This document shows, in pieces, positions 1 through 64,000 of a stretch of DNA of 64,000 nucleotides. Position 1 is the stretch's first letter, and every line of letters starts with the position of its first letter. Source of the DNA: a bacterium (GTDB lineage: Bacteria > Hinthialibacterota > Hinthialibacteria > Hinthialibacterales > Hinthialibacteraceae); NCBI GenBank assembly GCA_963662285.2, contig CAXXMV010000001.1:576001-640000 (forward strand), given 5' to 3'. A program made the position numbers and the translations under genes. Below the pieces are notes generated by a model, which was given only the letters and a program-made list of their open reading frames with translations, had not been told where the DNA came from and did no database searches.

Positions 1-410
1 ATGACTCGTCTAAAGCCGGGTTGATGGTTCGTGATGAAATTACGGCTGATTCACAGAACTATTTCGCCACGGTTCACGCCATTGATCAGGAAGTTTACAC
101 GCAGGTTCGATTGACTGATGGCGCCATAACAGTTGCGGGAACGGCGTATGCTGATCATGAAGGTAATATTAAGATAGAGCGGATTGGGTCTACCGTTACT
201 CTCTCTTATCAAAACTACGATAATATGGATGCCGGTGACGATGCCTGGACGATACTCGGTTCATACACAACTACCTTGACCGATCCGGTATACGCCGGTC
301 TGGCTATTACATCGCATGATAACACACAGCTGGCTGGCGCTTATTTTAATGATGTAAAAATTACTGAATTAAACGATCCGGTCAGCATTGCAGATTGGGC
401 GCTGTATTAA
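1..410 (+). CDS. 3' end of a secreted-type protein (beta-sandwich/lectin-like domain) ending in PVSIADWALY; begins before the window
   Basis: Open frame running off the left edge; GLMVR...VYAGLAITSHDN motif typical of DUF1349/LamG-like sandwich domains. Confidence 0.65.
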   Translation, partial: DSSKAGLMVRDEITADSQNYFATVHAIDQEVYTQVRLTDGAITVAGTAYADHEGNIKIERIGSTVTLSYQNYDNMDAGDDAWTILGSYTTTLTDPVYAGLAITSHDNTQLAGAYFNDVKITELNDPVSIADWALY

Positions 411-441
411 TTCGACGTTCTCTGAATTCATTAACAAACGG

Positions 442-472
442 GGCGGTGGTCTTTATCATCGCCTTTTCGTTT
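442..472 (+). terminator. Probable intrinsic terminator
   Basis: GGCGGTGGT-CTTT-ATCATCGCC hairpin followed by TTTTCGTTT, 30 bp after the stop. Confidence 0.5.
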
Positions 473-495
473 GAAGATTTTTTTTGTAACAAGTT

Positions 496-529
496 GGGTG
501 GCAAGGGCAGTGTATTTTCTGCCCTTGAT
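496..529. repeat. REP-like palindrome family A (GGGTG[G/C]CAAGGGCAG..CTGCCCTTGA), here one end of a decayed MITE-like element
   Basis: Same motif recurs at 6785/8299 (split by IS481), 13552, 13744, 18551, 35317, 45729, 49943, 50126, 60237, 62498. Confidence 0.85.
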
Positions 530-702
530 TGAATCCACCTTCTTTAATTCTATTTCTTCTATCAATGTGACACTGATAATATTGGATCATAATTATTTTG
601 ACGTTTTAATTGGAATGGTTTATGGTTTATTTGGATGATGATGTTCTTCAATTACAGGAAATCTAAATATCCTTAAAATAGAAAGAATGCTGATGATGAA
701 AA

Positions 703-753
703 ATCCTGTATATCCTGTATATCCTGCTAATCCAGGGTATCATGATTCAGACA
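703..753. repeat. Repeat family D (ATCCTG 9-bp periodic units ending in GATTCAGACA)
   Basis: ATCCTGTAT ATCCTGTAT ATCCTGCTA ATCC...TGATTCAGACA; related copies at ~4237 and 4637-4734. Confidence 0.6.
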
Positions 754-816
754 GGAAATAGACTGAATCCTTTTCGACCAATCAATGAAAGTTAGACCTC
801 CAGTTCATTATAAGTA

Positions 817-2576
817 GGGCTTGCTGAAAAACGTTTTCAACTACCGAAGATTATAATCTTCGGTAGTGACTCAGGGCGATGTACGAACGGGATCACTGCC
901 GAATGAACTTTGATTGCTGAAAAAATTGATCCAGCGTCTCCATTTTGATTTGATAAGCGTTTGAAGCGCCTCTTGTATTACCTCAATCCACAAATCGATA
1001 AACAAAAAGAACCGATTTAAATTACCCAGTCGTGAAATCTTATGCAGATTCATTACGAACAGGTTCAATCCGATAACCGTCAGTGAGGTTTCTGCCAGTT
1101 TAGCCATGATTCTCGCCAAGCCGAAGCGACGTTTTCCCTCTCCAAATTTTCCTTCAATGGCAACACGATCTATTTCATCTTGCCGGGCGAGTTGCTTTTG
1201 TTCCCGGCGAATGATTTTATCTTTGACGGGACGTCCCATCGCTGGGCCGGATATTCTAATACCATATTTTTTGCAATAATCCCTATTACTTTTGTTCCGG
1301 TAAATTTGATCTACATGAACCGATTCAGGAAAGAAACCAAAATGGTGGCGAAAGTTTTTTATCGTTTGAATCAAATCTGTTGACTCGTTGAAATTGTTCC
1401 AATCAATTCTTTCCATAAACGCGAATCCATTGACCAGACTGAGATTTAGTTTTGCGCCAAACTCCGTCTCGGCATTGGCTTTGCCGCGTTTAATGGGACG
1501 CACATACGGAAACCAAATACTGACAATCCTGTCAGCAATACGCTTTTGTTTCGAGTCATACATGATTTTTTGTTGTCGATATAATTCGCTGATCACCAAC
1601 AGCGCCCGATAGAGGTTCCGTTTCAAAACACCTAGGGAAACAGTCTGCGAGAGAGTTTTTATATGCGCCAGATTTCTATTCACATAACCCAATTGTTTAC
1701 GAATGGCTCGACGAATTACTTTGTATGGATTTCTTTTTTTCTTGGAGATAGCAAGATATTCTTTACGTGCATTTTCACGATAGGTACGTGGTTTCTTGCT
1801 GCCGTCCGGGCGTTCCTGATGGAGCCGATCAATTATCGCTTCCGTTTTTTCACGCGCTTCGTTGAGTAAATTCAAATCGGTGGGGTAACGAATATCGGCT
1901 GGAGTGCAAGTCGCATCGATCAATAACTTGCCCCGGTTCTCAACCTCGAAAGTTTCATTGCCATCCTTATTGGACGTCGATTCATCTGATAACTTCATGG
2001 AATCTTTTGGAACGTCATCATCTTCATCTGATGATTTATCATCTTTGGGTTTCGCCGCCGCCAAGGTCATCGCTTCGTTAATTTTATTCATCGATTCGAC
2101 GGGAAAACGTTTGCGGAAATGAACCATCATGGAAGCATCAAAAGGTTCTCCGGTTTGAAAACCGTCCAATCCGATAAAAAACTGGAGATAAGGATTTTCA
2201 CGGATCTGTTCGACAGTTTCACGATCTGATGCTTTGAGTTCTTCTTTGATAACCAAAGAGCCAAATGCCATTCGGGCGGTCAGAGCCGGACAACCAGTCG
2301 TCGAGCCGCTTAACTTATTTTTGTATTCACGCTCAACCACCTCCCAGGGAATCATGGCCGCTTTTTTCACCCAGCGATTATCGGGATCAAGATAACCGCC
2401 AAAGGGCAAACCAAATTCGGGAAACATCGGAGTAAAAGAGTCGTTTTTATACATCTTTATCCACTCTCAAGTGCAAAGGTTTTAAGGGTTTTATGTAATT
2501 CCCCTTGCAGGATTCATAGAATGAGTGTAGCATAAACTATTCATTTGTCAAGACTTCCATCTAAAACAGCAAGCCC
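817..2576 (-). mobile_element. IS5-family insertion sequence
   Basis: Terminal IRs GGGCTTGCTG (817) / CAGCAAGCCC (2576), flanked by direct repeat TAAGTA (811-816, 2577-2582); exact IR/TSD boundary ambiguous by 1 bp; internal 28-bp perfect palindrome at 840-867. Confidence 0.9.
871..2454 (-). CDS. IS5-family DDE transposase
   Basis: LDPDNRWV..IPW, ENPYLQFFIG, LLIDAT (D), VHVDQIY (D), IEGKFGEGKRRFGL (E). Confidence 0.95.
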   Translation of the reverse strand: MYKNDSFTPMFPEFGLPFGGYLDPDNRWVKKAAMIPWEVVEREYKNKLSGSTTGCPALTARMAFGSLVIKEELKASDRETVEQIRENPYLQFFIGLDGFQTGEPFDASMMVHFRKRFPVESMNKINEAMTLAAAKPKDDKSSDEDDDVPKDSMKLSDESTSNKDGNETFEVENRGKLLIDATCTPADIRYPTDLNLLNEAREKTEAIIDRLHQERPDGSKKPRTYRENARKEYLAISKKKRNPYKVIRRAIRKQLGYVNRNLAHIKTLSQTVSLGVLKRNLYRALLVISELYRQQKIMYDSKQKRIADRIVSIWFPYVRPIKRGKANAETEFGAKLNLSLVNGFAFMERIDWNNFNESTDLIQTIKNFRHHFGFFPESVHVDQIYRNKSNRDYCKKYGIRISGPAMGRPVKDKIIRREQKQLARQDEIDRVAIEGKFGEGKRRFGLARIMAKLAETSLTVIGLNLFVMNLHKISRLGNLNRFFLFIDLWIEVIQEALQTLIKSKWRRWINFFSNQSSFGSDPVRTSP

Positions 2577-2812
2577 TAAGTACCATGAAATTACCAAAGC
2601 GGTTTTACATGACCTCGAAAGTTATGAGAAAATGCGTAACACCATCGGCATATTAAAACTAGTCGTTATGGGAGAAAAGGATGTCAAAGCAGAGCGTCTT
2701 CGACCACAGGATGATGTTTTTAATGCTATAGAAAGAAAACTAAAAGACAAAGTCAAGATCAAGGCGAGAAATAGAAAGTGATAGCATCAAGAACTGACCG
2801 CCATGTCCCTTC

Positions 2813-4111
2813 CTACCTTTTTATACGGTCACTTATTTGTTGATAGCGCTTGCGGTATAAGGGGTTTTCGGGGTCTAGGTCGATAGCCTTTTGGATGGAT
2901 TGCAGGCTTTCCTGCGGCATGCCGTTGGCGAAATAGGCCCAACCCAACAGGTCGTAATCTGGAGATTCTCCCGCTTGTTGAACTACGCTCTGGAGTACTT
3001 GTAAAGCCCGCTTTAAGTCCTTGTTTGTAGAAAGCAGAATGCGTCCGATAGCCCGTTTGGCGTTGATGTAATCTGGATCAATCGACAAGGCTTTATCCAG
3101 AAAGGGCAGCGCATCGGTATATCGTTTTTGCATGGATCTTAGAATTCCCATGCTGGTCAGGAATTGGGGATTATCGGGATTAATGGCGATCAGTTCCTGA
3201 TAAAGTTGGGCGGCCTGATCTATTTTACCGGCTTGCTGATACATCAAAGCCAGGTTATAGCGGGCGGTGGCGTTCCTGGGATCAAGGCTCAAGACCCGTT
3301 TGAAATGATAATCGGCTTTGGCGTCATTTCTCATTTGATAATATACGGCGCCAGCTTCCAAATGAGTTTTGGCGGCTGCGATGGAGGGATTTTCGAGCTT
3401 AGGATCATCGGATTCCGCTTCTTCGATGAATTCCTGCTCATGTTTTTTCTGTTGCTGGAAGGTTTGCAGTACTTGTTTGGCTTCTTCTTTTTTGCCCTGT
3501 TTCCGGTAAATCTTTCCCAGCAAGTAATAAGGTTCGGGTAGAATGGGTTGGTATTTTTTGGCCAACAGGGCATGCTTCTCGGCCTCCTCCAACTGATTGG
3601 CGGCGAAAAAACGGTCGCCTAAATAAATATGAGTGGATGCATCCTCTGGGTGATATTTCAATTCATTCTGGAAGGCCTGAATCGCTTCATCCATACGGTT
3701 TAACCTTTGTAAAGCCAGGCCAAGACGTTCATTGGCGCGGGGAGCATCGGCTTGCAAGGCGATGGTTTTCCTATACCATTCGACTGCTGTTTCGTATTGA
3801 GTTAACCTGTTATAAAGGAAAGCTATCATCTGCACAATAACCGGCTGATCCGGCTTTATTTGGAGAGACTTTTTAAAAGCCTCTATGGCATCCTCATATT
3901 TTTTGCCCCGATAATAAACATAACCCAGGGCGGAATAGGCTTGGGGTGATTGCGGATATTCCCGGATAAGCTCATTGGCGACATTAATAGAGTAATCCAG
4001 CACGTTTTCGGAAGTAATTTCTGATTGCGCATAGGCATATAACGAAATGGTTAATAGCAAGAAGCAAGCGGTAATGGATTTGACTATAGATGAGTGTAGT
4101 GTGATTTTCAT
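2813..4111 (-). CDS. Exported tetratricopeptide-repeat protein
   Basis: Many TPR units (AYSALGYVYY, ARYNLALMYQ); signal peptide after MKITLH; start 4111 chosen for its GAGG RBS (ORF track start 4177). Confidence 0.85.
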   Translation of the reverse strand: MKITLHSSIVKSITACFLLLTISLYAYAQSEITSENVLDYSINVANELIREYPQSPQAYSALGYVYYRGKKYEDAIEAFKKSLQIKPDQPVIVQMIAFLYNRLTQYETAVEWYRKTIALQADAPRANERLGLALQRLNRMDEAIQAFQNELKYHPEDASTHIYLGDRFFAANQLEEAEKHALLAKKYQPILPEPYYLLGKIYRKQGKKEEAKQVLQTFQQQKKHEQEFIEEAESDDPKLENPSIAAAKTHLEAGAVYYQMRNDAKADYHFKRVLSLDPRNATARYNLALMYQQAGKIDQAAQLYQELIAINPDNPQFLTSMGILRSMQKRYTDALPFLDKALSIDPDYINAKRAIGRILLSTNKDLKRALQVLQSVVQQAGESPDYDLLGWAYFANGMPQESLQSIQKAIDLDPENPLYRKRYQQISDRIKR

Positions 4112-4318
4112 TGTAATCCTCAAGTAATACAATAATTCCTGATAGAAACTTGTACTATTTATACTGGATTTATACAATAGAATCCAGGTGGATTATGGTT
4201 TATGACAAAATAGAATCCCCAACTCGTATGAGAAATTGTCTGAATCAGATTATACAAAGTTTGTCCATCTTTATATAAATGGATATAATGAGGGAAACGT
4301 ATCGGAGGTATCTCAGTT

Positions 4319-4579
4319 ATGCATGTATCCCTTACTGAACGCCTTCAGGAATTCGTAAAAGAGAAGGTTGAAAGCGGTCTTTACCACGATTCAAGCGAAG
4401 TGATTCGCGAAGCGCTTCGACTTATGGAACAAGAAGATCAACTCCACAAAATCAAACTCGACCAGCTGAAAGAAGCCGTTCGTATTGGAGACGAACAGTT
4501 AACCCGTGGAGAATATAGCATACGAACAATTGACAATATTATCGCGGACAATGAAGCCGCTATAAGAAAAACCCTCTGA
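4319..4579 (+). CDS. parD: ParD-like (CC2985-family, ribbon-helix-helix) antitoxin
   Basis: MHVSLTERLQEFVKEKVESGLYHDSSEVIREALRL matches the family signature. Confidence 0.85.
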   Translation: MHVSLTERLQEFVKEKVESGLYHDSSEVIREALRLMEQEDQLHKIKLDQLKEAVRIGDEQLTRGEYSIRTIDNIIADNEAAIRKTL

Positions 4580-4581
4580 TA

Positions 4582-4608
4582 ATGCCTCTATACAGACTCA
4601 TCTGTTAA
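4582..4608 (+). pseudogene. Possible 5' stub of a deleted ParE toxin (MPLYRLIC*)
   Basis: ATG 2 bp after the parD stop; MxxYRL is a usual ParE start; frame closes after 8 codons. Confidence 0.4.
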
Positions 4609-4636
4609 TCTGAAATATTTAATTAATAAAAAACCT

Positions 4637-4734
4637 TGTCTGAATCTGGATACCCAGGATGAAATGATACGTAGGATAATATTACAAGGCTTTTATCCTC
4701 CTCATCCTTCAATCCGGCAAATCCTGATTCAGAC
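4637..4734. repeat. Family D inverted-repeat element (TGTCTGAATC...GATTCAGACA)
   Basis: Terminal inverted repeats with internal GGAT/ATCC periodic units. Confidence 0.65.
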
Positions 4735-4757
4735 AAAAAAAAGCCACTCAAATAAAC

Positions 4758-4788
4758 AAAAAACGGCCTAGAAACCCAGGCCGTTTTT
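4758..4788 (-). terminator. Intrinsic terminator of glyQS (potentially bidirectional)
   Basis: AAAAAACGGCCT-8nt-AGGCCGTTTTT. Confidence 0.75.
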
Positions 4789-4818
4789 ATATATCAATTT
4801 CATACTGCAAAAACCAAC

Positions 4819-6198
4819 TTATTTCCTATCCCAGGGCTTCTCCATGGTTTTCATTTGATCGGCCACCGCTTGATGCAATTGGTCGACCGAGACGCGAATC
4901 TGTTCCATACTGTCGCGGTTGCGGATAGTTACGGTGTTATCTTCCAATGAATCAAAGTCGATAGTAAGACACAACGGCGTGCCGATTTCATCCTGACGGC
5001 GGTAGCGTTTGCCGATATTGCCTGTTTCATCGTACATGGTGCGGTATGGTCCACGCAGGTCAGCCTCAATCTTACGCGCCATTTCGACTAAAGGCGCCTT
5101 CTTCATAAGTGGGAACACGGCGAGATTAACCGGCGCCACTAACGGTGAGAAGCGCAGAACCAGGCGCTCTTCCATTTCACCCTTATCGTTGGGCGCCTGA
5201 TCCAGATCATAGGCGTCAGACAACAGCACCAGGATGGTGCGGTCTACTCCAGCCGATGACTCAATCACCCAGGGGACGTACTTTTCTCCCGTGGCGTCAT
5301 CGCGGTAAGACAAGTCTTTTTTGGAATATTCCATGTGGCGTTTAAGATCGAAATCGCCGCGGTTGGCAATTCCTTCCAACTCCTGCCATCCCATCGGGAA
5401 CTTATATTCAACGTCATAGCAATCTTTGGCGTAATGAGCCAACTCGTCACCCTCATGCTGACGCATACGTAGATTATCCTTACGCACGCCCAACGACTCA
5501 TACCAATTTCTTCTTCTATCCAGCCAGAATTCAAACCACTTATCGCCTTCATCGGGATGAACGAAGAATTCAATTTCCATCTGCTCAAATTCGCGTTGAC
5601 GGAAAATAAATGATTTAGTAGTAATCTCGTTACGGAATGACTTACCCACCTGGGCGATTCCGAACGGAATCCGCTGCCGGGTTACTGTCACAACATTCTT
5701 GAAGTTCGGGAATATGGTCTGGCAGGTTTCAGGACGCAGATAAGTAATATTCTTGGGGTCTTCAACCGGTCCCCAATGCAGTTTGAACATCAGGTTAAAA
5801 TCGCGCGGTTCGGTCAGTTCGCCATCGCATTCGCAGACGAACTTACTCGGCTTCTTTGGGCAGCGCTCTTCTTCAAGTTTATCCGCGCGGAAACGATGAC
5901 CGCAGGTCTTGCAATCCACCATGGGATCATGGAAGCCTTCCACATGCCCCGACGCTTCCCATACCCGCGGGTGGGTGGTAACCGCGCCGTCCATGCCAAC
6001 CACGTTTTCATTATCCGTGACAGTATCCTGCCACCACAGGCGCTTTACATTGTTCTTCAATTCCACCCCAAGGGGACCGTAATCCCAGGATGCGGCGAAT
6101 CCACCGTAAATCTCGCTTGACGGGAAGACGAATCCACGTCTTTTGCATAAAGAAACAATATCGTTCAGTGTTGGTTGGGAATTCGATTGCTCGCTCAT
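4819..6198 (-). CDS. glyQS: Glycine--tRNA ligase, alpha2 type
   Basis: KRRGF..SSEIYGG, DYGPLGVELKNN, YLRPET, GKSFRNEI, REFEQME, IGKRYRRQDEIGTP. Confidence 0.97.
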   Translation of the reverse strand: MSEQSNSQPTLNDIVSLCKRRGFVFPSSEIYGGFAASWDYGPLGVELKNNVKRLWWQDTVTDNENVVGMDGAVTTHPRVWEASGHVEGFHDPMVDCKTCGHRFRADKLEEERCPKKPSKFVCECDGELTEPRDFNLMFKLHWGPVEDPKNITYLRPETCQTIFPNFKNVVTVTRQRIPFGIAQVGKSFRNEITTKSFIFRQREFEQMEIEFFVHPDEGDKWFEFWLDRRRNWYESLGVRKDNLRMRQHEGDELAHYAKDCYDVEYKFPMGWQELEGIANRGDFDLKRHMEYSKKDLSYRDDATGEKYVPWVIESSAGVDRTILVLLSDAYDLDQAPNDKGEMEERLVLRFSPLVAPVNLAVFPLMKKAPLVEMARKIEADLRGPYRTMYDETGNIGKRYRRQDEIGTPLCLTIDFDSLEDNTVTIRNRDSMEQIRVSVDQLHQAVADQMKTMEKPWDRK

Positions 6199-6429
6199 AA
6201 AAGTATCCTTTTTTAACCAGTGCTTCATTTAAGAATCCGCAAGATAGGCCGAAACTTAAAGGGTATATATTCGTTGACTGTCCCCGAAAGCAGTCTTTTC
6301 TACTCGGATTCTAGCGATTCAATATAATTATGCAGAACAGAATTCATTGATTAGAGTATAATACATTTAATCGCTCTAGAATGTGATATAGTATCTCAGT
6401 AGATTCACCATTGAAAGAGGCGAAGCAAT

Positions 6430-6765
6430 ATGACCGATCACTCACTACAGGATGAACTGGTACTATTATTCGGCGAGGAAACCGTCAAACTGGCTCTGGC
6501 CCAGGAAATTCTCGCTCAACGATACACCCTCAAAAATACCATCAAAATCCGCAAAGCCCTGGAGAAATTTCAACGATTAAAGAATATCGAACAACAAAAG
6601 AAGTTCGTGGCCGATTTCGATAAAGAACTGACCCGCGCCTTTATCTGTTCCCTGCTCTGCAACACGGCTTCCAAAGCAGTCATGGAACTGGCTAAACAAG
6701 CCATCGACGATAAACGCGAGGGACGCGCAGTCCTGGGCGGTAACATCATCCAACGTAAATACTGA
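6430..6765 (+). CDS. Hypothetical helical protein
   Basis: 111-aa ORF with GAGG RBS, divergent from glyQS; no recognisable motif. Confidence 0.6.
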   Translation: MTDHSLQDELVLLFGEETVKLALAQEILAQRYTLKNTIKIRKALEKFQRLKNIEQQKKFVADFDKELTRAFICSLLCNTASKAVMELAKQAIDDKREGRAVLGGNIIQRKY

Positions 6766-6882
6766 TAGAATTCTCCCCCCAAGCGGGTGGCTGTAAAGGC
6801 CTGGGACATGGGTAACAGGTGTTCGGGGACATAGGTAACACATTTTCTGAGTGTATTCTAGCCTTGAAAGGAGGCGAAGAAT

Positions 6883-8049
6883 ATGCCCTGGAACGAGGTG
6901 GACCTTATGTCTCTGAGAAAAGAATTCGTATTGTTGAGCCAGCAAGAAGAAAGCAACATCAGCCAATTATGTAAACGGTTTGATATCAGCCGTAAGACGG
7001 GTTACAAATGGATCAAACGGTACAAAGAAGGAGGAGTCGAAAATCTCCAAGACCGTTCCAAAAAACCCAATACTTGCCCTCATCAAACAGATAAGTCTAT
7101 CGAGCAAGCCATTACAGAAAATCGCGAAAAAGGATGGGGAGGACGCAAAATTCGCTCTCGTCTGATTCAATTGGGATACGAAAATGTTCCTAGCGCCAGC
7201 ACTATTACTGCCGTGTTACGCCGACTGGGATTGCTGGATGAAAAGGAAAGTCACAAGCACAAAGCCTATAAGCGTTTTGAAAAAGATACGCCCAACGAAT
7301 TGTGGCAAATGGATTTCAAAGGAGATTTTCCCACGCTCAAAGCACGCTGTTATCCGCTCAGCATTCTGGATGATTGCACGCGCTTTGTTCCCGGATTATT
7401 TTCGTGCGCCAATCAGCAAAGGGAAACCGTGCAAGACTCCCTGGAAAGCGTGTTCAGGATGTATGGTATGCCTCGGGCGATGTTGATGGATAACGGAAGT
7501 CCGTGGGGAGGATGCAAAACCTGCGAATACACCAGATTGACAATATGGCTGATACGATTGGGTATTCGCGTGTATCACGGTCGCCCCTACCATCCGCAAA
7601 CCCAAGGCAAGGTCGAGCGATTTCACCGGACCTTTAAGCAAGAATTGCTGATAAGGGAATCGTTTGTGGATTTGGAATATTGCCAAAGGCGGTTTGATGA
7701 GTGGCGTTATGAATACAATTTTGAGCGTCCTCACGAAGCCCTGGATATGGATGTCCCGGCTAACCATTATACGTCCAGTCCTTTTGTTTATCCGGGAAGT
7801 TTGCCGGATATCGAGTACGCGCCGGGCAGCATTATCAGGAAGGTGCAACAAGGAGGTCGGGTGGCGTACCGTGGTGAAGATTACCGGGTGAGCCGCGCCC
7901 TGGTAGGATGCCCGGTTGCCTTGAAACCCGCTATGACCGATGGGATGATGGACGTATATTTTTGCCGACAAAAAATCAAGACGCTCGATCTGCGTTTGAA
8001 TGAAATCAAAGAAGATAACTTGGCAATCCAGAAAAAGGCGTCACAATAG
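6883..8049 (+). CDS. IS481-family transposase
   Basis: MPW start, HTH (ISRKTGYKWIKRY), rve core WQMDFKG / DNGSPW / GKVERFHRT. Confidence 0.95.
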   Translation: MPWNEVDLMSLRKEFVLLSQQEESNISQLCKRFDISRKTGYKWIKRYKEGGVENLQDRSKKPNTCPHQTDKSIEQAITENREKGWGGRKIRSRLIQLGYENVPSASTITAVLRRLGLLDEKESHKHKAYKRFEKDTPNELWQMDFKGDFPTLKARCYPLSILDDCTRFVPGLFSCANQQRETVQDSLESVFRMYGMPRAMLMDNGSPWGGCKTCEYTRLTIWLIRLGIRVYHGRPYHPQTQGKVERFHRTFKQELLIRESFVDLEYCQRRFDEWRYEYNFERPHEALDMDVPANHYTSSPFVYPGSLPDIEYAPGSIIRKVQQGGRVAYRGEDYRVSRALVGCPVALKPAMTDGMMDVYFCRQKIKTLDLRLNEIKEDNLAIQKKASQ

Positions 8050-8050
8050 A

Positions 8051-8209
8051 AATTGGTTGGGCGAAACGGAAGCGGGCGCTGCAGGAGTGCAACCCGCCAG
8101 GGATAGCCGATCCGAGGTGCGAGGGATAATGCAGGAGGTGAAATATTCACCTCCTCCCTCTAAGCCAACCAATTATCCTGAGCATCTCTAGATGCCTAAA
8201 AAAAAACTC
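8051..8209 (+). ncRNA. Candidate structured RNA in the IS481-A 3' region
   Basis: Closing helix AATTGGTTGG/CCAACCAATT; inner helices GCGGG/CCCGC and AGGAGGTGA/TCACCTCCT; homologous module with covarying pairs in IS481-B; strand is assumed. Confidence 0.45.
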
Positions 8210-8496
8210 AAACAATAACCTGGGATAAATCCCGGTTTTGATAAAAAACTGTAACCCATGTCCCCGAACATGTGTTACCCATCTACCCGGTCTGTACAGT
8301 GGCAAGGGCAGTGTCCTTTCTGCCCTTGACGGAAAACTATTGAGAAACGAAATCATCCTTATGATTCAATATTCTGATTGGACCGCTAGTGGAATTACTG
8401 AAATAAGAGGAGACTGAATCAAGGGATCAGGCTCTTCAATCGACTAAACTATCAATAATAACTGACTCTAAGAACATATAAGCGGGAAACCATTAA

Positions 8497-8964
8497 ATGC
8501 TGTGGCGTAAGAAATTAACCATAAAAAAACTACCAGCCAAACTCGTTAAAGAGAAAAAAGAACTGGTCAAACCATCTCCACGGAGACATGTTAAACGGGC
8601 TAAACGAATTGTATTCAACCTGCCCTGTTACTTGTTCGTCCAATCAACCGATTATCTGGTTCAAACAACCACCGTCAATATCAGCAAAAGCGGCATTCTG
8701 GTCAAATCACTAAAGCCTCTGGAAACCGGACAGGAAGTTTTATGTCTTATATCCGACAAAAAAAATCTATCATCCATCCATGTACGGGGAAGCCAACACA
8801 CCCTCAAAGCCAAGATTGTCAGGGTTGAAAAAGAAGAAATGCTCTTCAAAATAGCCCTCATCGTTACTCTGGGCAGAGTTAATCCGCTTTCATATCTAGG
8901 CAATACTCCAGACGACAAATTCTGGTGGACCCGTCATTGGCAATCCATGGATACCCTGGAATAA
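8497..8964 (+). CDS. PilZ-domain protein
   Basis: KRAKR (RxxxR) and NISKSG (D/NxSxxG) motifs. Confidence 0.8.
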   Translation: MLWRKKLTIKKLPAKLVKEKKELVKPSPRRHVKRAKRIVFNLPCYLFVQSTDYLVQTTTVNISKSGILVKSLKPLETGQEVLCLISDKKNLSSIHVRGSQHTLKAKIVRVEKEEMLFKIALIVTLGRVNPLSYLGNTPDDKFWWTRHWQSMDTLE

Positions 8965-8967
8965 CGC

Positions 8968-10047
8968 TCAAGCAACGCCCAGAATCTCCCTAGCTGCATC
9001 TAATAATCGCAGGTTCTCCGCCTCAGTTCCAATACCGATGCGCAGGGCGGGACGTCCCAGATTCATATTAGCGGATTGATCAGACAATAGTATCCCTTTA
9101 TCCGTAAATAACTTGGCGGGATTCTTGTCATTCCATGACTGAGGCCACAGAGTCAATAGAAAATTGGCCTGCGATGGGGGGACGACCAAACCAAGCCGCT
9201 CTAATTCAACCTGCAAAGCATCTTTCCTGTCCTGCAATTCCTCAATGCGTTGTCGGTATATATCAGCATCCAGCAAAGCGGCGATTCCCGCCGCCTGGGC
9301 GCATACATTGACCGGAAAAGTCATAGCGTAGCGCTCCATGCGGTCAATCAAGCTCCGCGCCGCAACGGCGTAACCCAAGCGAAGACCCGACATACCGAAA
9401 CTTTTTGACAAGCTGCGCAACACCAGCAGGTTCTCTTTTTGATGAATCAGATCAACCACCGTCTCTCCGGCGAACTCGTAGTAGCACTCATCCACCACGA
9501 TAATCCCCGGCCACTGTTCGATATATTCCACCAGCCGCTCCCGCGCCGTTAACGTACCCGTTGGGTTATTGGGATTAGCGATAAACGAAACTGAATACGA
9601 CCCGTCTTTTAACTCAACAGGTATATCATCAATCGCCGGTAAATCAAAATTATCATCCCTGGCAATAGAAACAACCGGCGATCCATGCCTTTTTGCAGAA
9701 AAACCATAGACAAAAAAACTGGGACTGAACACGACTACGGGATCAGTTCTATTACCAAAAGCGACGACTGATAGATCAATCAATTCATCAGAACCATTGC
9801 CTATAATAATATTATCAGCTGAGTTCTCATACCCGACATATTCCGCAATCTTTTCCCGCAACTCTATACAATTGGTATCGGGATAACGGTTCACGTTTTG
9901 GATTGCGTTCATCAGCGCTTCTTTCACCCGTTCAGTCGGCGCGAAGGGATTCTCTCCCAAATGCAGGAACACGGCGTCGTCATCATGGGAACGCCAGTAT
10001 GAAGCGATATCGTGACGTGGAGCTAAATTTTCTTCCATGCTATTCAC
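8968..10047 (-). CDS. hisC: Histidinol-phosphate aminotransferase-family PLP enzyme
   Basis: NRYPD, GNGSDELI, NPNNPTG, VVDECY, RSLSKSFGMSGLRLGY. Confidence 0.85.
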   Translation of the reverse strand: MNSMEENLAPRHDIASYWRSHDDDAVFLHLGENPFAPTERVKEALMNAIQNVNRYPDTNCIELREKIAEYVGYENSADNIIIGNGSDELIDLSVVAFGNRTDPVVVFSPSFFVYGFSAKRHGSPVVSIARDDNFDLPAIDDIPVELKDGSYSVSFIANPNNPTGTLTARERLVEYIEQWPGIIVVDECYYEFAGETVVDLIHQKENLLVLRSLSKSFGMSGLRLGYAVAARSLIDRMERYAMTFPVNVCAQAAGIAALLDADIYRQRIEELQDRKDALQVELERLGLVVPPSQANFLLTLWPQSWNDKNPAKLFTDKGILLSDQSANMNLGRPALRIGIGTEAENLRLLDAAREILGVA

Positions 10048-10159
10048 CTGAAAATATGTAATAAATTAGATATTGAAATGCCTGATCCTTCCCCCAATTT
10101 TGGGAGGAGTATTTTATCCTCAATGCGTTCTGTAATGCTATTTTCAAATCACTCATCCT

Positions 10160-11701
10160 TCACTTATATTTTGGGTTGTATTTACCCTTTTCCCAGAAGC
10201 CGCCTAGATATTGGCGCATATTGCTTACACGCGGATAACTGTCGAAAATCTCACTGCCCGACATACGTGGATCGCCTTCAGCGGTCAGTCTGCTTTTTAA
10301 TTCATTCCACAGTTTTTCCCTGGTAGCAGCGTATGATGTTTCACCCGCCAGGTTCTTCATACAACCGGAGTCTTGGCGTATATCATAAAGTTCCTCCAAC
10401 GGCTTTTTACCGTAAGCGGCATTGAACAACTCTTTGTACTCATCCTTGTTTTCAATCATAAAATCATTAGTGGGACAGGCGTCGATATCATGATAATAGG
10501 GTGGATCGCCTGCTGGCCAGCGCTCAGGCTTGAGATTACGGATATACAAAAACTGCTCTGTCCTGATAGCGCGGCTGGGGTATCCCTGATTATCAAAACG
10601 CGAATGCGAATGACGTTCGCGTCCAGCCATGATTTGCTTACGGGATTGATCAACCACTCCAGATTTTTTCGACTGTAACACGTTCATAAAACTGCGCCCC
10701 GACATGCATTGCGGCGTCTCGACGCCCGCCGCCTCCAGAAATGTCGGCGCCAAATCAATGAACGAAACCAGGTCATCGATATATCGTCCTGCAGTAATCC
10801 CCTGCGGCCAACTGACCGCCATAGGCATGTGCAGACCATACTCATAGAGATTCGCTTTTGCGCGGGGGAAAGGCATACCGTTATCGCTGGTAACGACAAC
10901 CAGGGTATTATCCAACTCGCCAGCTTCTTCCAGCGTATTAAGAATCTTCACAAGGTGCTGATCAAACCATTCGCATTCAACAGCATAATCAAGCAGGTCG
11001 CTGCGGATTTCCGGCGTGTCCGGCAAAAACGGCGGGACAACGGCGTCTTCCAGTTTCTTGCCCATCTTCAAACCAATTCCTTTTTCATAAGAGCGATGCG
11101 GCTCGCTGGCGCCATACCAGAAAAAGAACGGTTGATCCTTGGGGCGCTCATCCATGAAATCAACAAAATTTGCTGCATAATCCAGATTCCTTATTCCTTC
11201 AGCGGGAGGTTTCAAAGTTCTCTTGTCATATCCCGGCCCCGCTGGATTGCGCTTCCAGCCGGAATCCTTCCAATTACCCGGTCCCCATGACTTACCAGTC
11301 GTTCCGATAAAATAACCGGATTCTTCCAGCACATCAGTGAACACCGTCAGTTTCTTTGGAAAATAACTGGCGTGGGTTCCCGCTTCTTCATTCTGCCAGA
11401 TCGAACGTCCGGTCAAAATCGAAGCGCGGTTGGGGGCGCAGTGCGGCGCGGCGCAAAAAGCGTTATTCAATAGACACCCCATCTGCGCCACCCGGTCAAA
11501 TCCGGGCGAGCGCACCATCTTGCTGCCATACGCTCCGGTATGAGGCCACGATTGATCGTCAGAAATGGCGAACAGAATATTAGGACGCTTAGCGCTGGAT
11601 TTCTGTGCAGCATCCGACCAGCCCGCCGCTGATCCAGCCATCAATCCCAGAGCCGCCTGCGTCGTCCGTTTCATAAATCCGCGTCGGTTCAAACAATTCA
11701 T
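10160..11701 (-). CDS. Tat-exported sulfatase (sulfamidase-like)
   Basis: NRRGFMK Tat motif; PNILFAISDD; CAPNR (CxPxR); TSDNG. Confidence 0.92.
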   Translation of the reverse strand: MNCLNRRGFMKRTTQAALGLMAGSAAGWSDAAQKSSAKRPNILFAISDDQSWPHTGAYGSKMVRSPGFDRVAQMGCLLNNAFCAAPHCAPNRASILTGRSIWQNEEAGTHASYFPKKLTVFTDVLEESGYFIGTTGKSWGPGNWKDSGWKRNPAGPGYDKRTLKPPAEGIRNLDYAANFVDFMDERPKDQPFFFWYGASEPHRSYEKGIGLKMGKKLEDAVVPPFLPDTPEIRSDLLDYAVECEWFDQHLVKILNTLEEAGELDNTLVVVTSDNGMPFPRAKANLYEYGLHMPMAVSWPQGITAGRYIDDLVSFIDLAPTFLEAAGVETPQCMSGRSFMNVLQSKKSGVVDQSRKQIMAGRERHSHSRFDNQGYPSRAIRTEQFLYIRNLKPERWPAGDPPYYHDIDACPTNDFMIENKDEYKELFNAAYGKKPLEELYDIRQDSGCMKNLAGETSYAATREKLWNELKSRLTAEGDPRMSGSEIFDSYPRVSNMRQYLGGFWEKGKYNPKYK

Positions 11702-11712
11702 TGTGCGCTCCT

Positions 11713-12330
11713 TTATTCATCAACAGTTACTGGTTCCCAAATAACTTTTCTCTTAAGAATATCCGTCAATCTATCACGCAAAGAGTCTTGATTCTCATCT
11801 GGAATCTCAAACGAAATCTCTATTTCTGCGCCAAATTCTTTTTCGAGGTTAATCGCTTCATATTCGATTAAAGTTTTTTCTACGCTTATAAGATCATGGT
11901 ATGGGATGGTAAGAGACAAAGCAATCCGTTCAACTTTATCCTCGGTCGTCATTTCAGCCAACACCAACTTGGCCGATTGCGAATAGGCCGCCACCAAACC
12001 GCCCGTCCCCAGCTTGGTTCCACCGAAATAACGCGTAACCACCAGAGTTACATCACCCGCCAAAGCACCGCGCAAAACGGCCATCACTGGAGGCCCTGAA
12101 GTTCCCGAAGGTTCCCCATCGTCGCTCATGCCTTCGGTTATACTACCGCCATATCCAATCTTAAACGCATAGACATGGTGGTTGGCGTCAGGCATCTCCC
12201 GTTGCACCGACGCAATAAACTCTTTGGCTTCTTCAACGCTGGACGTCCGGCCAAGCGTGGCGATGAACCTGGAGTTCTTCACCTTATGCTCAATGCGGAC
12301 GGCATTTCGGGGAATAGGATACCGGGTCAT
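11713..12330 (-). CDS. yigZ: YigZ/IMPACT family protein
   Basis: KNSRF, DANHH, SDDGEPSGTSG, VTRYFGGTKLGTGGL. Confidence 0.92.
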   Translation of the reverse strand: MTRYPIPRNAVRIEHKVKNSRFIATLGRTSSVEEAKEFIASVQREMPDANHHVYAFKIGYGGSITEGMSDDGEPSGTSGPPVMAVLRGALAGDVTLVVTRYFGGTKLGTGGLVAAYSQSAKLVLAEMTTEDKVERIALSLTIPYHDLISVEKTLIEYEAINLEKEFGAEIEISFEIPDENQDSLRDRLTDILKRKVIWEPVTVDE

Positions 12331-12505
12331 AGTTCAACGCCTTGAATGATGCAAACCACTCTAGAACCACAGCCTTCCTGTTGACCATATTGTCTACATG
12401 TCATATTATTCTTTCCCAATCGAAAACCATTTAAGACTAAAACAAATATGATTGAAATCACATAATTAGTTCATTCAACATAGTATAGCAAAAAGGAGAT
12501 ATATC

Positions 12506-13522
12506 ATGCATCATGCCAGACGCATTCAAAGCGGTTTTTCGTGGATTTTAGTAATATTCCTTACAGTGTGCCTCTTCTCATCCTGCCAATCAATCAATTC
12601 CATAACTCATAACAAAAACCGCAGTTTCTCCATCGTTATATTACCTGATACCCAAAACTATACCGACTCAAGTTATGGCGGTTCGCCCGAACTTTTCCGC
12701 CAACAGACGCAATGGATCAAGGATAACAAGGAAAAACTTAATATCGTAATGGTCGCCCATGTCGGCGATATTGTGCAGAATCCCGACCAGACCCCTGAAT
12801 GGGAAATGGCCAGCGATGCGTTCAAGACTATCGATGATGAAGTCCCCTATATATTCTGCCTGGGAAACCATGACATTGGCAAGGATAAAAACACCCCGCC
12901 CGATGAACGCTTCACCCTCCTAAACGACTATTTTCCACCATCACGCTTTACCGGAAATCCTTTATATGAAAAGAATTTCGGCGCCGACAAAGAGAAACAT
13001 TTCATGGAAAAGGGTAAATCCGACAACTACTACCTCTATTTCAGAGGTGGAGAAGAAAAATTCCTGATCATCGCGCTGGAATTCAAACCAAGGGATAATG
13101 TTCTCACCTGGGCTAACCAGGTAGTATCAGCGCACCCGAATCATCGCTGCATCGTTCTGACCCACGGCTACCTCAACGCACAGGGAAAACACGGCATGGG
13201 TAAATACGGCATCACAGGCAACTATCCCCCGCAAATCTGGGAAAAATTTGTACGCAAAAACCCCAACATCTTCATGGTCTTCTGCGGTCACATCCTGGGC
13301 GAAGCGTCTTCAACTTGCGCCGGAGACGCTGGCAACACCATACACCAAATCCTGGTTGACTACCAAAACGCCTACATCGGCAATGGCGGACATGGCTTCC
13401 TGCGCATCATGACTTTTTACCCGGATCAAAACATAATAGAAAACCAAACATATTCACCCAGCCTCGATGTCTATATAAACAGAGATAAAAGCAGATTTAC
13501 TCTTGAATACTCCGATAATTAA
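12506..13522 (+). CDS. Calcineurin-like metallophosphoesterase, probable lipoprotein
   Basis: PDTQ, HVGDIV, GNHD, LTH, CGH motifs; lipobox-like FSSC. Confidence 0.88.
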   Translation: MHHARRIQSGFSWILVIFLTVCLFSSCQSINSITHNKNRSFSIVILPDTQNYTDSSYGGSPELFRQQTQWIKDNKEKLNIVMVAHVGDIVQNPDQTPEWEMASDAFKTIDDEVPYIFCLGNHDIGKDKNTPPDERFTLLNDYFPPSRFTGNPLYEKNFGADKEKHFMEKGKSDNYYLYFRGGEEKFLIIALEFKPRDNVLTWANQVVSAHPNHRCIVLTHGYLNAQGKHGMGKYGITGNYPPQIWEKFVRKNPNIFMVFCGHILGEASSTCAGDAGNTIHQILVDYQNAYIGNGGHGFLRIMTFYPDQNIIENQTYSPSLDVYINRDKSRFTLEYSDN

Positions 13523-13551
13523 ACAAATCTCTCACAACGATTGTCGAATAC

Positions 13552-13777
13552 GGGTGCCAAGGGCAGCGTCCTTTCTGCCCTTGACGATAACTATATAGAA
13601 ACTGAATATTTTCTATAATTATTTTTCTTTTTTTATTGAATGATTAACATATGGCTCTAACTACTAATACTTTAAAGTAAATTATTATTCTGTTTATTGG
13701 GTGATACAGTGATTAAATTATAGAGATATAATAGGTTAACTAAATCAAGGGCAGAAAATACACTGCCCTTGGCACCC
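13552..13777. mobile_element. MITE/REPIN-like element: inverted family A palindromes around an AT-rich spacer
   Basis: Inward-facing ends 13552-13585 and 13744-13777; homologous element at 49943-50159. Confidence 0.7.
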
Positions 13778-13823
13778 TGTATTGTTCTATATTCAGATAA
13801 TTGGATTCTCATAATCCAAGCAT

Positions 13824-13859
13824 CCCCTCTCCCGGCGGGAGAGGGTCAGGGTGAGGGGG
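13824..13859. repeat. REP-like family B (CCCTCTCCC..GGGAGAGGGT[C/T]AGGGTGAGGG)
   Basis: Recurs at ~20950, 30190/33533 (split by IS), 33721, 44557, 45645-45858, 49874/50241, 52803, 58826, 62578, 62679. Confidence 0.8.
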
Positions 13860-13878
13860 AATCTACAAACACCCGCTT

Positions 13879-15126
13879 CTAAAATTGCAACTCACTGGAA
13901 ACCATCATCCCCCGTTCATCAGTAACGCTGAGAAACCATATCGTAGTCTTCTCATCCACTTTGGGAGCAAAAACCATATTATTCTTCAATGTCACAGGCT
14001 TACTGATCCAATTACGCTTCCCATTCTCAACCCGTATCGCATCAGTAGTATAGTGGATGCTGGCTGAAACCAGTTTAGTCTGCGATTCCACTTTGACGCG
14101 GATTTGTTTATCCCCTATCTTCAGCGATGAAAATCGTGGTAGGGGAACCTCTTTTCCCAATTGAGAATCGATAAAAACTTTAATCTCCTTGGGGCGGTCA
14201 AAAATATGCCCATGACTTAAATCAGGGACGAAATACAGGTTCTTCTCGCTTTTAACCAAACCATAGGTTTTGGCGTAACTATCCGGTGGATAGGCGAAAT
14301 CGCGGCCTCCATTAACAAACAACATCGGAATGGCAGCTGAACCTACGTAACTGGATGGGTCCCAAAGTTTGACCCATTTGTCACGCTGTTCAGGAGAAAA
14401 TTTCTCTTCAAACCAGGGCAGCCAACAGCTGTTCTGATGCAGAAATCCACAGCCGTAAACCGGGCAAGCCGCCTTAAAACGGTTATCCAGACCAGCCGTT
14501 ATGCAAGTTAGATATCCACCCCAGCTGATGCCGGTCAATCCGGTCCGCTCAGCGTCGACCTCGTCAAAGGACATGATTAGAGAATGAGCCAGAATCACAT
14601 TGGCTACTGCATGATAGGTCCATTGGTCAGTTACGGGCTTATCGATATTACCGAATTTGGTATTATCAGATTGATCGGGGCCGCCATCATCCAGCCGTTT
14701 TTGATCTACGCCGCAGCCCGCTAAATCCATAGCGATAGCCGCATAACCATAACCAGCCCACAACTCAGCCCATTCCTTAAACGCGCTGCCGCCGCCGCCA
14801 TGAACCAGAACCATCGCTGGTAAATCCTTATCCAGGCTGGAGTCTCCCGCCAGGATTCCAGGGGTGCAGTAATAAGCGAAGACGTTGGTTTGCTTCATAT
14901 CTTGATAGGGCAAACCTTTGTATATCAATGACCGCATTTTCCCCGACTGCTCAAGCCACTCAAAATCCGGCGCCACGCTCAACGCCTCTAAATCCCAGGG
15001 AGTCGAGTCCGGCAATGTAGCCGCTGATTTAATAACATCAGCGCTCCACGAACAGAGGCAGAGACATATAATAATAATAATAAACGGGCAAAATATTAGT
15101 GTAATTTTGGGAAATAATTTTTTCAT
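13879..15126 (-). CDS. Secreted alpha/beta hydrolase (acetylxylan esterase-like)
   Basis: LVHGGGG, GISWGG nucleophile elbow, D and H candidates; N-terminal hydrophobic signal. Confidence 0.85.
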   Translation of the reverse strand: MKKLFPKITLIFCPFIIIIICLCLCSWSADVIKSAATLPDSTPWDLEALSVAPDFEWLEQSGKMRSLIYKGLPYQDMKQTNVFAYYCTPGILAGDSSLDKDLPAMVLVHGGGGSAFKEWAELWAGYGYAAIAMDLAGCGVDQKRLDDGGPDQSDNTKFGNIDKPVTDQWTYHAVANVILAHSLIMSFDEVDAERTGLTGISWGGYLTCITAGLDNRFKAACPVYGCGFLHQNSCWLPWFEEKFSPEQRDKWVKLWDPSSYVGSAAIPMLFVNGGRDFAYPPDSYAKTYGLVKSEKNLYFVPDLSHGHIFDRPKEIKVFIDSQLGKEVPLPRFSSLKIGDKQIRVKVESQTKLVSASIHYTTDAIRVENGKRNWISKPVTLKNNMVFAPKVDEKTTIWFLSVTDERGMMVSSELQF

Positions 15127-15385
15127 GGTTTTCAACCTTTTTTTGTAATATCCAATACAATACATTAAAACAAATCGCCTTTTCTATCCTTGCAGATCAA
15201 AAATTTTAGCGCTTTACACCACCTTGTTTGACAATTCGCATTTCCAGGCGCCAATACATCTACGTATAAATCCATACTTAGTTTTACCATAAAATTATCT
15301 TGCAATCATGCCTTTCCTGTTTTATGGTAGTATCTAATTAGGTAACATGGCTATCATCTAATTAAATCTTAAGAATTGGTTAATC

Positions 15386-16024
15386 ATGAAAAGTCTTAAG
15401 CTGAAACACGGTTTCACCCTTATTGAATTGTTAATCGTGGTCGCTATAATCGGCATTCTGGCCGCCATTGCCGTCCCCAATTTCCTCAACGCCCAGACCC
15501 GCGCCAAAGTCGCTAAAGTTCTCTCTGATATACAGGCTATGGGACAGGCGCAGTCAATGTACCAGCTCGACTGGAACACCTATACCGAAAACCACCACGA
15601 TTCCGATGTCCCCCTTCATGCTGGATTGTTCCGCCTGACCCATCCGGTCGCCTACCTTAGCGCTCTTCCCGAAGATCCCTTCTATAACAACCCGTTCGCC
15701 AATGCCGACGATTGGGCCAGCACCCAAAAACATTACACCTTCGGCACGGAACCCGACTGGGACGTTCAATGGGATCGCGGCGGCAACCGCAACGGCAAGG
15801 CCACCCGCTGGTTGTGCGCCAGCGCCGGGCCCAGCTACAGCGATGATTCCAACCCGGTTTTTGAATACCCCGGAGCAGCCAACACCATCTGGGATACGCC
15901 GGGACGCTTTTCCGTCGCAGAATACTCTGGAACTACTTTCCGCTACATGAGGTATCACCCCTCCAACGGTCTGATCAGCCTGGGCGATATCCTGGTAGCC
16001 AGTGATTTTAAACCGTCTTATTAG
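15386..16024 (+). CDS. Prepilin-type N-terminal cleavage/methylation domain protein
   Basis: HGFTLIELLIVVAIIGILAAIAVPNF class III signal. Confidence 0.92.
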   Translation: MKSLKLKHGFTLIELLIVVAIIGILAAIAVPNFLNAQTRAKVAKVLSDIQAMGQAQSMYQLDWNTYTENHHDSDVPLHAGLFRLTHPVAYLSALPEDPFYNNPFANADDWASTQKHYTFGTEPDWDVQWDRGGNRNGKATRWLCASAGPSYSDDSNPVFEYPGAANTIWDTPGRFSVAEYSGTTFRYMRYHPSNGLISLGDILVASDFKPSY

Positions 16025-16109
16025 AATAATAATGAGAAATACTGGTTCGTGATATCGTAAAATAATATCTAATCATCATCGCATCTTGCGTTGTTACTCA
16101 TGCACCCAC

Positions 16110-16229
16110 GGTTGCATATTGCAACCATGCTTCTTCTGTCAATCTCAATCTAACATTATATATATCATAGAATATCAATACTTTATATCGTTAATAACTC
16201 CACTCCCATACTATTGGCATAATTCCTGT
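16110..16229 (+). promoter_or_regulatory. Putative sigma54 promoter with enhancer palindrome and IHF site
   Basis: GGTTGCA-TAT-TGCAACC (16110-16126); TATCAA-TACT-TTA matches IHF WATCAANNNNTTR (16173-16185); TTGGCAT-AATTC-CTGT -24/-12-like element (16214-16229) with GT in place of GC. Confidence 0.6.
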
Positions 16230-16243
16230 GTATGTAAACAAGT

Positions 16244-16657
16244 ATGAACGTTGCCATCCCGATATGGAATCATAGAATCTCTCCTGTTTTCGACGCTGCC
16301 GGAAGATTGCTGGTTGTGCCGATTGAAAATGGTGAAGAACAACCTGGACGCACCGAGTGCATTCTGAATGAGTCTGATTTTTTCAACCGGGCCAAAAGGC
16401 TTCAACTATTGGGAATAGACCTCTTGATATGTGGAGCAATCTCTAAACCTCTTGAAGAGAGTATTCAAAATAATGGAATTCAGGTTATTTCTCATATCTG
16501 TGGTTTTGTGGAAGAAATTTTAGAAGCTTATTGCACAGATCAAATTCAACAAGAAAGATTCATAATGCCTGGTTGTTGCGGCCAAAGACGTAACAGGTTG
16601 CAACGCCATGGATCGCATTGCCGAAGAAATAACCGGAAAAAAGGAGCATCCGCGTGA
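16244..16657 (+). CDS. NifB/NifX-family (FeMo-co biosynthesis domain) protein
   Basis: RISPVFD, LICGAIS, MPGC plus Arg-rich tail. Confidence 0.85.
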   Translation: MNVAIPIWNHRISPVFDAAGRLLVVPIENGEEQPGRTECILNESDFFNRAKRLQLLGIDLLICGAISKPLEESIQNNGIQVISHICGFVEEILEAYCTDQIQQERFIMPGCCGQRRNRLQRHGSHCRRNNRKKGASA

Positions 16658-17016
16658 AAGTTGCCGTAAGTTCTCAAGGAACCACATTAGATAGTATGGT
16701 CGATCCCCGCTTTGGCAGGTCGCCGCAGTTTATCGTGATCGATACCGAAACAGGCGAATTCACCTGCCACGACAATACCCAGAATTTGAACGCCGCCCAG
16801 GGAGCAGGCATTCAAGCCGCCCGCAATGTTATCAATCTCGGAGTTGAAGCGGTTATCACCGGAAACCTGGGTCCCAAAGCATTTACAACTCTGCAAGCAG
16901 GACAGATAACTATGTATATCGGCGCACAGGGAACCATACAACAAGCGGTCGATCAACTGAAATCAGGTCAAATGCAACCAGTCAGCCAACCGAACGTGGA
17001 AGGTCATTGGGTGTAA
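16654..17016 (+). CDS. NifB/NifX-family protein (Orange-protein-like)
   Basis: DPRFGRS, GAGIQAA, VITGNLGPKAF, PNVEGHW. Confidence 0.9.
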   Translation: MKVAVSSQGTTLDSMVDPRFGRSPQFIVIDTETGEFTCHDNTQNLNAAQGAGIQAARNVINLGVEAVITGNLGPKAFTTLQAGQITMYIGAQGTIQQAVDQLKSGQMQPVSQPNVEGHWV

Positions 17017-17022
17017 ATTCAA

Positions 17023-17907
17023 GTGAAATCTTATCTGGATTGCATCCCCTGTTTTATACGACAGTCGCTTGATTCGGTTCGTAGAGTTTCCAACGATGAA
17101 AACATACACCAAGAGGTGCTGCGCAGCATCCTGTCTAAAACTAGCAACATGGACTTGAGTGAATCTCCACCGAGTATGGCGCAATTCATCCATCGGTTGA
17201 TCCGCGAAAAAACGGGAGTGGCCGATCCGTACAGGGAAATCAAACAATATTTCAACCGCGAAATTATGGCCATGTTCGACGACCTGAAATCGCGCATCAA
17301 TCAATCCAGCGATCCACTGGAAACGGCTGTACGTCTGGCTATTGCAGGTAACATCATCGATTTGGGCGCCCGCAACCAGGTCAATCAACATATCATTCAA
17401 GACGCCATAGATCATGCATTAAACAATCCATTGTTGTGGGACAAAGAGGAATTCGTCGCCGAAGTAGAGCAAGCCGAAACCATTCTTTACCTGGCTGATA
17501 ACGCTGGCGAGATTGTTTTCGATTGGCTGTTGATTGAGCAACTCCCTGTGCAGAAAATAACTGTAGTGGTGCGTGGTTATCCCACCTTGAATGACGTAAC
17601 GCTGGCGGATGCACAAGAGATCGGCTTAGACAAGATCGTACAGGTCATTGACAATGGATCGGATGCGCCCGGTACTATTCTGCATGATTGTTCCATAGAG
17701 TTCGTCGAACGATTTAACCAGGCATCTCTAATAATTTCCAAAGGACAGGGCAACTACGAAACTCTCAGCGATGTTGATAAAGATATTTTCTTCATGCTCA
17801 AAGCAAAATGCCCTGTCATCGCTGATGATATCGGTTGCCAGGTGGGCGACATGGTTTTTCAACGTTCTTCATCTCATTTATATTCACAACAAATCTTCAC
17901 TAAGTAG
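17023..17907 (+). CDS. ARMT1/DUF89 damage-control phosphatase family
   Basis: CIPC, DPY, AGNIID, DNAGEIVFD, NDVT, SKGQGNYETL. Confidence 0.9.
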   Translation: MKSYLDCIPCFIRQSLDSVRRVSNDENIHQEVLRSILSKTSNMDLSESPPSMAQFIHRLIREKTGVADPYREIKQYFNREIMAMFDDLKSRINQSSDPLETAVRLAIAGNIIDLGARNQVNQHIIQDAIDHALNNPLLWDKEEFVAEVEQAETILYLADNAGEIVFDWLLIEQLPVQKITVVVRGYPTLNDVTLADAQEIGLDKIVQVIDNGSDAPGTILHDCSIEFVERFNQASLIISKGQGNYETLSDVDKDIFFMLKAKCPVIADDIGCQVGDMVFQRSSSHLYSQQIFTK

Positions 17908-17914
17908 GTGTATT

Positions 17915-18526
17915 ATGAAAATCGCAATTACAGCTCAACAACCATCCATTGATTCAAATATAGACCCCCGTTTAGGACGATGCGCATATCTAGTCATCGC
18001 CGATCTCGATCAGGGAACTCACGATATAATAGAAAATCCGAACACTGCCGCCTCCAGCGGCGCCGGCATCCAAACCGCGCGTCTCCTGGCCGAAAAAGGC
18101 GTAAAGGCCATACTGACCGGCAACTGTGGACCCAACGCGCATACCACGCTCACCGCAGCTGGTATTGATGTTATTGTCGGAGTTTCAGGCTTGATTTCTG
18201 ACGCTATTGAGCAATTCAAATCCAATGCTTTCACTCCGGTTAATGAACCAAATGTAAGTTCTCATGCTGGTATGGCTGATAACCAGACAGCGGCCAATAT
18301 TCCAAATCCTCCACCACTGCCCGAAGCAAATAATCCTTCAATTAATCAAGCAGGCAGTATGGGCGGTGGACAAGGCATGGGCGGTGGACAAGGCATGGGC
18401 GGCGGACAAGGCATGGGCGGCGGACGCGGCATGGGCGGCGGGCGCGGCATGGGCGGCGGACGAGGCATGGGCGGCGGACGCGGCATGGGCGGCGGACGTG
18501 GCATGGGCGGCGGAAGAAATAGGTAA
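17915..18526 (+). CDS. NifB/NifX-family protein with (MGGG[Q/R]G)n tail
   Basis: DPRLGRC, GAGIQTA, TGNCGPNA; start 17915 after AGGTG RBS. Confidence 0.9.
   Translation: MKIAITAQQPSIDSNIDPRLGRCAYLVIADLDQGTHDIIENPNTAASSGAGIQTARLLAEKGVKAILTGNCGPNAHTTLTAAGIDVIVGVSGLISDAIEQFKSNAFTPVNEPNVSSHAGMADNQTAANIPNPPPLPEANNPSINQAGSMGGGQGMGGGQGMGGGQGMGGGRGMGGGRGMGGGRGMGGGRGMGGGRGMGGGRNR
18359..18517 (+). repeat. Coding 18-bp tandem repeat, 9 units
   Basis: ATGGGCGG[C/T]GG[A/G]C..GGC encoding MGGGQG x3, MGGGRG x5, MGGGR. Confidence 0.95.
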
Positions 18527-18706
18527 TTAATCCTTAATTATTCACCTGATGGGCGCCAAGGGCAAGACCGCATTGCGTCCAGCCCTTGATCAAGCCGCCT
18601 AATATAAGGTGAGGGCGATTCTAAAATAATTGGTTGATCTATTACTTATTTTTAATGTCGGGTATTTAACATAGGTTTTTATAAATATCAGTTACAAGAG
18701 ACTAAC

Positions 18707-19573
18707 ATGAAAATTGCAGTTGCCAGCGGAAAAGGCGGAACAGGCAAGACAACCATTTCCACTAATCTAGCTTACGAAGAAGCCAAAAGAGGGCGTCGGG
18801 TCACTTATGCTGATTGTGATGTAGAAGAACCAAACGGTCATTTATTCCTGAAGCCCATCATCAATTCATCCCAACCTGTTGGAATCATGGTTCCGGTCGT
18901 CGATGAAGACAAATGCAGCAATTGCGGACTATGCGGAGAAATCTGCGCTTACAGCGCCATTGTATGTTTGAGTGAGAAGGTTCTTACCTTCCCTGATATG
19001 TGTCATTCATGCGGAGGATGTTGGCTGGTTTGCCCTGAGCAAGCCATTTCTCAAACCTTGCGCGAAATGGGACGGGTTGAAACTGGACATTCAAATGCCA
19101 TTCAATTCGTACAAGGCATCCTGAATATCGGCGAGGCCATGAGTCCACCCGTCATCCGGGCGGTTAAGCAACATCTTCCCGAATCAGACATCGTTATACT
19201 CGACGCCCCTCCAGGGACATCCTGCCCGGTGATTGAAACTCTTAACGGCAGCGATTACGTAATCCTGGTCACTGAACCGACGCCGTTTGGTTTGAATGAC
19301 TTGATTCTGGCGGTCGACATGGTACGCGCATTACGTTATCCCTTTGGCGTCGTTATCAATCGAGCTGATCTGGGTAATAACGCCGTGCGGCAATACTGCC
19401 AGCGGCAAGATATTACCTTGCTTGCCGAAATTCCCGATAACCGCCGCATAGCCGAGTTCTATTCCAGGGGCGCATTAATCAGTGAGGCCATCCCGGAATA
19501 CGGTATTGTTTTTGAACAGATCATGGATCGCATTGTACGCGAAGTAGAAAACGCCGGGGTATCGTCATCATGA
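18707..19573 (+). CDS. MinD-superfamily P-loop ATPase with inserted 2x[4Fe-4S] ferredoxin (COG1149)
   Basis: SGKGGTGKT, DCDVEEPN, CSNCGLC..C, CHSCGGC..CP, DAPPGTSCP. Confidence 0.92.
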   Translation: MKIAVASGKGGTGKTTISTNLAYEEAKRGRRVTYADCDVEEPNGHLFLKPIINSSQPVGIMVPVVDEDKCSNCGLCGEICAYSAIVCLSEKVLTFPDMCHSCGGCWLVCPEQAISQTLREMGRVETGHSNAIQFVQGILNIGEAMSPPVIRAVKQHLPESDIVILDAPPGTSCPVIETLNGSDYVILVTEPTPFGLNDLILAVDMVRALRYPFGVVINRADLGNNAVRQYCQRQDITLLAEIPDNRRIAEFYSRGALISEAIPEYGIVFEQIMDRIVREVENAGVSSS

Positions 19574-20523
19574 AAGAAATAGTTGTCATCAGCGGTAAAG
19601 GCGGAACCGGCAAAACCTCATTAGTAGCATCATTCGCAGCCCTGGCCTCAAAAACCGTATTGGCTGACTGTGATGTAGATGCCGCCGACCTGCATCTCAT
19701 TCTTAACCCGGAAATATTCTGGAAAGAGAAATTCTCCGGAGGTTCCAGAGCGCGAATCCTTCCCGGACATTGCACGGCATGCGGTAAATGCGAAGAGATA
19801 TGCCGTTTCGACGCCATCTTTTTTGACGGTCAGGGAAACGGGGTGCAGGATAAAACCTTCCGTATTGATCCCATCGCTTGTGAAGGATGCGGAGTCTGCG
19901 CCTGGTTCTGCGCCGAAAAGGCTATAGAGTTCGCCCCATCCATTAATGGAGAGTGGTATAAATCAGATACCCGCTTTGGTCCACTGATTCACGCCCGCCT
20001 GGGAGTTGCTGAAGAAAATTCCGGCAAACTGGTCTCATTGGTTCGCAAGGAAGCCCAACAAATCGCTGAAGAAAGAAAACTTGACCTGGTTATCATTGAT
20101 GGATCGCCGGGTATTGGTTGTCCAGTTATTGCCTCAGTCACCGGCGCTGACCTGGCCGTCATTGTAACCGAACCAACCCTCAGCGGATTGCATGACCTCA
20201 AGCGGGTCGCCGCTCTAACTAAACAGTTCGGCATCACTACTATGGTATGCATTAATAAATGGGATATCAATCCCGAAATTTCTACTGCCATTGAAAACCA
20301 GGCCCTGGAATCAGGTTTTATAGTCGGTGGCCGCATCCGCTATGACAAGGCGGTTACGCTAGCGCAAATTCAAAAAAAATCCATCGTCGAATATCAATCG
20401 GATGGAATAGCCCAGGACATCAAAGATATCTGGTCGAAAATTGCTATGCAATTACCAAATACCATACGATCCACAATAACCAGGATTCCATCAGAATTAT
20501 CGAATGCTCAACCAAACAATTAA
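19570..20523 (+). CDS. Second COG1149 Fe-S P-loop ATPase
   Basis: SGKGGTGKT, DCDVDAAD, CTACGKC..C, CEGCGVC..C, DGSPGIGCP. Confidence 0.92.
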   Translation: MKEIVVISGKGGTGKTSLVASFAALASKTVLADCDVDAADLHLILNPEIFWKEKFSGGSRARILPGHCTACGKCEEICRFDAIFFDGQGNGVQDKTFRIDPIACEGCGVCAWFCAEKAIEFAPSINGEWYKSDTRFGPLIHARLGVAEENSGKLVSLVRKEAQQIAEERKLDLVIIDGSPGIGCPVIASVTGADLAVIVTEPTLSGLHDLKRVAALTKQFGITTMVCINKWDINPEISTAIENQALESGFIVGGRIRYDKAVTLAQIQKKSIVEYQSDGIAQDIKDIWSKIAMQLPNTIRSTITRIPSELSNAQPNN

Positions 20524-20575
20524 ATGTAACATCATATAATCAAAAAAGAATCAGGGAAAAATAGGAGACTTAAAA

Positions 20576-20914
20576 ATGAAAATTGCTATCCCCTTAGCCG
20601 ACGGTAAATTATGCGCTCATTTCGGCCATTGCCAGGAATTTGCTTTAGTTGAAGTTGATCAAGAGGCCAAAACCATAACTGGTCAAGCACGCCATACGCC
20701 GCCGCCTCACGAACCCGGCGTCTTGCCGCAGTGGCTGCATGAGTTAGGCGCCAACGTCATTATTGCCGGAGGTATGGGACAACGGGCGCATACGCTTTTC
20801 GCTCAAAATGATATCAGCGTTGTAGTTGGCGCCTCCGCTGATTCACCCGAAAACCTTGTCACCCAATATTTGAGCGAAACCCTTAAAACCGGCGATAACT
20901 TGTGCGACCACTAG
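20576..20914 (+). CDS. NifB/NifX-family protein
   Basis: HFGHC, PPPHEPGVLP, IAGGMG, C-terminal CDH. Confidence 0.9.
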   Translation: MKIAIPLADGKLCAHFGHCQEFALVEVDQEAKTITGQARHTPPPHEPGVLPQWLHELGANVIIAGGMGQRAHTLFAQNDISVVVGASADSPENLVTQYLSETLKTGDNLCDH

Positions 20915-21099
20915 TACTATGTCCAACTCATAATGTCGCGTAACAAAGTCCCCTCTCCCTCTGCATGTAGGGCGCGCCCCTTGTGGGCGCCCGAAATTTT
21001 CATAAGCATCAGAGTGAGGGGGAAAATCAAAGCAACTCCCGACAAAGCGTGATAATAAACGAACATAATTTTAATAATCGCTTTAACTGGAGCACAAAT

Positions 21100-21756
21100 A
21101 TGAAACTTAAAACCACCCGATTATTAATCCTCTGTTCTGGAGCGCTTTTGATTATTCTGGCTTTTTATCCACGGCCAGCAACTACGAATACGGTAGAACA
21201 CGATATTGCTTCTCTATCGAACGGGATGAATCCTGCTATGAACCAAATCTTAAATCAGCAATCAACCAAATCAACAGACGGGATTGTTTCTCCGGCAAAA
21301 GATAAAGTTCAGTCTTTTACCTTTAGCCCGATTGGAATAGTTCATTCTCCTTACTCCAAGGATAAGCGGCCTCCACGGCAGGGGCGCTTGGCGCCGGATG
21401 TTCCCGCGAAAATTGAGATATACCGGGAATTTCAGGAAGGTTTGGAAGGTCTGGAGAGTTGTGATTACATTATTGTTCTGTTTGTTTTCGACCAAAGCCA
21501 GGGGTGGCATGCCAAAGTCACCCCTCCCGGCGCCAGTCATTCCAGAGGAGTTTTCTCCACCCGCTCGCCCAACAGACCATGCCCCATTGGTATGACCCTT
21601 GTCCGACTGGACAAAATTGAAGGCCGCATTCTTCACATTTCCGGCATTGATGCATTCGATCAAACGCCTATTCTAGATATTAAACCTTATGTCAAAAGCA
21701 TAGATTCACTTGCAGGCGATACAGAGAAAGTCGAAAAAGAACTAGGATTAAAATAA
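21100..21756 (+). CDS. TsaA/TrmO-family SAM-binding protein with N-terminal hydrophobic extension
   Basis: PIGIVHSPY, GVFSTRSPNRPCPIG, TPILDIKPY; start 21100 after GGAG. Confidence 0.85.
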   Translation: MKLKTTRLLILCSGALLIILAFYPRPATTNTVEHDIASLSNGMNPAMNQILNQQSTKSTDGIVSPAKDKVQSFTFSPIGIVHSPYSKDKRPPRQGRLAPDVPAKIEIYREFQEGLEGLESCDYIIVLFVFDQSQGWHAKVTPPGASHSRGVFSTRSPNRPCPIGMTLVRLDKIEGRILHISGIDAFDQTPILDIKPYVKSIDSLAGDTEKVEKELGLK

Positions 21757-21784
21757 GCCAGTCGGAAATTTTTGGGAATCAGTC

Positions 21785-22633
21785 ATGAATAAGAATAATA
21801 TCCATATCCAAGTCTTAGTAGAAAACACCGCAACAGGTAAAGCCATACTGGCTGAACATGGGCTATCTTTTTTTATCAAAAAAGATAGCCATTTATTTCT
21901 GTTCGATACCGGACAAGGATTCGTACTATCCAATAACGCGGCAAAGTTTGATATTGATTTACAACAGATCGAAGCGATTGTCTTGAGCCATGGACATCAT
22001 GATCATTGCGGTGGTCTACGCTTCTTCGCCGATGCCGGTAATCAAACCAGGATTTTTGCTCATCCCGCAGCTTTTCAGCCAAAATTCTCCAAAACAAATC
22101 AAGGCCGTACATATCCGGTTGGTATGGAGTCAGTTATCGAACAGCATATTCCTCAATTTATGCAACGTACAACCTTCACCGAAGGGCCTACCGAAATCAT
22201 AGATGGAGTATGGATTACTGGATATGTTCCCAAAAATAACGACTTCGAGAAATCTTCCGGACCTTTCTTTTTGGATCAACAATGCCAGCAGACGGATCAA
22301 TTAATTGACGATCAATCCATGTTTTTCATAACGCCTCAAGGAGTAGTAGTTCTGCTGGGTTGCGCTCATGCTGGAATCATCAATACCCTGCAATACATCC
22401 AAAGCCAGACCGGCAACCTTCCATTCCATTACGTCATCGGTGGAACCCATTTAGTAAACGCCTCTCCAGAACGCATACTCCGCACTATACAGGAATTGCG
22501 TAAACTTAACGTCCAGCATATAGCGCCATGTCATTGCACTGGACTCCCGGCCATACTGGCGCTGCATAACGCATTCCAGCAACAATGCACTGCATGCAAA
22601 GTTGGGACTGCTTATGATTTTGAATTGATTTAG
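21785..22633 (+). CDS. MBL-fold metallohydrolase (COG1237-type)
   Basis: AEHGLS, FDTG, SHGHHDHCGG, GCAHAG, GGTHL, PCHCTG. Confidence 0.9.
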   Translation: MNKNNIHIQVLVENTATGKAILAEHGLSFFIKKDSHLFLFDTGQGFVLSNNAAKFDIDLQQIEAIVLSHGHHDHCGGLRFFADAGNQTRIFAHPAAFQPKFSKTNQGRTYPVGMESVIEQHIPQFMQRTTFTEGPTEIIDGVWITGYVPKNNDFEKSSGPFFLDQQCQQTDQLIDDQSMFFITPQGVVVLLGCAHAGIINTLQYIQSQTGNLPFHYVIGGTHLVNASPERILRTIQELRKLNVQHIAPCHCTGLPAILALHNAFQQQCTACKVGTAYDFELI

Positions 22634-22636
22634 ATT

Positions 22637-23107
22637 ATGGAAAACTATGTAAGAACCATCAGAAAAGCAATAGGCGCTGAGAAAATATTCGTCCCCGGCG
22701 TTAGAGGAATTATTGTAACCCAGAAGGAAGAGATTCTGTTACAACTGAGAACCGATACATCCTCATGGGGGCTGCCCGCCGGATCGGTTGAGTTGAATGA
22801 GACGGCGCGCCAGGCGCTGATCCGCGAAATTAAAGAAGAGACCAACCTGGATGTTATATCCGCTGAACCCATGAGCCTGTCTTGCGGGCCTTCGCAACAA
22901 TGCACTTATCCCAATGGCGATTGTATACAATGTTTTGCACTGACTTTCGTTATTAGGGAGTGGGCAGGTCAACCGACGCCGGATATGGATGAAGGATCAG
23001 AACTTAAATTCTTTCCTCTATCGGATTTACCTGAAAACTTGATTGCCATCCATAAGGAGACCCTTGAAGATTATGTCCGTTATGATGGGAATTTTATTGT
23101 ACTCTAG
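22637..23107 (+). CDS. NUDIX hydrolase
   Basis: Nudix box GSVELNETARQALIREIKEETNL. Confidence 0.9.
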   Translation: MENYVRTIRKAIGAEKIFVPGVRGIIVTQKEEILLQLRTDTSSWGLPAGSVELNETARQALIREIKEETNLDVISAEPMSLSCGPSQQCTYPNGDCIQCFALTFVIREWAGQPTPDMDEGSELKFFPLSDLPENLIAIHKETLEDYVRYDGNFIVL

Positions 23108-23136
23108 AAAATGATGGTATTGGAAAGATAACTGAG

Positions 23137-23751
23137 ATGACAGAATTACATGATCAAGTGCATTATTTAGAAAGCCATATAGGCGGTAAATGGATCGGCG
23201 TTAAATTCAATCCTCAAGCCAGCGGAGATAAAAAAAACACTGCACCGCAAATGCGGATTTGCGAAGCAATTAAAAAAGCAGCGAATGAACGCATTATTCT
23301 TCCGGTTGAGCAAATCAGCTGCCTGGGAGGGCAGTATAGCGTCGGCGCTTTATCGGATGATAAAGAATTAATCCAGCATGTTTGCGAAAATAATAATCTA
23401 GAATATAAACCGATGCAGCGCCTGATTCGTCAAAATCATACATTACAAAATATCCAGGCCATCGAGTTCGGCGATATAGATCAACCGGATGTAATCATTT
23501 CTTATTGCACTCCATATATTTCGATGCAGCTTATCCGGCTGTGGCAGACGCAATTTTACCGTGACATGCCTATGAAGATTTCCACTTTCTTGGCCACTTG
23601 CAGCAGTGTATTGGTGAAGGCATATACATCTAACCAGATATGTTTATCTATGGGTTGCGCTACATCGCGCGAAATGGGTTTGATCGCCGAAGATCAGTTA
23701 GTGATCGGGATTCCCTGTGGATTGCTGAAAGAGATGATTGAGAAGGAATGA
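23137..23751 (+). CDS. DUF169-family protein
   Basis: IGVKF, RICEA, ISCLGG, SMGCATSR, LVIGIP. Confidence 0.7.
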   Translation: MTELHDQVHYLESHIGGKWIGVKFNPQASGDKKNTAPQMRICEAIKKAANERIILPVEQISCLGGQYSVGALSDDKELIQHVCENNNLEYKPMQRLIRQNHTLQNIQAIEFGDIDQPDVIISYCTPYISMQLIRLWQTQFYRDMPMKISTFLATCSSVLVKAYTSNQICLSMGCATSREMGLIAEDQLVIGIPCGLLKEMIEKE

Positions 23752-24721
23752 AAAAATGACTACCAATGAAGGCCAAGCAAAATCTGAAGTTAATCACGTT
23801 TTCGGGCCGGTTCCGTCACGCCGCTTAAAACGATCCCTGGGAATCGATCTGGTTCCTTATAAAACCTGTTCCTATGATTGCATCTATTGCCAGTTGGGCG
23901 TCACTACCGATAAAACTGTAACCCGGAAAGAATGGGTTTCCCTCGATTTGCTTTTAGAGCAGCTGCAACAGCGTTTGAGTGAGATTAGTACTCCACCTGA
24001 TTACATTACTTTGAGTGGATCAGGCGAGCCGACGCTTTATTCGCGGCTGGATGAGTTGATAGATGGGATTAAGAAGATAAGTTCGACGCCGATAGCACTG
24101 CTTACTAACGGCTCGTTGCTCTGGCAACCGGAGGTGCGTCAGCAGATACTAGATGTAGATTTAATTGTTCCTTCACTGGATATCGGAGACGAAAAGATGT
24201 TTCAAAATGTGAATCGTCCCCATGAATCAATTACATTTCCTAAAATGCTTGAGGGTTTGATAAAATTGCGGGAAGAATTCCATAACCAATATTGGTTGGA
24301 GGTTTTCCTGCTGGATGGTTACACTGCTCTACCAGCCGAAATCGATAAAATAATTGATTGCGTAAAGCAAATAAAACCCGACCGCGTGCAACTGAATACC
24401 GTCGAAAGACCTCCCGCTGAGGAATTCGCTTATGTGGTTCAGGCAAAGCATTTGCGGCAGATCGCCGGTTTGTTTGATCCCCCCGCAGAAGTTATCGCCG
24501 GATATCAAGGCGTCCCCGAAGAAGCATATTCCGGTCATCTGGATCAAGACATCATCACAATCCTAAAAAGGCGGCCATGCACTTTGAACGACATATCCAA
24601 TGTTTTAGGCGTACCGCATAACACCACGGTGAAATGTCTCTATCACCTTTCAAAAGAGAACAGAGTTGTTACTAAAAATATCAATGGACAAGTCTATTAT
24701 GATGATACGCCGGCGTCTTGA
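23738..24721 (+). CDS. Radical SAM protein (COG0731, TYW1-like)
   Basis: FGPVPSRRL, CSYDCIYC, SGSGEPTL, TNGSL; start may be 23756. Confidence 0.9.
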   Translation: MRRNEKMTTNEGQAKSEVNHVFGPVPSRRLKRSLGIDLVPYKTCSYDCIYCQLGVTTDKTVTRKEWVSLDLLLEQLQQRLSEISTPPDYITLSGSGEPTLYSRLDELIDGIKKISSTPIALLTNGSLLWQPEVRQQILDVDLIVPSLDIGDEKMFQNVNRPHESITFPKMLEGLIKLREEFHNQYWLEVFLLDGYTALPAEIDKIIDCVKQIKPDRVQLNTVERPPAEEFAYVVQAKHLRQIAGLFDPPAEVIAGYQGVPEEAYSGHLDQDIITILKRRPCTLNDISNVLGVPHNTTVKCLYHLSKENRVVTKNINGQVYYDDTPAS

Positions 24722-25240
24722 TTATGCGCCAAGAAATTTATAAGAGACCAAGAAATCTACCGCCATCTTTTGAGGTCCAATAATAAAATCATTCTTCTGT
24801 AACAAACTTTCCAATATGTCGTTACATTTTTTCTTTGATATTGCGTTGCCAACATAAAGGTCTCGCAATACCATTGCGAGATTCCCAAAATCGATTTTGG
24901 CATTCCTTGAATTTATTGCTAAGAGTTTGTCTCCGGTAATGATCCTCAATTGATGATGGACGCCGCACGCAAATACTAAACTATCTATTCCTGCTAATTT
25001 TGGGCTTAATTTTGCTTTGACTAATATTTGCGATAGTTGTTTAGGGGAAGGTAGTTCCCTGATTTCTACAAATCCTCTTATTCTATCAGATGTTTCGGCC
25101 AACAAGTTATCTTCTGTCAGGCATTCTTCAATAGCATATATACCTTTAAAATACTTTTTGAAATCACCATGATCCACCAGAATGTGATCTAAGGTGATTA
25201 ATGAACAAGTATCAAAAAGAGTGTTATGCCACCATTTCAC
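24722..25240 (-). CDS. PIN-domain protein (putative ribonuclease toxin)
   Basis: TLFDTCSLI, a conserved-position E, IDSLVFA and ITGDKLL give the PIN acidic motif pattern; overlaps the upstream gene by 17 nt. Confidence 0.7.
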   Translation of the reverse strand: MKWWHNTLFDTCSLITLDHILVDHGDFKKYFKGIYAIEECLTEDNLLAETSDRIRGFVEIRELPSPKQLSQILVKAKLSPKLAGIDSLVFACGVHHQLRIITGDKLLAINSRNAKIDFGNLAMVLRDLYVGNAISKKKCNDILESLLQKNDFIIGPQKMAVDFLVSYKFLGA

Positions 25241-26384
25241 TTTTATTATTAAGCCACCTTCCGGTCATTTCTTGGGCTTCATCAATTCTTATCTGAAACA
25301 TCTCTGCAACTTTAGACACGGAAATTTCTTCGTTGATGAAAGCAGCGTATATTAATCTCCCGAAACGATAAGATTTATTTAATGTACTAACTTGAATTGG
25401 CTCTGGCTCCAAGTTTTCCATTATAGTTTTAACTCGAATGCCTAGTTTGCGTTTAACTTCTACAATCAATGCCTTATACGTAATCGTGGTTAAACTTTCC
25501 TGCGTAAGACGCCTGAATAAACACCAAAAACTAACGCCAAAATAGCGTTTCAATAAAACTAAAGCATTAAAAACAGGAAGCCGATTAAGATGCTCCTGCT
25601 GCCAAATGCGATAGAGTTCATTTCGAGGAACCAGGAAATATCCTGCAAATATATCGGCTTCTTTTTCATAATCACGGTCATTTTCTGTATCATCCGGCTT
25701 ATTAGTAAATAGGTGTGGATGCAATACCAAATGACCCAATTCATGCGCGACGCTAAAGATGGTTCTTTCCACTGCACGGTCACGATCACGAATCATCATT
25801 AATGCCATATCATCATATAACACACTCAATGCATCAATTCCACTTTGATTCGATTTAAAGAAAAGCGGTCTGATTCCAATATTTTCAAGAAATTTAGATA
25901 TATTTTGGTAGTTAATACCTTCTCCACCGCATTTTTCTTTTACTTCGCAAGCCGCATTTTCTAACCATCTATCAGGATTCTCCTTTGCTTCTGGAGACAA
26001 ATCGCATTGAGGTATTTTGATTTGAATCTTCGAGTTTCTTATTTCCTCAATCTCAATATAAGAATTCAAATATTTTCTCGCCATTGCGATAATCTTGGGA
26101 TCGCTTTTTAATTTCTTATGTGCACGGAAAGCAAATTTAGGCGCCTGTTCCGATTGCTTCTCGGAAAACATATCCATAATGCTGCAACCGAGAGTATTAA
26201 CAATTTTCACCAAATCTTTACTGTTAGGTTCAGTCCTTCCATTCTCGTAATTAACAATAGTATTCCGGTTTACTCCAATAGCTCGCGCTAATTGGATTTG
26301 CGTTAAACCAATACTCTCTCTCTGGAATTTAATTCTCCTACTAATATCTATATTTGTATCGTCCAATTCCTCCGTGATTCCCAT
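25224..26384 (-). CDS. XRE-family HTH fused to ImmA/IrrE (DUF955) zinc metallopeptidase
   Basis: LTQIQLARAIGVNRNTIVNYENGRTEP HTH; FRA; AHELGH (HExxH); EKEADIFAGYFLVP; start 26384 after GGAG (ORF track start 26438). Confidence 0.92.
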   Translation of the reverse strand: MGITEELDDTNIDISRRIKFQRESIGLTQIQLARAIGVNRNTIVNYENGRTEPNSKDLVKIVNTLGCSIMDMFSEKQSEQAPKFAFRAHKKLKSDPKIIAMARKYLNSYIEIEEIRNSKIQIKIPQCDLSPEAKENPDRWLENAACEVKEKCGGEGINYQNISKFLENIGIRPLFFKSNQSGIDALSVLYDDMALMMIRDRDRAVERTIFSVAHELGHLVLHPHLFTNKPDDTENDRDYEKEADIFAGYFLVPRNELYRIWQQEHLNRLPVFNALVLLKRYFGVSFWCLFRRLTQESLTTITYKALIVEVKRKLGIRVKTIMENLEPEPIQVSTLNKSYRFGRLIYAAFINEEISVSKVAEMFQIRIDEAQEMTGRWLNNKSEMVA

Positions 26385-26450
26385 GATCCTACTCCGTTTT
26401 CTGACAATCGTCCCGCCATATTCTCCCTTATTATGCATAATACTTTGTTC

Positions 26451-26523
26451 ATTTTACAGACAATTAGGTTTGAGTCAATACTATATGCACAAATATTTGT
26501 GCATATAGTATTGACTCAAACCT
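26451..26523 (-). promoter_or_regulatory. Promoter of the HTH-IrrE/PIN pair overlapped by a perfect 58-bp palindrome (26466-26523)
   Basis: Minus strand TTGACT-16-TAAAAT; AGGTTTGAGTCAATACTATATGCACAAAT|ATTTGTGCATATAGTATTGACTCAAACCT. Confidence 0.7.
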
Positions 26524-26622
26524 CCTACTTGATTCTGGATTTTTCGAATAGCGAATCAGAATGCTTTTATCAAGAACCATTCTATTTCCCTATATTCCCT
26601 CTCATTCCCCAAAAAAAACCTA

Positions 26623-26650
26623 TTGTTTTTGTCATATAGGCTAGTATAAT
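26623..26650 (+). promoter_or_regulatory. Sigma70-type promoter of RNA unit 1
   Basis: TTGTTT-16-TATAAT, then GTAGAAAC 7 nt downstream. Confidence 0.55.
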
Positions 26651-26656
26651 TAATAC

Positions 26657-26855
26657 GTAGAAACATAAAACAAGGGGCCGCTCGAAGTACCATGCCCCTA
26701 TTCGGGTCTAAGAGATATTCGATCTCTTGACCAAGGTTCAAGCCTCGGAGCGCAATGTTTCGGGGAAGAGAAAGGATGGCGTGAATGATAGAAGATACGC
26801 CGCCTACAAAGTAAGAAGGGGTCATCAACTATGCACGATGGCCCCTTCGCTTTTT
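26657..26855 (+). ncRNA. Candidate structured RNA unit 1 (multi-hairpin, mini-ORF MIEDTPPTK, intrinsic terminator)
   Basis: Own promoter and terminator; ungapped direct repeat of unit 2 with substitutions in loops or pairing-compatible. Confidence 0.6.
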
Positions 26856-27000
26856 AAATAGTAATTTTTTTATTCAAAAAACCACCCTAATTCACCTATC
26901 TCTTTATCAATCAATATAATGCAGGCATATCGCAGGTATGAGATTATTTTCCTCCAGACATTTGTACTATTTATTTCCCCATATTTCCAAAAAAACCCTA

Positions 27001-27028
27001 TTGCATTTACCATACAGGCTGGTAAAAT
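27001..27028 (+). promoter_or_regulatory. Sigma70-type promoter of RNA unit 2
   Basis: TTGCAT-16-TAAAAT with TGn extended -10, then GTAGAAAC 7 nt downstream. Confidence 0.55.
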
Positions 27029-27034
27029 ATATAT

Positions 27035-27230
27035 GTAGAAACAAAAACGGGGCCACTCGCAGTACAATGCCCCTATTCGGGTCTAAGAGATATTTAATCT
27101 CTAGACCATGGTTTAAGCCCCGAAGCGCAATGTTTCGGGGAAGAGAAAGGATGGCGTGAATGATAGAAGATACGCCACCAAAAATGTAAGAAGGGGTCAT
27201 CAACTATGCACGATGACCCCTTCGCATTTT
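27035..27230 (+). ncRNA. Candidate structured RNA unit 2 (mini-ORF MIEDTPPKM)
   Basis: Paralog of 26657-26855 at 375-bp offset; terminator GAAGGGGTCATC/GATGACCCCTTC. Confidence 0.6.
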
Positions 27231-27269
27231 AAACAACCATTGTTCTCCTATATTCCCATATCACCTGCT

Positions 27270-28784
27270 TTACCAAATCGAAGCCATATCCCATATATCA
27301 ACTGACTTGCACATGGCTGATCCACCATTAGCGGTTAGATATATCACGCTGGATTGATTCAATGCGGGAATTACAGTCGTACAACAGGCGCGATCATTAA
27401 CATATAACTCAACAACCGCTTTATCGATGAATAATTGAAATTTCACCTGCGTCTCGCCATCAAGCAACTCAAACGGACCCTGGTTTTTCTCTATGCCGAC
27501 TGTTTTATTCTTCAGGTCGAACAAAATGGGAACGCTTGCCGCTTTCTCATCAATGGTTTTTATTACCAATCCAAAAGAATCGGCTGAACCAGGTTCAAAG
27601 ACAGCCGTAATCTCTTTAGCGCATTGCTCGATTGATTCAATATATATAGGCGTAGAAGCAATTTTCCTGGCGCTGATTATGCGGTGATTCCTATGCAGTT
27701 CTTTCAATTCCGGCGCCGGTTTCATGCCCAGGCTGCCGTCCTTGAGCATGGTCATGATACGCGGCAGAGTCATGGCGCCATTCCAGCCCTTGCCTTTGAT
27801 ATCGCGAATCCAGCCCCACATAATGCGCCGCCCCTGAGCATCTTCCAGGCAATTGGGCGCATAAAAATTGTTGGAATAATCCAGCAAAGCGCGATTCCCG
27901 GAAGTGAAAGTAAAATCTTCATTGAACGATCCGGTATGATACATCACCCGGCTGTGCGGTGAATAAATTAGAGTGTACTTGTCGCCCAACTTGAAGAAAT
28001 TAGGGCATTCCCAATTTTTCTCATTATGCTCCGCTTTGGATTGATAGAGGATATTGAGATATTCCCAATCAACCAGGTTCTTGGATCGGTAAACAAAAGC
28101 GGCGCCCCGTCCATCTTTGGGGTGTCCGCCTAGAACCACGAACCAGTCTTTACCTTTCTTAAACACAAATGGATCGCGCCAGTCCAATACCTTCATATCA
28201 CCATGCAGTTTCTCTGTCATAACCGGATTAGCGGGATGCTTATCCCAGGTTAACATGTCATCATGGCTGATAGCCGCCCACTGCACCGCCCCGTCACCCG
28301 CAGGAGTTTTTGGACCAATACTGGTATAGAGCATGGTCGGTACTCCTTTATCATCAATTACGCAGCAACCCGAGAAGCAATGATCCTCGCCTTTATCTTT
28401 CGAAGGCGCCAACGCTATCGGCAGATGCCTCCAATGCGCCAGGTCCTTGCTCACCATATGCCCCCAATGCATGTGTCCCCAATTCTCGCCATAAGGATTA
28501 TGCTGATAGAACATGTGATATTCGCCCTTGTAATAAATCGGGCCATTAGGATCATTGTTCCATAAAGCTGGAGGCTGCAAATGATAAACCAGCCGCGTCG
28601 CATCTCCTTCGACGGCCTTCTTCGCCAGGGCTACAGCGGCGTTAGCTTTGGCTATCTCTCTTTGGTGAATTTCATTATGCGCTTTGATTTCAGATTGATC
28701 ATCAGAAGCGGACGAAATTACGCTAAAACCAAATATAAACAGAAAAACGGATAAACCCAATCTTAAAAATCGCTGCATTTCCAT
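27270..28784 (-). CDS. Secreted GH32 beta-fructofuranosidase/levanase
   Basis: WNNDPNG, YQHNP, WGH, FSG, RDP, WECP; signal peptide. Confidence 0.95.
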   Translation of the reverse strand: MEMQRFLRLGLSVFLFIFGFSVISSASDDQSEIKAHNEIHQREIAKANAAVALAKKAVEGDATRLVYHLQPPALWNNDPNGPIYYKGEYHMFYQHNPYGENWGHMHWGHMVSKDLAHWRHLPIALAPSKDKGEDHCFSGCCVIDDKGVPTMLYTSIGPKTPAGDGAVQWAAISHDDMLTWDKHPANPVMTEKLHGDMKVLDWRDPFVFKKGKDWFVVLGGHPKDGRGAAFVYRSKNLVDWEYLNILYQSKAEHNEKNWECPNFFKLGDKYTLIYSPHSRVMYHTGSFNEDFTFTSGNRALLDYSNNFYAPNCLEDAQGRRIMWGWIRDIKGKGWNGAMTLPRIMTMLKDGSLGMKPAPELKELHRNHRIISARKIASTPIYIESIEQCAKEITAVFEPGSADSFGLVIKTIDEKAASVPILFDLKNKTVGIEKNQGPFELLDGETQVKFQLFIDKAVVELYVNDRACCTTVIPALNQSSVIYLTANGGSAMCKSVDIWDMASIW

Positions 28785-28886
28785 TAATAATCTCCAATTT
28801 CCATAAATAATTCCTCTCTATTACATGTAACAATTTAACATATATCATAATTAATTTCAGCTGCTTTGAAACGAATAAATGCAGAC

Positions 28887-28922
28887 AAAAAAATTGCGCC
28901 TGGCTTCTGGCGACCAGGCGCA
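28887..28922 (-). terminator. Intrinsic terminator upstream of the GH32 gene
   Basis: TGCGCCTGG-10-CCAGGCGCA hairpin with a T run on the minus strand. Confidence 0.6.
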
Positions 28923-29346
28923 TTCAGGGGGAATTGGATGAAGATGTAAGAAAAAATGGCTCAATAGCCATAGTCTTACCGATATTGGTTTAGTTGATTT
29001 TCTACAATTAAACACCTTCTCTACGTAAAACAAATTATCCAGTATTTAGTTAAATCAACATATTAGAATGATAATGTGTTTCTATTTGTTGTATATCAGG
29101 GATTTTCTAATTCTTTGTAGGGCTTTCCCTGAAAAACAACAATTAGAGCGATTTGTATCGCATCATGAGGATAAATCGAACAACAAAACATCCACCATCA
29201 CAACATAAGATACATTGACTTTTTCAGCGCCTTATGGGATAAATACATATACTTTTGTAATAATCGGTCTGTTGAGATGCCTATTACAAGCGCTCTCAAT
29301 ACGCATACTGTTTTGTTAGAACAATATAACAATAAAGGACAATATA

Positions 29347-30168
29347 ATGATGAAGAAGAATCTACAGAAAAAACTTACCGTAATATTAACGCTTGCATTA
29401 TGCTTTATGTCCGTATCCATTTTCTCAGCGGGCTATGCTTTTGGTGATGCCGCAGAAGCCTTAATCGATCAATCGTCTGCTTCATCTAAACAAAATGACC
29501 TGCCCAAGCGCGTGATTGTTCCTAAAATAAAGGACAACATCAAGATAGACGGCGTTTTAGACGAAAGCGCATGGCAAAAAGCGGCCACTCTGGCGCCATT
29601 CAGTTTGAACGATGGCAGCGGCCCGGCGCGTGAAGATACCAAGGTTCTTATCGGATACAATGATGAATCCCTATATCTGGCCTGGGTCTGTAAAGACGCC
29701 GATATTTTGGCCACCTACAGCAAAAGAGACGATAAATTGTGGGAAGAGGAAGTAGCCGAATTCTTCGTAACCCCCGATAAATTAACTGAATACTTTGAAC
29801 TTCAATGGAATCCGCTAGGAACCATTTTCGACGCCATCATTCACAATAATTTGAAAGAAAACGGGCTGTCCAAGGGAATCAAAGGCGATTGGGATTGGAC
29901 CGCCAACGGGATGCAAGCGGTAGTCAAAGTTGATGGCACAGTGCAAAACAGCCAGGATACAGACCAACAATGGCTGGTAGAAGTGAAAATCCCCTTCAAA
30001 TCGCTGGAATGTTCAGCGCCAAAATCCGGCGATGTCTGGCGGGCAAATTTCTACCGCTACAGCCGCACAACAGGTAAAGAAGACGCGCTCTACTATAGCT
30101 GGTCGCCTACCAGGCTGCAATCATTCCACGAACCCAGCCGTTTCGGATATCTCCAATTCGGGCAATAA
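29347..30168 (+). CDS. Carbohydrate-binding family 9-like (DOMON) secreted protein
   Basis: IDGVLDESAW, YNDESLY, EVAEFF, WRANFYR, FHEPSRFG. Confidence 0.85.
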   Translation: MMKKNLQKKLTVILTLALCFMSVSIFSAGYAFGDAAEALIDQSSASSKQNDLPKRVIVPKIKDNIKIDGVLDESAWQKAATLAPFSLNDGSGPAREDTKVLIGYNDESLYLAWVCKDADILATYSKRDDKLWEEEVAEFFVTPDKLTEYFELQWNPLGTIFDAIIHNNLKENGLSKGIKGDWDWTANGMQAVVKVDGTVQNSQDTDQQWLVEVKIPFKSLECSAPKSGDVWRANFYRYSRTTGKEDALYYSWSPTRLQSFHEPSRFGYLQFGQ

Positions 30169-30452
30169 TTACCAAGGTGTAAACCATATCCCTCTCCCAA
30201 GATTGTACAGACCGGGTAGATGGGTAACACATGTTCGGGGACATGGGTTACAGTTTTTTATCAAAACCGGGATTTATCCCAGGTTATTGTTTGAGTTTTT
30301 TTTTAGGCATCTAGAGATGCTCAGGATAATTGGTTGGCTTAGAGGGAGGAGGTGAATATTTCACCTCCTGCATTATCCCTCGCACCTCGGATCGGCTATC
30401 CCTGGCGGGTTGCACTCCTGCAGCGCCCGCTTCCGTTTCGCCCAACCAATTT

Positions 30453-31619
30453 CTATTGTGACGCCTTTTTCTGGATTGCCAAGTTATCTTCTTTGATTTC
30501 ATTCAAACGCAGATCGAGCGTCTTGATTTTTTGTCGGCAAAAATATACGTCCATCATCCCATCGGTCATAGCGGGTTTCAAGGCAACCGGGCATCCTACC
30601 AGGGCGCGGCTCACCCGGTAATCTTCACCACGGTACGCCACCCGACCTCCTTGTTGCACCTTCCTGATAATGCTGCCCGGCGCGTACTCGATATCCGGCA
30701 AACTTCCCGGATAAACAAAAGGACTGGACGTATAATGGTTAGCCGGGACATCCATATCCAGGGCTTCGTGAGGACGCTCAAAATTGTATTCATAACGCCA
30801 CTCATCAAACCGCCTTTGGCAATATTCCAAATCCACAAACGATTCCCTTATCAGCAATTCTTGCTTAAAGGTCCGGTGAAATCGCTCGACCTTGCCTTGG
30901 GTTTGCGGATGGTAGGGGCGACCGTGATACACGCGAATACCCAATCGTATCAGCCATATTGTCAATCTGGTGTATTCGCAGGTTTTGCATCCTCCCCACG
31001 GACTTCCGTTATCCATCAACATCGCCCGAGGCATACCATACATCCTGAACACGCTTTCCAGGGAGTCTTGCACGGTTTCCCTTTGCTGATTGGCGCACGA
31101 AAATAATCCGGGAACAAAGCGCGTGCAATCATCCAGAATGCTGAGCGGATAACAGCGTGCTTTGAGCGTGGGAAAATCTCCTTTGAAATCCATTTGCCAC
31201 AATTCGTTGGGCGTATCTTTTTCAAAACGCTTATAGGCTTTGTGCTTGTGACTTTCCTTTTCATCCAGCAATCCCAGTCGGCGTAACACGGCAGTAATAG
31301 TGCTGGCGCTAGGAACATTTTCGTATCCCAATTGAATCAGACGAGAGCGAATTTTGCGTCCTCCCCATCCTTTTTCGCGATTTTCTGTAATGGCTTGCTC
31401 GATAGACTTATCTGTTTGATGAGGGCAAGTATTGGGTTTTTTGGAACGGTCTTGGAGATTTTCGACTCCTCCTTCTTTGTACCGTTTGATCCATTTGTAA
31501 CCCGTCTTACGGCTGATATCAAACCGTTTACATAATTGGCTGATGTTGCTTTCTTCTTGCTGGCTCAACAATACGAATTCTTTTCTCAGAGACATAAGGT
31601 CCACCTCGTTCCAGGGCAT
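30453..31619 (-). CDS. IS481 transposase, identical protein to 6883..8049
   Basis: Identical 388-aa translation. Confidence 0.95.
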   Translation of the reverse strand: MPWNEVDLMSLRKEFVLLSQQEESNISQLCKRFDISRKTGYKWIKRYKEGGVENLQDRSKKPNTCPHQTDKSIEQAITENREKGWGGRKIRSRLIQLGYENVPSASTITAVLRRLGLLDEKESHKHKAYKRFEKDTPNELWQMDFKGDFPTLKARCYPLSILDDCTRFVPGLFSCANQQRETVQDSLESVFRMYGMPRAMLMDNGSPWGGCKTCEYTRLTIWLIRLGIRVYHGRPYHPQTQGKVERFHRTFKQELLIRESFVDLEYCQRRFDEWRYEYNFERPHEALDMDVPANHYTSSPFVYPGSLPDIEYAPGSIIRKVQQGGRVAYRGEDYRVSRALVGCPVALKPAMTDGMMDVYFCRQKIKTLDLRLNEIKEDNLAIQKKASQ

Positions 31620-31792
31620 ATTCTTCGCCTCCTTTCAAGGCTAGAATACACTCAGGGAATGTGTTACCTATGTCCCCGAACACCTGTTACCCATGTCCTG
31701 TATGAACCGGGCACATCCTTTACAGAATAAACCGGGCACATGGTTTACACAAGTCGATACTAAGAACCGACCAGAAGAAAGGAGTCGGTTCG

Positions 31793-33004
31793 ATGACTTG
31801 GAAGGAAAACAGTGCCATGGATGCAAGAATGAAATTTATTGCGGATGTCCTCCGCAAAGAAGACACACTAAGCGCCTTATGCCAAGCATATGGCATTAGT
31901 AGACCAACCGGATATAAATGGATCAAGCGCTATCAGGAAGACGGTCCTGGTGGATTGGAGGAGCGATCCCGGGCGCCCCATACCCAAGCACTAGCCGTTT
32001 CTAAAGAGACCGAAAAAGAAGTGAAGGCTATGCGAAAAAAGTTTCCGCACTACGGTCCTAAAAAATTACGGGTGGAACTGAAAAAAAAGGATGCGACGAA
32101 GCACTGGCCGGCAATCAGTACGATTGGCGAGATACTAAAACGCAAAAATCTGATTGTCAGCCGCAAGCAAAAAGATCGCGCCAAACCAAGTGGTGAAGCG
32201 TTAACCGAATTCGACCAAGTGAACCGCGTATGGTGCGCGGATTTCAAAGGAGATTTTCTAACGGGAGACGAACATCGATGTTTCCCTTTAACCGTATCGG
32301 AAGGGGCTAGCCGCTATTTACTCTGCTGCCAAGGCATGCAAGAAACCAATGGCGCATTGGTACGCGTAATTTTCGAGCAGATTTTTCGCGAGTATGGTTT
32401 ACCAGAAGTCATTCGAACGGATAACGGGGCGCCCTTTGCGTCGACCGGAATCGGAGGGTTAACCAAATTATCCGTGTGGTGGATAAAACTGAGAATTTAT
32501 CCAGAACGAATCCAGCCGGGTCGGCCTCAACAAAATGGCCGTCATGAGCGAATTAACCGGACCTTGAAAGCAGAGGCCATTTCTCCACCAGCGCCAACGC
32601 TGCGTGAACAACAAAAACGTTTTGATCAATTTCAAAAAGTGTACAACGAAGAGCGGCCTCATGAGAGTTTGGGACAACGACCTCCCGCGCAGTTGTATCA
32701 ACCCTCGCCGCGCGTCTATTCAGGTAAAGCGCCGAATTGGGAGTATCCAGAGACCATGCAGGTGCGCCAAGTGAAAACCCATGGTGAAATCAGTTGGCGA
32801 AGCAAGCATTGGTATTTGGGGGAAGCTTTGGGAGGTGAATTGGTGGGACTAGAGGAATTGGAAGAGAATAATTGGCGCATTAGTTTGGGTAACGTGATTC
32901 TCGGTTGGTTGAATATGTCAAAAGGTGAGGTGGTGCGTGAATTGTCTTTGAGACGCATCAATCATCCAAAAGCAATCAGTCACCCGGCAGTATGTCCCAG
33001 GTAA
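31793..33004 (+). CDS. IS481-family transposase B
   Basis: ISRPTGYKWIKRY, WCADFKG, DNGAPF, NGRHERINRT. Confidence 0.95.
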   Translation: MTWKENSAMDARMKFIADVLRKEDTLSALCQAYGISRPTGYKWIKRYQEDGPGGLEERSRAPHTQALAVSKETEKEVKAMRKKFPHYGPKKLRVELKKKDATKHWPAISTIGEILKRKNLIVSRKQKDRAKPSGEALTEFDQVNRVWCADFKGDFLTGDEHRCFPLTVSEGASRYLLCCQGMQETNGALVRVIFEQIFREYGLPEVIRTDNGAPFASTGIGGLTKLSVWWIKLRIYPERIQPGRPQQNGRHERINRTLKAEAISPPAPTLREQQKRFDQFQKVYNEERPHESLGQRPPAQLYQPSPRVYSGKAPNWEYPETMQVRQVKTHGEISWRSKHWYLGEALGGELVGLEELEENNWRISLGNVILGWLNMSKGEVVRELSLRRINHPKAISHPAVCPR

Positions 33005-33155
33005 AAAATGAGCTAGGGAAGTATCAAGATGAGGAATAATTCAGGTATTAATTTTCCTGAGATTGAATCCAGATCGTCCCTTTTTCGAGAAAATCAAAGA
33101 GCGCACGGGTGAAAAAAAAGGTGGCAATATCGGGGGCGCCGCCCCCGTACCCCCG

Positions 33156-33326
33156 GAGTTTTTTTAGGCATTAGCACAAACTCCAGATAGTATGCAAAAA
33201 AAAGCAAAGGGACGGTTCTAAATCCGTCCCTTTAGCGACTATCCGTCGCCCGTGCACCAGGATATCCCTTGACAGGTTGCTCTCCAGCAGAGCCTGTCTC
33301 CGTTTCTCCTGGTGATAATAACTATC
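33156..33326 (-). ncRNA. Candidate structured RNA in the IS481-B 3' region, homologous to 8051-8209
   Basis: CACCAGGA/TCCTGGTG helix encloses GAAACGGAGACAGGCTCTGCTGGAGAGCAACCTGTCAAGGGATA; shared ATGCCTAAAAAAACTC tail. Confidence 0.45.
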
Positions 33327-33792
33327 GGATAGCTCGAAATAATCTGTAGAAAAAGAAGTAAAAAAACAGTTCTAGCAAGTAAGCAATTCAGAATACGTTG
33401 ATATACCTGAAAACGGATTATCTCTTTAAAAAAACAGATAAGTTGCCATAATTTGCGAGACAAAAGTGTAAACCATGTGCCCGGTCTAAAGTGTAAACTA
33501 TGTGCCCGGTCATTCAGTCCCAGGCCTTTACAAAGATTGGGAGAGGTTAGGAGAGGGTTGATAGCGACCACTTTTGTAAAGAAATATCCAACGATGTTAG
33601 TAGGCAATGAATCCAAACAAAACTTGTGGATAATGACCAGAGTTTTGGGGAAATGGATTTTGGATATATAACCATTTATATTTTTTTGACTTAGATATAA
33701 ATAATACTGTAGCCAAACATTCCTCTCCCAAGATTGGGAGAGGTCAGGTGAGGGTTGATAACAATCAACCTCGAGAAGAGATAGTTATTTTC

Positions 33793-34749
33793 ATGGCTCA
33801 ACCAACCATCATTGCCGCAGGTCTGGCTTGCCTCGATGTTATGGGGATCGATTCTGAACAAATCCCCCGGCTTTCAACTGGCGGTTTTCCCAATGCGCTG
33901 ATAATCCTCAAAACCAAGGGCTGGAATGCCATCGCTCTGGCAGGTCTCGGCGCAGACCGGGCGGGAGATTATGTACTTCAAGAATTCAATGATTGGGGCA
34001 TCGACGCGCGTTTTGTACAACGCATGCCTGATATCAATACCCCGGTCTATGTTCTATATCATACGAAAGATGGTCATTTTTACGGTAAGGAATGCCCATA
34101 CTGCAAAATCCATTTCCCTCTATATTCTCCTATAGAATCAGAGACTATCGAAAGAATCCTACCGCAACTGCCGCAGCGGATCAACTTGTTTTATTTCGAT
34201 AAAGTGGCGCAGTCGCTCTTAAATCTGGCGCACTATTATAAAAAGCGCTCCGCCTTAACCATGTTCGAACCCAACCGTATAGATGATCAAGAGACATTTC
34301 ATCAAAGCGCCGCCACATCCGATATCATGAAATATTCCAACGAACGGCGCTCTGGAGTTCAAGCAATAACCGATTCTCTGCCGATTCCTCTTGAGATTGA
34401 AACTGCCGGACAGCAGGGACTTCATTACCGGATATTCAGCAATGGAACACGCAGCGCATGGCGCCCTTTGCCATCAGTATCCACTTCCGGTTTCGTTGAT
34501 GCCGCTGGCGCAGGCGATTGGTTGACCGCCAGCCTGATTGATTCAGTATGCCGTGATGGAGATTTCCATTCCATCATTGCCAATCAATCTCTTCTGGAAG
34601 AAATTCTAATAAAAGGCCAACGCGCATCAGCCGGAAATTGTCGCTATGCCGGCGCCAGAGGCTTGCTCTACAAAGAACGCAACATGCTGAACGGCAACGA
34701 CTTTTGTCCATATTGCCATGGAAACAATAAACCAAAGGATGCCTGCTGA
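33793..34749 (+). CDS. PfkB-family carbohydrate/nucleoside kinase with two CPYC motifs
   Basis: GADRAGD and VDAAGAGDW PfkB signatures; start at MAQPT preferred because the ORF-track extension lies in a REP repeat. Confidence 0.85.
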   Translation: MAQPTIIAAGLACLDVMGIDSEQIPRLSTGGFPNALIILKTKGWNAIALAGLGADRAGDYVLQEFNDWGIDARFVQRMPDINTPVYVLYHTKDGHFYGKECPYCKIHFPLYSPIESETIERILPQLPQRINLFYFDKVAQSLLNLAHYYKKRSALTMFEPNRIDDQETFHQSAATSDIMKYSNERRSGVQAITDSLPIPLEIETAGQQGLHYRIFSNGTRSAWRPLPSVSTSGFVDAAGAGDWLTASLIDSVCRDGDFHSIIANQSLLEEILIKGQRASAGNCRYAGARGLLYKERNMLNGNDFCPYCHGNNKPKDAC

Positions 34750-34751
34750 TA

Positions 34752-35294
34752 ATGACTAAAAAATGGCGTACAATTTCCTCTGAGGTCGTATTAAACACTC
34801 CCGGAGTTAAAGTCAGAAAAGATAAAGTTGACATGATGAATGGACGGGTGGTCGATGATTTCTATGTCTTTGAAATCAACGAATGGTCAACTATAGTCCC
34901 TCTGACCGAAGACGGAAAACTGATAATAGTCGAACAATATCGTCATGGGGTGGGGGATATAACGCTAGAGTTTCCTGCCGGACTGATTGACGCCGATGAG
35001 TCACCCCTGATCACCGCACAGCGGGAACTTACCGAAGAGACGGGCTATAGCAGCGACGATTGGCGGCCATTAGGCAAATATCATCTGGGACCATCCAAAA
35101 TACTCAATTCCTTCCATCTATTCCTGGCCAAGAACTGTAAACTAACCCACGCACAAAACCTTGATGACACTGAAGATATACGCGTATTGACCGTAACCCT
35201 GGAAGAATTTGAGCGCCTCTTCGAAGAAGGCAAAATCTCCGACGTAGATTCATCAATCGGATGGTTGATATGTCAAACCAAAGGTTTGTTTTAG
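34752..35294 (+). CDS. NUDIX hydrolase (ADP-ribose pyrophosphatase-like)
   Basis: EQYRHG, LEFPAG..DE..AQRELTEETG. Confidence 0.9.
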   Translation: MTKKWRTISSEVVLNTPGVKVRKDKVDMMNGRVVDDFYVFEINEWSTIVPLTEDGKLIIVEQYRHGVGDITLEFPAGLIDADESPLITAQRELTEETGYSSDDWRPLGKYHLGPSKILNSFHLFLAKNCKLTHAQNLDDTEDIRVLTVTLEEFERLFEEGKISDVDSSIGWLICQTKGLF

Positions 35295-35392
35295 GTTTCG
35301 CCCTGAATGACCAGACGGGTGGCAAGGGCAGTGTATTTTCTGCCCTTGATCAAACCACCTAATATTAATTTATGGTGAGGGATATTTTCAAA

Positions 35393-35902
35393 TCACTCAA
35401 AATAACTATATATTTTCACATCAGACATAGACATCGTATATTTGCATCCAGGAATACTAACGTATCCTTGTATAGTTCCAGAAAAATTGAGTCCCTGCCG
35501 GTCAGTCAGCTGTGCGGCGACCTCCTGCGGGATTTTCTCCAAAACTACATCCGGTAGACCACCAGCGTTTTCATCCATATCAATTACTAAACGGCATAAG
35601 CCGTTTTCTTCATCTATTGATTTTACAAAATATCCGATCCAGCCTTCAACCTTTTTGCCGGATAAGTTCTTACCGTATTTCTGGGTTTGCTCAGAAGTCA
35701 TCATCTGCTGGTTAAGCCGCAGTTTCCTAAACTCCACTCCAACGGCGATCGGCGTCGGGCCGGGAACAACAGTCGGAGTAGGCAATTGAACTACTTGCGG
35801 AATTTGAGTTGGCGCCGCCTGAGGAGGCGCTGGTTGTTCACAAGCCATAAATCCAAAAACTACCATTAACAGCAAACAAGAAAAAGCATACTTAACTCTC
35901 AT
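35393..35902 (-). CDS. Hypothetical lipoprotein with Pro-rich linker
   Basis: Lipobox-like FMAC, PAPPQAAPT..PTPT linker, beta-rich domain. Confidence 0.65.
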   Translation of the reverse strand: MRVKYAFSCLLLMVVFGFMACEQPAPPQAAPTQIPQVVQLPTPTVVPGPTPIAVGVEFRKLRLNQQMMTSEQTQKYGKNLSGKKVEGWIGYFVKSIDEENGLCRLVIDMDENAGGLPDVVLEKIPQEVAAQLTDRQGLNFSGTIQGYVSIPGCKYTMSMSDVKIYSYFE

Positions 35903-36038
35903 ATTTACAAACCTTAACTTTTATTTTTGTGAATGCAGATTGCATTGCAAAATATTAATTTTAATCCCATATTAAAGACGATTATGTTATGATTTTGTAA
36001 CGATTTACCAGTGAGATATATCACATCATCCAAATCAA

Positions 36039-37193
36039 TCATCTAATCTTATAATAATTCCACATCTCTTCTTTATCTCCATCGGTGGTTTCAATCCTGA
36101 TCCGGTAGGCGACGCTTTCACCCTGAGGAATTGGATCAATAGTCCATGAGATATTGATATAATCATCTTCTTCCACCGTGTAATGGGGACCGATTTTTTT
36201 GAATGGTTCTTTAAGGTTTTGTTGATATTCCGCTTCGATCTTTTTGGGTATAAAGCGCTTCGGGAAAGAGGCGGTGATATGCACCGCATCAGTTGCGGAA
36301 GGTCGAAGCGGTGAATGACTGACGCTGAAGGTGGAAAACAACGAATCGTCATCTGCGCTATCTGTGTTTTTCCATCCTAACGCCAGTTTTTGATCTTCAT
36401 CGATCCAGGTTTGATTAATACTTCCATAATATTGAGCTAATCCCATGATGGAATTATTGATTGGCTCAGGATGCGGCAGCCCGATGCTATGCCCGATGCC
36501 TTCATGATAAACCACGCAATCGCTGCCCATCAGCGGAACGCGCCATCCATCAGCCGTTACTAATCCAAGCCCGATATGTTCCTGCGGCCAAAAAACAGCT
36601 CGAGATCCCCCACAGCGCGATCCGGGACGGTCTTCTCCTTCTGCATTGACATAACCGGCGCATTTGGAATGCGGTTCATCAAAAATACATCCTTCACCAG
36701 AGCATTCGCGGGTCCAGTCATCGTATGACGGAGAAAAATTGTTATCCGACAAAAGCAGGATTATAGGAAACGACTCAGCCTCAAATTGAAGTTCGCCTGA
36801 ATGCCAGACCTCGTTGATCATCTGCCAATAGAATTTATTGACATCATCCTTGGGAAGCCCGGCAAGCGTGGTTGATGAAATAAAAGGTTTGGCGTAAATA
36901 CTATAGTTGAATTGAGATTGGCCCGAAAATTCCCGGTTATGGAATTTCTGCGCCCGCCGCATCAAATACTCAATACGGTCATGCCAGTCATCTAATGGAA
37001 CTGAGTCATTGGGAAGATAATATACAACCTGCACATCAATTACCTTGATGCAGTCCGTTGCGCCTAATGTATGCATTTCTGCAGTACCGGATATTGAACA
37101 AAAGGCTGGCGAGATGCACAATACCGATAATAATGTCAAGGAAATGACAAGGATGCTTTTCGGAAGTAGTATGATTAAATGTTTAGTTGTCAT
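36039..37193 (-). CDS. Secreted putative zinc metallopeptidase
   Basis: Signal peptide; HEGIGHSIGLPH plus downstream SIM (Met-turn-like). Confidence 0.7.
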   Translation of the reverse strand: MTTKHLIILLPKSILVISLTLLSVLCISPAFCSISGTAEMHTLGATDCIKVIDVQVVYYLPNDSVPLDDWHDRIEYLMRRAQKFHNREFSGQSQFNYSIYAKPFISSTTLAGLPKDDVNKFYWQMINEVWHSGELQFEAESFPIILLLSDNNFSPSYDDWTRECSGEGCIFDEPHSKCAGYVNAEGEDRPGSRCGGSRAVFWPQEHIGLGLVTADGWRVPLMGSDCVVYHEGIGHSIGLPHPEPINNSIMGLAQYYGSINQTWIDEDQKLALGWKNTDSADDDSLFSTFSVSHSPLRPSATDAVHITASFPKRFIPKKIEAEYQQNLKEPFKKIGPHYTVEEDDYINISWTIDPIPQGESVAYRIRIETTDGDKEEMWNYYKIR

Positions 37194-37312
37194 ATCAGTT
37201 CTTTGTTGAGAGTGATTATCGAAAAAAAGTTCGTTTAGAGTGGTTATAATAAACCGCTCTATTTGATTTTACGAGTGATCAGGAAAACAGCAAAGATCAA
37301 CTCTTCATAATA

Positions 37313-38647
37313 TTGTTTTTTTTAATAAGGATAAACGTCATGTTTAGAATAGTTCAACAGTGTTTGGTTTATTGCCTATATACCTGGCTTCTACTTAGCG
37401 TTCTGTCAATCAATGCGTTTACGGATAATAAAGAAGACAATCCGACCGATTATATGATTATCGTAACCGGCGGCGAACTGCTGCGCGGAGTTTACGCAGA
37501 TGGACATGCTTATTTCATTACGCGCATCCTGGAGCCTTTGGGGTGCCGTTGCATCGGAACCATGTGCGTCGGCGACCAATATAAAGATTTATATGACGCA
37601 CTGCAATATGCTTCTCAAAAAACCAATTTGATCATCGTAACGGGAGGACTCGGACCAACTGACGATGATATAACCCGCAAATCCCTATCAGAATTCACCA
37701 AAATCCCCCTCCAGGAAAATCCCGAAGCAGTCAAAGATATGATGCGTCGATTCAATGTTGATGACGTAAATAAGATACGGCAAAACCTGCGCATTCAAAC
37801 CCATACTCCTGTAAAAGGAACTTATTTCCCGAATCCAAACGGTACGGCGGTTGGCCTTGTATATGATGATGGCAAGCGCGTCATTAGCGCTTTACCCGGC
37901 CCGCCCCGCGAGTTGCAACCTATGGTGCAAGATTATTTAATCCCTTTTCTGGCTCAGCGGTTCGGGATTCATTCTATAGGCTGTTCAATCACCATGCGTT
38001 TTGTGGGTATTGGCGAATCGAACATCGATCACACCATGCATCAAAACATGACTTTGCCTGAACATTTAATGATATCATCCTTGTTTGAATTCGGCCGGGT
38101 CGATTTAACTTTTTCTCTTCCTGGCAACACAGATGAAGACAAAAAGCGGTTGAAAAGTCTGGAAAAGGAACTGTTGACGTATATCAATGATTATTTCTAT
38201 ACCGATGAGGGATTGAGTTTGGAGGAATGCGTTATTGGTTTATTTAAGGAAAAAGGATTGATATTCACCACTGCCGAGGTGGGCAGCGGTGGATCGCTGG
38301 CGGCCAGTTTGAATTATTCTGAAGGCGTAAATCAAGTCTATAAAGGCGGGTATACGGCTCCAAACAATAAAGCCATGGCGAATGTTCTGGGTATTCCAGT
38401 AGACGTTAACAACGGTGACGCCCTTTCAAAGAAAGAAGAAACCGAACGCATCGCCCATTGGTTATGCAAAGATTCGACCAAACAATGGTCGTTGGCTATC
38501 AGTGAAATTATTGAAGAGGATGATTCACGATTTGTATGGATCGCCTTTGGGTCAACCCAGGACGGTTTTGATGTGGAACGCGTCTCAATGCGTGGACATG
38601 GCGAAACCGGCCAAGCCAGATTGGTAAATAAGCGCTTGATCTACTGA
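37313..38647 (+). CDS. cinA: CinA-like protein (MoCF domain + degenerate PncC domain), probable frameshift near the 3' end
   Basis: TGGELL, VGD, TGGLGPTDDDITR, NPNGTA, LPGPPREL, GIGES, TAEVGSGG. Confidence 0.75.
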   Translation: MFFLIRINVMFRIVQQCLVYCLYTWLLLSVLSINAFTDNKEDNPTDYMIIVTGGELLRGVYADGHAYFITRILEPLGCRCIGTMCVGDQYKDLYDALQYASQKTNLIIVTGGLGPTDDDITRKSLSEFTKIPLQENPEAVKDMMRRFNVDDVNKIRQNLRIQTHTPVKGTYFPNPNGTAVGLVYDDGKRVISALPGPPRELQPMVQDYLIPFLAQRFGIHSIGCSITMRFVGIGESNIDHTMHQNMTLPEHLMISSLFEFGRVDLTFSLPGNTDEDKKRLKSLEKELLTYINDYFYTDEGLSLEECVIGLFKEKGLIFTTAEVGSGGSLAASLNYSEGVNQVYKGGYTAPNNKAMANVLGIPVDVNNGDALSKKEETERIAHWLCKDSTKQWSLAISEIIEEDDSRFVWIAFGSTQDGFDVERVSMRGHGETGQARLVNKRLIY

Positions 38648-38668
38648 GAAGGCGTTTGAGGTGATCCG

Positions 38669-39499
38669 TCAAGTAATATAAGGCCGACTCGCCTTCCACA
38701 CAGCAAGTACTGATTCCAAAAACGCTTCGATTGAATCGAGAGCGATCATGTTTGGACCATCGCTAAGCGCCTGATTTGGATTGGGATGAGTTTCAATAAA
38801 AAAGCCATCCACTCCAACCGCCGCAGCGGCGCGGGCCAGATATGGCGCCCATTCCCGGCGTCCCCCGGTTGAGGCGCCTTGACCTCCTGGTTGTTGTACG
38901 CTGTGAGTCACGTCAAAAATAACCGGAGCAAACTGCCGCATAATGGGTAGCGCCCGCATATCTACTACCAGGTTATTATATCCAAACGATGAACCTCTTT
39001 CGGTTATACAAACCTTTGAATTACCTTGACTTTTTACCTTAACGCATGCATAACGCATTCCATCCGGGTCCATGAACTGTCCCTTTTTTATGTTTACCGG
39101 GCGACCCGTCTTAGCGCAGGCTTCGAGAAGATCAGTCTGACGGCAAAGAAATGCGGGAATCTGTAAAATATCGACATGCTCAGCGACAATGGCCGCCTGA
39201 TAACTTTCATGGACATCGGTTATTACAGGAATCCCAAGATCACGGCGTACTTTTGAAAGAATATCGAGTGCATCATTAAAACCAATCGAACGAAAAGAAT
39301 CCTTGCTTGTGCGGTTCGCTTTATCAAAAGAAGCCTTAAATACGAATGGAATATCCAGACGCGCAGTAATCTCTTTCAATTGCTGCGCAATTTCATAAAC
39401 CATATCCCGTGATTCAATCACGCATGGACCAGCGATTAATACCAGTTTCTCCCCCCCCAGCTGTACTCCGGGAGCAATCTCGAAAGATGATGAATGCAT
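38669..39499 (-). CDS. kdsA: KDO-8-phosphate synthase
   Basis: IAGPCVIES, KASFDKANRTS, QIPAFLCRQTDL, NIKKGQF, DVTHSVQ. Confidence 0.97.
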   Translation of the reverse strand: MHSSSFEIAPGVQLGGEKLVLIAGPCVIESRDMVYEIAQQLKEITARLDIPFVFKASFDKANRTSKDSFRSIGFNDALDILSKVRRDLGIPVITDVHESYQAAIVAEHVDILQIPAFLCRQTDLLEACAKTGRPVNIKKGQFMDPDGMRYACVKVKSQGNSKVCITERGSSFGYNNLVVDMRALPIMRQFAPVIFDVTHSVQQPGGQGASTGGRREWAPYLARAAAAVGVDGFFIETHPNPNQALSDGPNMIALDSIEAFLESVLAVWKASRPYIT

Positions 39500-39781
39500 C
39501 GACTTTATTATCCTTAATTACAATATCAATAATGAAAAAAACAAGTATATACGAATTAGTTTATAGCGATTAACAAAACTATAAACGTATTGAAAGCACT
39601 GGATTTCTTAAAAATCCCATCTTTTCAAGATTTTTTAACCACCGCATTAACGCATGTAATATTGAGAATCGCTCTAACAACAGGCTACATCAGGAATCAT
39701 TTTTTTGAAGATGTTCGGGTAGATTTTACTAAAGGAATAAGAATCTATAGATAGATGCCAAGTATTCGTATCACGGTGTAC

Positions 39782-40426
39782 TTATATTACTTTAAGAATA
39801 GAGTTTTCTCCGCCAAACGAATTGGGCGATTTATGCGGATTCGCCGGATCGGTTATAGGTAGATCGTCGACCAGAAACAGATATTCATATTGCCCCGGTT
39901 TCAGATTAATCTGAGTAGACCAGAGTCCACTATTAGATGAATGCAAAGAAATCGCCTGACCCTCATCCCAGTCGATAAAGTCCCCAATTAACTGAACTTG
40001 CTTGGCTTCAGGAAGTGAAACAGATAGTTCGACTGATTTTAAAGTATTTGAATTAATCCGGGATCGATTACTTTTTAGACGTTCTCGTTCATCAGAATCA
40101 GGAGAAATAATAAAGTAGCCTTTTACTGAGCATCCCGGTTGAACTCTCAGACAAGGCGCCACAACGTCTGATTCCAAATTACACGATTCTATTAAAATAA
40201 CTTTACTAGTCGCTTCGATAGGTCCCTGAGTCATACCTTCGATTAATGCTTCGCTGGTGTTTATTTCTCCCCGAACAGCGCCATGTTTCAACACGCGAAC
40301 TCTTTGCTTGGCGATGACCTGTCCTTCAATCATTCCATCAATACATACGCTTCCCTCGGTTTTCAAGATTCCTGAAGCTCGAGTACGATGGTCGATAAAA
40401 CTCTCTGCATTAGCATCTGTTACCAT
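39782..40426 (-). CDS. Bactofilin domain fused to a CBM48/AMPK-type glycogen-binding domain
   Basis: N-terminal beta-helix repeats (IDGMIEG, GAVRGEI, IEG); C-terminal AKQVQLIGDF..W..LKPGQYEYLFLVD..DPAN..NSFGGENS. Confidence 0.8.
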   Translation of the reverse strand: MVTDANAESFIDHRTRASGILKTEGSVCIDGMIEGQVIAKQRVRVLKHGAVRGEINTSEALIEGMTQGPIEATSKVILIESCNLESDVVAPCLRVQPGCSVKGYFIISPDSDERERLKSNRSRINSNTLKSVELSVSLPEAKQVQLIGDFIDWDEGQAISLHSSNSGLWSTQINLKPGQYEYLFLVDDLPITDPANPHKSPNSFGGENSILKVI

Positions 40427-40882
40427 TTTTTTCCCAACTTAAAAACAATCTATAACACACTGTCAACACAAAATATAATCAGATTAATCGATATATAATA
40501 AATTGATTATAAATAAGCATTCATAAATCTCAAGTTGTCATGCAAATATAAAGAAATATTATTTTTTGCTTTACAAATTTAATTTCTGTAAAGCATTTAT
40601 TATATAAAATTTATATTACTTGAAATTACAGTCATTATCCATGATGCTCCATTTATTATCAATTCAATCAATTTAACTTAAAAAAGTTTGCTCTTTAGCG
40701 CCACTGGGATTCACAAAAGGCAATAAATTTGAGATTATACTTACACTCATTATTGCTAGACGCCAAAAAGCCATTAAATACATACGCCAATTCTTCGGTA
40801 AGTTCTTTATTTTATTTGATGTTTTTTTATTTTCTAAACGGATATAAGTTATACAAAGAATAAGATTGGCTGGAATATTAAC

Positions 40883-41314
40883 ATGAAATTACGCCAGATA
40901 TCAGTATTTGTAGAAAACCGCATTGGCCGGGTGGCCGAATTAACCCATCTTCTGGGAGTAAACGATATCAATATCCGCGCCGTATCATTGGCCGATACCC
41001 ATGATTTCGGGATCGTCCGGCTGATTGTAAACCATGTCGACCGGGCGCTCGATATTCTGCGCGAACATAAATTCACCGTTCATGACACTGAAGTAATCGC
41101 CATCTCCATTCCCGACGAACCTGATGGACTTGCCAAAGTATTATTTATGCTGAGTGAGGAAAAACTGGATGTCGGTTATTTATACGGATTTGTTGAACAA
41201 ACGGGGAGAAACGCAATTCTTATCTTCCGCTTTGAAGAAGTTGACCGGGCCATAGAAATCATTAATTCCAAAGGCTTACGCATCATAAGCGGAGAAGAAT
41301 TATACAAGATGTAA
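40883..41314 (+). CDS. Tandem ACT-domain protein (COG4747)
   Basis: QISVFVENRIGR, INIRA, DTHDFGIVRLIV, DEPDGL. Confidence 0.9.
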   Translation: MKLRQISVFVENRIGRVAELTHLLGVNDINIRAVSLADTHDFGIVRLIVNHVDRALDILREHKFTVHDTEVIAISIPDEPDGLAKVLFMLSEEKLDVGYLYGFVEQTGRNAILIFRFEEVDRAIEIINSKGLRIISGEELYKM

Positions 41315-41489
41315 AAAGCAAACCAACATTTTTTAGTTTTATTTTATACATACTATGCATTAGATAGCAAAATCACTAATTATCGAAGAAAGGAGGTGGC
41401 TTCCATTCGAGACAGAAACATTACAGCCGAATAATTGCTATAAGACTGTTACAGGAAATCAAATAAAAAATTACGGGAGGAATATTAGA

Positions 41490-43040
41490 ATGTGGAAAAA
41501 AGTATCGATGGTTATTGCGGTTGCTGCTTGCGTGGCTCTTCTTGCTCCAGCATCAGCCATGAGTCAAGGAAAAGTTGACGAACTGGAAAAGAAAATTCAG
41601 TCCATGGAAGCTCAACTAAATGAATTAAAAACCATGTTGCAATCGCAGCAAGCTGCTCCAGCCGAACCAGCAGCTCCTATTGCGCCAGGCAAAAGCGAAA
41701 TGACGTTGATCGGCAAGGGTGGAACTCTGGAAATAGGCGGCGACATTCGCCTAAGAGGCCTCTTCTTCGATAACCTGTGGGATTTCGATGGCAGCAACGA
41801 TTTCGATCAGCGCGAAGTCTTCCGCTTCCGTCCACGGGTCTATTTTGATTGGAAACCAACTGACGATATGGAAGCTTATGTCCGCGTAGCCAAAGAATGG
41901 TTCTATGGCCAGGACAACGAACGCCTCGGTTACGATGTCGAAGGCAAAGATGTCATGTTCGACAACGCCTGGGGTCAATATTCTGATATTATGGGTACAG
42001 GATTAACCCTTCGTCTTGGTCGTCAAGACCTGATTTACGGCGATGGTTTCGTGCTCCTGGATGGTACGCCTCAAGATGGTTCAATGACAATCGCATTCGA
42101 CGCCGCTAAATTAACGTGGGCGCACGATTGGGGTTCAAGTGATCTGATTTACGCCAAACTTCATGAAAATAACAACCAACGAGCCGATGATGAAGATCTA
42201 TATGGACTTTACAACAAGTTTAAGTTTGATGATTATGGTCTAGGTCTGGAACCATACTTCCTGGTTCGCAACAAGAACGACGCTGTAGATACAACAGGCA
42301 TTGGCCCAGCCACTTATCCATTTGCCGCGTATGATCCATCACCAAAAGAAGAAACATTCCTTCTTGGCGCACGCGCTACCTATAATCTAGATGTTGCTGA
42401 AGACGTCAATCTTGCTTTTGCAGCTGAGGGCGGCAAGCAATTTGGAGAGATGGATTTCTCTAACAGTCCTCTAGTAGGCGTCAATCCAGCTAGTGGTTTC
42501 AGCCGTTTTGGCGGCGACGATACAGTTGACCGCGATGCATGGGGCGGCCAGTTCCACGGCACATTGACCTTCAAAAGCGTCCCATGGACGCCAAGCGTCA
42601 AAGCAGGCGTCTCTTATATGTCTGGCGATGATCCCAACACAGCTGATTACGAAGGATGGGATGATTTCTACGGACAGTGGCCTAAATACAGCGAATTGTA
42701 CGTCTATTCGCTTTATGATGGTTTCAAATTCCTTAATGGCGGCAACGACGTGGACGTCGGCGTATGGTCAAACATGATCATCCCCGAACTGAAAATCACC
42801 ATGAAACCAACTGATCGTTGGACTCAGACTCTGCGCGCGTTATATTTCCTGGCCGACGAAAAAACCGGTCCTGGCAATGGCAACGAACGTGGACTCAACC
42901 TGCAATGGTTGACCGAGTACACTTTCACCAAAAACCTGAGCGGCCACGTATTGTTTGAATGGATGGATCCAGGCGATTACTACGGTCCAGACGCAGATGA
43001 TGCATTGTTTACCCGTTTTGAGGTTATGTACAAATTCTAA
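41490..43040 (+). CDS. Outer-membrane beta-barrel (alginate export family-like porin)
   Basis: Signal peptide, coiled-coil N-terminus, GRQDLIYGDG, SGDDP, C-terminal YKF. Confidence 0.82.
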   Translation: MWKKVSMVIAVAACVALLAPASAMSQGKVDELEKKIQSMEAQLNELKTMLQSQQAAPAEPAAPIAPGKSEMTLIGKGGTLEIGGDIRLRGLFFDNLWDFDGSNDFDQREVFRFRPRVYFDWKPTDDMEAYVRVAKEWFYGQDNERLGYDVEGKDVMFDNAWGQYSDIMGTGLTLRLGRQDLIYGDGFVLLDGTPQDGSMTIAFDAAKLTWAHDWGSSDLIYAKLHENNNQRADDEDLYGLYNKFKFDDYGLGLEPYFLVRNKNDAVDTTGIGPATYPFAAYDPSPKEETFLLGARATYNLDVAEDVNLAFAAEGGKQFGEMDFSNSPLVGVNPASGFSRFGGDDTVDRDAWGGQFHGTLTFKSVPWTPSVKAGVSYMSGDDPNTADYEGWDDFYGQWPKYSELYVYSLYDGFKFLNGGNDVDVGVWSNMIIPELKITMKPTDRWTQTLRALYFLADEKTGPGNGNERGLNLQWLTEYTFTKNLSGHVLFEWMDPGDYYGPDADDALFTRFEVMYKF

Positions 43041-43174
43041 GCCACACCCTCTGGTTGATTCGGAGGATTACCGGAGAAGCCAGTTATGAGATCATAAGAT
43101 AACCCGAATGGGGTGCGTTCCTCTTTGTAGAAGAACGCACCCCACTCCCAAAAATCGTGGAGGATCGATTAACT

Positions 43175-44365
43175 ATGAGAAAATACCTAGTCTTTGCTAT
43201 AGGAATTGCGCTTCTATTTGGAATCTCTTGCAGTCCGGGCGACCAGAATGCCGGAGATCCAACAAAAGCGGCTGTAAAACCAGTTGTCAAAGAACCGATT
43301 AAAATCGGCGCTATTCTCGCTATCACTGGCAGCGCTTCATGGCTCGGTGAACCGGAACGCAACACCATTGTGATGATCGCCGAAACAGTCAACGCCGCCG
43401 GCGGTATCAATGGCCGTAAAATTGAACTGATTATTGAAGATTGTGAAGGCGCTCCAGATAAAGCCGTTACATCTATCAATAAATTAATAAAGCAGGATAA
43501 TGTTTGCGCCATTGTCGGCCCATCCCGCAGCGGCGTGGCCATGGCCCTCAAGCCTATCGCTGAAGAAAACGAGGTTCCACTGATTGCCTGTGCGGCAGCT
43601 GAAGATATTGTTAATCCCATCAGTAAATGGGTTTTTAAGACGCCTCAAAACGACAGCGACTGTGTTATCCGCATTTATGAGCACATGAAATCGGTTAATA
43701 TCAGTAAAATCGCCATCATTACCGGTACAACTGGTTTTGGCGCCGCAGGACGCAAACAGTTGATATCCATCGCCGCAAAGATGGGGATCACGATTGTGGC
43801 GGATGAGACATACAATCCGACTGACACCGATATGACAGCTCAGTTGACCAAGATTCGCGGTACGGATGCGCAGGCCGTGGTCAACTGGTCAATCGTTCCG
43901 GCGCAGAGCATCGTTCCCAAAAATATGAGCCAACTCACCATGACTATTCCTCTTTATCAAAGCCATGGATTTGGCAACATAAACTACGTCAAGCAAGCCG
44001 GACCGGCAGCTAATGGAATCATCTTCCCGGCAGGCGCATTGCTGGCCGTCGATTCTTTACCAGCTACCCATCCCCGTAAAGCCTTGCTGACCCAGTATGC
44101 AAAAGACTACCAAGCCAAGTTCAACGCCCCCGCCAGTACATTCGGCGGACATGCTTATGATGCTTTGCATCTGGTTATCAACGCCTTGAAAAAAACTGGC
44201 TCAGATGATAAAGCCGCACTGCGTGACGCCATTGAAAGCACCACCAATTTCGATGGCACGGCAGGCACATTCAACTATTCTGCTACAGACCATTGCGGTT
44301 TGAAAAAAGACGCCTTTGAATTGATTACCGTAAAAGATGAAAAGTTCGTCCTTTATACGCCATAA
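43175..44365 (+). CDS. Liv-type ABC substrate-binding lipoprotein (aromatic acid type)
   Basis: Lipobox GISC; IKIGAIL..TG, NAAGGINGRK, QSHG, GGHAYDA. Confidence 0.92.
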   Translation: MRKYLVFAIGIALLFGISCSPGDQNAGDPTKAAVKPVVKEPIKIGAILAITGSASWLGEPERNTIVMIAETVNAAGGINGRKIELIIEDCEGAPDKAVTSINKLIKQDNVCAIVGPSRSGVAMALKPIAEENEVPLIACAAAEDIVNPISKWVFKTPQNDSDCVIRIYEHMKSVNISKIAIITGTTGFGAAGRKQLISIAAKMGITIVADETYNPTDTDMTAQLTKIRGTDAQAVVNWSIVPAQSIVPKNMSQLTMTIPLYQSHGFGNINYVKQAGPAANGIIFPAGALLAVDSLPATHPRKALLTQYAKDYQAKFNAPASTFGGHAYDALHLVINALKKTGSDDKAALRDAIESTTNFDGTAGTFNYSATDHCGLKKDAFELITVKDEKFVLYTP

Positions 44366-44402
44366 TATGATTGCTTGCATCAGAATCGTGATATTGACGA
44401 TT

Positions 44403-44436
44403 ACCGGGGGCATGATAACTCATGCCCCCGGTTTTT
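44403..44436 (+). terminator. Intrinsic terminator after the binding-protein gene
   Basis: ACCGGGGGCATGA-TAAC-TCATGCCCCCGGT TTTT. Confidence 0.85.
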
Positions 44437-44712
44437 AATCCGCAATATCCATAGCGCTTTGCTCCACTAACATAATTAAGATTTTGCATTAAATTGTCAT
44501 GATTCCAGCAGGTTAGAGAGATTGCCAAAAGTTTATTTTTAAGATAAAGGTAGTATTCCTTCTCCAAGGAGGATGTTAGGAGAGAGTTGGCTGGTCGCAA
44601 CGCAACCCCCCTCTAACTCCCGCCAGACTTGGGGCGGAGAATACTTATACTTATCTAACCAAAAATATAATTTTGAGAATCACTCTAATTAATTATCGCT
44701 TTTGAGGTTTCG

Positions 44713-45612
44713 ATGGAAATAAGTATCTGGACTCAGCTTCTTCAATACCTGGTCACGGGGATCAGCATAGGCAGCATCTATGGCATGGTGGCCATCGGCT
44801 TCAATATCATCTATAACTCCACCGGTATAATAAACTTCGCCCAGGGCGAATTCGTTATGCTGGGCGGTATGATCATGGTTACTTTAACTCAGACGTTCGG
44901 GCTTCCCATGCCGATTGCTTTTATTCTTACCACCGTCATGGTGTCGCTGATCGGTGGATTGTTTGAACGGCTGGCCATTCTACCCATGAAAAACGCCAGC
45001 GTGCTGACATTGATTATCATCACTATCGGCGGATCGATTGTGATGAAGGGCATCGCCATGTTTATCTGGGGTAAGGATTCTTATATGTTACCCCATTTCT
45101 CCGGCGAAGTTCCCATCACCTTCATGGGCGCATCAATCCTCCCCCAGACTATATGGATATTGGGGATCATGTTCACCACCGTGGCGCTGCTTACTATCTT
45201 TTTCAAATTCACCATAATCGGAAAAGCAATGCGCGCCTGCTCGTCGAACAAGACCGCCGCAATGTTGATCGGCGTAGACGTGCGCAAAATGGTATTATTC
45301 TCGTTCATGCTCAGCGCCGCTATCGGCGCCATCGCCGGAATGATTATCACGCCTATTGCGCTGGTTGATTATAATCGCGGCTTCATGCTGGCGCTTAAAG
45401 GTTTCAGCGCCGCCATCCTGGGCGGCTTAGGCAACAGCGCTGGCGCCGTAATCGCCGGATTCATCCTGGGGATTCTGGAATCAATGGGCGCCGGATTGAT
45501 CTCTTCGGGTTATAAAGACGCCATCGCTTTAGTGGTGCTGTTGGTGATCTTGTTTGTACGTCCTAGTGGATTATTCGGCAATAAAGAGGCATCGAAATTA
45601 CAGTCGTTTTAG
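44713..45612 (+). CDS. livH: Branched-chain amino acid-type ABC permease
   Basis: INFAQGEF, GKAMRA, AILGGLG, RPSGLFG. Confidence 0.92.
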   Translation: MEISIWTQLLQYLVTGISIGSIYGMVAIGFNIIYNSTGIINFAQGEFVMLGGMIMVTLTQTFGLPMPIAFILTTVMVSLIGGLFERLAILPMKNASVLTLIIITIGGSIVMKGIAMFIWGKDSYMLPHFSGEVPITFMGASILPQTIWILGIMFTTVALLTIFFKFTIIGKAMRACSSNKTAAMLIGVDVRKMVLFSFMLSAAIGAIAGMIITPIALVDYNRGFMLALKGFSAAILGGLGNSAGAVIAGFILGILESMGAGLISSGYKDAIALVVLLVILFVRPSGLFGNKEASKLQSF

Positions 45613-45644
45613 AGTTGTCGGTAAAATAACGTATTGGAATCAAA

Positions 45645-45858
45645 TTCTCCCCCCAAGCCTGGGGGGAATTAGAGGGGGGGTTGCGCTTTGATCAACCAAC
45701 CCCCTCCTAACCTCCCCCAGGCTTGGATGGGTGGCAAGGGCAAGACCGCATTGCGGTCAGCCCTTGATCAAACCACCCATTACTTGGAGAAGATCTATAG
45801 GGGAGGGCGCTTTGATCAACCAACCCCCTCCTAACCTCCCCCAGGCTTTGGGGAGGAA
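45645..45858. repeat. Composite REP cluster (family B-like units with an embedded family A unit) inside the ABC operon
   Basis: Direct duplication of GCGCTTTGATCAACCAACCCCCTCCTAACCTCCCCCAGGCTT around 45729-45768. Confidence 0.8.
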
Positions 45859-45920
45859 ATTAAACACGGAAGTTGACTGATTTATTTGAAATATAAAATA
45901 AATAATATTGAGTTAGATAT

Positions 45921-46880
45921 ATGAGCCGTAACAATTTACTTTCCGTAACAGGTTTTATTCTTCTGATTGCGCTTATGCCTTTTATTGTGGGTACGGGCAG
46001 CTATTGGATCAATGTCATGGTGCTGATGGGCATCTATTCGATCATCACTATGGGATTGAGTTTGCTTATGGGATACGCCGGACAGATATCCCTGGGTCAC
46101 GGCGCTTTTTTTGGAATGGGGGCCTACGCCTCCGGACTGCTATGCACCCAGTTGAATTTTAATCCCTGGCTGGCCATGTTGACCGCTATGCTCTTGACCT
46201 GCGTGGCGGCATACCTGATCGGACTGCCCACCCTGCGATTGCACGGACACTACCTGGCCATGGCTACTCTGGCTTTTGGACAGATCATGGTCATCACCGT
46301 CACTGCTGAAGTCGGTTTAACTGGCGGTCCATCCGGTTTTGGCAGCATCCCCAGATTGTCCATCTTGGGTTTTGTTTTGAAAGATGACCTGGTCTACTAT
46401 TATTTTGTATGGATTATGGTTGCGATTGTATTAATCATATCTTTTAATATCATCCATTCACGCGTCGGCCGCGCCTTACGCTCCATCCACGGAGGCGAGC
46501 AGGCCGCCAACGCCATGGGAGTCAACACCGCAGCTTACAAAGTTCAGGTATTCGTGCTTAGCGCCGCTTTCGCTTCATTAGCGGGCAGCATGTACGTCCA
46601 TTACGTAACCTTCATCAGCCCCACATCATGCGAACTAAAATTCTCCGTCATCCTGGTGGTCATGGTTGCCATTGGCGGCATGAATCACCTTTGGGGCGCC
46701 ATATTGGGCACAGCGCTGCTGGCTGCTTTACCTCAGTTCTTAAAAGTTTTTCATGATTTTGATATTCTGGCTTATGGTTTAATACTTATGCTGATTATGA
46801 TCTTTTCCCCCGACGGGATTTTCGGCGGTATGGCCTCACTCATTAATCGTTTGCGCCATCGCCATATAAAGAGTGGATAA
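45921..46880 (+). CDS. livM: ABC permease
   Basis: GYAGQISLGH, LRLHGHYLAMATL, TGGPSG, SRVGRAL. Confidence 0.92.
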   Translation: MSRNNLLSVTGFILLIALMPFIVGTGSYWINVMVLMGIYSIITMGLSLLMGYAGQISLGHGAFFGMGAYASGLLCTQLNFNPWLAMLTAMLLTCVAAYLIGLPTLRLHGHYLAMATLAFGQIMVITVTAEVGLTGGPSGFGSIPRLSILGFVLKDDLVYYYFVWIMVAIVLIISFNIIHSRVGRALRSIHGGEQAANAMGVNTAAYKVQVFVLSAAFASLAGSMYVHYVTFISPTSCELKFSVILVVMVAIGGMNHLWGAILGTALLAALPQFLKVFHDFDILAYGLILMLIMIFSPDGIFGGMASLINRLRHRHIKSG

Positions 46881-46882
46881 TA

Positions 46883-47656
46883 ATGCAAGAGGGAAGCACC
46901 TTACTCGAACTCACAAACGTAACCCGTAGATTCGGCGGCCTGACGGCGGTCTCTTCGGTCAATCTATGCGTCGCCGAAGGAAAAATCAAAGCGGTCATCG
47001 GCCCAAATGGAGCGGGCAAAACCACCCTGTTCAACCTTATCAGCGGCGTACTTCCAGTTTCCGAAGGAACTATACATTTTAATGGCGACCAATTAACCGG
47101 ACGTAAATCTTATGCTGTTGCGCGGATGGGAATATCCCGCACCTTCCAAACCGCCGCTATCTTCCACAACATGACCATACTCGAAAACGTCATGATCGGA
47201 CGCCATATCAGAACCAAAGGTCAATTGCTGGGCGCTGCATTCAAAACGCCAAGATCCAGACTCGAAGAGAAACAGATGAAAGTTGACGCTGCGCACTGGC
47301 TGCAATTCATGGACGTCAACGTCGATTATAATACCCTGCCCGGCGAACAGCCTTTCGTCATCCACCGTAAGGTGGAGATTGCGCGGGCGCTGGCCACTGA
47401 ACCACAATTGATTATGTTGGACGAACCAGCGGCGGGTCTAGATATCCGCGAAACCGAAGAGATGGCCGAACTGATTCAGAAAATATGCAAACACGGAGTC
47501 ACTCCCCTTATTATCGAACACGATATGTCTCTGGTTATGGAGATATCCGATGAAGTTTTCGTATTGAATCACGGCGCTAAAATTGCCGAAGGTACGCCGC
47601 GTGAAGTGCAACAGAACAAAGATGTGATCGCCGCTTATCTGGGAAAGGAGAAATAA
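46883..47656 (+). CDS. livG: ABC ATPase
   Basis: GPNGAGKTT, RTFQ, LDEPAAG, IEHDM. Confidence 0.92.
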   Translation: MQEGSTLLELTNVTRRFGGLTAVSSVNLCVAEGKIKAVIGPNGAGKTTLFNLISGVLPVSEGTIHFNGDQLTGRKSYAVARMGISRTFQTAAIFHNMTILENVMIGRHIRTKGQLLGAAFKTPRSRLEEKQMKVDAAHWLQFMDVNVDYNTLPGEQPFVIHRKVEIARALATEPQLIMLDEPAAGLDIRETEEMAELIQKICKHGVTPLIIEHDMSLVMEISDEVFVLNHGAKIAEGTPREVQQNKDVIAAYLGKEK

Positions 47657-47660
47657 TCCC

Positions 47661-48395
47661 ATGCTGCGAATCACTAATCTGGTCAGTTATATCGGTCGCG
47701 TCGAAATCCTCAAAGGCATATCTCTGCACGTTCAAGAGGGAGAGATTGTCACGCTTATCGGAGGCAACGGCGCCGGAAAAAGCACCCTGATCAATACTAT
47801 CGCCGGGTTGATCCCCGCACGTGAAGGAAGCATTAAATTTCTCGAACGCGAAATAAGTAAACTGGCGCCGCCACGAATTGTACGAACCGGCATCGCCCTG
47901 GTTCCCGAAGGACGTCAGTTATTCGCATCCATGACCGTGGCCGACAATCTTCTACTCGGTTCTTATTGCCGGTACAGCAACAAAAACAAGCAAGATATCA
48001 AAGAACAGATGGAATCCGTTCTGGAACTCTTCCCCATACTGCAATCACGCAGCAGCCAACTGGCGGGAACCCTCAGCGGTGGCGAACAGCAGATGCTTGC
48101 CATCGGACGGGCGCTTATGTCCAGCCCTAAGTTGATCCTGTTGGACGAACCATCAATGGGATTGGCGCCCAGGATTGTGGAAGAGATTTTCGAGACCATC
48201 GATCAGCTGCGCCAAAGAGACCTGACCGTCATGCTAATCGAACAAAACGCACGCATGGCGCTCGAACTGGCTGACCGGGGCTATGTAGTCGAAACCGGAC
48301 AAATCGTTATGGAAGGCGATTGCGAAGACCTTAAACGCAACAATGAAATTGAACGCGCCTATCTGGGCAAGGGCTATAAAGAGATTTGGGAATAA
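47661..48395 (+). CDS. livF: ABC ATPase
   Basis: GGNGAGKST, VPEGR, LSGGEQQM, LDEPSMGLAP. Confidence 0.93.
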   Translation: MLRITNLVSYIGRVEILKGISLHVQEGEIVTLIGGNGAGKSTLINTIAGLIPAREGSIKFLEREISKLAPPRIVRTGIALVPEGRQLFASMTVADNLLLGSYCRYSNKNKQDIKEQMESVLELFPILQSRSSQLAGTLSGGEQQMLAIGRALMSSPKLILLDEPSMGLAPRIVEEIFETIDQLRQRDLTVMLIEQNARMALELADRGYVVETGQIVMEGDCEDLKRNNEIERAYLGKGYKEIWE

Positions 48396-48545
48396 TTGAG
48401 AGTTTTGCAAATGTAGGGGCGCCTTTCATGGGCGCCCGGTATATCAAACAGTTTGCGAATGTGGAAAAGCCAAAGGGAATTTTTATTCGGGTAACCACAA
48501 GGGATTACCCCTTCATTTCCTTGATGGGCGCAAGGAGAAAGTATC

Positions 48546-49841
48546 ATGTCAATCATAGACCCTAAACATGAAAGTCTCAGCAGACCGGAAATTCGTCAAC
48601 TACAGTTGGAACGCTTGCAGGCCATGCTGAACCGCGTAGTACGCAATGTCTCTTACTATCAGCATTCATTTAAAGAAGCCGATATTCTGCCAACTGATAT
48701 CCGTTCTCTCAGCGACCTTTCCAAAATCCCCTTGCTTACGCGGGATATCTTAAAAGAGAATCAGCCCTACAATATGTTCGCGGTTCCACTGCGCGAGGTG
48801 GTTCGCCTGCATCCCAGCCGCTCTGGACTGGCCGATCCAATCGTCATCGGGCATACCAAAAACGATATCTTTGTATGGACTCACCTCAAAGCACGCAGCT
48901 TCTCCGCCGCTGGTATTAATCAAAATGACATGGTGCAGGTTTATCTGGATTACACTCTGTTCCCCGGCGCCGTTGTAGCCCATTACGGCGCAGAACAACT
49001 GGGCGCCTGCGTTACCCCCCTATACAGCATTCCCATCGCTAAACAGATAGAGATTATGCGCAATTACCGCACTACGGTTCTTATATGCACCCCGACCCGT
49101 GCGCTGCATATAATGCGCTATATGCGGGAAAATAGCATTGATCCCAAAGATATGTTCCTTCGCACGGTTGTTTTAGTGGGTGAAAGCTGGTCGATCCGCA
49201 CTCACCGGCAGATTGAAGAAAACCTTCTGGTTGATGTATACGGTAATTATGGAGTAAGTGAAATCTGCATTCCCGGCATCTCCTATGAATGCGAAGTCCA
49301 TTCAGGACTGCACATCTGCGAAGACCATTTCATCGCCGAGATTATCGATCCCAAAACCGGCGAGACGCTGCGCAACGATCAACGCGGCGAATTGGTGCTT
49401 ACTACATTGACCAAAGAGGCCTTTCCGCTTATCCGCTTCCGTACCGGTGATATAACCACTCTCAATGAGGATGAATGCCCCTGTGGAAGAACATTTCTAC
49501 GCATGGAAAACGTCACCCGCCGCGCTGATGACATGCTGATCGTTGAAGGGGTTGAATTCCTCCCGGCAGAAATCGGAACCATTCTGACCAACATCGAACA
49601 TGTTACATCCAACTACCGTTTGATAATCCAAAGCGAAGGCATTCGCGACCGGCTGGAAGTGGAAGTCGAAATGACGCCGGACATATTTATCGATCAACTG
49701 GGGCCGCTTGAAGCATTGCGCGAGAAAATCGAAGAAGACATATTCGACCGCCTGCGCATCAAGCCCATCATTAAACTGGTCGAACCGCAAAGCCTGGAAG
49801 GTCAGGAAAAAGTGGTTGATATGCGGGAAACCGACAGGTAG
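48546..49841 (+). CDS. Phenylacetate--CoA ligase family protein with degenerate ATP motifs
   Basis: QLQLERLQ, FAVP, YGVSE, GLHICEDHF, LIRFRTGD; P-loop diverged. Confidence 0.85.
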   Translation: MSIIDPKHESLSRPEIRQLQLERLQAMLNRVVRNVSYYQHSFKEADILPTDIRSLSDLSKIPLLTRDILKENQPYNMFAVPLREVVRLHPSRSGLADPIVIGHTKNDIFVWTHLKARSFSAAGINQNDMVQVYLDYTLFPGAVVAHYGAEQLGACVTPLYSIPIAKQIEIMRNYRTTVLICTPTRALHIMRYMRENSIDPKDMFLRTVVLVGESWSIRTHRQIEENLLVDVYGNYGVSEICIPGISYECEVHSGLHICEDHFIAEIIDPKTGETLRNDQRGELVLTTLTKEAFPLIRFRTGDITTLNEDECPCGRTFLRMENVTRRADDMLIVEGVEFLPAEIGTILTNIEHVTSNYRLIIQSEGIRDRLEVEVEMTPDIFIDQLGPLEALREKIEEDIFDRLRIKPIIKLVEPQSLEGQEKVVDMRETDR

Positions 49842-49873
49842 GGAAATAGTCAAAAAAATGCCTGCTTATAGTT

Positions 49874-50262
49874 CCCTCTCCCACCGGGCTGATCTTTCCC
49901 CAAAAGTTTTGTTATTATTAATGGCTATGAAGAGATCAATACGGGTGCCAAGGGCAGCGTCCTTTCTGCCCTTGAAAGATAACTATTGAAAAACGGGAAA
50001 ATTTCTATGATATTCACGTTTTTATCCTAATTTTAGTCCAACTATTAATAATTGAACGTTAATCATAATTCAATTTATTGAGTAAAACGTTGATACAAAT
50101 ATTTGGAATAAAAGAGGTAAACTCTATCAAGGGCAGAAAATACACTGCCCTTGGCACCCGTGATTATCCTATCTTCAGTTAATAGTATTTCTTATAATCT
50201 CTCATATTGATATTTTTGTGTAAAGATCAGCCCGCCGTGAGGGATAGGGCTAGGGTGAGGGG
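49874..50262. mobile_element. Three-layer nested repeat element (family B > CGGGCTGATCTTT IR > family A MITE)
   Basis: B halves at 49874 and 50241; IR 49885-49897 / 50222-50234; A ends 49943-49975 / 50126-50159. Confidence 0.7.
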
Positions 50263-50391
50263 AAATCTAAAAACACTCGCACACGCGCTAGAAACAGTCT
50301 ATTTTTTCACCATTAACTGACAACCACAGAGAATCAAAACCAATAATCATATATAATAGACCTGCCATATTTCATAGAACATAATCCAATT

Positions 50392-52761
50392 ATGCGAGAA
50401 GATCCCATGAAAAAACTCCTGTTCCCCTTCGCAATGTTTTTGTTAATCGTTTCCACTTTATGCCTACAAACCAATGCAGCGGATAAACCCGGTATAAAAG
50501 TTGGAACCTTCAAGCAAGAGATCAGCCATTCATTCTCCACTGCTGATGGATTGATTTCCAACAACATACTGTCAATAGCCATAGCGCCGGATGGCGCGGT
50601 ATATGCTGGTACGGATAAGGGATTGTGCGTTTACCTTAATGAAAAATGGCGTAGGGTTGACATCGTTCCAGCCAACACTATCACGGCTTTAACGATTCGC
50701 GGCGATGACGTCATCGTCGCTGTGATAAACGAAACATCTGAAATCTATTCTATTTCCAATGGCGCCGCTAAAAAATTAGTCGATGTTCCCGATGGGACTA
50801 TTCATGACCTAAACGCCGGAGACGAAATCATCCGTATTGCCGCAGATAAACATTTATATACGTATGACAATACAAACAATCTTAGTGTCACAGAAAACCT
50901 GATCATGCCCCGCTCCGTGGCTGCAAGAAAAGATGGATATGTTGTAATAGGTGGATCAATCAGTTTGATGTACAAACCTGCTAATCATTCATCCTTTCTG
51001 GCCAGCAGCCCGAAAATGGGTAATGAGAAGAGTTGGTTTCTGCGAAACGTTAAAGGCGTAACCTTCGACAGCCAGGGCCGCCTATGGTTCGCCAGTCCGC
51101 AGGGCGTGGGATGCATGAATACTGAGGATAATTCATGGACGCTCTATACCGGCCAGGACGGTCTGCCCTATAACGATTTCACCTGTATAGCCCCCGGCGA
51201 AGACGGCGTGGTCTGGTTTGGAACCAGGATCGGCGCCATCCGTTTTGATGGCGAAAACTGGAACTACCGCCAGGGCAAACGCTGGCTGCCCAATGACCAG
51301 GTCAACGATATCGCCGTCACCAAAGAAGGCCATGCCTGGATCGCCACCGCCAACGGCGTTGGATTAATCGAACGCCGCCCCATGACCCTCAAACAAAAAG
51401 CCGATTTCTATGAAGATGAGATCGAAAAATATATCAAGCGCACTGCGTATGGCTATCTTTCAGAAGTCCATCTGCCTACTCCCGGCGACAAGAGTAAAAT
51501 CATCTACAGCGATAGCGACAATGACGGCCTATGGACCAGCATGTACGGCGCAGGCGAGTGCTTCGCTTATGCGGCGACCAAAGACCCCTACGCCAAAGTT
51601 CGCGCCCAAAAAGCCTTTGAGGCCCTGCGCTTCCTATGCATTGCGCCAATTGATGGTGAAGTAAAACAGCAGCCCGGTTATGTTGCTCGAACGGTTTTAC
51701 CAAGCAGTGAACCTGATCCCAACAAGCGCGGGGGATACACCCTGGAGGGAATGAAAAAACGGCGTGACAATGAGGATGGCCGCTGGAAAGTTTATTTCCC
51801 CCGCTGGCCTTTGACCAAGGATAAAAAATATTATTACAAAACCGATACCAGTTCTGACGAACTGGATGGACATTATTTCTTCTATGCTCTCTACTACGAT
51901 CTGGTAGCAGATACGCCTCAAGAAAAAGAACGCGTCAGAGAAATAGTGCGCAACCTCACCGACCACCTGGTGCGCAATGATTTTTGCCTGGTCGATCATG
52001 ATGGAACTCCAACCCGTTGGGGAATCTATAGCCCAAAAGTATTGAATCACGATTTCGCCTGGTATGCAGAACGCGGCTTAAACTCGTTGAGTATGCTATC
52101 TTATCTATCCGTAGCCGAACATATCACCGGAGACGCCAAATACGGCAAAGCATCGCGTGAACTGATCGACAAGCATAGTTATCATCTCAACGCCATGTAC
52201 CCCAAAATGCAGCGCGGCGTCGGTTCGGGCAATCAATCTGATGACGAAATGGCTTTCATGAGTTTCTACAACCTGCTCAAATACACCAAAGATGAAACTC
52301 TGCGCAACCAGATGCTATTCTCATTCTTCAACTATTGGACTCTAGAATTTCCAGAGATGAATCCATTCTTCAATTACGCTTACGCCGCTTGTGGATACAA
52401 CAAAACATTCACCGATCCCTGGGGGACTTATCAATTATCACCCTGGGATGGCTGGCTGGAAGATTCCGCCGCAACCTTAAAAGATTTTCCTTTGGATCGT
52501 TTGAACTGGGCGCAACAAAACAACCATCGCCTGGATATCGTATCATTGGGCCGACATTCAGGCACTGATCCTGACAAAACCGCCCGTCAAAGAGGTCACC
52601 GGATAAATGGAAAAGTCCTCTCCGTCGCCGAGAGGCATTTCAACCATTGGAACACCGATCCCTGGACATTAAATTACGGCGGCGGGGGAACCACCCTGGG
52701 CAATGGAACCGTCTATTTACTGCCTTATTACATGGGGCTTTATTATGGTTATATTGAGTAG
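50392..52761 (+). CDS. Secreted protein: regulator-type beta-propeller repeats plus helical catalytic-like domain
   Basis: DGLISNNI, DSQGRLWF, DGLPYND, LPNDQV propeller repeats; DNDGLWT and DTSSDELDGH acidic motifs; start may be 50407. Confidence 0.75.
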   Translation: MREDPMKKLLFPFAMFLLIVSTLCLQTNAADKPGIKVGTFKQEISHSFSTADGLISNNILSIAIAPDGAVYAGTDKGLCVYLNEKWRRVDIVPANTITALTIRGDDVIVAVINETSEIYSISNGAAKKLVDVPDGTIHDLNAGDEIIRIAADKHLYTYDNTNNLSVTENLIMPRSVAARKDGYVVIGGSISLMYKPANHSSFLASSPKMGNEKSWFLRNVKGVTFDSQGRLWFASPQGVGCMNTEDNSWTLYTGQDGLPYNDFTCIAPGEDGVVWFGTRIGAIRFDGENWNYRQGKRWLPNDQVNDIAVTKEGHAWIATANGVGLIERRPMTLKQKADFYEDEIEKYIKRTAYGYLSEVHLPTPGDKSKIIYSDSDNDGLWTSMYGAGECFAYAATKDPYAKVRAQKAFEALRFLCIAPIDGEVKQQPGYVARTVLPSSEPDPNKRGGYTLEGMKKRRDNEDGRWKVYFPRWPLTKDKKYYYKTDTSSDELDGHYFFYALYYDLVADTPQEKERVREIVRNLTDHLVRNDFCLVDHDGTPTRWGIYSPKVLNHDFAWYAERGLNSLSMLSYLSVAEHITGDAKYGKASRELIDKHSYHLNAMYPKMQRGVGSGNQSDDEMAFMSFYNLLKYTKDETLRNQMLFSFFNYWTLEFPEMNPFFNYAYAACGYNKTFTDPWGTYQLSPWDGWLEDSAATLKDFPLDRLNWAQQNNHRLDIVSLGRHSGTDPDKTARQRGHRINGKVLSVAERHFNHWNTDPWTLNYGGGGTTLGNGTVYLLPYYMGLYYGYIE

Positions 52762-52878
52762 GATTTCTCTGTATGCAGCAGAAGCCGGTTGAAAGACATG
52801 ATCCCTCTCCCCAAACTTGAGGGGAGAATTAAAGGCTTACTTAATAGATACGGAACGCGTAGACAACATTGATGATCT

Positions 52879-55170
52879 ATGACCAAACTAAAAGATCATA
52901 AAATATTGAAGGGGAAAATCATGAGATTCTTCTTGAGTTTGATTTTATTGATCCCGATTATGAATTGCCAGGCATCCCTGACAATAACGATAAACAATCA
53001 ATCAGATTATGTGATATTTATACCGGAAAAACCAACTGAAGTTGAGCATTTTGCCGCCAAGGAATTACAGCAAACCATAGAGCAAATGACGGGCGTTAAA
53101 CTCGCTATTAAAAATCACAATCAGAATAGTACAGCCCCGGCTTTTTTTCTGGGAAATATTGTGGGATTATCCACCAAAATCAAATCATGGCATCCAGCGG
53201 AATTTGAACCTGAGGAATATTTATTAAAGACCGATGGAAGAAATATCCACATCGTCAGCCATGAACCTCGCGGTTTGCTATATGGCCTGTACGCCCTGCT
53301 CAAGGATAAATGGGGTTGCCGTTGGTATACGAGAGATGTTAACAAAATCCCCGTCAACAAAAATCTCGCGCTCCCTGAATTAAATGAAACCGGCAAACCT
53401 GCTTTTGAATCACGCGAAGTCTATTTTATCGAAGCATCCGATCCTCATTGGTGTATTCGCAATCGTTTGAACCGTTCGATGAAGGGCATCCCGGAATCCT
53501 TGGGCGGCGAATATGGCATATATCCTTTTGTTCACACCTACTACCAATTGGTTCCTCCCAAGAAATATTTTGAAGAACATCCTGAATACTATTCGCTCAT
53601 CGATGGGAAACGAAAAGGCGAAGAGGCGCAGCTCTGTTTGACCAATCCAGCAGTTCTGGCAATTGCCACTCAACAGGTTTTCAAATGGATCGAAGAGCAT
53701 CCTCAGGCCAGAATCATTACGGTTGACCAGAACGATGGCGGCGGCTGGTGCCAATGCGAAAAATGCATGGCTATAAATGATGCCGAAGGCAGCCAGTCCG
53801 GAACAATTTTGAATTTCGCCAATTCCATCGCCGATGCGGTGGCGCAAAAGCATCCCCATATTTCCATTCAAACATTGGCCTACTATTATTCAGAGAAACC
53901 GCCTAAAACCATCCGGCCTCATAAGAATGTCATCATCCGGTTGTGCCGTTACTCCGAATATTGCGACGCGCACCCCATCGAAGGCTGCAAAGTAAATAAG
54001 CCCTTCATAGATCAACTGCAATCCTGGAGCAAGATCGCTCCCCGCATAATGGTTTGGGATTACCTGGTCGATTTCCGGCACTTCTTTATGCCATTCCCTA
54101 ATTTTGACGGCATTAAAAAAGACCTGAAGTTTTATCACAATAATGGCGTCACCGGATTATTTGAACAGGGCAATTATCCCATGCAAGGCGGTGAGTTATC
54201 GCAGCTGCGAGCCTGGATTCTGGCTCAACTTTTGTGGAACCCCAATCAGAACGCCGATGATTTAATAGACGAGTTTATCGATAATGTATATGGCGCCGCC
54301 GCTCCGTATATCAAAGAGTATCTTGAACTAATCCACACCAAAGTAAGAGAAGGTAACATACATTTCAATATGTACGCCGCGCCAACCGTGGGACATTTAA
54401 CTCCTGCTATTATCAAGCAGGCGGAGCAAATATTCGCCAAGGCGGAAGCGGCGGCGGATAATCCCGCAGTATTGAAACGGGTTGAAACCGCTCATATACC
54501 TGTGCTCTACACCCGCTTATTCTTTTATACTATCGGCGGCAAAGCAGCCTATTTAACTGATAAAGAAATGCCGTCGGTGCGTGATAAGTTAATTCGCATC
54601 GCCAAAGAAAACGATATAGGCCAAGTTGCAGAGAACCGGAAGCATGGCACTTTTCAAGATTTCATTGATAAAGTAAACCAGAGCAAAGGTCTTTTTCTGA
54701 CGGATTGGTGGGTGATTGGACCCTTTGATAACCCTGATGAAAAAGGCCTGGAAACCAGTTATCCTCCGGAAAAATCTTTCGACGCAAACCAGACCTATAA
54801 GGGGATAAACAATCAGTCAATTAAGTGGAGACGCTACCAGGGCAAAGATACTGGTTATATCGATTTTACCCATATCTTCGATAATCCTGAACTTGGAGTA
54901 GCCTATGCCAGAACCACTATTACTGCAAAAGCTGACGTCACAATCAAAATCGGCCTCGGCAGTAATGATGGCTGCCGCTTATGGCTAAATGATAAATTAG
55001 TACATGATCAACCAATCCAACGCACAGCCATACCAAATCAGGATATTCTGACTGTACCTGTTAAAAAAGGCGAAAACTCAATACTAATGAAAATCGACCA
55101 GTTCGGAGGCGGCTGGGGATTTTATTTCTCAATATTAGATGGGGAAGAATTATTCTCTGGTCTGAAATAA
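52879..55170 (+). CDS. DUF4838-family glycoside-hydrolase-like protein with C-terminal beta-sandwich
   Basis: FAAKELQ, GCRWY, HPEYYSL, QLCLTNP, NDGGGWCQC..C, TLAY, VWDY, WWVIGPF, GSNDG. Confidence 0.8.
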   Translation: MTKLKDHKILKGKIMRFFLSLILLIPIMNCQASLTITINNQSDYVIFIPEKPTEVEHFAAKELQQTIEQMTGVKLAIKNHNQNSTAPAFFLGNIVGLSTKIKSWHPAEFEPEEYLLKTDGRNIHIVSHEPRGLLYGLYALLKDKWGCRWYTRDVNKIPVNKNLALPELNETGKPAFESREVYFIEASDPHWCIRNRLNRSMKGIPESLGGEYGIYPFVHTYYQLVPPKKYFEEHPEYYSLIDGKRKGEEAQLCLTNPAVLAIATQQVFKWIEEHPQARIITVDQNDGGGWCQCEKCMAINDAEGSQSGTILNFANSIADAVAQKHPHISIQTLAYYYSEKPPKTIRPHKNVIIRLCRYSEYCDAHPIEGCKVNKPFIDQLQSWSKIAPRIMVWDYLVDFRHFFMPFPNFDGIKKDLKFYHNNGVTGLFEQGNYPMQGGELSQLRAWILAQLLWNPNQNADDLIDEFIDNVYGAAAPYIKEYLELIHTKVREGNIHFNMYAAPTVGHLTPAIIKQAEQIFAKAEAAADNPAVLKRVETAHIPVLYTRLFFYTIGGKAAYLTDKEMPSVRDKLIRIAKENDIGQVAENRKHGTFQDFIDKVNQSKGLFLTDWWVIGPFDNPDEKGLETSYPPEKSFDANQTYKGINNQSIKWRRYQGKDTGYIDFTHIFDNPELGVAYARTTITAKADVTIKIGLGSNDGCRLWLNDKLVHDQPIQRTAIPNQDILTVPVKKGENSILMKIDQFGGGWGFYFSILDGEELFSGLK

Positions 55171-55299
55171 TAAAAAACCAGTTTCTGATTCTCTATCACT
55201 GTAGGCATTCCATCCCCTCTTATTGGGCTACTCTCCGTACACAAATCAGGAGAGGAGAATGAAACGGGGAACATCATAGAATGGGGAGCATCATAGAAC

Positions 55300-55625
55300 G
55301 GGGAGCATCGGCTTCTAGCCGGTGTGTCAAAGAAACCTATAAACCAGTCAACCAATTCCGAATGTCTCGTAGAATCCTTCCTCACATACCTGATACTGGC
55401 CAAACCTATTTCATTACGTTCAGAACCCATGATATTATTATGCCAAACGAAGTATTGGTTGTTGTCATGAATTCATTTTTGTGTTGTGATGTCGGATTAC
55501 GTGCACATCCAACTGACGCCATTGGAAATTTCAAACCGTGGATATCATTCGATCAAAACAATACTTCATATCTGTATGAAGAGAACCGAAGGTGCTGGCG
55601 CACCGGCTAGAAGCCGATGCTCCCC
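55300..55625 (+). mobile_element. REP-flanked RAYT (REP-associated tyrosine transposase) remnant
   Basis: 25-bp perfect IRs at 55300-55324 / 55601-55625; inside RRILPH..GQTYFITFRT and, in another frame, VVMSDYVHIQLTP (decayed VMPDHVH). Confidence 0.75.
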
Positions 55626-55661
55626 TTTTTGATACTACAACTTTCTGTCTCTATAAGCCGA

Positions 55662-58577
55662 TTACCTAAATGGATCCAACACAGATAAACCGGGCTTCTT
55701 TTCGGGCGCAGGCTCAGATTCCTCGAAAAGCTCATTGGCCTCGATCAGCAGTGGATTGTGCGGATCAATTTCGCGGGCGCTGGCCAGTGCATTTTCCGCC
55801 AGTTTCCTGTTCTTCATCTTCATGTAACAGAGCGCCAGATGCACCCGGACGGTTGCATGGGTGGGTTGAATTTCTGCGAGACGTTTGAATATTTTAGCTG
55901 CCTGTTCGGGATGGCTTTTTGAATGAATCTCAATGCCTATATCAAAAGCTTCATCCGTGGAAAGAGCCAGCAGTTTTTCTAAAGACGAATCGAATTCTTT
56001 TGGATTATACAAAGAGAGCTTCAAGTGTTGCGCAACCAGAAAGGAATCGTCAGGCGCATATTGAAGAGCGAAATCCACGATCTGCTTGCATTTATTGTCG
56101 AATTTGTATTGTTGGTAAAATCTAATCCACACTTTCAGGCTGGAAAGTTGTTCTGATGCGCAATCCCATTTCTTGAAACAGTCCATAATCCACGTCGGCT
56201 CGGTTGCGTCGATCAGCGCACGTTCAATGTTGTGTTGCCATTCCTTTGGCGAAAACAGCTGCAAGGGTGCGGAAAATTCCAGGCGCATATTCATATCGGT
56301 ATTGAATTGGATATTGCTATCCTCCTCTAAAATCCAGCGCACCCGCTCCTCTGGCAACAGATAGCCTCTCAATAAAAAAGTCGCGGCGTCGTTTGCATTG
56401 AAGAATTGATTGAGATCCTTGGCGGCCATCGGCGCCTCATCCAGCAGTTTTTGAGCGGCATGTAAATCGTCGATGCTAAATTGCAGCGATCTTTCCGAAA
56501 CAAGCACCAGCGTATCTCCATTGGAAATACGGATCAACGCACAATGGGGGAACACGTCCAACAGGGTGCGCGTGATCATGTTGTACTCAACGCTGGTTAA
56601 ATTATAGGTATGAATCCATTGAGTGAAGATGCCGCCCGGTTTCAAACGCTGTTTGACTGTTTGATAAAATTCGCGCGTAAAGAGGTTAGATATCCCTGCT
56701 ATCCAGGGATTGGAAGGCTCGGAAAGAATCAAATCAAACGAATCCTGGCATCCTTCCATATAACTTCGGCCATCGTCCAGCACCAGATTGAAATTCGGAG
56801 AAAGTTGCGGTTGATGGTTTACATGTGAAAAATAATAGCCGCCTTCGATCACCGCTGGCTCGATCTCACAACACGTCACTTTAGTATTGGGAAACTTCAG
56901 ACTGGCGCCGGCTGTAGTACCGCTGCCATAACCAATGATCATAACATCGCTGGCTGTGGGATGAAACAATCGCGGATAATAGGCTAATCCCAACTGCATG
57001 GGCATATCGTTAAGATCATTGGCGTCGACTTTTCCATTGACGCGCAGATTACGGTTCTGTAGGGTTTCCAGCACCATAACGTTGCTGTGCGTGCTTTCTT
57101 TGAAATATAGAACCTGCGAGGAGTTAACATTTTCTGCGGGCAAATAACCATACCTGTATTGTCCCATGTTGGTTAGGCGTGGATCGGTGGGCCGGGAAAC
57201 CATTAGGATCAAGAGAAGCATACATGGAATCGCGGGAAGCAGGACGACAACCGACTTTTTCTGAGAATAAGGATACACCATCAACCATGAGACCGCATAG
57301 AGCGACATGGTTAATGCAACCGTAATATTCGATCCCAAAACCGGTAATAAAAACAACGGGACCAGGAATGTACCAGCGATGCTTCCCACTGTATTCCAGG
57401 TATACACCGATCCGACTACTTTTCCAACCTTGGTCGTGCGCCAGCGTAATATGTCGACAAACAGTGGAAACAAAAATCCCATACATAGCGTTGGAACCAG
57501 TTGCAACACACAGTTTACGCTGATCGAAATCAATCCGTTGAGCAGCGGATTGAATCGCAGGCGGCGCATGAATCCAACGGCTATACTCAAATAGGGCAAT
57601 GAAAAGAATCCTATGGCCGTGGTTAGAATCAGTAGAAAAACGACGACCAGTAAAACTCGGGATAGATTGGTGAATCGCCGGGCTATCCGGCTGTAGAGCA
57701 GACTGCCTAATCCTATGCCCAAGAGAAAAACAAACAGCATAGAAGAAAACGCATACGTAGTCCCTCCCAGAACCAGGGCCAGTTGGCGCGTCCATATCAG
57801 TTGTAAAATCAAGGATGCGCAACCAGTCAACATCAAGGCTGGGTATATCGCTTTGGCGGAAAAGTATGACGAGCAGTCAGGATCGATGGATGGAAACGGT
57901 CTTTCATCAATAACAGGCGTCTCCTCTATACTCTGCGTCTCTGCTGGATACTGCCGTAGAAGGAGATAAACCAGCATGGCGACGTATACATTGATCGCCA
58001 CAGCCAGGTAATTAGCGCCGATCATCCCCAATCCGGGAAGAAAATAGAATCCTGCGAAAAAAGCGCCGAAGGCGGCCCCAAGCGTATTGATGGCATAGAG
58101 CCAACCGGTTGTTTCGCGGTTCCAGGGTTGCACGATCAGGAAATGCTTCAACAACAATGGCAAAGTCCCGCCCATCAGCACGCATGCCGGACCGATGACC
58201 AGGAAAGTCATAACAAAACGAAAGCCGAATTGGATGTATGGGTGACCCTGCAATATGGGATAAACAGCCGCTGATAACCGATGCAGCGCCGCCAGTTCGT
58301 AGGGGATGATCAATGCCAATACGCCGATCAGTATCTCGCAGACGCAATACCACCCCAGCGGTGATTTAACCCGGTCGGCGATGCGCCCTAACAGAAAAGC
58401 CCCCAGAGCCAGGCCAAACAGAAAAGAGGTTACCACAACCGCCTGAGCCAGGGTTGAACTGCCGTAAACATGGGTGAATCGTTTGAACCAGATGACTTCG
58501 TATATTAATGCGGCCATTCCGGAAAGGAAAAATAATGAGGATGCGATCCGGACGAGGGAAGCAGATTTTTTTGTCAT
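55662..58577 (-). CDS. Fused MFS/spermidine synthase-like membrane protein with TPR tail
   Basis: SGMAALIYEVIW, LMGGTLP, LYAINTLGA, NGKVDA, IGYGSGTT, DDGR, SEPSNPW. Confidence 0.9.
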   Translation of the reverse strand: MTKKSASLVRIASSLFFLSGMAALIYEVIWFKRFTHVYGSSTLAQAVVVTSFLFGLALGAFLLGRIADRVKSPLGWYCVCEILIGVLALIIPYELAALHRLSAAVYPILQGHPYIQFGFRFVMTFLVIGPACVLMGGTLPLLLKHFLIVQPWNRETTGWLYAINTLGAAFGAFFAGFYFLPGLGMIGANYLAVAINVYVAMLVYLLLRQYPAETQSIEETPVIDERPFPSIDPDCSSYFSAKAIYPALMLTGCASLILQLIWTRQLALVLGGTTYAFSSMLFVFLLGIGLGSLLYSRIARRFTNLSRVLLVVVFLLILTTAIGFFSLPYLSIAVGFMRRLRFNPLLNGLISISVNCVLQLVPTLCMGFLFPLFVDILRWRTTKVGKVVGSVYTWNTVGSIAGTFLVPLFLLPVLGSNITVALTMSLYAVSWLMVYPYSQKKSVVVLLPAIPCMLLLILMVSRPTDPRLTNMGQYRYGYLPAENVNSSQVLYFKESTHSNVMVLETLQNRNLRVNGKVDANDLNDMPMQLGLAYYPRLFHPTASDVMIIGYGSGTTAGASLKFPNTKVTCCEIEPAVIEGGYYFSHVNHQPQLSPNFNLVLDDGRSYMEGCQDSFDLILSEPSNPWIAGISNLFTREFYQTVKQRLKPGGIFTQWIHTYNLTSVEYNMITRTLLDVFPHCALIRISNGDTLVLVSERSLQFSIDDLHAAQKLLDEAPMAAKDLNQFFNANDAATFLLRGYLLPEERVRWILEEDSNIQFNTDMNMRLEFSAPLQLFSPKEWQHNIERALIDATEPTWIMDCFKKWDCASEQLSSLKVWIRFYQQYKFDNKCKQIVDFALQYAPDDSFLVAQHLKLSLYNPKEFDSSLEKLLALSTDEAFDIGIEIHSKSHPEQAAKIFKRLAEIQPTHATVRVHLALCYMKMKNRKLAENALASAREIDPHNPLLIEANELFEESEPAPEKKPGLSVLDPFR

Positions 58578-58678
58578 AAGAAATACAGCGCCGTTGGAAT
58601 GGCTCCTTAGTGTAATTGATTATTATGATTATGATACAAATGTTATTGAAGAATCAGAATGCCGCCAAAAGTTATCTG

Positions 58679-58787
58679 GAGCGGTTGTCATAATAACATT
58701 CATATTCGCGTTTCGAAAAAGCCAGTAAAGATTGGTTTTTCGAAGACTATAGACGATAATAAACGAACATAATTTTGACAACCGCTC
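58679..58787. mobile_element. Short MITE-like element with GAGCGGTTGTCA inverted ends
   Basis: IR 58679-58690 / 58776-58787; its right part GATAATAAACGAACATAATTTT recurs at 21051. Confidence 0.55.
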
Positions 58788-58912
58788 TAGTAGTGTGATC
58801 AACTTATTATGTCGGGCGACCTCGTCCCCTTATCCCCCCGGGAGAGGGCTAGGGTGAGGGGGAATTACAGAAGACCTCCTGACAAAAGAAACTAGTCGTA
58901 CTACTAGACGAA

Positions 58913-60193
58913 ATGAAAGGTAAAGTAATGAAATTGAATTTGAAATCGCTGTTGATAGTTTTTGTGCTTCTCTTCTGTGCAAACTCAGTTCCTGCCTCCG
59001 ACAATTGGCCGGACTGGCGTGGTCCGGCTGGTGATGGCCGCAGTGATGCTACCGGCATCCCTCTGAACTGGTCAGAAACGGAAAATATTGTCTGGAAAAC
59101 CCCTATCCATGATCTGGGCCACTCAACGCCTGTTATATGGGGCGATCAAGTCTGGCTTACCACAGCGACAAAAAACGGACAGTCTCTCTACGCAGTCTGC
59201 TTTGATCTGAATACCGGCGTAGTCGTCCACGATATTGAGGTTTTTCATCAAGAAAAGCCCCAGCGGATTCACTCGAACAATTCTTATGCGACGCCTTCGG
59301 CGGTAGTGGAAGAAGGGCGCGTCTATGTACATTTCGGAACCTTTGGAACAGCCGCCCTCGATTCGAAAACAGGGGAAGTGCTCTGGCGGCGGACCGACCT
59401 GAACTGTCAGCACATGCAAGGCCCGGCTTCTTCACCGATTCTGTACAAAGATTTAATCATCCTTCATCTCGAAGGCACCGACGTCCAGTTTTTTACCGCC
59501 TTGAACAAAAACACCGGCAAACACGTATGGCGGGTTGATCGACCAAAGGATTATTACGAAACAGTTAGAGCGACCGTTTACCGCAAGTCCTATCAAACGC
59601 CGGTGCTTGTTGAGGTCGATGGCCAGACGCAATTAATAAGCAATGGCGCCCTGATGGTGACTGGCCATGAACCACAAACCGGCCAAGAACTTTGGCAGGT
59701 GCGTTATGGTTACGATAGCGCAATATCCCGTATCGTAAGCGGACAAGGGCTGTTCTTCGTCAATTGCGGCGGCCCTCCAGGTAAGGCTCAATTATGGGCT
59801 GTGCGTCAAGGTGGTAAGGGAAATGTAACCGATACGCACGTCGTTTGGAAAATGACCGAAGATGTGCCGCTCGAAAGTTCTCCGGTCCTGGTCGGAGAGT
59901 TGCTATATATGATTAGCGACAAGGGCGTACTGATATGTAAACAGGCAAAAACAGGAGAAACGGTTTGGACAGAACAGTTAGAAGGTAAATACGGCGCATC
60001 CCCGCTGTATGCCGATAACCGGATATACATTTCCAGCAAAGAAGGAAAAACCACTGTCATTAAACCGGGACGAACCTTCCACCAACTGGCGGTCAACCAG
60101 CTTGACGGAGAACTTTGGGCGTCGCCTGCTATATCGGGCAAGTCGATTCTCCTACGCACCAAAACACACCTATATCGCGTTATGAGCAAGTAG
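58913..60193 (+). CDS. Secreted PQQ-like beta-propeller protein
   Basis: NWPDWRGP, WSETENIVWK, GHSTPV, repeated SSP and G..LW motifs. Confidence 0.9.
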   Translation: MKGKVMKLNLKSLLIVFVLLFCANSVPASDNWPDWRGPAGDGRSDATGIPLNWSETENIVWKTPIHDLGHSTPVIWGDQVWLTTATKNGQSLYAVCFDLNTGVVVHDIEVFHQEKPQRIHSNNSYATPSAVVEEGRVYVHFGTFGTAALDSKTGEVLWRRTDLNCQHMQGPASSPILYKDLIILHLEGTDVQFFTALNKNTGKHVWRVDRPKDYYETVRATVYRKSYQTPVLVEVDGQTQLISNGALMVTGHEPQTGQELWQVRYGYDSAISRIVSGQGLFFVNCGGPPGKAQLWAVRQGGKGNVTDTHVVWKMTEDVPLESSPVLVGELLYMISDKGVLICKQAKTGETVWTEQLEGKYGASPLYADNRIYISSKEGKTTVIKPGRTFHQLAVNQLDGELWASPAISGKSILLRTKTHLYRVMSK

Positions 60194-60390
60194 CAAGTAT
60201 GAAAAACGGATGAATGAATCAAACGAGAAAAAATCCGGTCTTGCCCTTGGGCGCCCATCAATTAGAATATTTGGTATATTTATTGACTGTCAAGATAAAA
60301 TGGTATAAAGCACGGTAACTATTCAATAATTTGTTCGGCAGGGGTTTATCTTAGACTCATCTTAACTAAACCAATAAGGAGTAATGTAAG

Positions 60391-61635
60391 ATGAAAAAAA
60401 TCACGCGAATTATTGTCTTGACCGGGTTATTGAGCACCATGATGTGTTCGGCGCTTTACGCCCAAACATTTCTGGCAGATCCCGATAGCCCATGTTACGA
60501 ATCAATCAAGAAACTGGAGTCGGCCTATTATTCAAAGGTGGATACTAAGTTTAAGGATCTACTGGATTCTGCGTTTGAGAACATGCAGCAGTTGCCGCCA
60601 GAATATCCTGATGGCAACCCATGGATCGGCAAGAAGTTTTCTGACCTGATCCTTTTCCTGAATAAATGGTCATCCTTTCTCCCAACCGCTGCTGGAAGCC
60701 ACGATACGGGCTTAAGGTATATTGAGAAATTCGCCTGGTTCTACTACCAAAATCAATATGGCGTGGATTTTGTGCAAAAGTCGCCTGGACGGGAAATCAT
60801 GCAGGACTTTGCGAGGCAGAGGGGTGTTTTCATGGATAGTGAAGCCTCTACTTCCCAGATCGCGAATTGGTTAAGTGACGTCAGGATTGAGAAAGAGGAT
60901 TACATACTTCCTGATCCAACTGCGCCGGATGGCGGGTTTAAATCGTTCAATGAGTTCTTTACACGCACGCTTAAAGACCAGGATAAGAGCCGCCCGCAAA
61001 CAATGCCAGATCGTGATTATGTGATCTCTGCGCCAACCGATGTCATCATAAACTCGATTCCGCAAAAAATATCTGACGCCGACGCGCTGATACCGACCAA
61101 GGGTAATCAGGCATTAAATATAGTCGATATGTTGGGTGGCTCTAAATATGCCAATAAATTCATTGGCGGCACAGCGCTTTCCTGCGTCTTGATGCCTAAC
61201 ACCTATCATCACTATCATGCTCCCGTCGGTGGCCACGTCGTGGAAAGCAGAATTATCGAGGATGCCTTCTACGGTTATGATGATTTCCCATCCTGGGCGC
61301 CTATCAATGGAAACGTAGGTTATCACGGCACGGATTTCAGTCAGTTTGAAAAATTCCAACGCGGCTACTTTATTATTGACACAGGCAAGTATGGCCATGT
61401 CGCTATGATACCTGTCGGTTTAGATACGATAAGTTCAATCGTCTTCGAAGAGCGGTTCGCCAACGTAACCAAGCCGGCGCCCGTCAAACGAGGAGATAGG
61501 CTCGGACATTTTGCGTATGGGGGTTCAATGGTAATCATTGTTTTCGAACCAGACAGATATAAATCAGATGCCATACGGGTTCGTTTAGGAAATCAGATTG
61601 GAATATTTGATACAAAAGATTCCGATCCGCAATAA
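60391..61635 (+). CDS. Phosphatidylserine decarboxylase-family proenzyme with signal peptide
   Basis: FKSFNEFFTR, SAPTD, YHHYHAPV, FAYGGS self-cleavage motif. Confidence 0.85.
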   Translation: MKKITRIIVLTGLLSTMMCSALYAQTFLADPDSPCYESIKKLESAYYSKVDTKFKDLLDSAFENMQQLPPEYPDGNPWIGKKFSDLILFLNKWSSFLPTAAGSHDTGLRYIEKFAWFYYQNQYGVDFVQKSPGREIMQDFARQRGVFMDSEASTSQIANWLSDVRIEKEDYILPDPTAPDGGFKSFNEFFTRTLKDQDKSRPQTMPDRDYVISAPTDVIINSIPQKISDADALIPTKGNQALNIVDMLGGSKYANKFIGGTALSCVLMPNTYHHYHAPVGGHVVESRIIEDAFYGYDDFPSWAPINGNVGYHGTDFSQFEKFQRGYFIIDTGKYGHVAMIPVGLDTISSIVFEERFANVTKPAPVKRGDRLGHFAYGGSMVIIVFEPDRYKSDAIRVRLGNQIGIFDTKDSDPQ

Positions 61636-61676
61636 AAATTCAGGTTAGAGAGTTCTGTGATTGTCGCATATAAAAC

Positions 61677-61734
61677 TGCTAACAAGGCTAATCAACCGAC
61701 GTGAAAACCGCGCGGTTGATTAGCGATGTTACAT
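61677..61734 (+). other. attC-like integron recombination site
   Basis: TGCTAAC ... GCTAATCAACCG/CGGTTGATTAGC ... GTTACAT, 58 bp. Confidence 0.65.
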
Positions 61735-61762
61735 CGCTTAGTCGAATACAGGAATAGGAAAC

Positions 61763-61847
61763 ATGATTGAATCACATCTTGGTGAGAAGGGTAATCACTG
61801 GCGCAAATCATGGTATTGTTGCGGCGACGGCAAAAGAATTCGCGGCG
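61763..61847 (+). pseudogene. 5' fragment of an SDR oxidoreductase
   Basis: MIESHLGEK then, frameshifted, VITGANHGIVAATAKEFAA (decayed TGxxxGxG). Confidence 0.6.
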
Positions 61848-61863
61848 TTAGGCTCTACAAGGA

Positions 61864-62412
61864 ATGAATATGGACAACGATCTAATTTCAGTTGCAGATG
61901 CATCTACAAAGATAGGGATTAAAAAGCAGACCTTATTCAAGGTCATAAAACGTTTTGGTCTGAGCGCAATAAAACAAAAGTCTTCTGATCACAGAGGACA
62001 ATCAATCTCTTATATTACTCAACAAGACTTTGACTTCATTATCAACAATTACCCGGCAAATAAAGCCTCCACAAATGACACCGAGGCTTCTACCTCATCA
62101 GTACAAATTGAGCATGGAGAGTTTTATCTTATTCAACTAGAACCTAATCACGATCCTGGCCGATTTAAATTGGGTTTCACATCCAATATGTCAGAGAGAT
62201 TGCGGGCACACCGTTGCTCTGCTCCATTTGCAACTATTCTTTCTACATGGCCATGTCATGTACTCTGGGAAAAAACTGCAATTGATTCCGTAACGCAAGG
62301 ATGTGAAAAACTCTATACTGAAGTATTTAGAACTGAGGACATAACTCAAGTAAAAGAAAAATGTGACCAGTTCTTCACGTTAATGCCTGAACTTGAAAAT
62401 TTAATAAGATAG
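61864..62412 (+). CDS. Cassette-like gene: N-terminal HTH-like region plus GIY-YIG/T5orf172-like domain
   Basis: FYLIQ..RFKLGFTSNMSERL; bounded by GTTAGGC (61847) and GCCTAAC (62413). Confidence 0.65.
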   Translation: MNMDNDLISVADASTKIGIKKQTLFKVIKRFGLSAIKQKSSDHRGQSISYITQQDFDFIINNYPANKASTNDTEASTSSVQIEHGEFYLIQLEPNHDPGRFKLGFTSNMSERLRAHRCSAPFATILSTWPCHVLWEKTAIDSVTQGCEKLYTEVFRTEDITQVKEKCDQFFTLMPELENLIR

Positions 62413-62452
62413 GCCTAACAAAAAAAATGCAGCGGACTCGTACCTCGTCGCC
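62413..62452 (+). other. Truncated attC (left half only)
   Basis: GCCTAACAAAAAAAATGCAGCGGAC directly after the stop codon; no matching right arm seen. Confidence 0.55.
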
Positions 62453-62774
62453 AAGTACAACGATGCCCGAAAAATACGAAAAATCAGAAGTGATCGCATC
62501 AAGGGCTGACCGCAATGCGGTCTTGCCCTTGGCGCCCTTCAACGTGAACTGGAAAATCTATGGTTTTAGCAAACAACCCCCTCTTGAATTATTCCCCAAT
62601 TTGGGGGAGAGAGATTTTGAGATATAAACAGTTAGATCGTTTAGACTTAGTTATTCAAAAACACTTTAGTCACACATTCCTCTCCCAAGATTGGGAGAGG
62701 TTAGGTGAGGGTTGAAAACAATCACCCCTCGCTAACATTACTCATTACTTTATGGGTAAAAACATAATGAAACA

Positions 62775-63755
62775 TCAAGCAACAGGAACGCCGTAAATCG
62801 GTTGCATGTCTGCGGCCAGTTTTTTGCCTTCAGCGCAAAACGCGGTCATCTCTTCATCTGAAAATGGTTTTAGTTGGATAATCTTTTGAGTGACTGTTTC
62901 CAGTTCATCAACTGACCGGAAGCCGATATTGGCGGTGCTTAAACCGGGCAGGCTTAGAGCATAGCGCAGGCAGGGATCGATTCGGTCAACGAATTTAGCC
63001 GCGCCGGTTTTCCAGTTACCAGCTCCGCCCAGAATCTTCATACCAACCATACCCAGGTTCTTCTTACGAGCCGGGCCGAAAACTTTCTCTTCAAAATTGT
63101 ATTGATGACGGGCGATGAAATTGACTGCGCATAGATAAACGTCAATATCATCCAGTTCATGAATTAGTTTCCAACGGCTGGGGAATAAGTGACCGGATAC
63201 TCCGATATGGCGGATCAAGCCTTGCTTTTTGGCCTCGCGCAAAGCGCTCAACGCCCCTTTGGGACCTAAGGCTTCCACCGCATCGGGGAAATACGTTTCA
63301 TAACCAATGTTATGCAGATAAACCAGGTCGAGGTAATCGGTCTTCAGTCGTTTTAAGCTGGTTTGCAGTAATTCCCAGGCCTTGTCGTAAGTCTGTTCTT
63401 CAGTCTTGGTAGCGAGAAAAACCTTGTCACGTTTATTTTTTAGCGCTTCTCCAAGAAAATCTTCCGACTCATCATAAGCTGGCGCGGTATCGATGGAGTT
63501 GACGCCCAATTCGAGAGCGCGTTCGATGATGTCGCCTGCTTGAGTCGGCGTTATTAAACTTTTACGCAGGTGACCGCATCCCAAGGTAAGCAGACTGACC
63601 TTGGCGCCGGTTCGTCCCAGGGTGCGCATAGGCATTTTATTCTCGAAAGCATCAACCATTGGAGAGAATAAGGCTGGCGCAATCAGACCAGCTGGTAATG
63701 CAGTTCCGGTGGCTTTAAGTATCTCGCGTCGAGTAAGTTTAGTGTTTTTGGGCAT
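62775..63755 (-). CDS. Tat-exported aldo/keto reductase
   Basis: TRREILK Tat motif; RTLGRTG, DTAPAY, ATK, SLKRLKTDYLDL, IGVSGH. Confidence 0.92.
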   Translation of the reverse strand: MPKNTKLTRREILKATGTALPAGLIAPALFSPMVDAFENKMPMRTLGRTGAKVSLLTLGCGHLRKSLITPTQAGDIIERALELGVNSIDTAPAYDESEDFLGEALKNKRDKVFLATKTEEQTYDKAWELLQTSLKRLKTDYLDLVYLHNIGYETYFPDAVEALGPKGALSALREAKKQGLIRHIGVSGHLFPSRWKLIHELDDIDVYLCAVNFIARHQYNFEEKVFGPARKKNLGMVGMKILGGAGNWKTGAAKFVDRIDPCLRYALSLPGLSTANIGFRSVDELETVTQKIIQLKPFSDEEMTAFCAEGKKLAADMQPIYGVPVA

Positions 63756-63971
63756 ATCCATTTCCTCGTTAATCAAGGTTTATATTATTCTGAATGAATT
63801 ATGACATACATCAAGCATAAATCCAAAAACTTTCTGAAAAATCTGCTTGATGATAATGTCATTGGATGATTGGCGTTTCGATATGTTTGTAAAGATGGGC
63901 TTTTTGATAGAGGAATGTTATTATGGATGAACTTGTTTTGAATATATGAACAAAACCAATAGGAGACGTTT

Positions 63972-64000
63972 ATGTTTCATAATATCAACCGGCGTGAATT
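63972..64000 (+). CDS. Start of a Tat-signal protein (MFHNINRRE...), truncated by the window edge
   Basis: AGGAG RBS at 63961; NRRE(F/L) twin-arginine motif. Confidence 0.6.

Follow-up and report, generated by a model that had tools for sequence, protein, structure and literature searches.

The shared core and its host elements

The window analysed here, i.e. the whole 64-kb stretch of DNA, contains two insertion sequences (IS) with target duplications at both ends: IS481-A, present in two copies, and IS481-B (Table 1). A shared core sits inside both. It was found at 8063-8094 (+), 30408-30439 (-) and 33275-33306 (-), i.e. three times in the window compared to 0.00 expected from 100 shuffles. 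An earlier note on this DNA had described a common core at these positions of IS481-A and IS481-B, and had stated that the module around it is co-directional with the transposase in IS481-A and antisense to it in IS481-B; both observations were confirmed.

The IS481-A transposase scores 268 bits on the NCBIfam IS481 equivalog and passes its cutoff (224), whereas for the IS481-B transposase the best NCBIfam family is again IS481, with 215 bits, under the cutoff. Inverted repeats are present in both host elements, with duplications of 5 bp (A) and 4 bp (B). Copy 2 of IS481-A is split by IS481-B, which is inserted in its left inverted repeat; the AAGAT target duplication of copy 2 is found at 30199-30203 and 33533-33537. 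Copies 1 and 2, both of 1507 bp, differ at 2 positions, none of them within the module. The A and B modules can be aligned from the helix preceding GAAACGGA through the tail ATGCCT-A(7-9)-CTC.

Table 1. Insertion sequences, candidate RNA modules and associated signals in the window
Feature	Position	Strand	Remarks
IS481-A copy 1	6792..8298	+	1507 bp; 5-bp target duplication GTGGC at 6787-6791 and 8299-8303
IS481-A transposase gene, 388 aa	6883..8049	+	
Promoter-like site TTGGCA-16-CACAAT	8020..8047	+	overlaps transposase gene end; predicted RNA start about 8054
RNA domain 1, A module	8056..8113	+	covariance model 75.3 bits
P1, A module	8056-8062 with 8106-8112	+	two mismatches in the A copy
Internal loop IL1, A module	8063-8070 opposite 8098-8105	+	GAAACGGA opposite CAGGGATA
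P2, A module	8072-8076 with 8093-8097	+	
P3, A module	8080-8083 with 8088-8091	+	loop GGAG
RNA domain 2, A module	8114..8188	+	fold, and cognate/non-cognate pairing over 65 modules
P4a, A module	8114-8120 with 8182-8188	+	
Internal loop IL2, A module	8121-8122 opposite 8180-8181	+	GA opposite GA
P4b, A module	8123-8130 with 8172-8179	+	
P5 hairpin, A module	8134-8154	+	
Conserved single-stranded tail, A module	8192..8209	+	ATGCCT-A9-CTC; family consensus ATGCCTNAAAAAACTC
Terminator-like hairpin and T run	8220..8245	+	directly 3' of the tail
Second RNA module copy, identical (domain 1, domain 2, tail)	30293..30446	-	within IS481-A copy 2
IS481-A copy 2, main part	30204..31698	-	remaining 12 bp at 33521-33532
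IS481-B	31699..33516	+	1818 bp; 4-bp duplication GTCC at 31695-31698 and 33517-33520
IS481-B transposase gene, 403 aa	31793..33004	+	35% identity with the A transposase
GC hairpin just 3' of the B tail	33132..33146	-	counterpart of P6, the post-tail hairpin of many relatives
Tail, B module	33156..33171	-	exact consensus match
RNA domain 2, B module	33172..33254	-	P4 includes GGATAGT paired with ACTATCT
RNA domain 1, B module (P1, IL1, P2, P3)	33255..33314	-	covariance model 79.6 bits

Structure and covariation of the module

The pairing of domain 1 was analyzed in 76 distinct sequences. Paired cells amount to 90.5% compared to 71.4% in shuffles, a level reached by none of 500 shuffles, and both sides of a pair have changed in 253 cells compared to 83 in shuffles; slid controls were all far lower. 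All three helices covary: both-side changes are present in 7 of the 7 pairs of P1 and in 4 of the 5 pairs of P2, for which 97.4% of the cells are paired, and the sole free pair of P3 is UA in 57 sequences, CG in 7, GC in 7, AU in 2 and other combinations in 3. The covariation proposed earlier from the two window elements (GCGGG:CCCGC versus ACAGG:CCTGT, in P2) is found again in the larger set. The pattern used to find the loci fixed IL1, three pairs of P3 and the P3 loop, so that invariance at these positions is by construction. The sole independent check of IL1 comes from five sequences found by other means: the loop is exact in two of them and carries 2-4 differences in the other three; it is exact in the independently found L102 and L103. 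RNAalifold, applied to a MAFFT alignment of 43 full modules, recovered P1-P3 unaided.

Domain 2 was examined in 65 modules. The 5' and 3' segments of P4 pair at -17.85 kcal/mol with their own partner compared to -8.18 with non-cognate ones, and the cognate pair is better than at least 90% of the non-cognates in 58 of these modules (p = 3.5e-12). The GAAACGGA strand is the folding strand: its fold is better than that of the complement for P4 in 57 of the 65 modules, and for the whole of domain 2 in 51. Both window modules are more stable than shuffles (z = -3.95 for A and -5.88 for B).

A long-range closing helix had been proposed for both modules. In B the pairing GATAGT/ACTATC stands; in A its supposed counterpart, AATTGGTTGG/CCAACCAATT, was rejected as the conserved closing helix, being absent from relatives and overlapping P1 and P4, and the conserved long-range helix of this module pairs 8114-8130 with 8172-8188. 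The complementarity of AATTGGTTGG/CCAACCAATT is true and present in the minimum-energy fold of A, for which it may be a local alternative fold. As previously claimed, the tail is common to the two modules, exact in B and with 2 mismatches to the family consensus in A, where it is unpaired in computed folds.

Other structures and coding capacity were considered. An alternative P3 pairing GC[G/U]CU with AG[U/A]GC was rejected: its bulge and loop-closing positions do not covary, unlike positions 33 and 38. In 53 sequences, the variable position of the tail showed no covariation with variable positions of the loops or bulges that would indicate a pseudoknot or a tertiary pair. The hallmarks of integron attC sites, K-turns, CsrA-binding GGA hairpins and docked hairpin-ribozyme loops were not seen in the module. 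A small ORF starting at the tail ATG was rejected, many copies reading ATG CCT and then a stop, with frames that differ among copies; coding across the core is unlikely, given a 1-nt indel between A and B.

Promoter and terminator signals and limits of the putative transcript

Promoter-like boxes of the host's own type are present at a fixed distance upstream of the core. Sigma-70-like promoters with the end of the -10 box 10-24 nt before the core were identified in 10 of the 56 non-Bacteroidota upstream regions compared to 0.8 in shuffles, and eight of these ten end at exactly -13; the other 46 regions fail this strict rule. An exact TTGACA is found in 16 of the 56. Bacteroidota-type loci carry TAnnTT[TC]G, which we take to be the Bacteroidetes promoter box, ending at -10 to -12 in 10 of 24 cases compared to 0.8 in shuffles. 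The promoter-like site of IS481-A agrees with the family peak (end of the -10 box 13 nt before GAAACGGA). On the module strand of IS481-B, no promoter-like site passed the scan.

In IS481-A, the hairpin and T run directly after the tail are likely the 3' end of the RNA. P5 itself passes the terminator rule (hairpin and T run) in 17 of 65 modules, and in the B module it is terminator-like (33205-33234, followed by T8). Termination there would leave the RNA with neither the tail nor the 3' strand of P4. As a general terminator of the RNA, P5 was rejected: the rule is passed in those 17 modules only, and the 3' strand of P4 pairs in a strand-specific manner. We infer the ends of the RNA from these signals in the sequence; taken together, the promoter and terminator signals speak for an RNA rather than a single-stranded DNA structure.

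Distribution among genomes and mobile elements

A pattern scan of species-representative genomes gave at least 100 core matches, in at least 72 assemblies and at least 11 phylum-level names among the matches listed. Oligosphaera ethanolica DSM 24202, Tunicatimonas pelagia NBRC 107804 and Acidisarcina polymorpha SBC82 are examples of carriers. Adjoining transposases that pass NCBIfam cutoffs belong to IS3 (in both orientations), IS481, IS21, IS110 and a Zn-variant of IS256, and a partial ISL3 is also among the families beside the module. Most neighbours are rve-type or IS256-type, IS110 transposases being restricted to L046, L073 and L103. The attribution to IS481 elements made in the earlier note was therefore too narrow, since the module is also carried by IS3, IS21, IS110 and IS256-variant elements, repL plasmids and Microviridae. 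Its view of the module as independent and free in orientation proved sound, and neither transposase gene has given rise to the module as a remnant.

Relative to the transposase gene, the module is on the 3' side. The two are co-directional in IS481-A and at L016, L021, L043, L045, L055, L056 and L066, among others; elements at the IS3 cutoff comprise 6 co-directional and 11 convergent cases. Where the two are convergent, the stop codon of the transposase gene touches or overlaps the tail. IS256-variant elements and some of the IS3 elements even have the last codons of the convergent transposase within the tail, so that its conservation there may be partly protein-coding. On its own 3' side the module is followed by the 3' end of a convergent transposase, by the IS end or by unrelated genes, with no common gene class. 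It is multicopy and often found at contig ends, and is retained beside fragmented transposase reading frames (L035, L054, L059).

Several observations indicate that the module is exchanged as a cassette. In multicopy genomes it is within the repeated unit of IS3, IS481 and IS110 elements. Modules cluster by host lineage and not by IS family: in acidobacteria, IS481-borne and IS3-borne copies are 79-83% identical, and the nearest relative of the window B module is an IS21-borne copy (77%), followed by an IS3-borne one (74%). The similarity between IS3-borne and IS481-borne copies begins about 10-15 nt before the core and ends with the tail.

The domain-1 covariance model, built without the plasmid and phage sequences, also detects copies outside IS. 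Domain 1 is present just after repL on two Tunicatimonas plasmids (51.5 and 48.1 bits), after an IS110 transposase gene on an Acidisarcina plasmid (59.9 bits) and in two Microviridae (64.8 and 59.8 bits). The Microviridae copies are on the gene strand, presumably the packaged strand, beside the large non-coding region; they have no promoter of their own, and the domain overlaps the last codons of a gene. The plasmid copies are followed by sites with a hairpin and a T run. Plasmid and phage copies are devoid of domain 2 and tail and have other single-stranded segments before their terminators. By blastn, the Bacteroidota-type module gave no match in plasmids and phages, the plasmid variant matched the two Tunicatimonas records only among plasmids, and the phage copy matched the two Microviridae records only among phages.

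Search for known RNA families

The module matches no family of Rfam 15 (4227 models), a comparison that had been suggested as a check in the earlier note. The whole window gave no hit at the gathering threshold, and both window modules gave unrelated weak hits only with E values up to 10. For 19 diverse loci, with E values up to 0.1, the hits were a tRNA, a piece of group II intron and Flavo-1, none of them on the module. Solibacter-1, Soil-1 and Rhodopirellula-1 (Weinberg 2010, PMC2864571), which are not in Rfam, were also considered and rejected; to judge from the supplementary alignments of that paper, they differ from the module. Full-text searches of the literature, which returned mostly listings and abstracts, yielded no description of such an RNA. 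The RNA family and its spread across element types appear not to have been catalogued previously.

Proposed function

The explanation that we put first, with belief and doubt about evenly balanced, is that the module encodes a structured small RNA of about 160-200 nt, which is transcribed on its own, travels as a passenger of many unrelated mobile elements and acts in trans. We infer from the sequence data that the RNA is produced, that its action is in trans and that it has a binding partner. Its own promoter would drive an RNA starting at P1 and folding into two domains. In domain 1, P1 is followed by the near-invariant internal loop, in which GAAACGGA faces (C)(A)AGGGAUA, and then by P2 and by P3, the loop of which is of the GGAG type; domain 2 is the long P4 with its small purine loop (5' GA(C), 3' (Y)AGA), capped by the variable P5. 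The 16-nt single-stranded tail AUGCCUNAAAAAACUC comes next and then, where no gene abuts, usually a GC hairpin or terminator. Such an RNA would work whichever transposase adjoins it: the conserved loops may be the handle for a conserved cellular partner (protein or small ligand), and the single-stranded stretch before the terminator may be the segment of interaction or specificity.

Conservation of loops across phyla together with covarying helices is typical of riboswitches, ribozymes and core ribonucleoprotein RNAs; by analogy, a specific molecular activity of the RNA is therefore likely. Insertion sequences, by definition, carry little besides a transposase. If upheld, an RNA gene conserved to this depth would add a new layer to the biology of transposons, because it is swapped among at least five unrelated IS families and retained beside fragmented transposase reading frames, and because its core domain recurs on small plasmids and in tiny single-stranded DNA phages. 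Many annotated IS contain some 200 bp of "non-coding" DNA for which the family would account, and it would serve as a marker by which a large set of elements can be recognised in phyla that have been little studied.

Alternative explanations

An alternative that we regard as unlikely, though the best of those considered, is a replication or priming module, i.e. an RNA or a folded single-stranded DNA which helps to start complementary-strand or circle replication of IS minicircles, RepL plasmids and Microviridae single-stranded DNA. To our knowledge, no replication of IS circles has been reported. All the transposase families identified beside the module (IS3, IS21, IS110, IS256, the partial ISL3, and IS481, which is related to IS3) are circle-forming, and no match to IS4, IS5, IS630 or IS66 was found among the flanking ORFs scanned. 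According to a preprint by Chandler, Ross and Varani (10.1101/2023.06.07.543989), IS3, IS21, IS110, IS256 and ISL3 form circular intermediates; IS481 is not in its list. The family restriction could however be a sampling effect, rve-type families dominating the sample. The position of domain 1 directly after repL in two plasmids, and on the gene strand near the non-coding region in two Microviridae, is in keeping with a role in replication; domain 2 and the tail are nevertheless missing from these copies. A free orientation would be natural on a circle. Modules that follow host lineage would be expected if host replication enzymes read them, and strand-specific folding suits single-stranded DNA as well as RNA; for an origin on the strand that becomes single-stranded, however, the two orientations seen in IS3 elements point the other way. 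A DNA-level origin would have no need of ordinary double-stranded promoter boxes at a constant spacing, nor of the terminators that follow the module. An RNA primer meets its difficulty in the phages: transcribed from their copy, the RNA would have the sense of the viral strand and be unable to prime on it. Each of the two versions, RNA primer and DNA origin, is therefore at odds with one context. It is rather improbable that the module is, more precisely, a portable host-adapted start signal for DNA synthesis by which the excised IS minicircle or a displaced single strand gets copied; were this true, IS circles would be short-lived replicons and not dead-end intermediates.

Control in cis was considered as well, and we find it rather improbable too. 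The module would be a ligand- or factor-sensing leader controlling read-through, either antisense into the transposase gene or outwards via the IS end, or else simply a terminator or insulator that works in both directions, combined with a strong promoter in convergent orientation. Aptamer-like conservation of loops across phyla, a predicted start a few nt before P1 as in riboswitches, the hairpin and T run of P5 in the 17 modules mentioned above and the convergent transposase stop at the tail all point in this direction. The occurrence of both orientations, even within IS3, is difficult to accommodate, as co-directional copies leave nothing for antisense repression. No common class of downstream gene and no alternative anti-terminator pairing was seen, and a plain terminator would leave unexplained why the loops are invariant, why P4 covaries around P5 and why there is a tail.

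Very improbably, domains 1 and 2 would be a scaffold, and the 16-nt tail a fixed guide, for an RNA-guided protein whose gene lies at another place in the genome. The layout resembles that of RNAs in which a scaffold is followed by a 3' guide; the tail, of 16-17 nt and single-stranded, is the exact 3' limit of the conserved cassette, and plasmid and phage versions retain domain 1 with different segments in place of it. However, the tail is conserved across phyla and not variable, and genes for TnpB, IscB, Cas or Argonaute-like proteins were not seen beside the loci (73 flanking ORFs compared with Pfam; 20, 24 and 71 ORFs with NCBIfam). Searched in the window at up to 3 mismatches, the tail gives 6 matches compared to 3.2 expected, three of them being the modules themselves; a complement better than chance, or a target besides the module, was not found there.

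A new self-cleaving or otherwise catalytic RNA, possibly spreading at the RNA level with cassette limits that correspond to RNA ends, seems to us highly improbable. The two conserved internal loops, lying in neighbouring helices, could dock on each other, and the similarity between cassettes extends from the predicted start site to the tail. Known small ribozymes are likewise distributed across phyla, multicopy and tied to mobile elements. On the other hand, both window modules and the 19 loci gave no Rfam match to hammerhead, twister, twister-sister, pistol, hatchet, HDV-like or hairpin ribozymes, and a cleavage-site signature could not be defined. Copies have a normal promoter upstream, which retro-insertion would not provide, and reverse transcriptases are not consistently nearby, the one case being that of a group II intron at L016.

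Finally, a non-functional repeat (a hitchhiking miniature mobile element or a recombination scar with meaningless hairpins) would fit the multicopy occurrence, often at contig ends, but it is disfavoured and barely credible, given helices in which pairing survives numerous compensatory changes, across at least 11 phylum-level names, with fixed loops, strand-specific pairing, a promoter type fitted to the host, and retention beside fragmented transposase frames.

Comparison with known systems

Like riboswitch aptamers, the putative trans-acting RNA has near-invariant loops (fixed here by the search pattern) framed by covarying helices across phyla, and would start just before P1; unlike riboswitches, it has no common downstream gene, no recognisable expression platform, no fixed orientation and no match to an Rfam riboswitch. 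With GOLLD and ROOL it shares conservation, structure, a link to mobile DNA and a function not known at discovery. GOLLD and ROOL are much larger, are mainly found in prophages and are not embedded in several IS families, and no Rfam model matches the module.

Rolling-circle single-strand origins, complementary-strand origins of single-stranded DNA phages and ColE1 RNA II are also strand-specific folded modules of about 60-200 nt, i.e. host-adapted cassettes swapped between small circular replicons, and the present module is found after repL and in Microviridae. It differs from them by ordinary promoter boxes upstream and terminators downstream, and by its presence mostly inside IS, for which no such origin is known.

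The omega RNAs of TnpB and IscB (Rfam HEARO and IS605-orfB motifs) have a comparable layout, a scaffold and then a short 3' single strand, and are transposon-tied and widespread. In the present family there is no adjacent TnpB or IscB gene and no Rfam hit, and the 3' segment is conserved instead of being derived from flanking DNA. RNA-OUT of IS10 and art200 of IS200 are, similarly, small RNAs within an IS, and the module would be antisense to transposase mRNA where convergent. RNAs of this type are element-specific, their pairing partner being the 5' part of the mRNA for their own transposase. The module lies 3', in many cases co-directionally, and its conservation extends over unrelated transposases.

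The bridge RNA (seekRNA) of IS110/IS1111 elements is a structured non-coding RNA of about 150-200 nt at the non-coding end of an IS, with conserved internal loops, and the three IS110 loci mentioned above belong to the same kind of element. Bridge RNAs serve one recombinase family, and their loops are element-specific guides to the target and to the IS ends. The module described here, in contrast, has the same loops in elements whose ends are unrelated and whose transposases are of the rve, DEDD or IS256 type; the tail, too, is the same beside unrelated IS, and IL1, though fixed by the search pattern, is likewise kept in L102 and L103. The module is on the 3' side of the element, in either orientation and with a promoter of its own.

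The module in the window

Two insertion sequences of the window, IS481-A and IS481-B, carry the module, which is composed of domain 1 (helices P1, P2 and P3, with the internal loop IL1), domain 2 (helix P4 and hairpin P5) and a 16-nt tail. The core is a short conserved stretch of domain 1 beginning with GAAACGGA, itself included in IL1. The shared core pointed out in the earlier note is real: a degenerate 32-nt pattern has 3 matches in the window, versus 0 in 100 shuffles, and the A and B modules can be aligned from just 5' of GAAACGGA through the tail ATGCCT-A(n)-CTC. Compared with shuffled controls, folding energy gave z = -3.95 for the A module and -5.88 for the B module.

The two copies of IS481-A differ at 2 positions. 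IS481-B is inserted in the left inverted repeat of copy 2, and therefore the last 12 bp of this copy reappear at 33521-33532. The A and B transposases share 35% identity, both with rve and IS481 leucine-zipper domains, and reach 268 and 215 bits respectively with the NCBIfam IS481 model (cutoff 224). In both elements the module follows the transposase stop codon and precedes the right inverted repeat; as had been proposed, it is co-directional with the transposase in IS481-A and antisense in IS481-B. IS481-A copy 2 also occupies the loop of a ~40-nt palindromic repeat (CCTCTCCCAAGATTGGGAGAGG..., 30190-30203 with 33533-33565), of which a second copy is found ~190 nt further on (33721-33760); this palindrome looks like a REP-like element serving as insertion target.

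Coordinates of the host elements and of the signals flanking the IS481-A module in the window
Feature	Position	Strand	Remarks
IS481-A copy 1	6792-8298	+	1507 bp; target duplication GTGGC
IS481-A promoter-like site	8020-8047		TTGGCA-16-CACAAT
IS481-A hairpin and T run	8220-8245		directly 3' of tail
IS481-A copy 2	30204-33532	-	interrupted; target duplication AAGAT
IS481-B	31699-33516		1818 bp; 4-bp duplication GTCC; whole insert including duplications 31695-33520

The comparison with Rfam suggested beforehand was carried out, and no Rfam 15 family fits the module: none was found over the whole window at gathering thresholds, none matching either window module at E up to 10, and none on the module in 19 related loci of other phyla at E up to 0.1. 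Three motifs of Weinberg et al. 2010 never entered in Rfam are different, according to the supplementary alignments of that paper. A full-text literature search did not find such an RNA described in any paper.

Distribution and carrier insertion sequences

Species-representative genomes were scanned with a pattern in which GAAACGGA, CTGC, GGAG, GCAA and GGGATA were fixed and the helices left free. At least 100 stretches from at least 72 assemblies (counted by accession prefix) were obtained; the pattern itself makes IL1, three P3 pairs and the P3 loop invariant in them. The carriers are almost all metagenome-assembled genomes, with one isolate, Oligosphaera ethanolica DSM 24202, among the assemblies listed. 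According to record titles, the matches listed include Bacteroidota lineages, Acidobacteriota, Planctomycetota (including Brocadiaceae), Verrucomicrobiota, Nitrospirota, Desulfobacterota-type lineages, Cloacimonadota, Armatimonadota, Lentisphaerota, Sumerlaeota and Hydrogenedentota. Many genomes among them have several copies, and many copies are at contig ends.

In multicopy genomes the module is inside the repeated unit. This concerns IS3 elements of a Saprospiraceae genome (repeat extending 103 nt upstream and ~1461 nt downstream of the core) and of a Verrucomicrobiales genome, an IS481 element of a Terriglobia genome (1312 nt upstream, 276 nt downstream) and an IS110 element of an Acidobacteriaceae genome. 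Flanking ORFs were scanned in Pfam (73) and in NCBIfam (20, 24 and 71). Among the matches listed (L-numbers designate module loci outside the window), those reaching the NCBIfam cutoff are distributed as follows: IS3, co-directional with the module in 6 elements and convergent in 11; IS481 (window A, L021, L045); IS21 (IstA in L029, IstB in L004 and L072); IS110 (L046); and the IS256 Zn-binding variant (L006, L022, L050). L012 has a partial ISL3 match. None of these flanking ORFs matched IS4, IS5, IS630, IS66 or IS200/605.

Convergent transposase genes have their stop codon directly against the tail, and in the IS256-variant and some IS3 elements the last transposase codons run through it. In six Bacteroidota loci (L006, L022, L028, L036, L044, L060) reading the tail in reverse complement gives the IS256 Zn-variant C-terminus ...FIDEF(F/L)K(A/V), which the NCBIfam profile covers, so that the tail has two uses in these elements. 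In L035, L054 and L059 the module and the downstream IS end are intact and the upstream transposase frame is split into short ORFs; here the RNA apparently persists longer than the transposase.

Several loci have particular surroundings. In L029 (a Chryseosolibacter MAG, about 1890-2100) an antisense domain 1 with no recognisable tail is located between istA and istB of an IS21, an unusual placement. In L016 a group II intron (3277-3409 and 2183-2959), recognized by a below-threshold Rfam D1-D4 piece and an RT domain, is found just past the IS end 3' of the module. A tRNA gene (L021, 1683-1755) adjoins a module-bearing IS481 element, and a DUF1670 protein gene (L061, a Cloacimonadota MAG, 1945-2979) runs co-directionally into the module. 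Three other Cloacimonadota loci (L002, L019, L079) have repeated GTGGCTC-like words 20-130 nt 3' of the tail, which look like the multiple subterminal repeats bound by the transposase at the end of a larger transposon; their 2-kb flanks yielded no transposase.

Module similarity tracks host lineage, not IS family. Acidobacterial modules borne by IS481 (co-directional) and by IS3 (convergent) are 79-83% identical. Among the matches listed, the nearest to the window B module are an IS21-borne copy (77%) and an IS3-borne copy (74%), and the nearest to the A module are L039 and a Brocadiaceae IS3-type element (72% each). Similarity between IS3-borne and IS481-borne copies extends from ~10-15 nt 5' of the core to the last tail bases, so that the conserved unit corresponds to the extent of the predicted RNA.

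Fold and covariation

Alignment A2 contains 76 distinct domain-1 sequences. In its three helices 90.5% of the cells are paired, compared to 71.4% in shuffles, none of the 500 attaining the observed value; both-side changes concern 253 cells, compared to 83 in shuffles, and all slid controls are far below the true register. Both-side changes are present for 7 of 7 pairs in P1 and 4 of 5 in P2. The sole P3 pair not fixed by the pattern is UA in 57 cases, CG in 7, GC in 7, AU in 2 and unpaired in 3. The "double compensatory" covariation reported in the earlier note is confirmed many times over by these sequences. RNAalifold recovered P1-P3 unaided from a plain MAFFT alignment of 43 full modules.

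In 65 distinct full modules, domain 2 folds as a long helix, P4, interrupted by a small purine internal loop (5' GA(C), 3' (Y)AGA) and capped by the variable hairpin P5; the 16-nt tail is unpaired. Because MAFFT could not align the variable part, the 5' segment of each module was paired in turn with the 3' segment of the same module and with 3' segments from unrelated ones. Mean duplex energy was -17.85 kcal/mol for cognate pairs versus -8.18 for non-cognate pairs, and for 58 of the 65 modules the cognate pair ranked above at least 90% of the non-cognates (p = 3.5e-12). The P4 of IS481-A, placed by homology, pairs 8114-8130 with 8172-8188; the closing helix AATTGGTTGG/CCAACCAATT previously assigned to this element turned out to be element-specific. 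Only IS481-A has a perfect 10-bp complementarity between 8051-8060 and 8165-8174, overlapping P1 and the P4 3' strand, possibly a second conformation of this copy, which has two mismatches in P1. The A run of its tail (8198-8206) is 9 nt long, versus 6-7 in most relatives.

Strand, promoter and terminator signals

The GAAACGGA strand is the better folder because of G-U pairs: in 57 of 65 modules for P4 (p = 3e-10) and in 51 of 65 across the whole domain 2 (p = 7e-8). The preference is weak for domain 1 (34 of 65, p = 0.036). Sigma-70-like promoters whose -10 box ends 10-24 nt 5' of the core were found in 10 of 56 non-Bacteroidota regions, versus 0.8 in shuffles; eight of these boxes end at exactly -13, and an exact TTGACA is present upstream in 16 of the 56 regions. 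In Bacteroidota-type loci, TAnnTT[TC]G, which we take to be the Bacteroidetes promoter box, ends at -10 to -12 in 10 of 24 cases (0.8 in shuffles), and TTTG lies within this interval in 19 of 24. These positions place the predicted start site at the first P1 nucleotides. On the IS481-B module strand no promoter passed the scan. A GC hairpin is usually present 3' of the tail where no gene abuts, in some cases with a T run; just 17 of the 65 modules have a P5 that itself meets the terminator rule.

Plasmid and phage copies

Blastn gave weak matches in three plasmids and two phages. A domain-1 covariance model built without these sequences scored them at 48-65 bits (E 4e-12 to 3e-18) and found nothing beyond the modules in the window. 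In two small Tunicatimonas pelagia plasmids, domain 1 is directly downstream of repL; next come a different short region and a terminator-like hairpin. Acidisarcina polymorpha pACPOL3 has a full module with tail, 3' of an IS110 transposase gene. In two nearly identical Microviridae genomes, domain 1 is on the gene strand, overlapping the last codons of a small hypothetical gene, with a hairpin and T run ~20 nt past it, at the edge of a large non-coding region. The five independently found copies keep P1-P3; IL1 is exact in two (L102, L103) and differs at two to four positions in the other three, and their P3 loops are GGAG, GGGA, GAGG or GAAG.

Interpretation

The module has a two-domain covarying fold on one strand, with host-type promoter signals upstream and terminator signals downstream; it has a wide distribution and is exchanged as a cassette among unrelated mobile elements. 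For these reasons we read it as a putative structured small-RNA gene, a reading to which we give an even chance. The gene would work independently of the adjoining transposase, and its RNA would most likely act in trans, through the conserved loops and the single-stranded segment preceding the terminator; we infer that the RNA is made, where it ends and what it binds. The main alternative, which we find unlikely, is that the module helps start DNA synthesis on small circular DNA, as RNA or as folded single-stranded DNA. It is suggested by the carriers. All IS families identified among the matches listed form circular intermediates; IS3, IS21, IS256, IS110/IS1111 and ISL3 are so listed in 10.1101/2023.06.07.543989, whereas IS481 is absent from that list. 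Besides insertion sequences, the module occurs on a plasmid type with RepL and in a phage with single-stranded DNA. However, the promoters speak against a purely DNA-level element and the phage orientation against an RNA primer, the RepL plasmid and phage copies lack domain 2 and tail, and the IS-family restriction may be a sampling effect. Ranked below it, a cis-regulatory role is doubtful, a scaffold-plus-guide RNA improbable, a catalytic RNA slightly more so, and a non-functional repeat hardly credible.

Follow-up and report, generated by a model that had tools for sequence, protein, structure and literature searches.

Tandem small RNA genes of an undescribed structured family, with a conserved putative mini reading frame at the foot of the terminator

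Two closely similar units of about 200 nt stand one behind the other on the same strand of a bacterial genome, which raises the question of whether they are genes and, if so, what kind of RNA they specify. They lie in a stretch of 64,000 nt, called the window below, and all positions refer to it. The original prediction was that a transcription unit has been duplicated here and that its product is a structured RNA without a known family, and this reading is supported by an empty comparison with Rfam, by compensatory changes across genera and by contigs from RNA libraries. The two copies, called A and B, are genes arranged in tandem that specify a structured small RNA of ~197 nt, each with promoter-like hexamers and a terminator of its own (Table 1).

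Table 1. Features of the A/B locus (positions in the window).
Feature	Position	Strand	Remarks
Pyrimidine motif CCTATATTCCC and A-tract, 5' of the copy A -35	26589..26622	+	sequence, motif search
Promoter-like hexamers, copy A	26623..26650	+	TTGTTT 26623-26628, 16-nt spacer, TATAAT 26645-26650; sequence reading
Small RNA copy A	26657..26856	+	~197-200 nt; four hairpins and terminator
SD-like AAAGGA, copy A	26771..26776	+	8 nt 5' of ATG
Mini-frame, copy A	26785..26814	+	ATG ATA GAA GAT ACG CCG CCT ACA AAG TAA = MIEDTPPTK, stop; putative
Terminator, copy A	26815..26855	+	12-bp stem GAAGGGGTCATC / GATGGCCCCTTC, then T-run
Inter-unit spacer	26857..27000	+	pyrimidine motif variant at 26978 and A-tract
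Promoter-like hexamers, copy B	27001..27028	+	TTGCAT 27001-27006, 16-nt spacer, TAAAAT 27023-27028; putative start G27035
Small RNA copy B	27035..27231	+	~197 nt
Mini-frame, copy B	27160..27189	+	MIEDTPPKM, stop; SD-like AAAGGA 27146-27151; putative
Terminator, copy B	27190..27230	+	27190-27201 pairs with 27212-27223, then T-run
Third pyrimidine motif CCTATATTCCC	27247..27257	+	just 3' of unit B

The tandem copies, their flanks and their presence in RNA libraries

An exact recount of the gap-free match between 26674-26850 and 27049-27225 gives 15 mismatches in 177 nt, the same number as the earlier count by hand. The repeat search of the window detects the A/B repeat over 202 nt with 89% identity, and BLAST within the own genome gives 90% over 199 nt. 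A and B are sibling copies, and the latter search also finds a third, complete copy, C, on contig C6. The flanks had been described as much more diverged than the units. This holds downstream, where the 74 nt 3' of the terminators have an A/B identity of 27%, and far upstream (53% for 26560-26657), while the promoter-proximal upstream part (26610-26665) is still 80% identical. Parts of the spacer between A and B recur, by eye, in the spacer of a related tandem pair at metagenome locus L168.

Upstream of each copy, the predicted -35 and -10 elements with a 16-bp spacer could be found, and they are promoter-like by sequence, such that a promoter function of both pairs is probable. The copy A hexamers are conserved in the A/B/C alignment, and its putative start, G26657, is placed seven nt 3' of TATAAT. 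The consensus promoter scan listed neither pair, because each -35 agrees with TTGACA at just 3 of 6 positions. The pyrimidine motif and A-tract in front of the copy A -35 are possibly an UP-like element or a unit boundary; a similar A-tract, followed by CTATTG, occurs upstream of copy B, copy C and the homologue in G017.

The pyrimidine motif is found at 26589, 26978 (variant) and 27247, and the last of these had been suggested to mark a lost third unit. It is poor evidence for one, since there is no room before the end, at 27270, of the - strand GH32 gene. We read it here as a unit-flanking motif and not as a relic; pyrimidine runs are also present 3' of the terminators in several homologues elsewhere. 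The terminator itself is helix 5 of the RNA, which in the homologue alignment is 100% paired and has compensatory changes at 3 pairs. The stem of copy B is identical to the inverted repeat I3 (12 nt, 100% complementary).

The RNA-library data consist of assembled contigs, that is, they speak of presence in the libraries and not of abundance, strand or absence, and in all four of the runs examined (four studies, labelled aquatic or sediment metagenome) there are contigs with 95-100% identity to the interiors of A and/or B. The cover is 26681-26817 for A and 27056-27189, 27193 or 27194 for B. Of the 1201-nt stretch compared, parts in the flanking genes and in the A-B spacer had no cover, and these were left out of the argument. 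Illumina adapter sequence borders both insert ends, at homologous positions in A and B, and for the copy B inserts adapters at both ends are seen in three studies. These observations suggest that both A and B are expressed. From the adapter orientation (X3, X4) the transcript would be assigned to the + strand, but only if the libraries are dUTP-stranded.

Fold and family of the RNA

The five hairpins named in the original prediction are all present in the minimum-free-energy folds of both copies. Compared with shuffles, the + strand fold has a z value of -4.75 for copy A and -7.25 for copy B, and the - strand fold is weaker, at -2.28. When the 15 A/B differences are placed on the copy A fold, 7 are unpaired, 5 exchange a wobble for a Watson-Crick pair or the reverse, and the remaining 3 disrupt pairs at the edges of the fold. 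It had been argued from these differences that the divergence keeps the RNA structure. By themselves they are too few for this, and the case for structural selection therefore rests on the distant homologues, which do bear it out.

In homologues from other genera, the helices are kept by compensatory changes. A MAFFT-only alignment of 6 sequences has 95.2% of the cells paired, compared to 42-52% with the partners slid, and 11 of its 44 pairs show changes on both sides; such a result is reached by 0 of 500 shuffles. A model-fitted alignment of 22 sequences, which is biased towards the structure used for the fitting, has 92.5% of the cells paired and 29 pairs in which both sides change. Base pairs covary among the homologues in both alignments. 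For the 3' modules alone, RNAalifold gave the terminator only, because the MAFFT alignment misaligns hairpin 4 there.

With Rfam 15 at gathering thresholds, 0 matches are obtained in the 64-kb window and 0 in 20 homologous loci, which agrees with the absence of a recognised family in the original prediction. Scans by E-value give chance-level matches only, of miRNA or snoRNA type and far below threshold, and the best of them sit on an unrelated palindrome (26466-26523). ARAGORN, used for tmRNA and tRNA-like genes, reports 0 genes in 26000-28000, and a keyword search of open-access main texts returned no account of this RNA.

The covariance model R1 scores copy A at 204 bits and copy B at 201 bits. 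Relatives are found with R1 in 15 of the 20 genomes of the same bacterial family at E<=1e-5 (18 of 20 at 1e-3) and in 0 of the 15 genomes from the other five families of the class, where the class as sampled is the whole phylum as sampled, with 35 species genomes. A and B thus belong to an undescribed RNA family that is confined to one bacterial family of a small, little-studied phylum. It has three subfamilies with different 5' hairpin domains, and the own genome holds all of them: an nhmmer scan of its 7.3 Mb yields 5 members, namely A, B and C of the first subfamily, D of the second and E of the third. For subfamily ii, the chosen coordinates cut several of the 5' domains, and no conserved structure is claimed for that domain. 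The original prediction had seen the duplicated units and missed both the two sister subfamilies and the conserved mini reading frame discussed below.

Searches by pattern were made as well. A stricter pattern applied to metagenome contigs gave 8 loci, the only true member being L168, where a related tandem pair is found again; L162, L163, L167 and L169 are weaker R1 matches that comprise the terminator part only. At L165, a tRNA 3' end is followed by a look-alike terminator, and this locus was left out of all counts. A degenerate 3'-module pattern on genome contigs gave mostly chance hits among the matches listed, with R1 confirming just 3 of 80 loci (L070, L052, L112), and no new lineage was therefore added.

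The 3' module and its mini reading frame

One 3' module is common to all three subfamilies. Its order is an SD-like AAAGG(A), a hairpin, a frame of 5-10 codons, a stop codon and the terminator stem. The SD-like element is predicted to be single-stranded, and the start codon belongs to the GC-rich hairpin, where it occupies the loop or, in part of the members, the 3' arm. The mini-frame often ends with ..[ED][TA]-P-[PT]-x-x, and the stop codon is located 0-2 nt 5' of the terminator stem, which is conserved in sequence and whose 5' arm (GGAAGGAG or GAAGGGG) is itself SD-like.

An in-frame ATG or GTG is present 9-36 nt 5' of the stop in 30 of 33 members, compared to 10 of 33 and 3 of 33 for the other two frames, and as the 33 members are related, these counts overstate their independence. 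Measured in frame, every distance from start to stop (9 to 33 nt) is divisible by three, and 31 of 33 members have TAA, TGA or TAG as the stop. There are three exceptions among the 33: one member is without a start codon, and two others have a frame that continues as far as a stop in the loop of the terminator. Four members have ATGCC or ATGCT in place of ACGCC and no start codon in the hairpin loop, which leaves each of them with a single start.

The putative ribosome-binding site resembles those of the genome. AAAGGA and AAGGAG are the commonest hexamers 5' of its long ORFs, with a peak at -14 to -11, and the SD spacing of the mini-frame is that of the genome's own genes. AAAGGA is also complementary to the 16S 3' end, ...CCTCCTTTCT. 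Judged from these sequence features, the mini-frame may be translated. It is important to point out that the Thr-Pro-Pro codons, ACGCCACC, also form the 3' arm of hairpin 4, and their conservation is therefore explicable by structure alone. In the predicted fold, hairpin 4 encloses the start region, which would hinder initiation. Pro-Pro is common in the mini-frame and is missing in E, G004a, G014a and G013a/b.

Two other frames were considered and rejected. A second small ORF starting within the terminator differs in length between A, B and C, and a 26-codon GTG frame at 26781, in frame +1, is found in just 10 of 33 members.

Function of the RNA and comparison with known systems

The genes around the units show no common theme. 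A is followed by B, and B by the convergent GH32 gene; in at least 10 of the 29 matches examined, including copy C, the nearest downstream ORF of at least 90 aa is on the opposite strand within 150 nt. Some homologues have a same-strand gene 110-260 nt downstream, and the neighbouring genes and their Pfam families are unrelated from locus to locus. The best reading of the A/B-type RNAs is that they are free-standing units. A link to the divergent XRE/M78 gene was discarded, as copy C and the homologues have other neighbours, and for a type III toxin-antitoxin system, a retron, an omega-RNA or a CRISPR-associated RNA there are no matching neighbour genes.

The reading we favour, with moderate confidence, is that of a family of free-standing small RNAs, dual-function or translation-coupled. 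It draws directly on the duplication, the covarying structure, the distribution, the RNA-library contigs and the conserved frame; we infer the promoter, translation at the mini-frame and an action of the RNA in trans. The RNA would be a riboregulator that doubles as a mini-mRNA. A ribosome loading at the SD would have to melt hairpin 4, and on arrival at the stop codon it would be positioned over the lower half of the stem of the terminator. In this way, translation would remodel the RNA, with a changed 3' hairpin and hence an altered stability, partner binding or read-through. The specificity of each subfamily would be set by its variable 5' domain.

A bolder version, which we hold to be speculative and doubtful, is that these are riboswitch-like free-standing RNAs, in which three 5' 'sensor' domains are joined to one 3' output module operated by the ribosome, with the switch located in a trans-acting small RNA and not in an mRNA leader. 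The conserved event would be the translation of the 5-10-codon mini-cistron up to the stop at the terminator foot. As the ribosome passes, a step on which the 5' domain and the kinetics of Pro-Pro/EF-P might exert control, the SD-like arm of the terminator would be opened, and this would switch the stability, the 3' end or the partner binding of the RNA.

Several known systems come close to the A/B family. Multi-copy sibling small RNAs, such as Qrr1-5, AbcR1/2, LhrC1-5 and CcsR1-4, are like A and B near-identical copies of 100-200 nt, some of them in tandem, with their own promoter, an intrinsic terminator and a conserved structure. Unlike them, the A/B family has no Rfam match, its unpaired stretch is purine-rich and SD-like, and it carries the frame at the terminator foot. 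As in Hfq-type small RNAs, an own promoter and a Rho-independent terminator are predicted, and Hfq is encoded in the genome. By the frame counts and the SD spacing, a conserved ORF with a ribosome-binding site lies within the RNA, as in dual-function small RNAs. The proteins encoded by the latter usually have about 30-50 aa, whereas the ORF here has just 5-10 codons. VcdP is reported to have 29 aa and peTrpL 14 aa. Like the A/B-family RNAs, SgrS/SgrT, SR1/SR1P, RNAIII/delta-haemolysin and VcdRP are small, independently transcribed and structured, with a conserved ORF and SD (PMC12310071, PMC12612679). In the A/B family, the peptide varies outside a core of ~4 residues that doubles as a helix arm; the conservation lies in where the frame stands with respect to the terminator.

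The RNA rnTrpL of Sinorhizobium meliloti is likewise a short RNA with SD, leader ORF and terminator; it acts in trans and its peptide peTrpL also has a role (PMC7968998, PMC7298713). It is released from an attenuator 5' of trpE(G), whereas the A/B-family units lack both a consistent downstream gene and Trp codons, and they carry a long structured 5' domain. The leader ORFs mgtL and mgtP contain proline codons. They, and the coupling that depends on EF-P at intrinsic terminators, resemble the A/B family in that successive Pro codons occur within a short ORF just 5' of a terminator hairpin, but here there is no regulated downstream gene, Pro-Pro is not universal, and no antiterminator alternative was found in the MFE, centroid and consensus folds. 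Finally, the A/B family shares GGA motifs and a terminator with CsrB, RsmY and RsmZ, small RNAs of high abundance. It has few such motifs, however (three in copy A, with 0 in hairpin loops), and a far narrower distribution than CsrA.

Translation would play no part if the RNA were purely non-coding, that is, an Hfq-helped base-pairing regulator or a protein-binding scaffold, with the 3' module as a protein handle and the frame pattern arising as a side effect of the hairpin and of a linker of constant length. We take this to be a real possibility, if an unlikely one. The own promoter and terminator, the sibling copies and the strong structural covariation are consistent with it, as are the presence of Hfq in 33 of the 35 genomes of the class (including G000), the overlap of the Thr-Pro-Pro codons with the hairpin 4 arm, and the GC-rich stem around the start region. 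It is the frame that argues against it: the start codons are biased to one frame (30/33 against 10 and 3), the multiples of three are kept though the loop sequences differ, and the last three nt ahead of the stem spell a stop codon in 31 of 33 members. Furthermore, small RNA seeds aimed at ribosome-binding sites are usually C/U-rich, unlike the conserved single-stranded stretches here. The GGA-containing SD-like sites could also serve a sponge of the CsrB/RsmZ type that titrates CsrA, an option that we consider very improbable. CsrA is present in 35 of 35 genomes of the class, and many members have two GGA-rich sites ~35 nt apart, AAAGGA and AGGAAGGAG. However, A and B have three GGA only, with 0 in hairpin loops of the predicted fold, the terminator arm reads GAAGGGG, and a class-wide CsrA stands against an RNA found in one family only.

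Another option is a leader-peptide attenuator, in which EF-P or prolyl-tRNA would influence the ribosome that translates the Pro-Pro mini-frame, and this ribosome would block the terminator hairpin and cause read-through to a downstream gene. The layout of SD, short ORF, stop and intrinsic terminator is of the leader type (30/33; stop 0-2 nt before the stem), Pro-Pro is common, a ribosome at the stop would by the inferred geometry cover the 5' arm of the stem, and some homologues do have the same-strand gene mentioned above. In addition, EF-P is reported to sustain transcription through intrinsic terminators on polyproline mRNAs, its loss promoting premature termination (PMC5021804). We nevertheless regard this explanation as improbable: A leads into B, and B, copy C and at least 9 other matches face a convergent gene; the downstream genes are unrelated across loci, without a consistent same-strand regulated gene; the MFE, centroid and consensus folds contain no antiterminator pairing; and several members lack Pro-Pro. 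That the units are a non-functional repeat, either a MITE-like or mobile-element remnant or a neutral tandem duplication, is scarcely credible. The window is rich in other repeat families, an IS481-type transposase is located ~3 kb away, and the pyrimidine motif flanks the units. Against this stand the compensatory changes across genera, the presence in RNA libraries and the small number of members in the genome; moreover, no terminal or flanking inverted repeats were found around the A or B units, and the RNA family has no match in plasmids or phages.

The locus thus leads to a clean, covariation-supported RNA family without an entry in Rfam 15, in a phylum represented by only 35 species genomes. 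What is unusual is the combination of a canonical ribosome-binding site and a 5-10-codon frame in register with the terminator, across three subfamilies that otherwise have unrelated 5' domains. Even without translation of the frame, there would remain a new family of structured small RNAs, suited to Rfam and with sibling copies in tandem. If the frame is translated, it would be among the smallest conserved cistrons known, and the family would be a tractable system in which translation acts on the terminator of the small RNA itself.

The duplicated units and their transcripts

The original prediction described two duplicated transcription units, and its gap-free alignment with 15 mismatches in 177 nt is exact for 26674-26850 against 27049-27225; a separate repeat search gives the pair as 202 nt at 89% identity. 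The units are sharply bounded, since identity falls to 27% in the 74 nt past the terminators and to 53% in the far upstream region; in the promoter-proximal 56 nt it is 80%. No support was found for a lost third unit, which had been suggested from a further copy of an upstream pyrimidine motif. The listed hairpins and the 12-bp terminator stem are present in the + strand folds of both copies. Against dinucleotide shuffles, the fold energies have z values of -4.75 (A) and -7.25 (B), which none of the 200 shuffles matches, while the reverse strand of copy A reaches only -2.28. The -35 and -10 hexamers lie where they had been placed, with a 16-nt spacer each and a G seven nt past the -10. A simple promoter consensus scan does not list them, because each -35 agrees with TTGACA at three positions only, and that they act as promoters is for this reason something we infer from sequence.

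Parts of a 1201-nt stretch are present in 11 public runs, 6 of which are recorded as RNA. The RNA evidence comes from four RNA runs of four studies, all as assembled contigs, which give neither level nor strand and whose uncovered parts are no evidence. In all four, only unit interiors are found, at 95-100% identity (A 26681-26817; B 27056 to 27189, 27193 or 27194). The B contig has Illumina adapter at both sides in three studies, with inserts of ~134-138 nt. The left ends are homologous, namely 26681 in A (two studies) and 27056 or 27058 in B (three studies), which means that short fixed-end cDNA molecules recur between studies. The right end falls at the base of the stable terminator hairpin and may reflect poor priming there; the left end, some 20 nt downstream of the predicted 5' end, would fit second-strand synthesis. 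If the libraries are dUTP-stranded, the adapter orientation in two of the sequencing runs (X3 and X4) would correspond to + strand RNA.

The window holds several other repeats. A perfect 58-nt palindrome (29 + 29 nt, spacer-free), unrelated to the RNA units, sits between unit A and the start of the divergent XRE-HTH/M78-peptidase gene; it overlaps promoter-like matches on both strands and is possibly an operator, or else a bidirectional hairpin. A dispersed family around the hairpin GGCAAGGGCAG...CTGCCCTTG occurs at least 5 times in the window, in part in both orientations, and resembles REP-like intergenic elements. Further short repeats, of the CCTCTCCCAAGATTGGGAGAGG... and CCCCCC...GGGGGG types, contain internal palindromes, and an 18-nt tandem repeat, seen as 8 overlapping registers of a 72-nt unit, by reading appears to encode a Gly-rich, GGQGMG-like repeat.

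Coordinates of the small RNAs and of other features (window positions unless a contig is given; G000, the genome of the window)
Feature	Position	Strand	Remarks
Copy A	26657-26856	+	
Copy B	27035-27231	+	
Promoter-like hexamers, copy A	TTGTTT 26623-26628, TATAAT 26645-26650	+	
Promoter-like hexamers, copy B	TTGCAT 27001-27006, TAAAAT 27023-27028	+	
Putative frame, copy A	26785-26814		ATG ATA GAA GAT ACG CCG CCT ACA AAG TAA; stem begins at 26815
Member D	G000 C1:315725-315921	-	nhmmer; type ii 5' domain, common 3' module
Member E	G000 C3:132383-132575	+	nhmmer; type iii 5' domain, common 3' module
XRE-HTH/M78-peptidase gene	25224-26438	-	
Palindrome	26466-26523		
IS481-type transposase	30453-31619	-	rve, HTH_32, LZ_Tnp_IS481; ~3 kb downstream of the A/B pair
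REP-like copies	489-529, 8290-8365, 13545-13620, 13715-13807, 35310-35350, 49936-50011, 50097-50189		repeat families D3, D4, D6
Repeats with internal palindromes	33525-33783, 62657-62740, 45649-45848		repeat families D5, D7, D8
Tandem repeat	18336-18533		repeat family D1

Family members, common 3' module and covariation

In the genome of the window (7.29 Mb, 8 contigs, 44% G+C), contig C6 carries another close copy, C (86% identity), and a whole-genome nhmmer scan gives five members, A to E. A covariance model (R1), trained on three distant homologues together with A, B and C, has matches in 18 of the 20 genomes from this bacterial family at E<=1e-3 and in 15 at 1e-5. In the five remaining families of the class it matches none of 15 genomes; this class is the whole phylum as represented, since a phylum-level search gives the same 35 genomes. 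One member-bearing database record (L070) is titled Candidatus Omnitrophota bacterium and two further ones uncultured bacterium. The tandem layout is not confined to this genome, since a metagenome contig of a close relative (L168, 1-520) has the same pair, with copies 442 nt apart. By eye, its spacer and the pyrimidine/A-tract motifs upstream show partial conservation, and its mini-frames read ..EDTPPTV and MIEDTPPKM.

With 30 matches printed side by side, three kinds of 5' domain are seen, all of them carried by this one genome: type i, with four hairpins as in the window (A, B, C); type ii, with GGGAGGGCGA..TCGCCC and the hairpin GTTGTGAAAC (D); and type iii, with the hairpin GTGGYRGTGAYGCCAT (E). 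Common to all is a 3' module consisting, in order, of a single-stranded AGAAAGG(A), a GC-rich hairpin (GGCGT / ACGCC; hairpin 4), a short linker and the terminator stem. For a terminator, this stem varies unusually little in sequence (GGAAGGAGTCAT... / ...ATGRCTCCTTCC), with 12 of 12 pairs kept in a model-fitted alignment of 22 sequences; that of D covaries (GGAAGGAACTATTG / CAATAGTTCCTTCC). In three type ii homologues (G002a, G012a and G018a; loci L015, L016 and L019) the conserved 3' stem has no T-run after it (CTCTGTGAG, TGGCGTTGA) and a same-strand NMO-like gene follows 256-529 nt downstream; the stem in this sub-lineage may not be a transcription terminator.

The divergence between A and B had been taken to preserve pairing. 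This is consistent with the 15 differences, of which 7 are unpaired, 5 exchange wobble and Watson-Crick pairs and 3 lie at fold edges, but 15 alone are too few to argue selection. Covariation among homologues carries the point. In a MAFFT alignment of 6 sequences, fitted to no structure, 95.2% of cells are in standard pairs, compared to 42-52% when the 3' partners are moved one to three columns; both partners are altered in 11 of 44 pairs, and none of 500 shuffles equals this count or the covariation score. The further pair types in this alignment are not above shuffles (443/500). The 22-sequence alignment, which leans to the fitted structure, has 92.5% of cells paired and 29 pairs altered on both sides. 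In homologues from two genomes (G017 and G010), hairpins 1 and 2 have the same shape with almost entirely different sequence. Judged from these comparisons, the RNA structure is under selection.

A putative reading frame before the terminator

The frame counts refer to 33 members, a tRNA look-alike (L165) being excluded, and are not independent trials since the sequences are related. A stop codon (TAA, TGA or TAG) lies 0-2 nt from the stem in 31. An in-frame start (ATG or GTG) is found 9-36 nt further upstream in 30, uninterrupted by a stop, compared to 10 and 3 for the other two frames. The in-frame start-to-stop distance is always a multiple of three (9-33 nt), though the loop sequences differ. 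The exceptions are G006a, without a start, and G005a and G015a, where the frame continues to a stop inside the terminator loop. Four members with ATGCC or ATGCT for ACGCC have a loop that lacks a start codon, and three of these (G004a, G014a and G013b) show a compensating change in the partner arm, from GGCGT to GGCAT. The peptides would be MIEDTPPKM (B), MIEDTPPTH (C), (M)MLNKLAPPDG (D) and MEETLIDF (E), and elsewhere MFQEDAPPKE, MQKDTPPKD, MVKIETPPEG, MIGETPPDV and MSNTPPEV; the shortest frames have five codons (e.g. MPTET).

A Shine-Dalgarno-like AAAGGA sits 8 nt upstream of the ATG. AAAGGA and AAGGAG are the commonest hexamers before the long ORFs of this genome, with a peak at -14 to -11, and its 16S rRNA ends in ...GGATCACCTCCTTTCT. 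In the modelled fold, hairpin 4 encloses the start region, and initiation should be hindered.

Competing explanations and proposed function

A known RNA family had been doubted from the start, and rightly so: Rfam 15 at gathering thresholds gives 0 matches across the whole window. A permissive scan of 26400-27400 gives only far-sub-threshold microRNA-type matches, the best of which are spurious and fall on the palindrome. Rfam has no match in 20 homologous loci of other genomes, two more E-value scans of it yield chance-level matches only, and ARAGORN finds no tRNA or tmRNA at the A/B region. A mobile or neutral repeat is another reading of such a pair; against a mobile one, no terminal inverted repeats were found around the units and no similarity to them in plasmid and phage collections. 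A leader attenuator sensing Pro/EF-P is contradicted by downstream genes that are convergent and unrelated. Downstream of B comes the 3' end of a GH32 gene in convergent orientation, and upstream of A the divergent peptidase gene; neighbours across 29 family matches examined are unrelated (radical SAM, sulfatase, SurE, type II secretion ATPase, MFS transporter, chloride channel and others). In at least 10 of the 29, the nearest downstream ORF (>=90 aa) is on the opposite strand and at most 150 nt away; in a minority, a gene on the same strand follows after 110-260 nt. The units are free-standing genes, not leaders. A CsrA sponge is likewise contradicted, since CsrA is class-wide (35/35 genomes) whereas the RNA is family-restricted, and copy A has three GGA only, none in a loop. 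An Hfq-dependent role is possible, as Hfq is present in 33/35 genomes.

It could also be that the RNA is purely non-coding and the frame-like pattern a by-product of structure. Conservation of Thr-Pro-Pro indeed needs no coding, since its codons (ACG CCN CCN) double as the 3' arm of hairpin 4 and a two-pair extension onto the GG of the Shine-Dalgarno-like motif. Apart from a core of about four residues, the amino-acid sequence is free to vary, and several members have kept the frame but lost Pro-Pro. It is the register with the terminator, not the peptide, that argues for the putative frame being real. The best supported reading is that of free-standing, expressed, structured small RNAs that also act as mini-mRNAs.

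Sibling small RNAs are by design one of the closest analogues. Equally close by design are dual-function small RNAs (PMC12310071, PMC12612679), rnTrpL, which derives from an attenuator and encodes the leader peptide peTrpL (PMC7968998, PMC7298713), and proline-codon leaders with EF-P-dependent passage through intrinsic terminators (PMC5021804). The family falls outside all four classes, since it has no model match, no conserved regulated downstream gene and a frame much shorter than known small-RNA-encoded proteins. A keyword search of open-access text, without supplementary files, found no description of the A/B RNA.

The observation is thus real and its main interpretation supported: A and B belong to a new RNA family, one that varies the theme of sibling or dual-function small RNAs and whose unusual feature, as read from sequence, is a conserved putative mini-cistron locked to the terminator. 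A function can be proposed from the anatomy alone. Ribosome loading at the Shine-Dalgarno-like motif would have to open hairpin 4, and a ribosome at the stop codon would cover the terminator stem in its lower half; the 5' arm of this stem is Shine-Dalgarno-like as well. Translation would in this way remodel the 3' end of the RNA, and the variable 5' domains would supply subfamily specificity.
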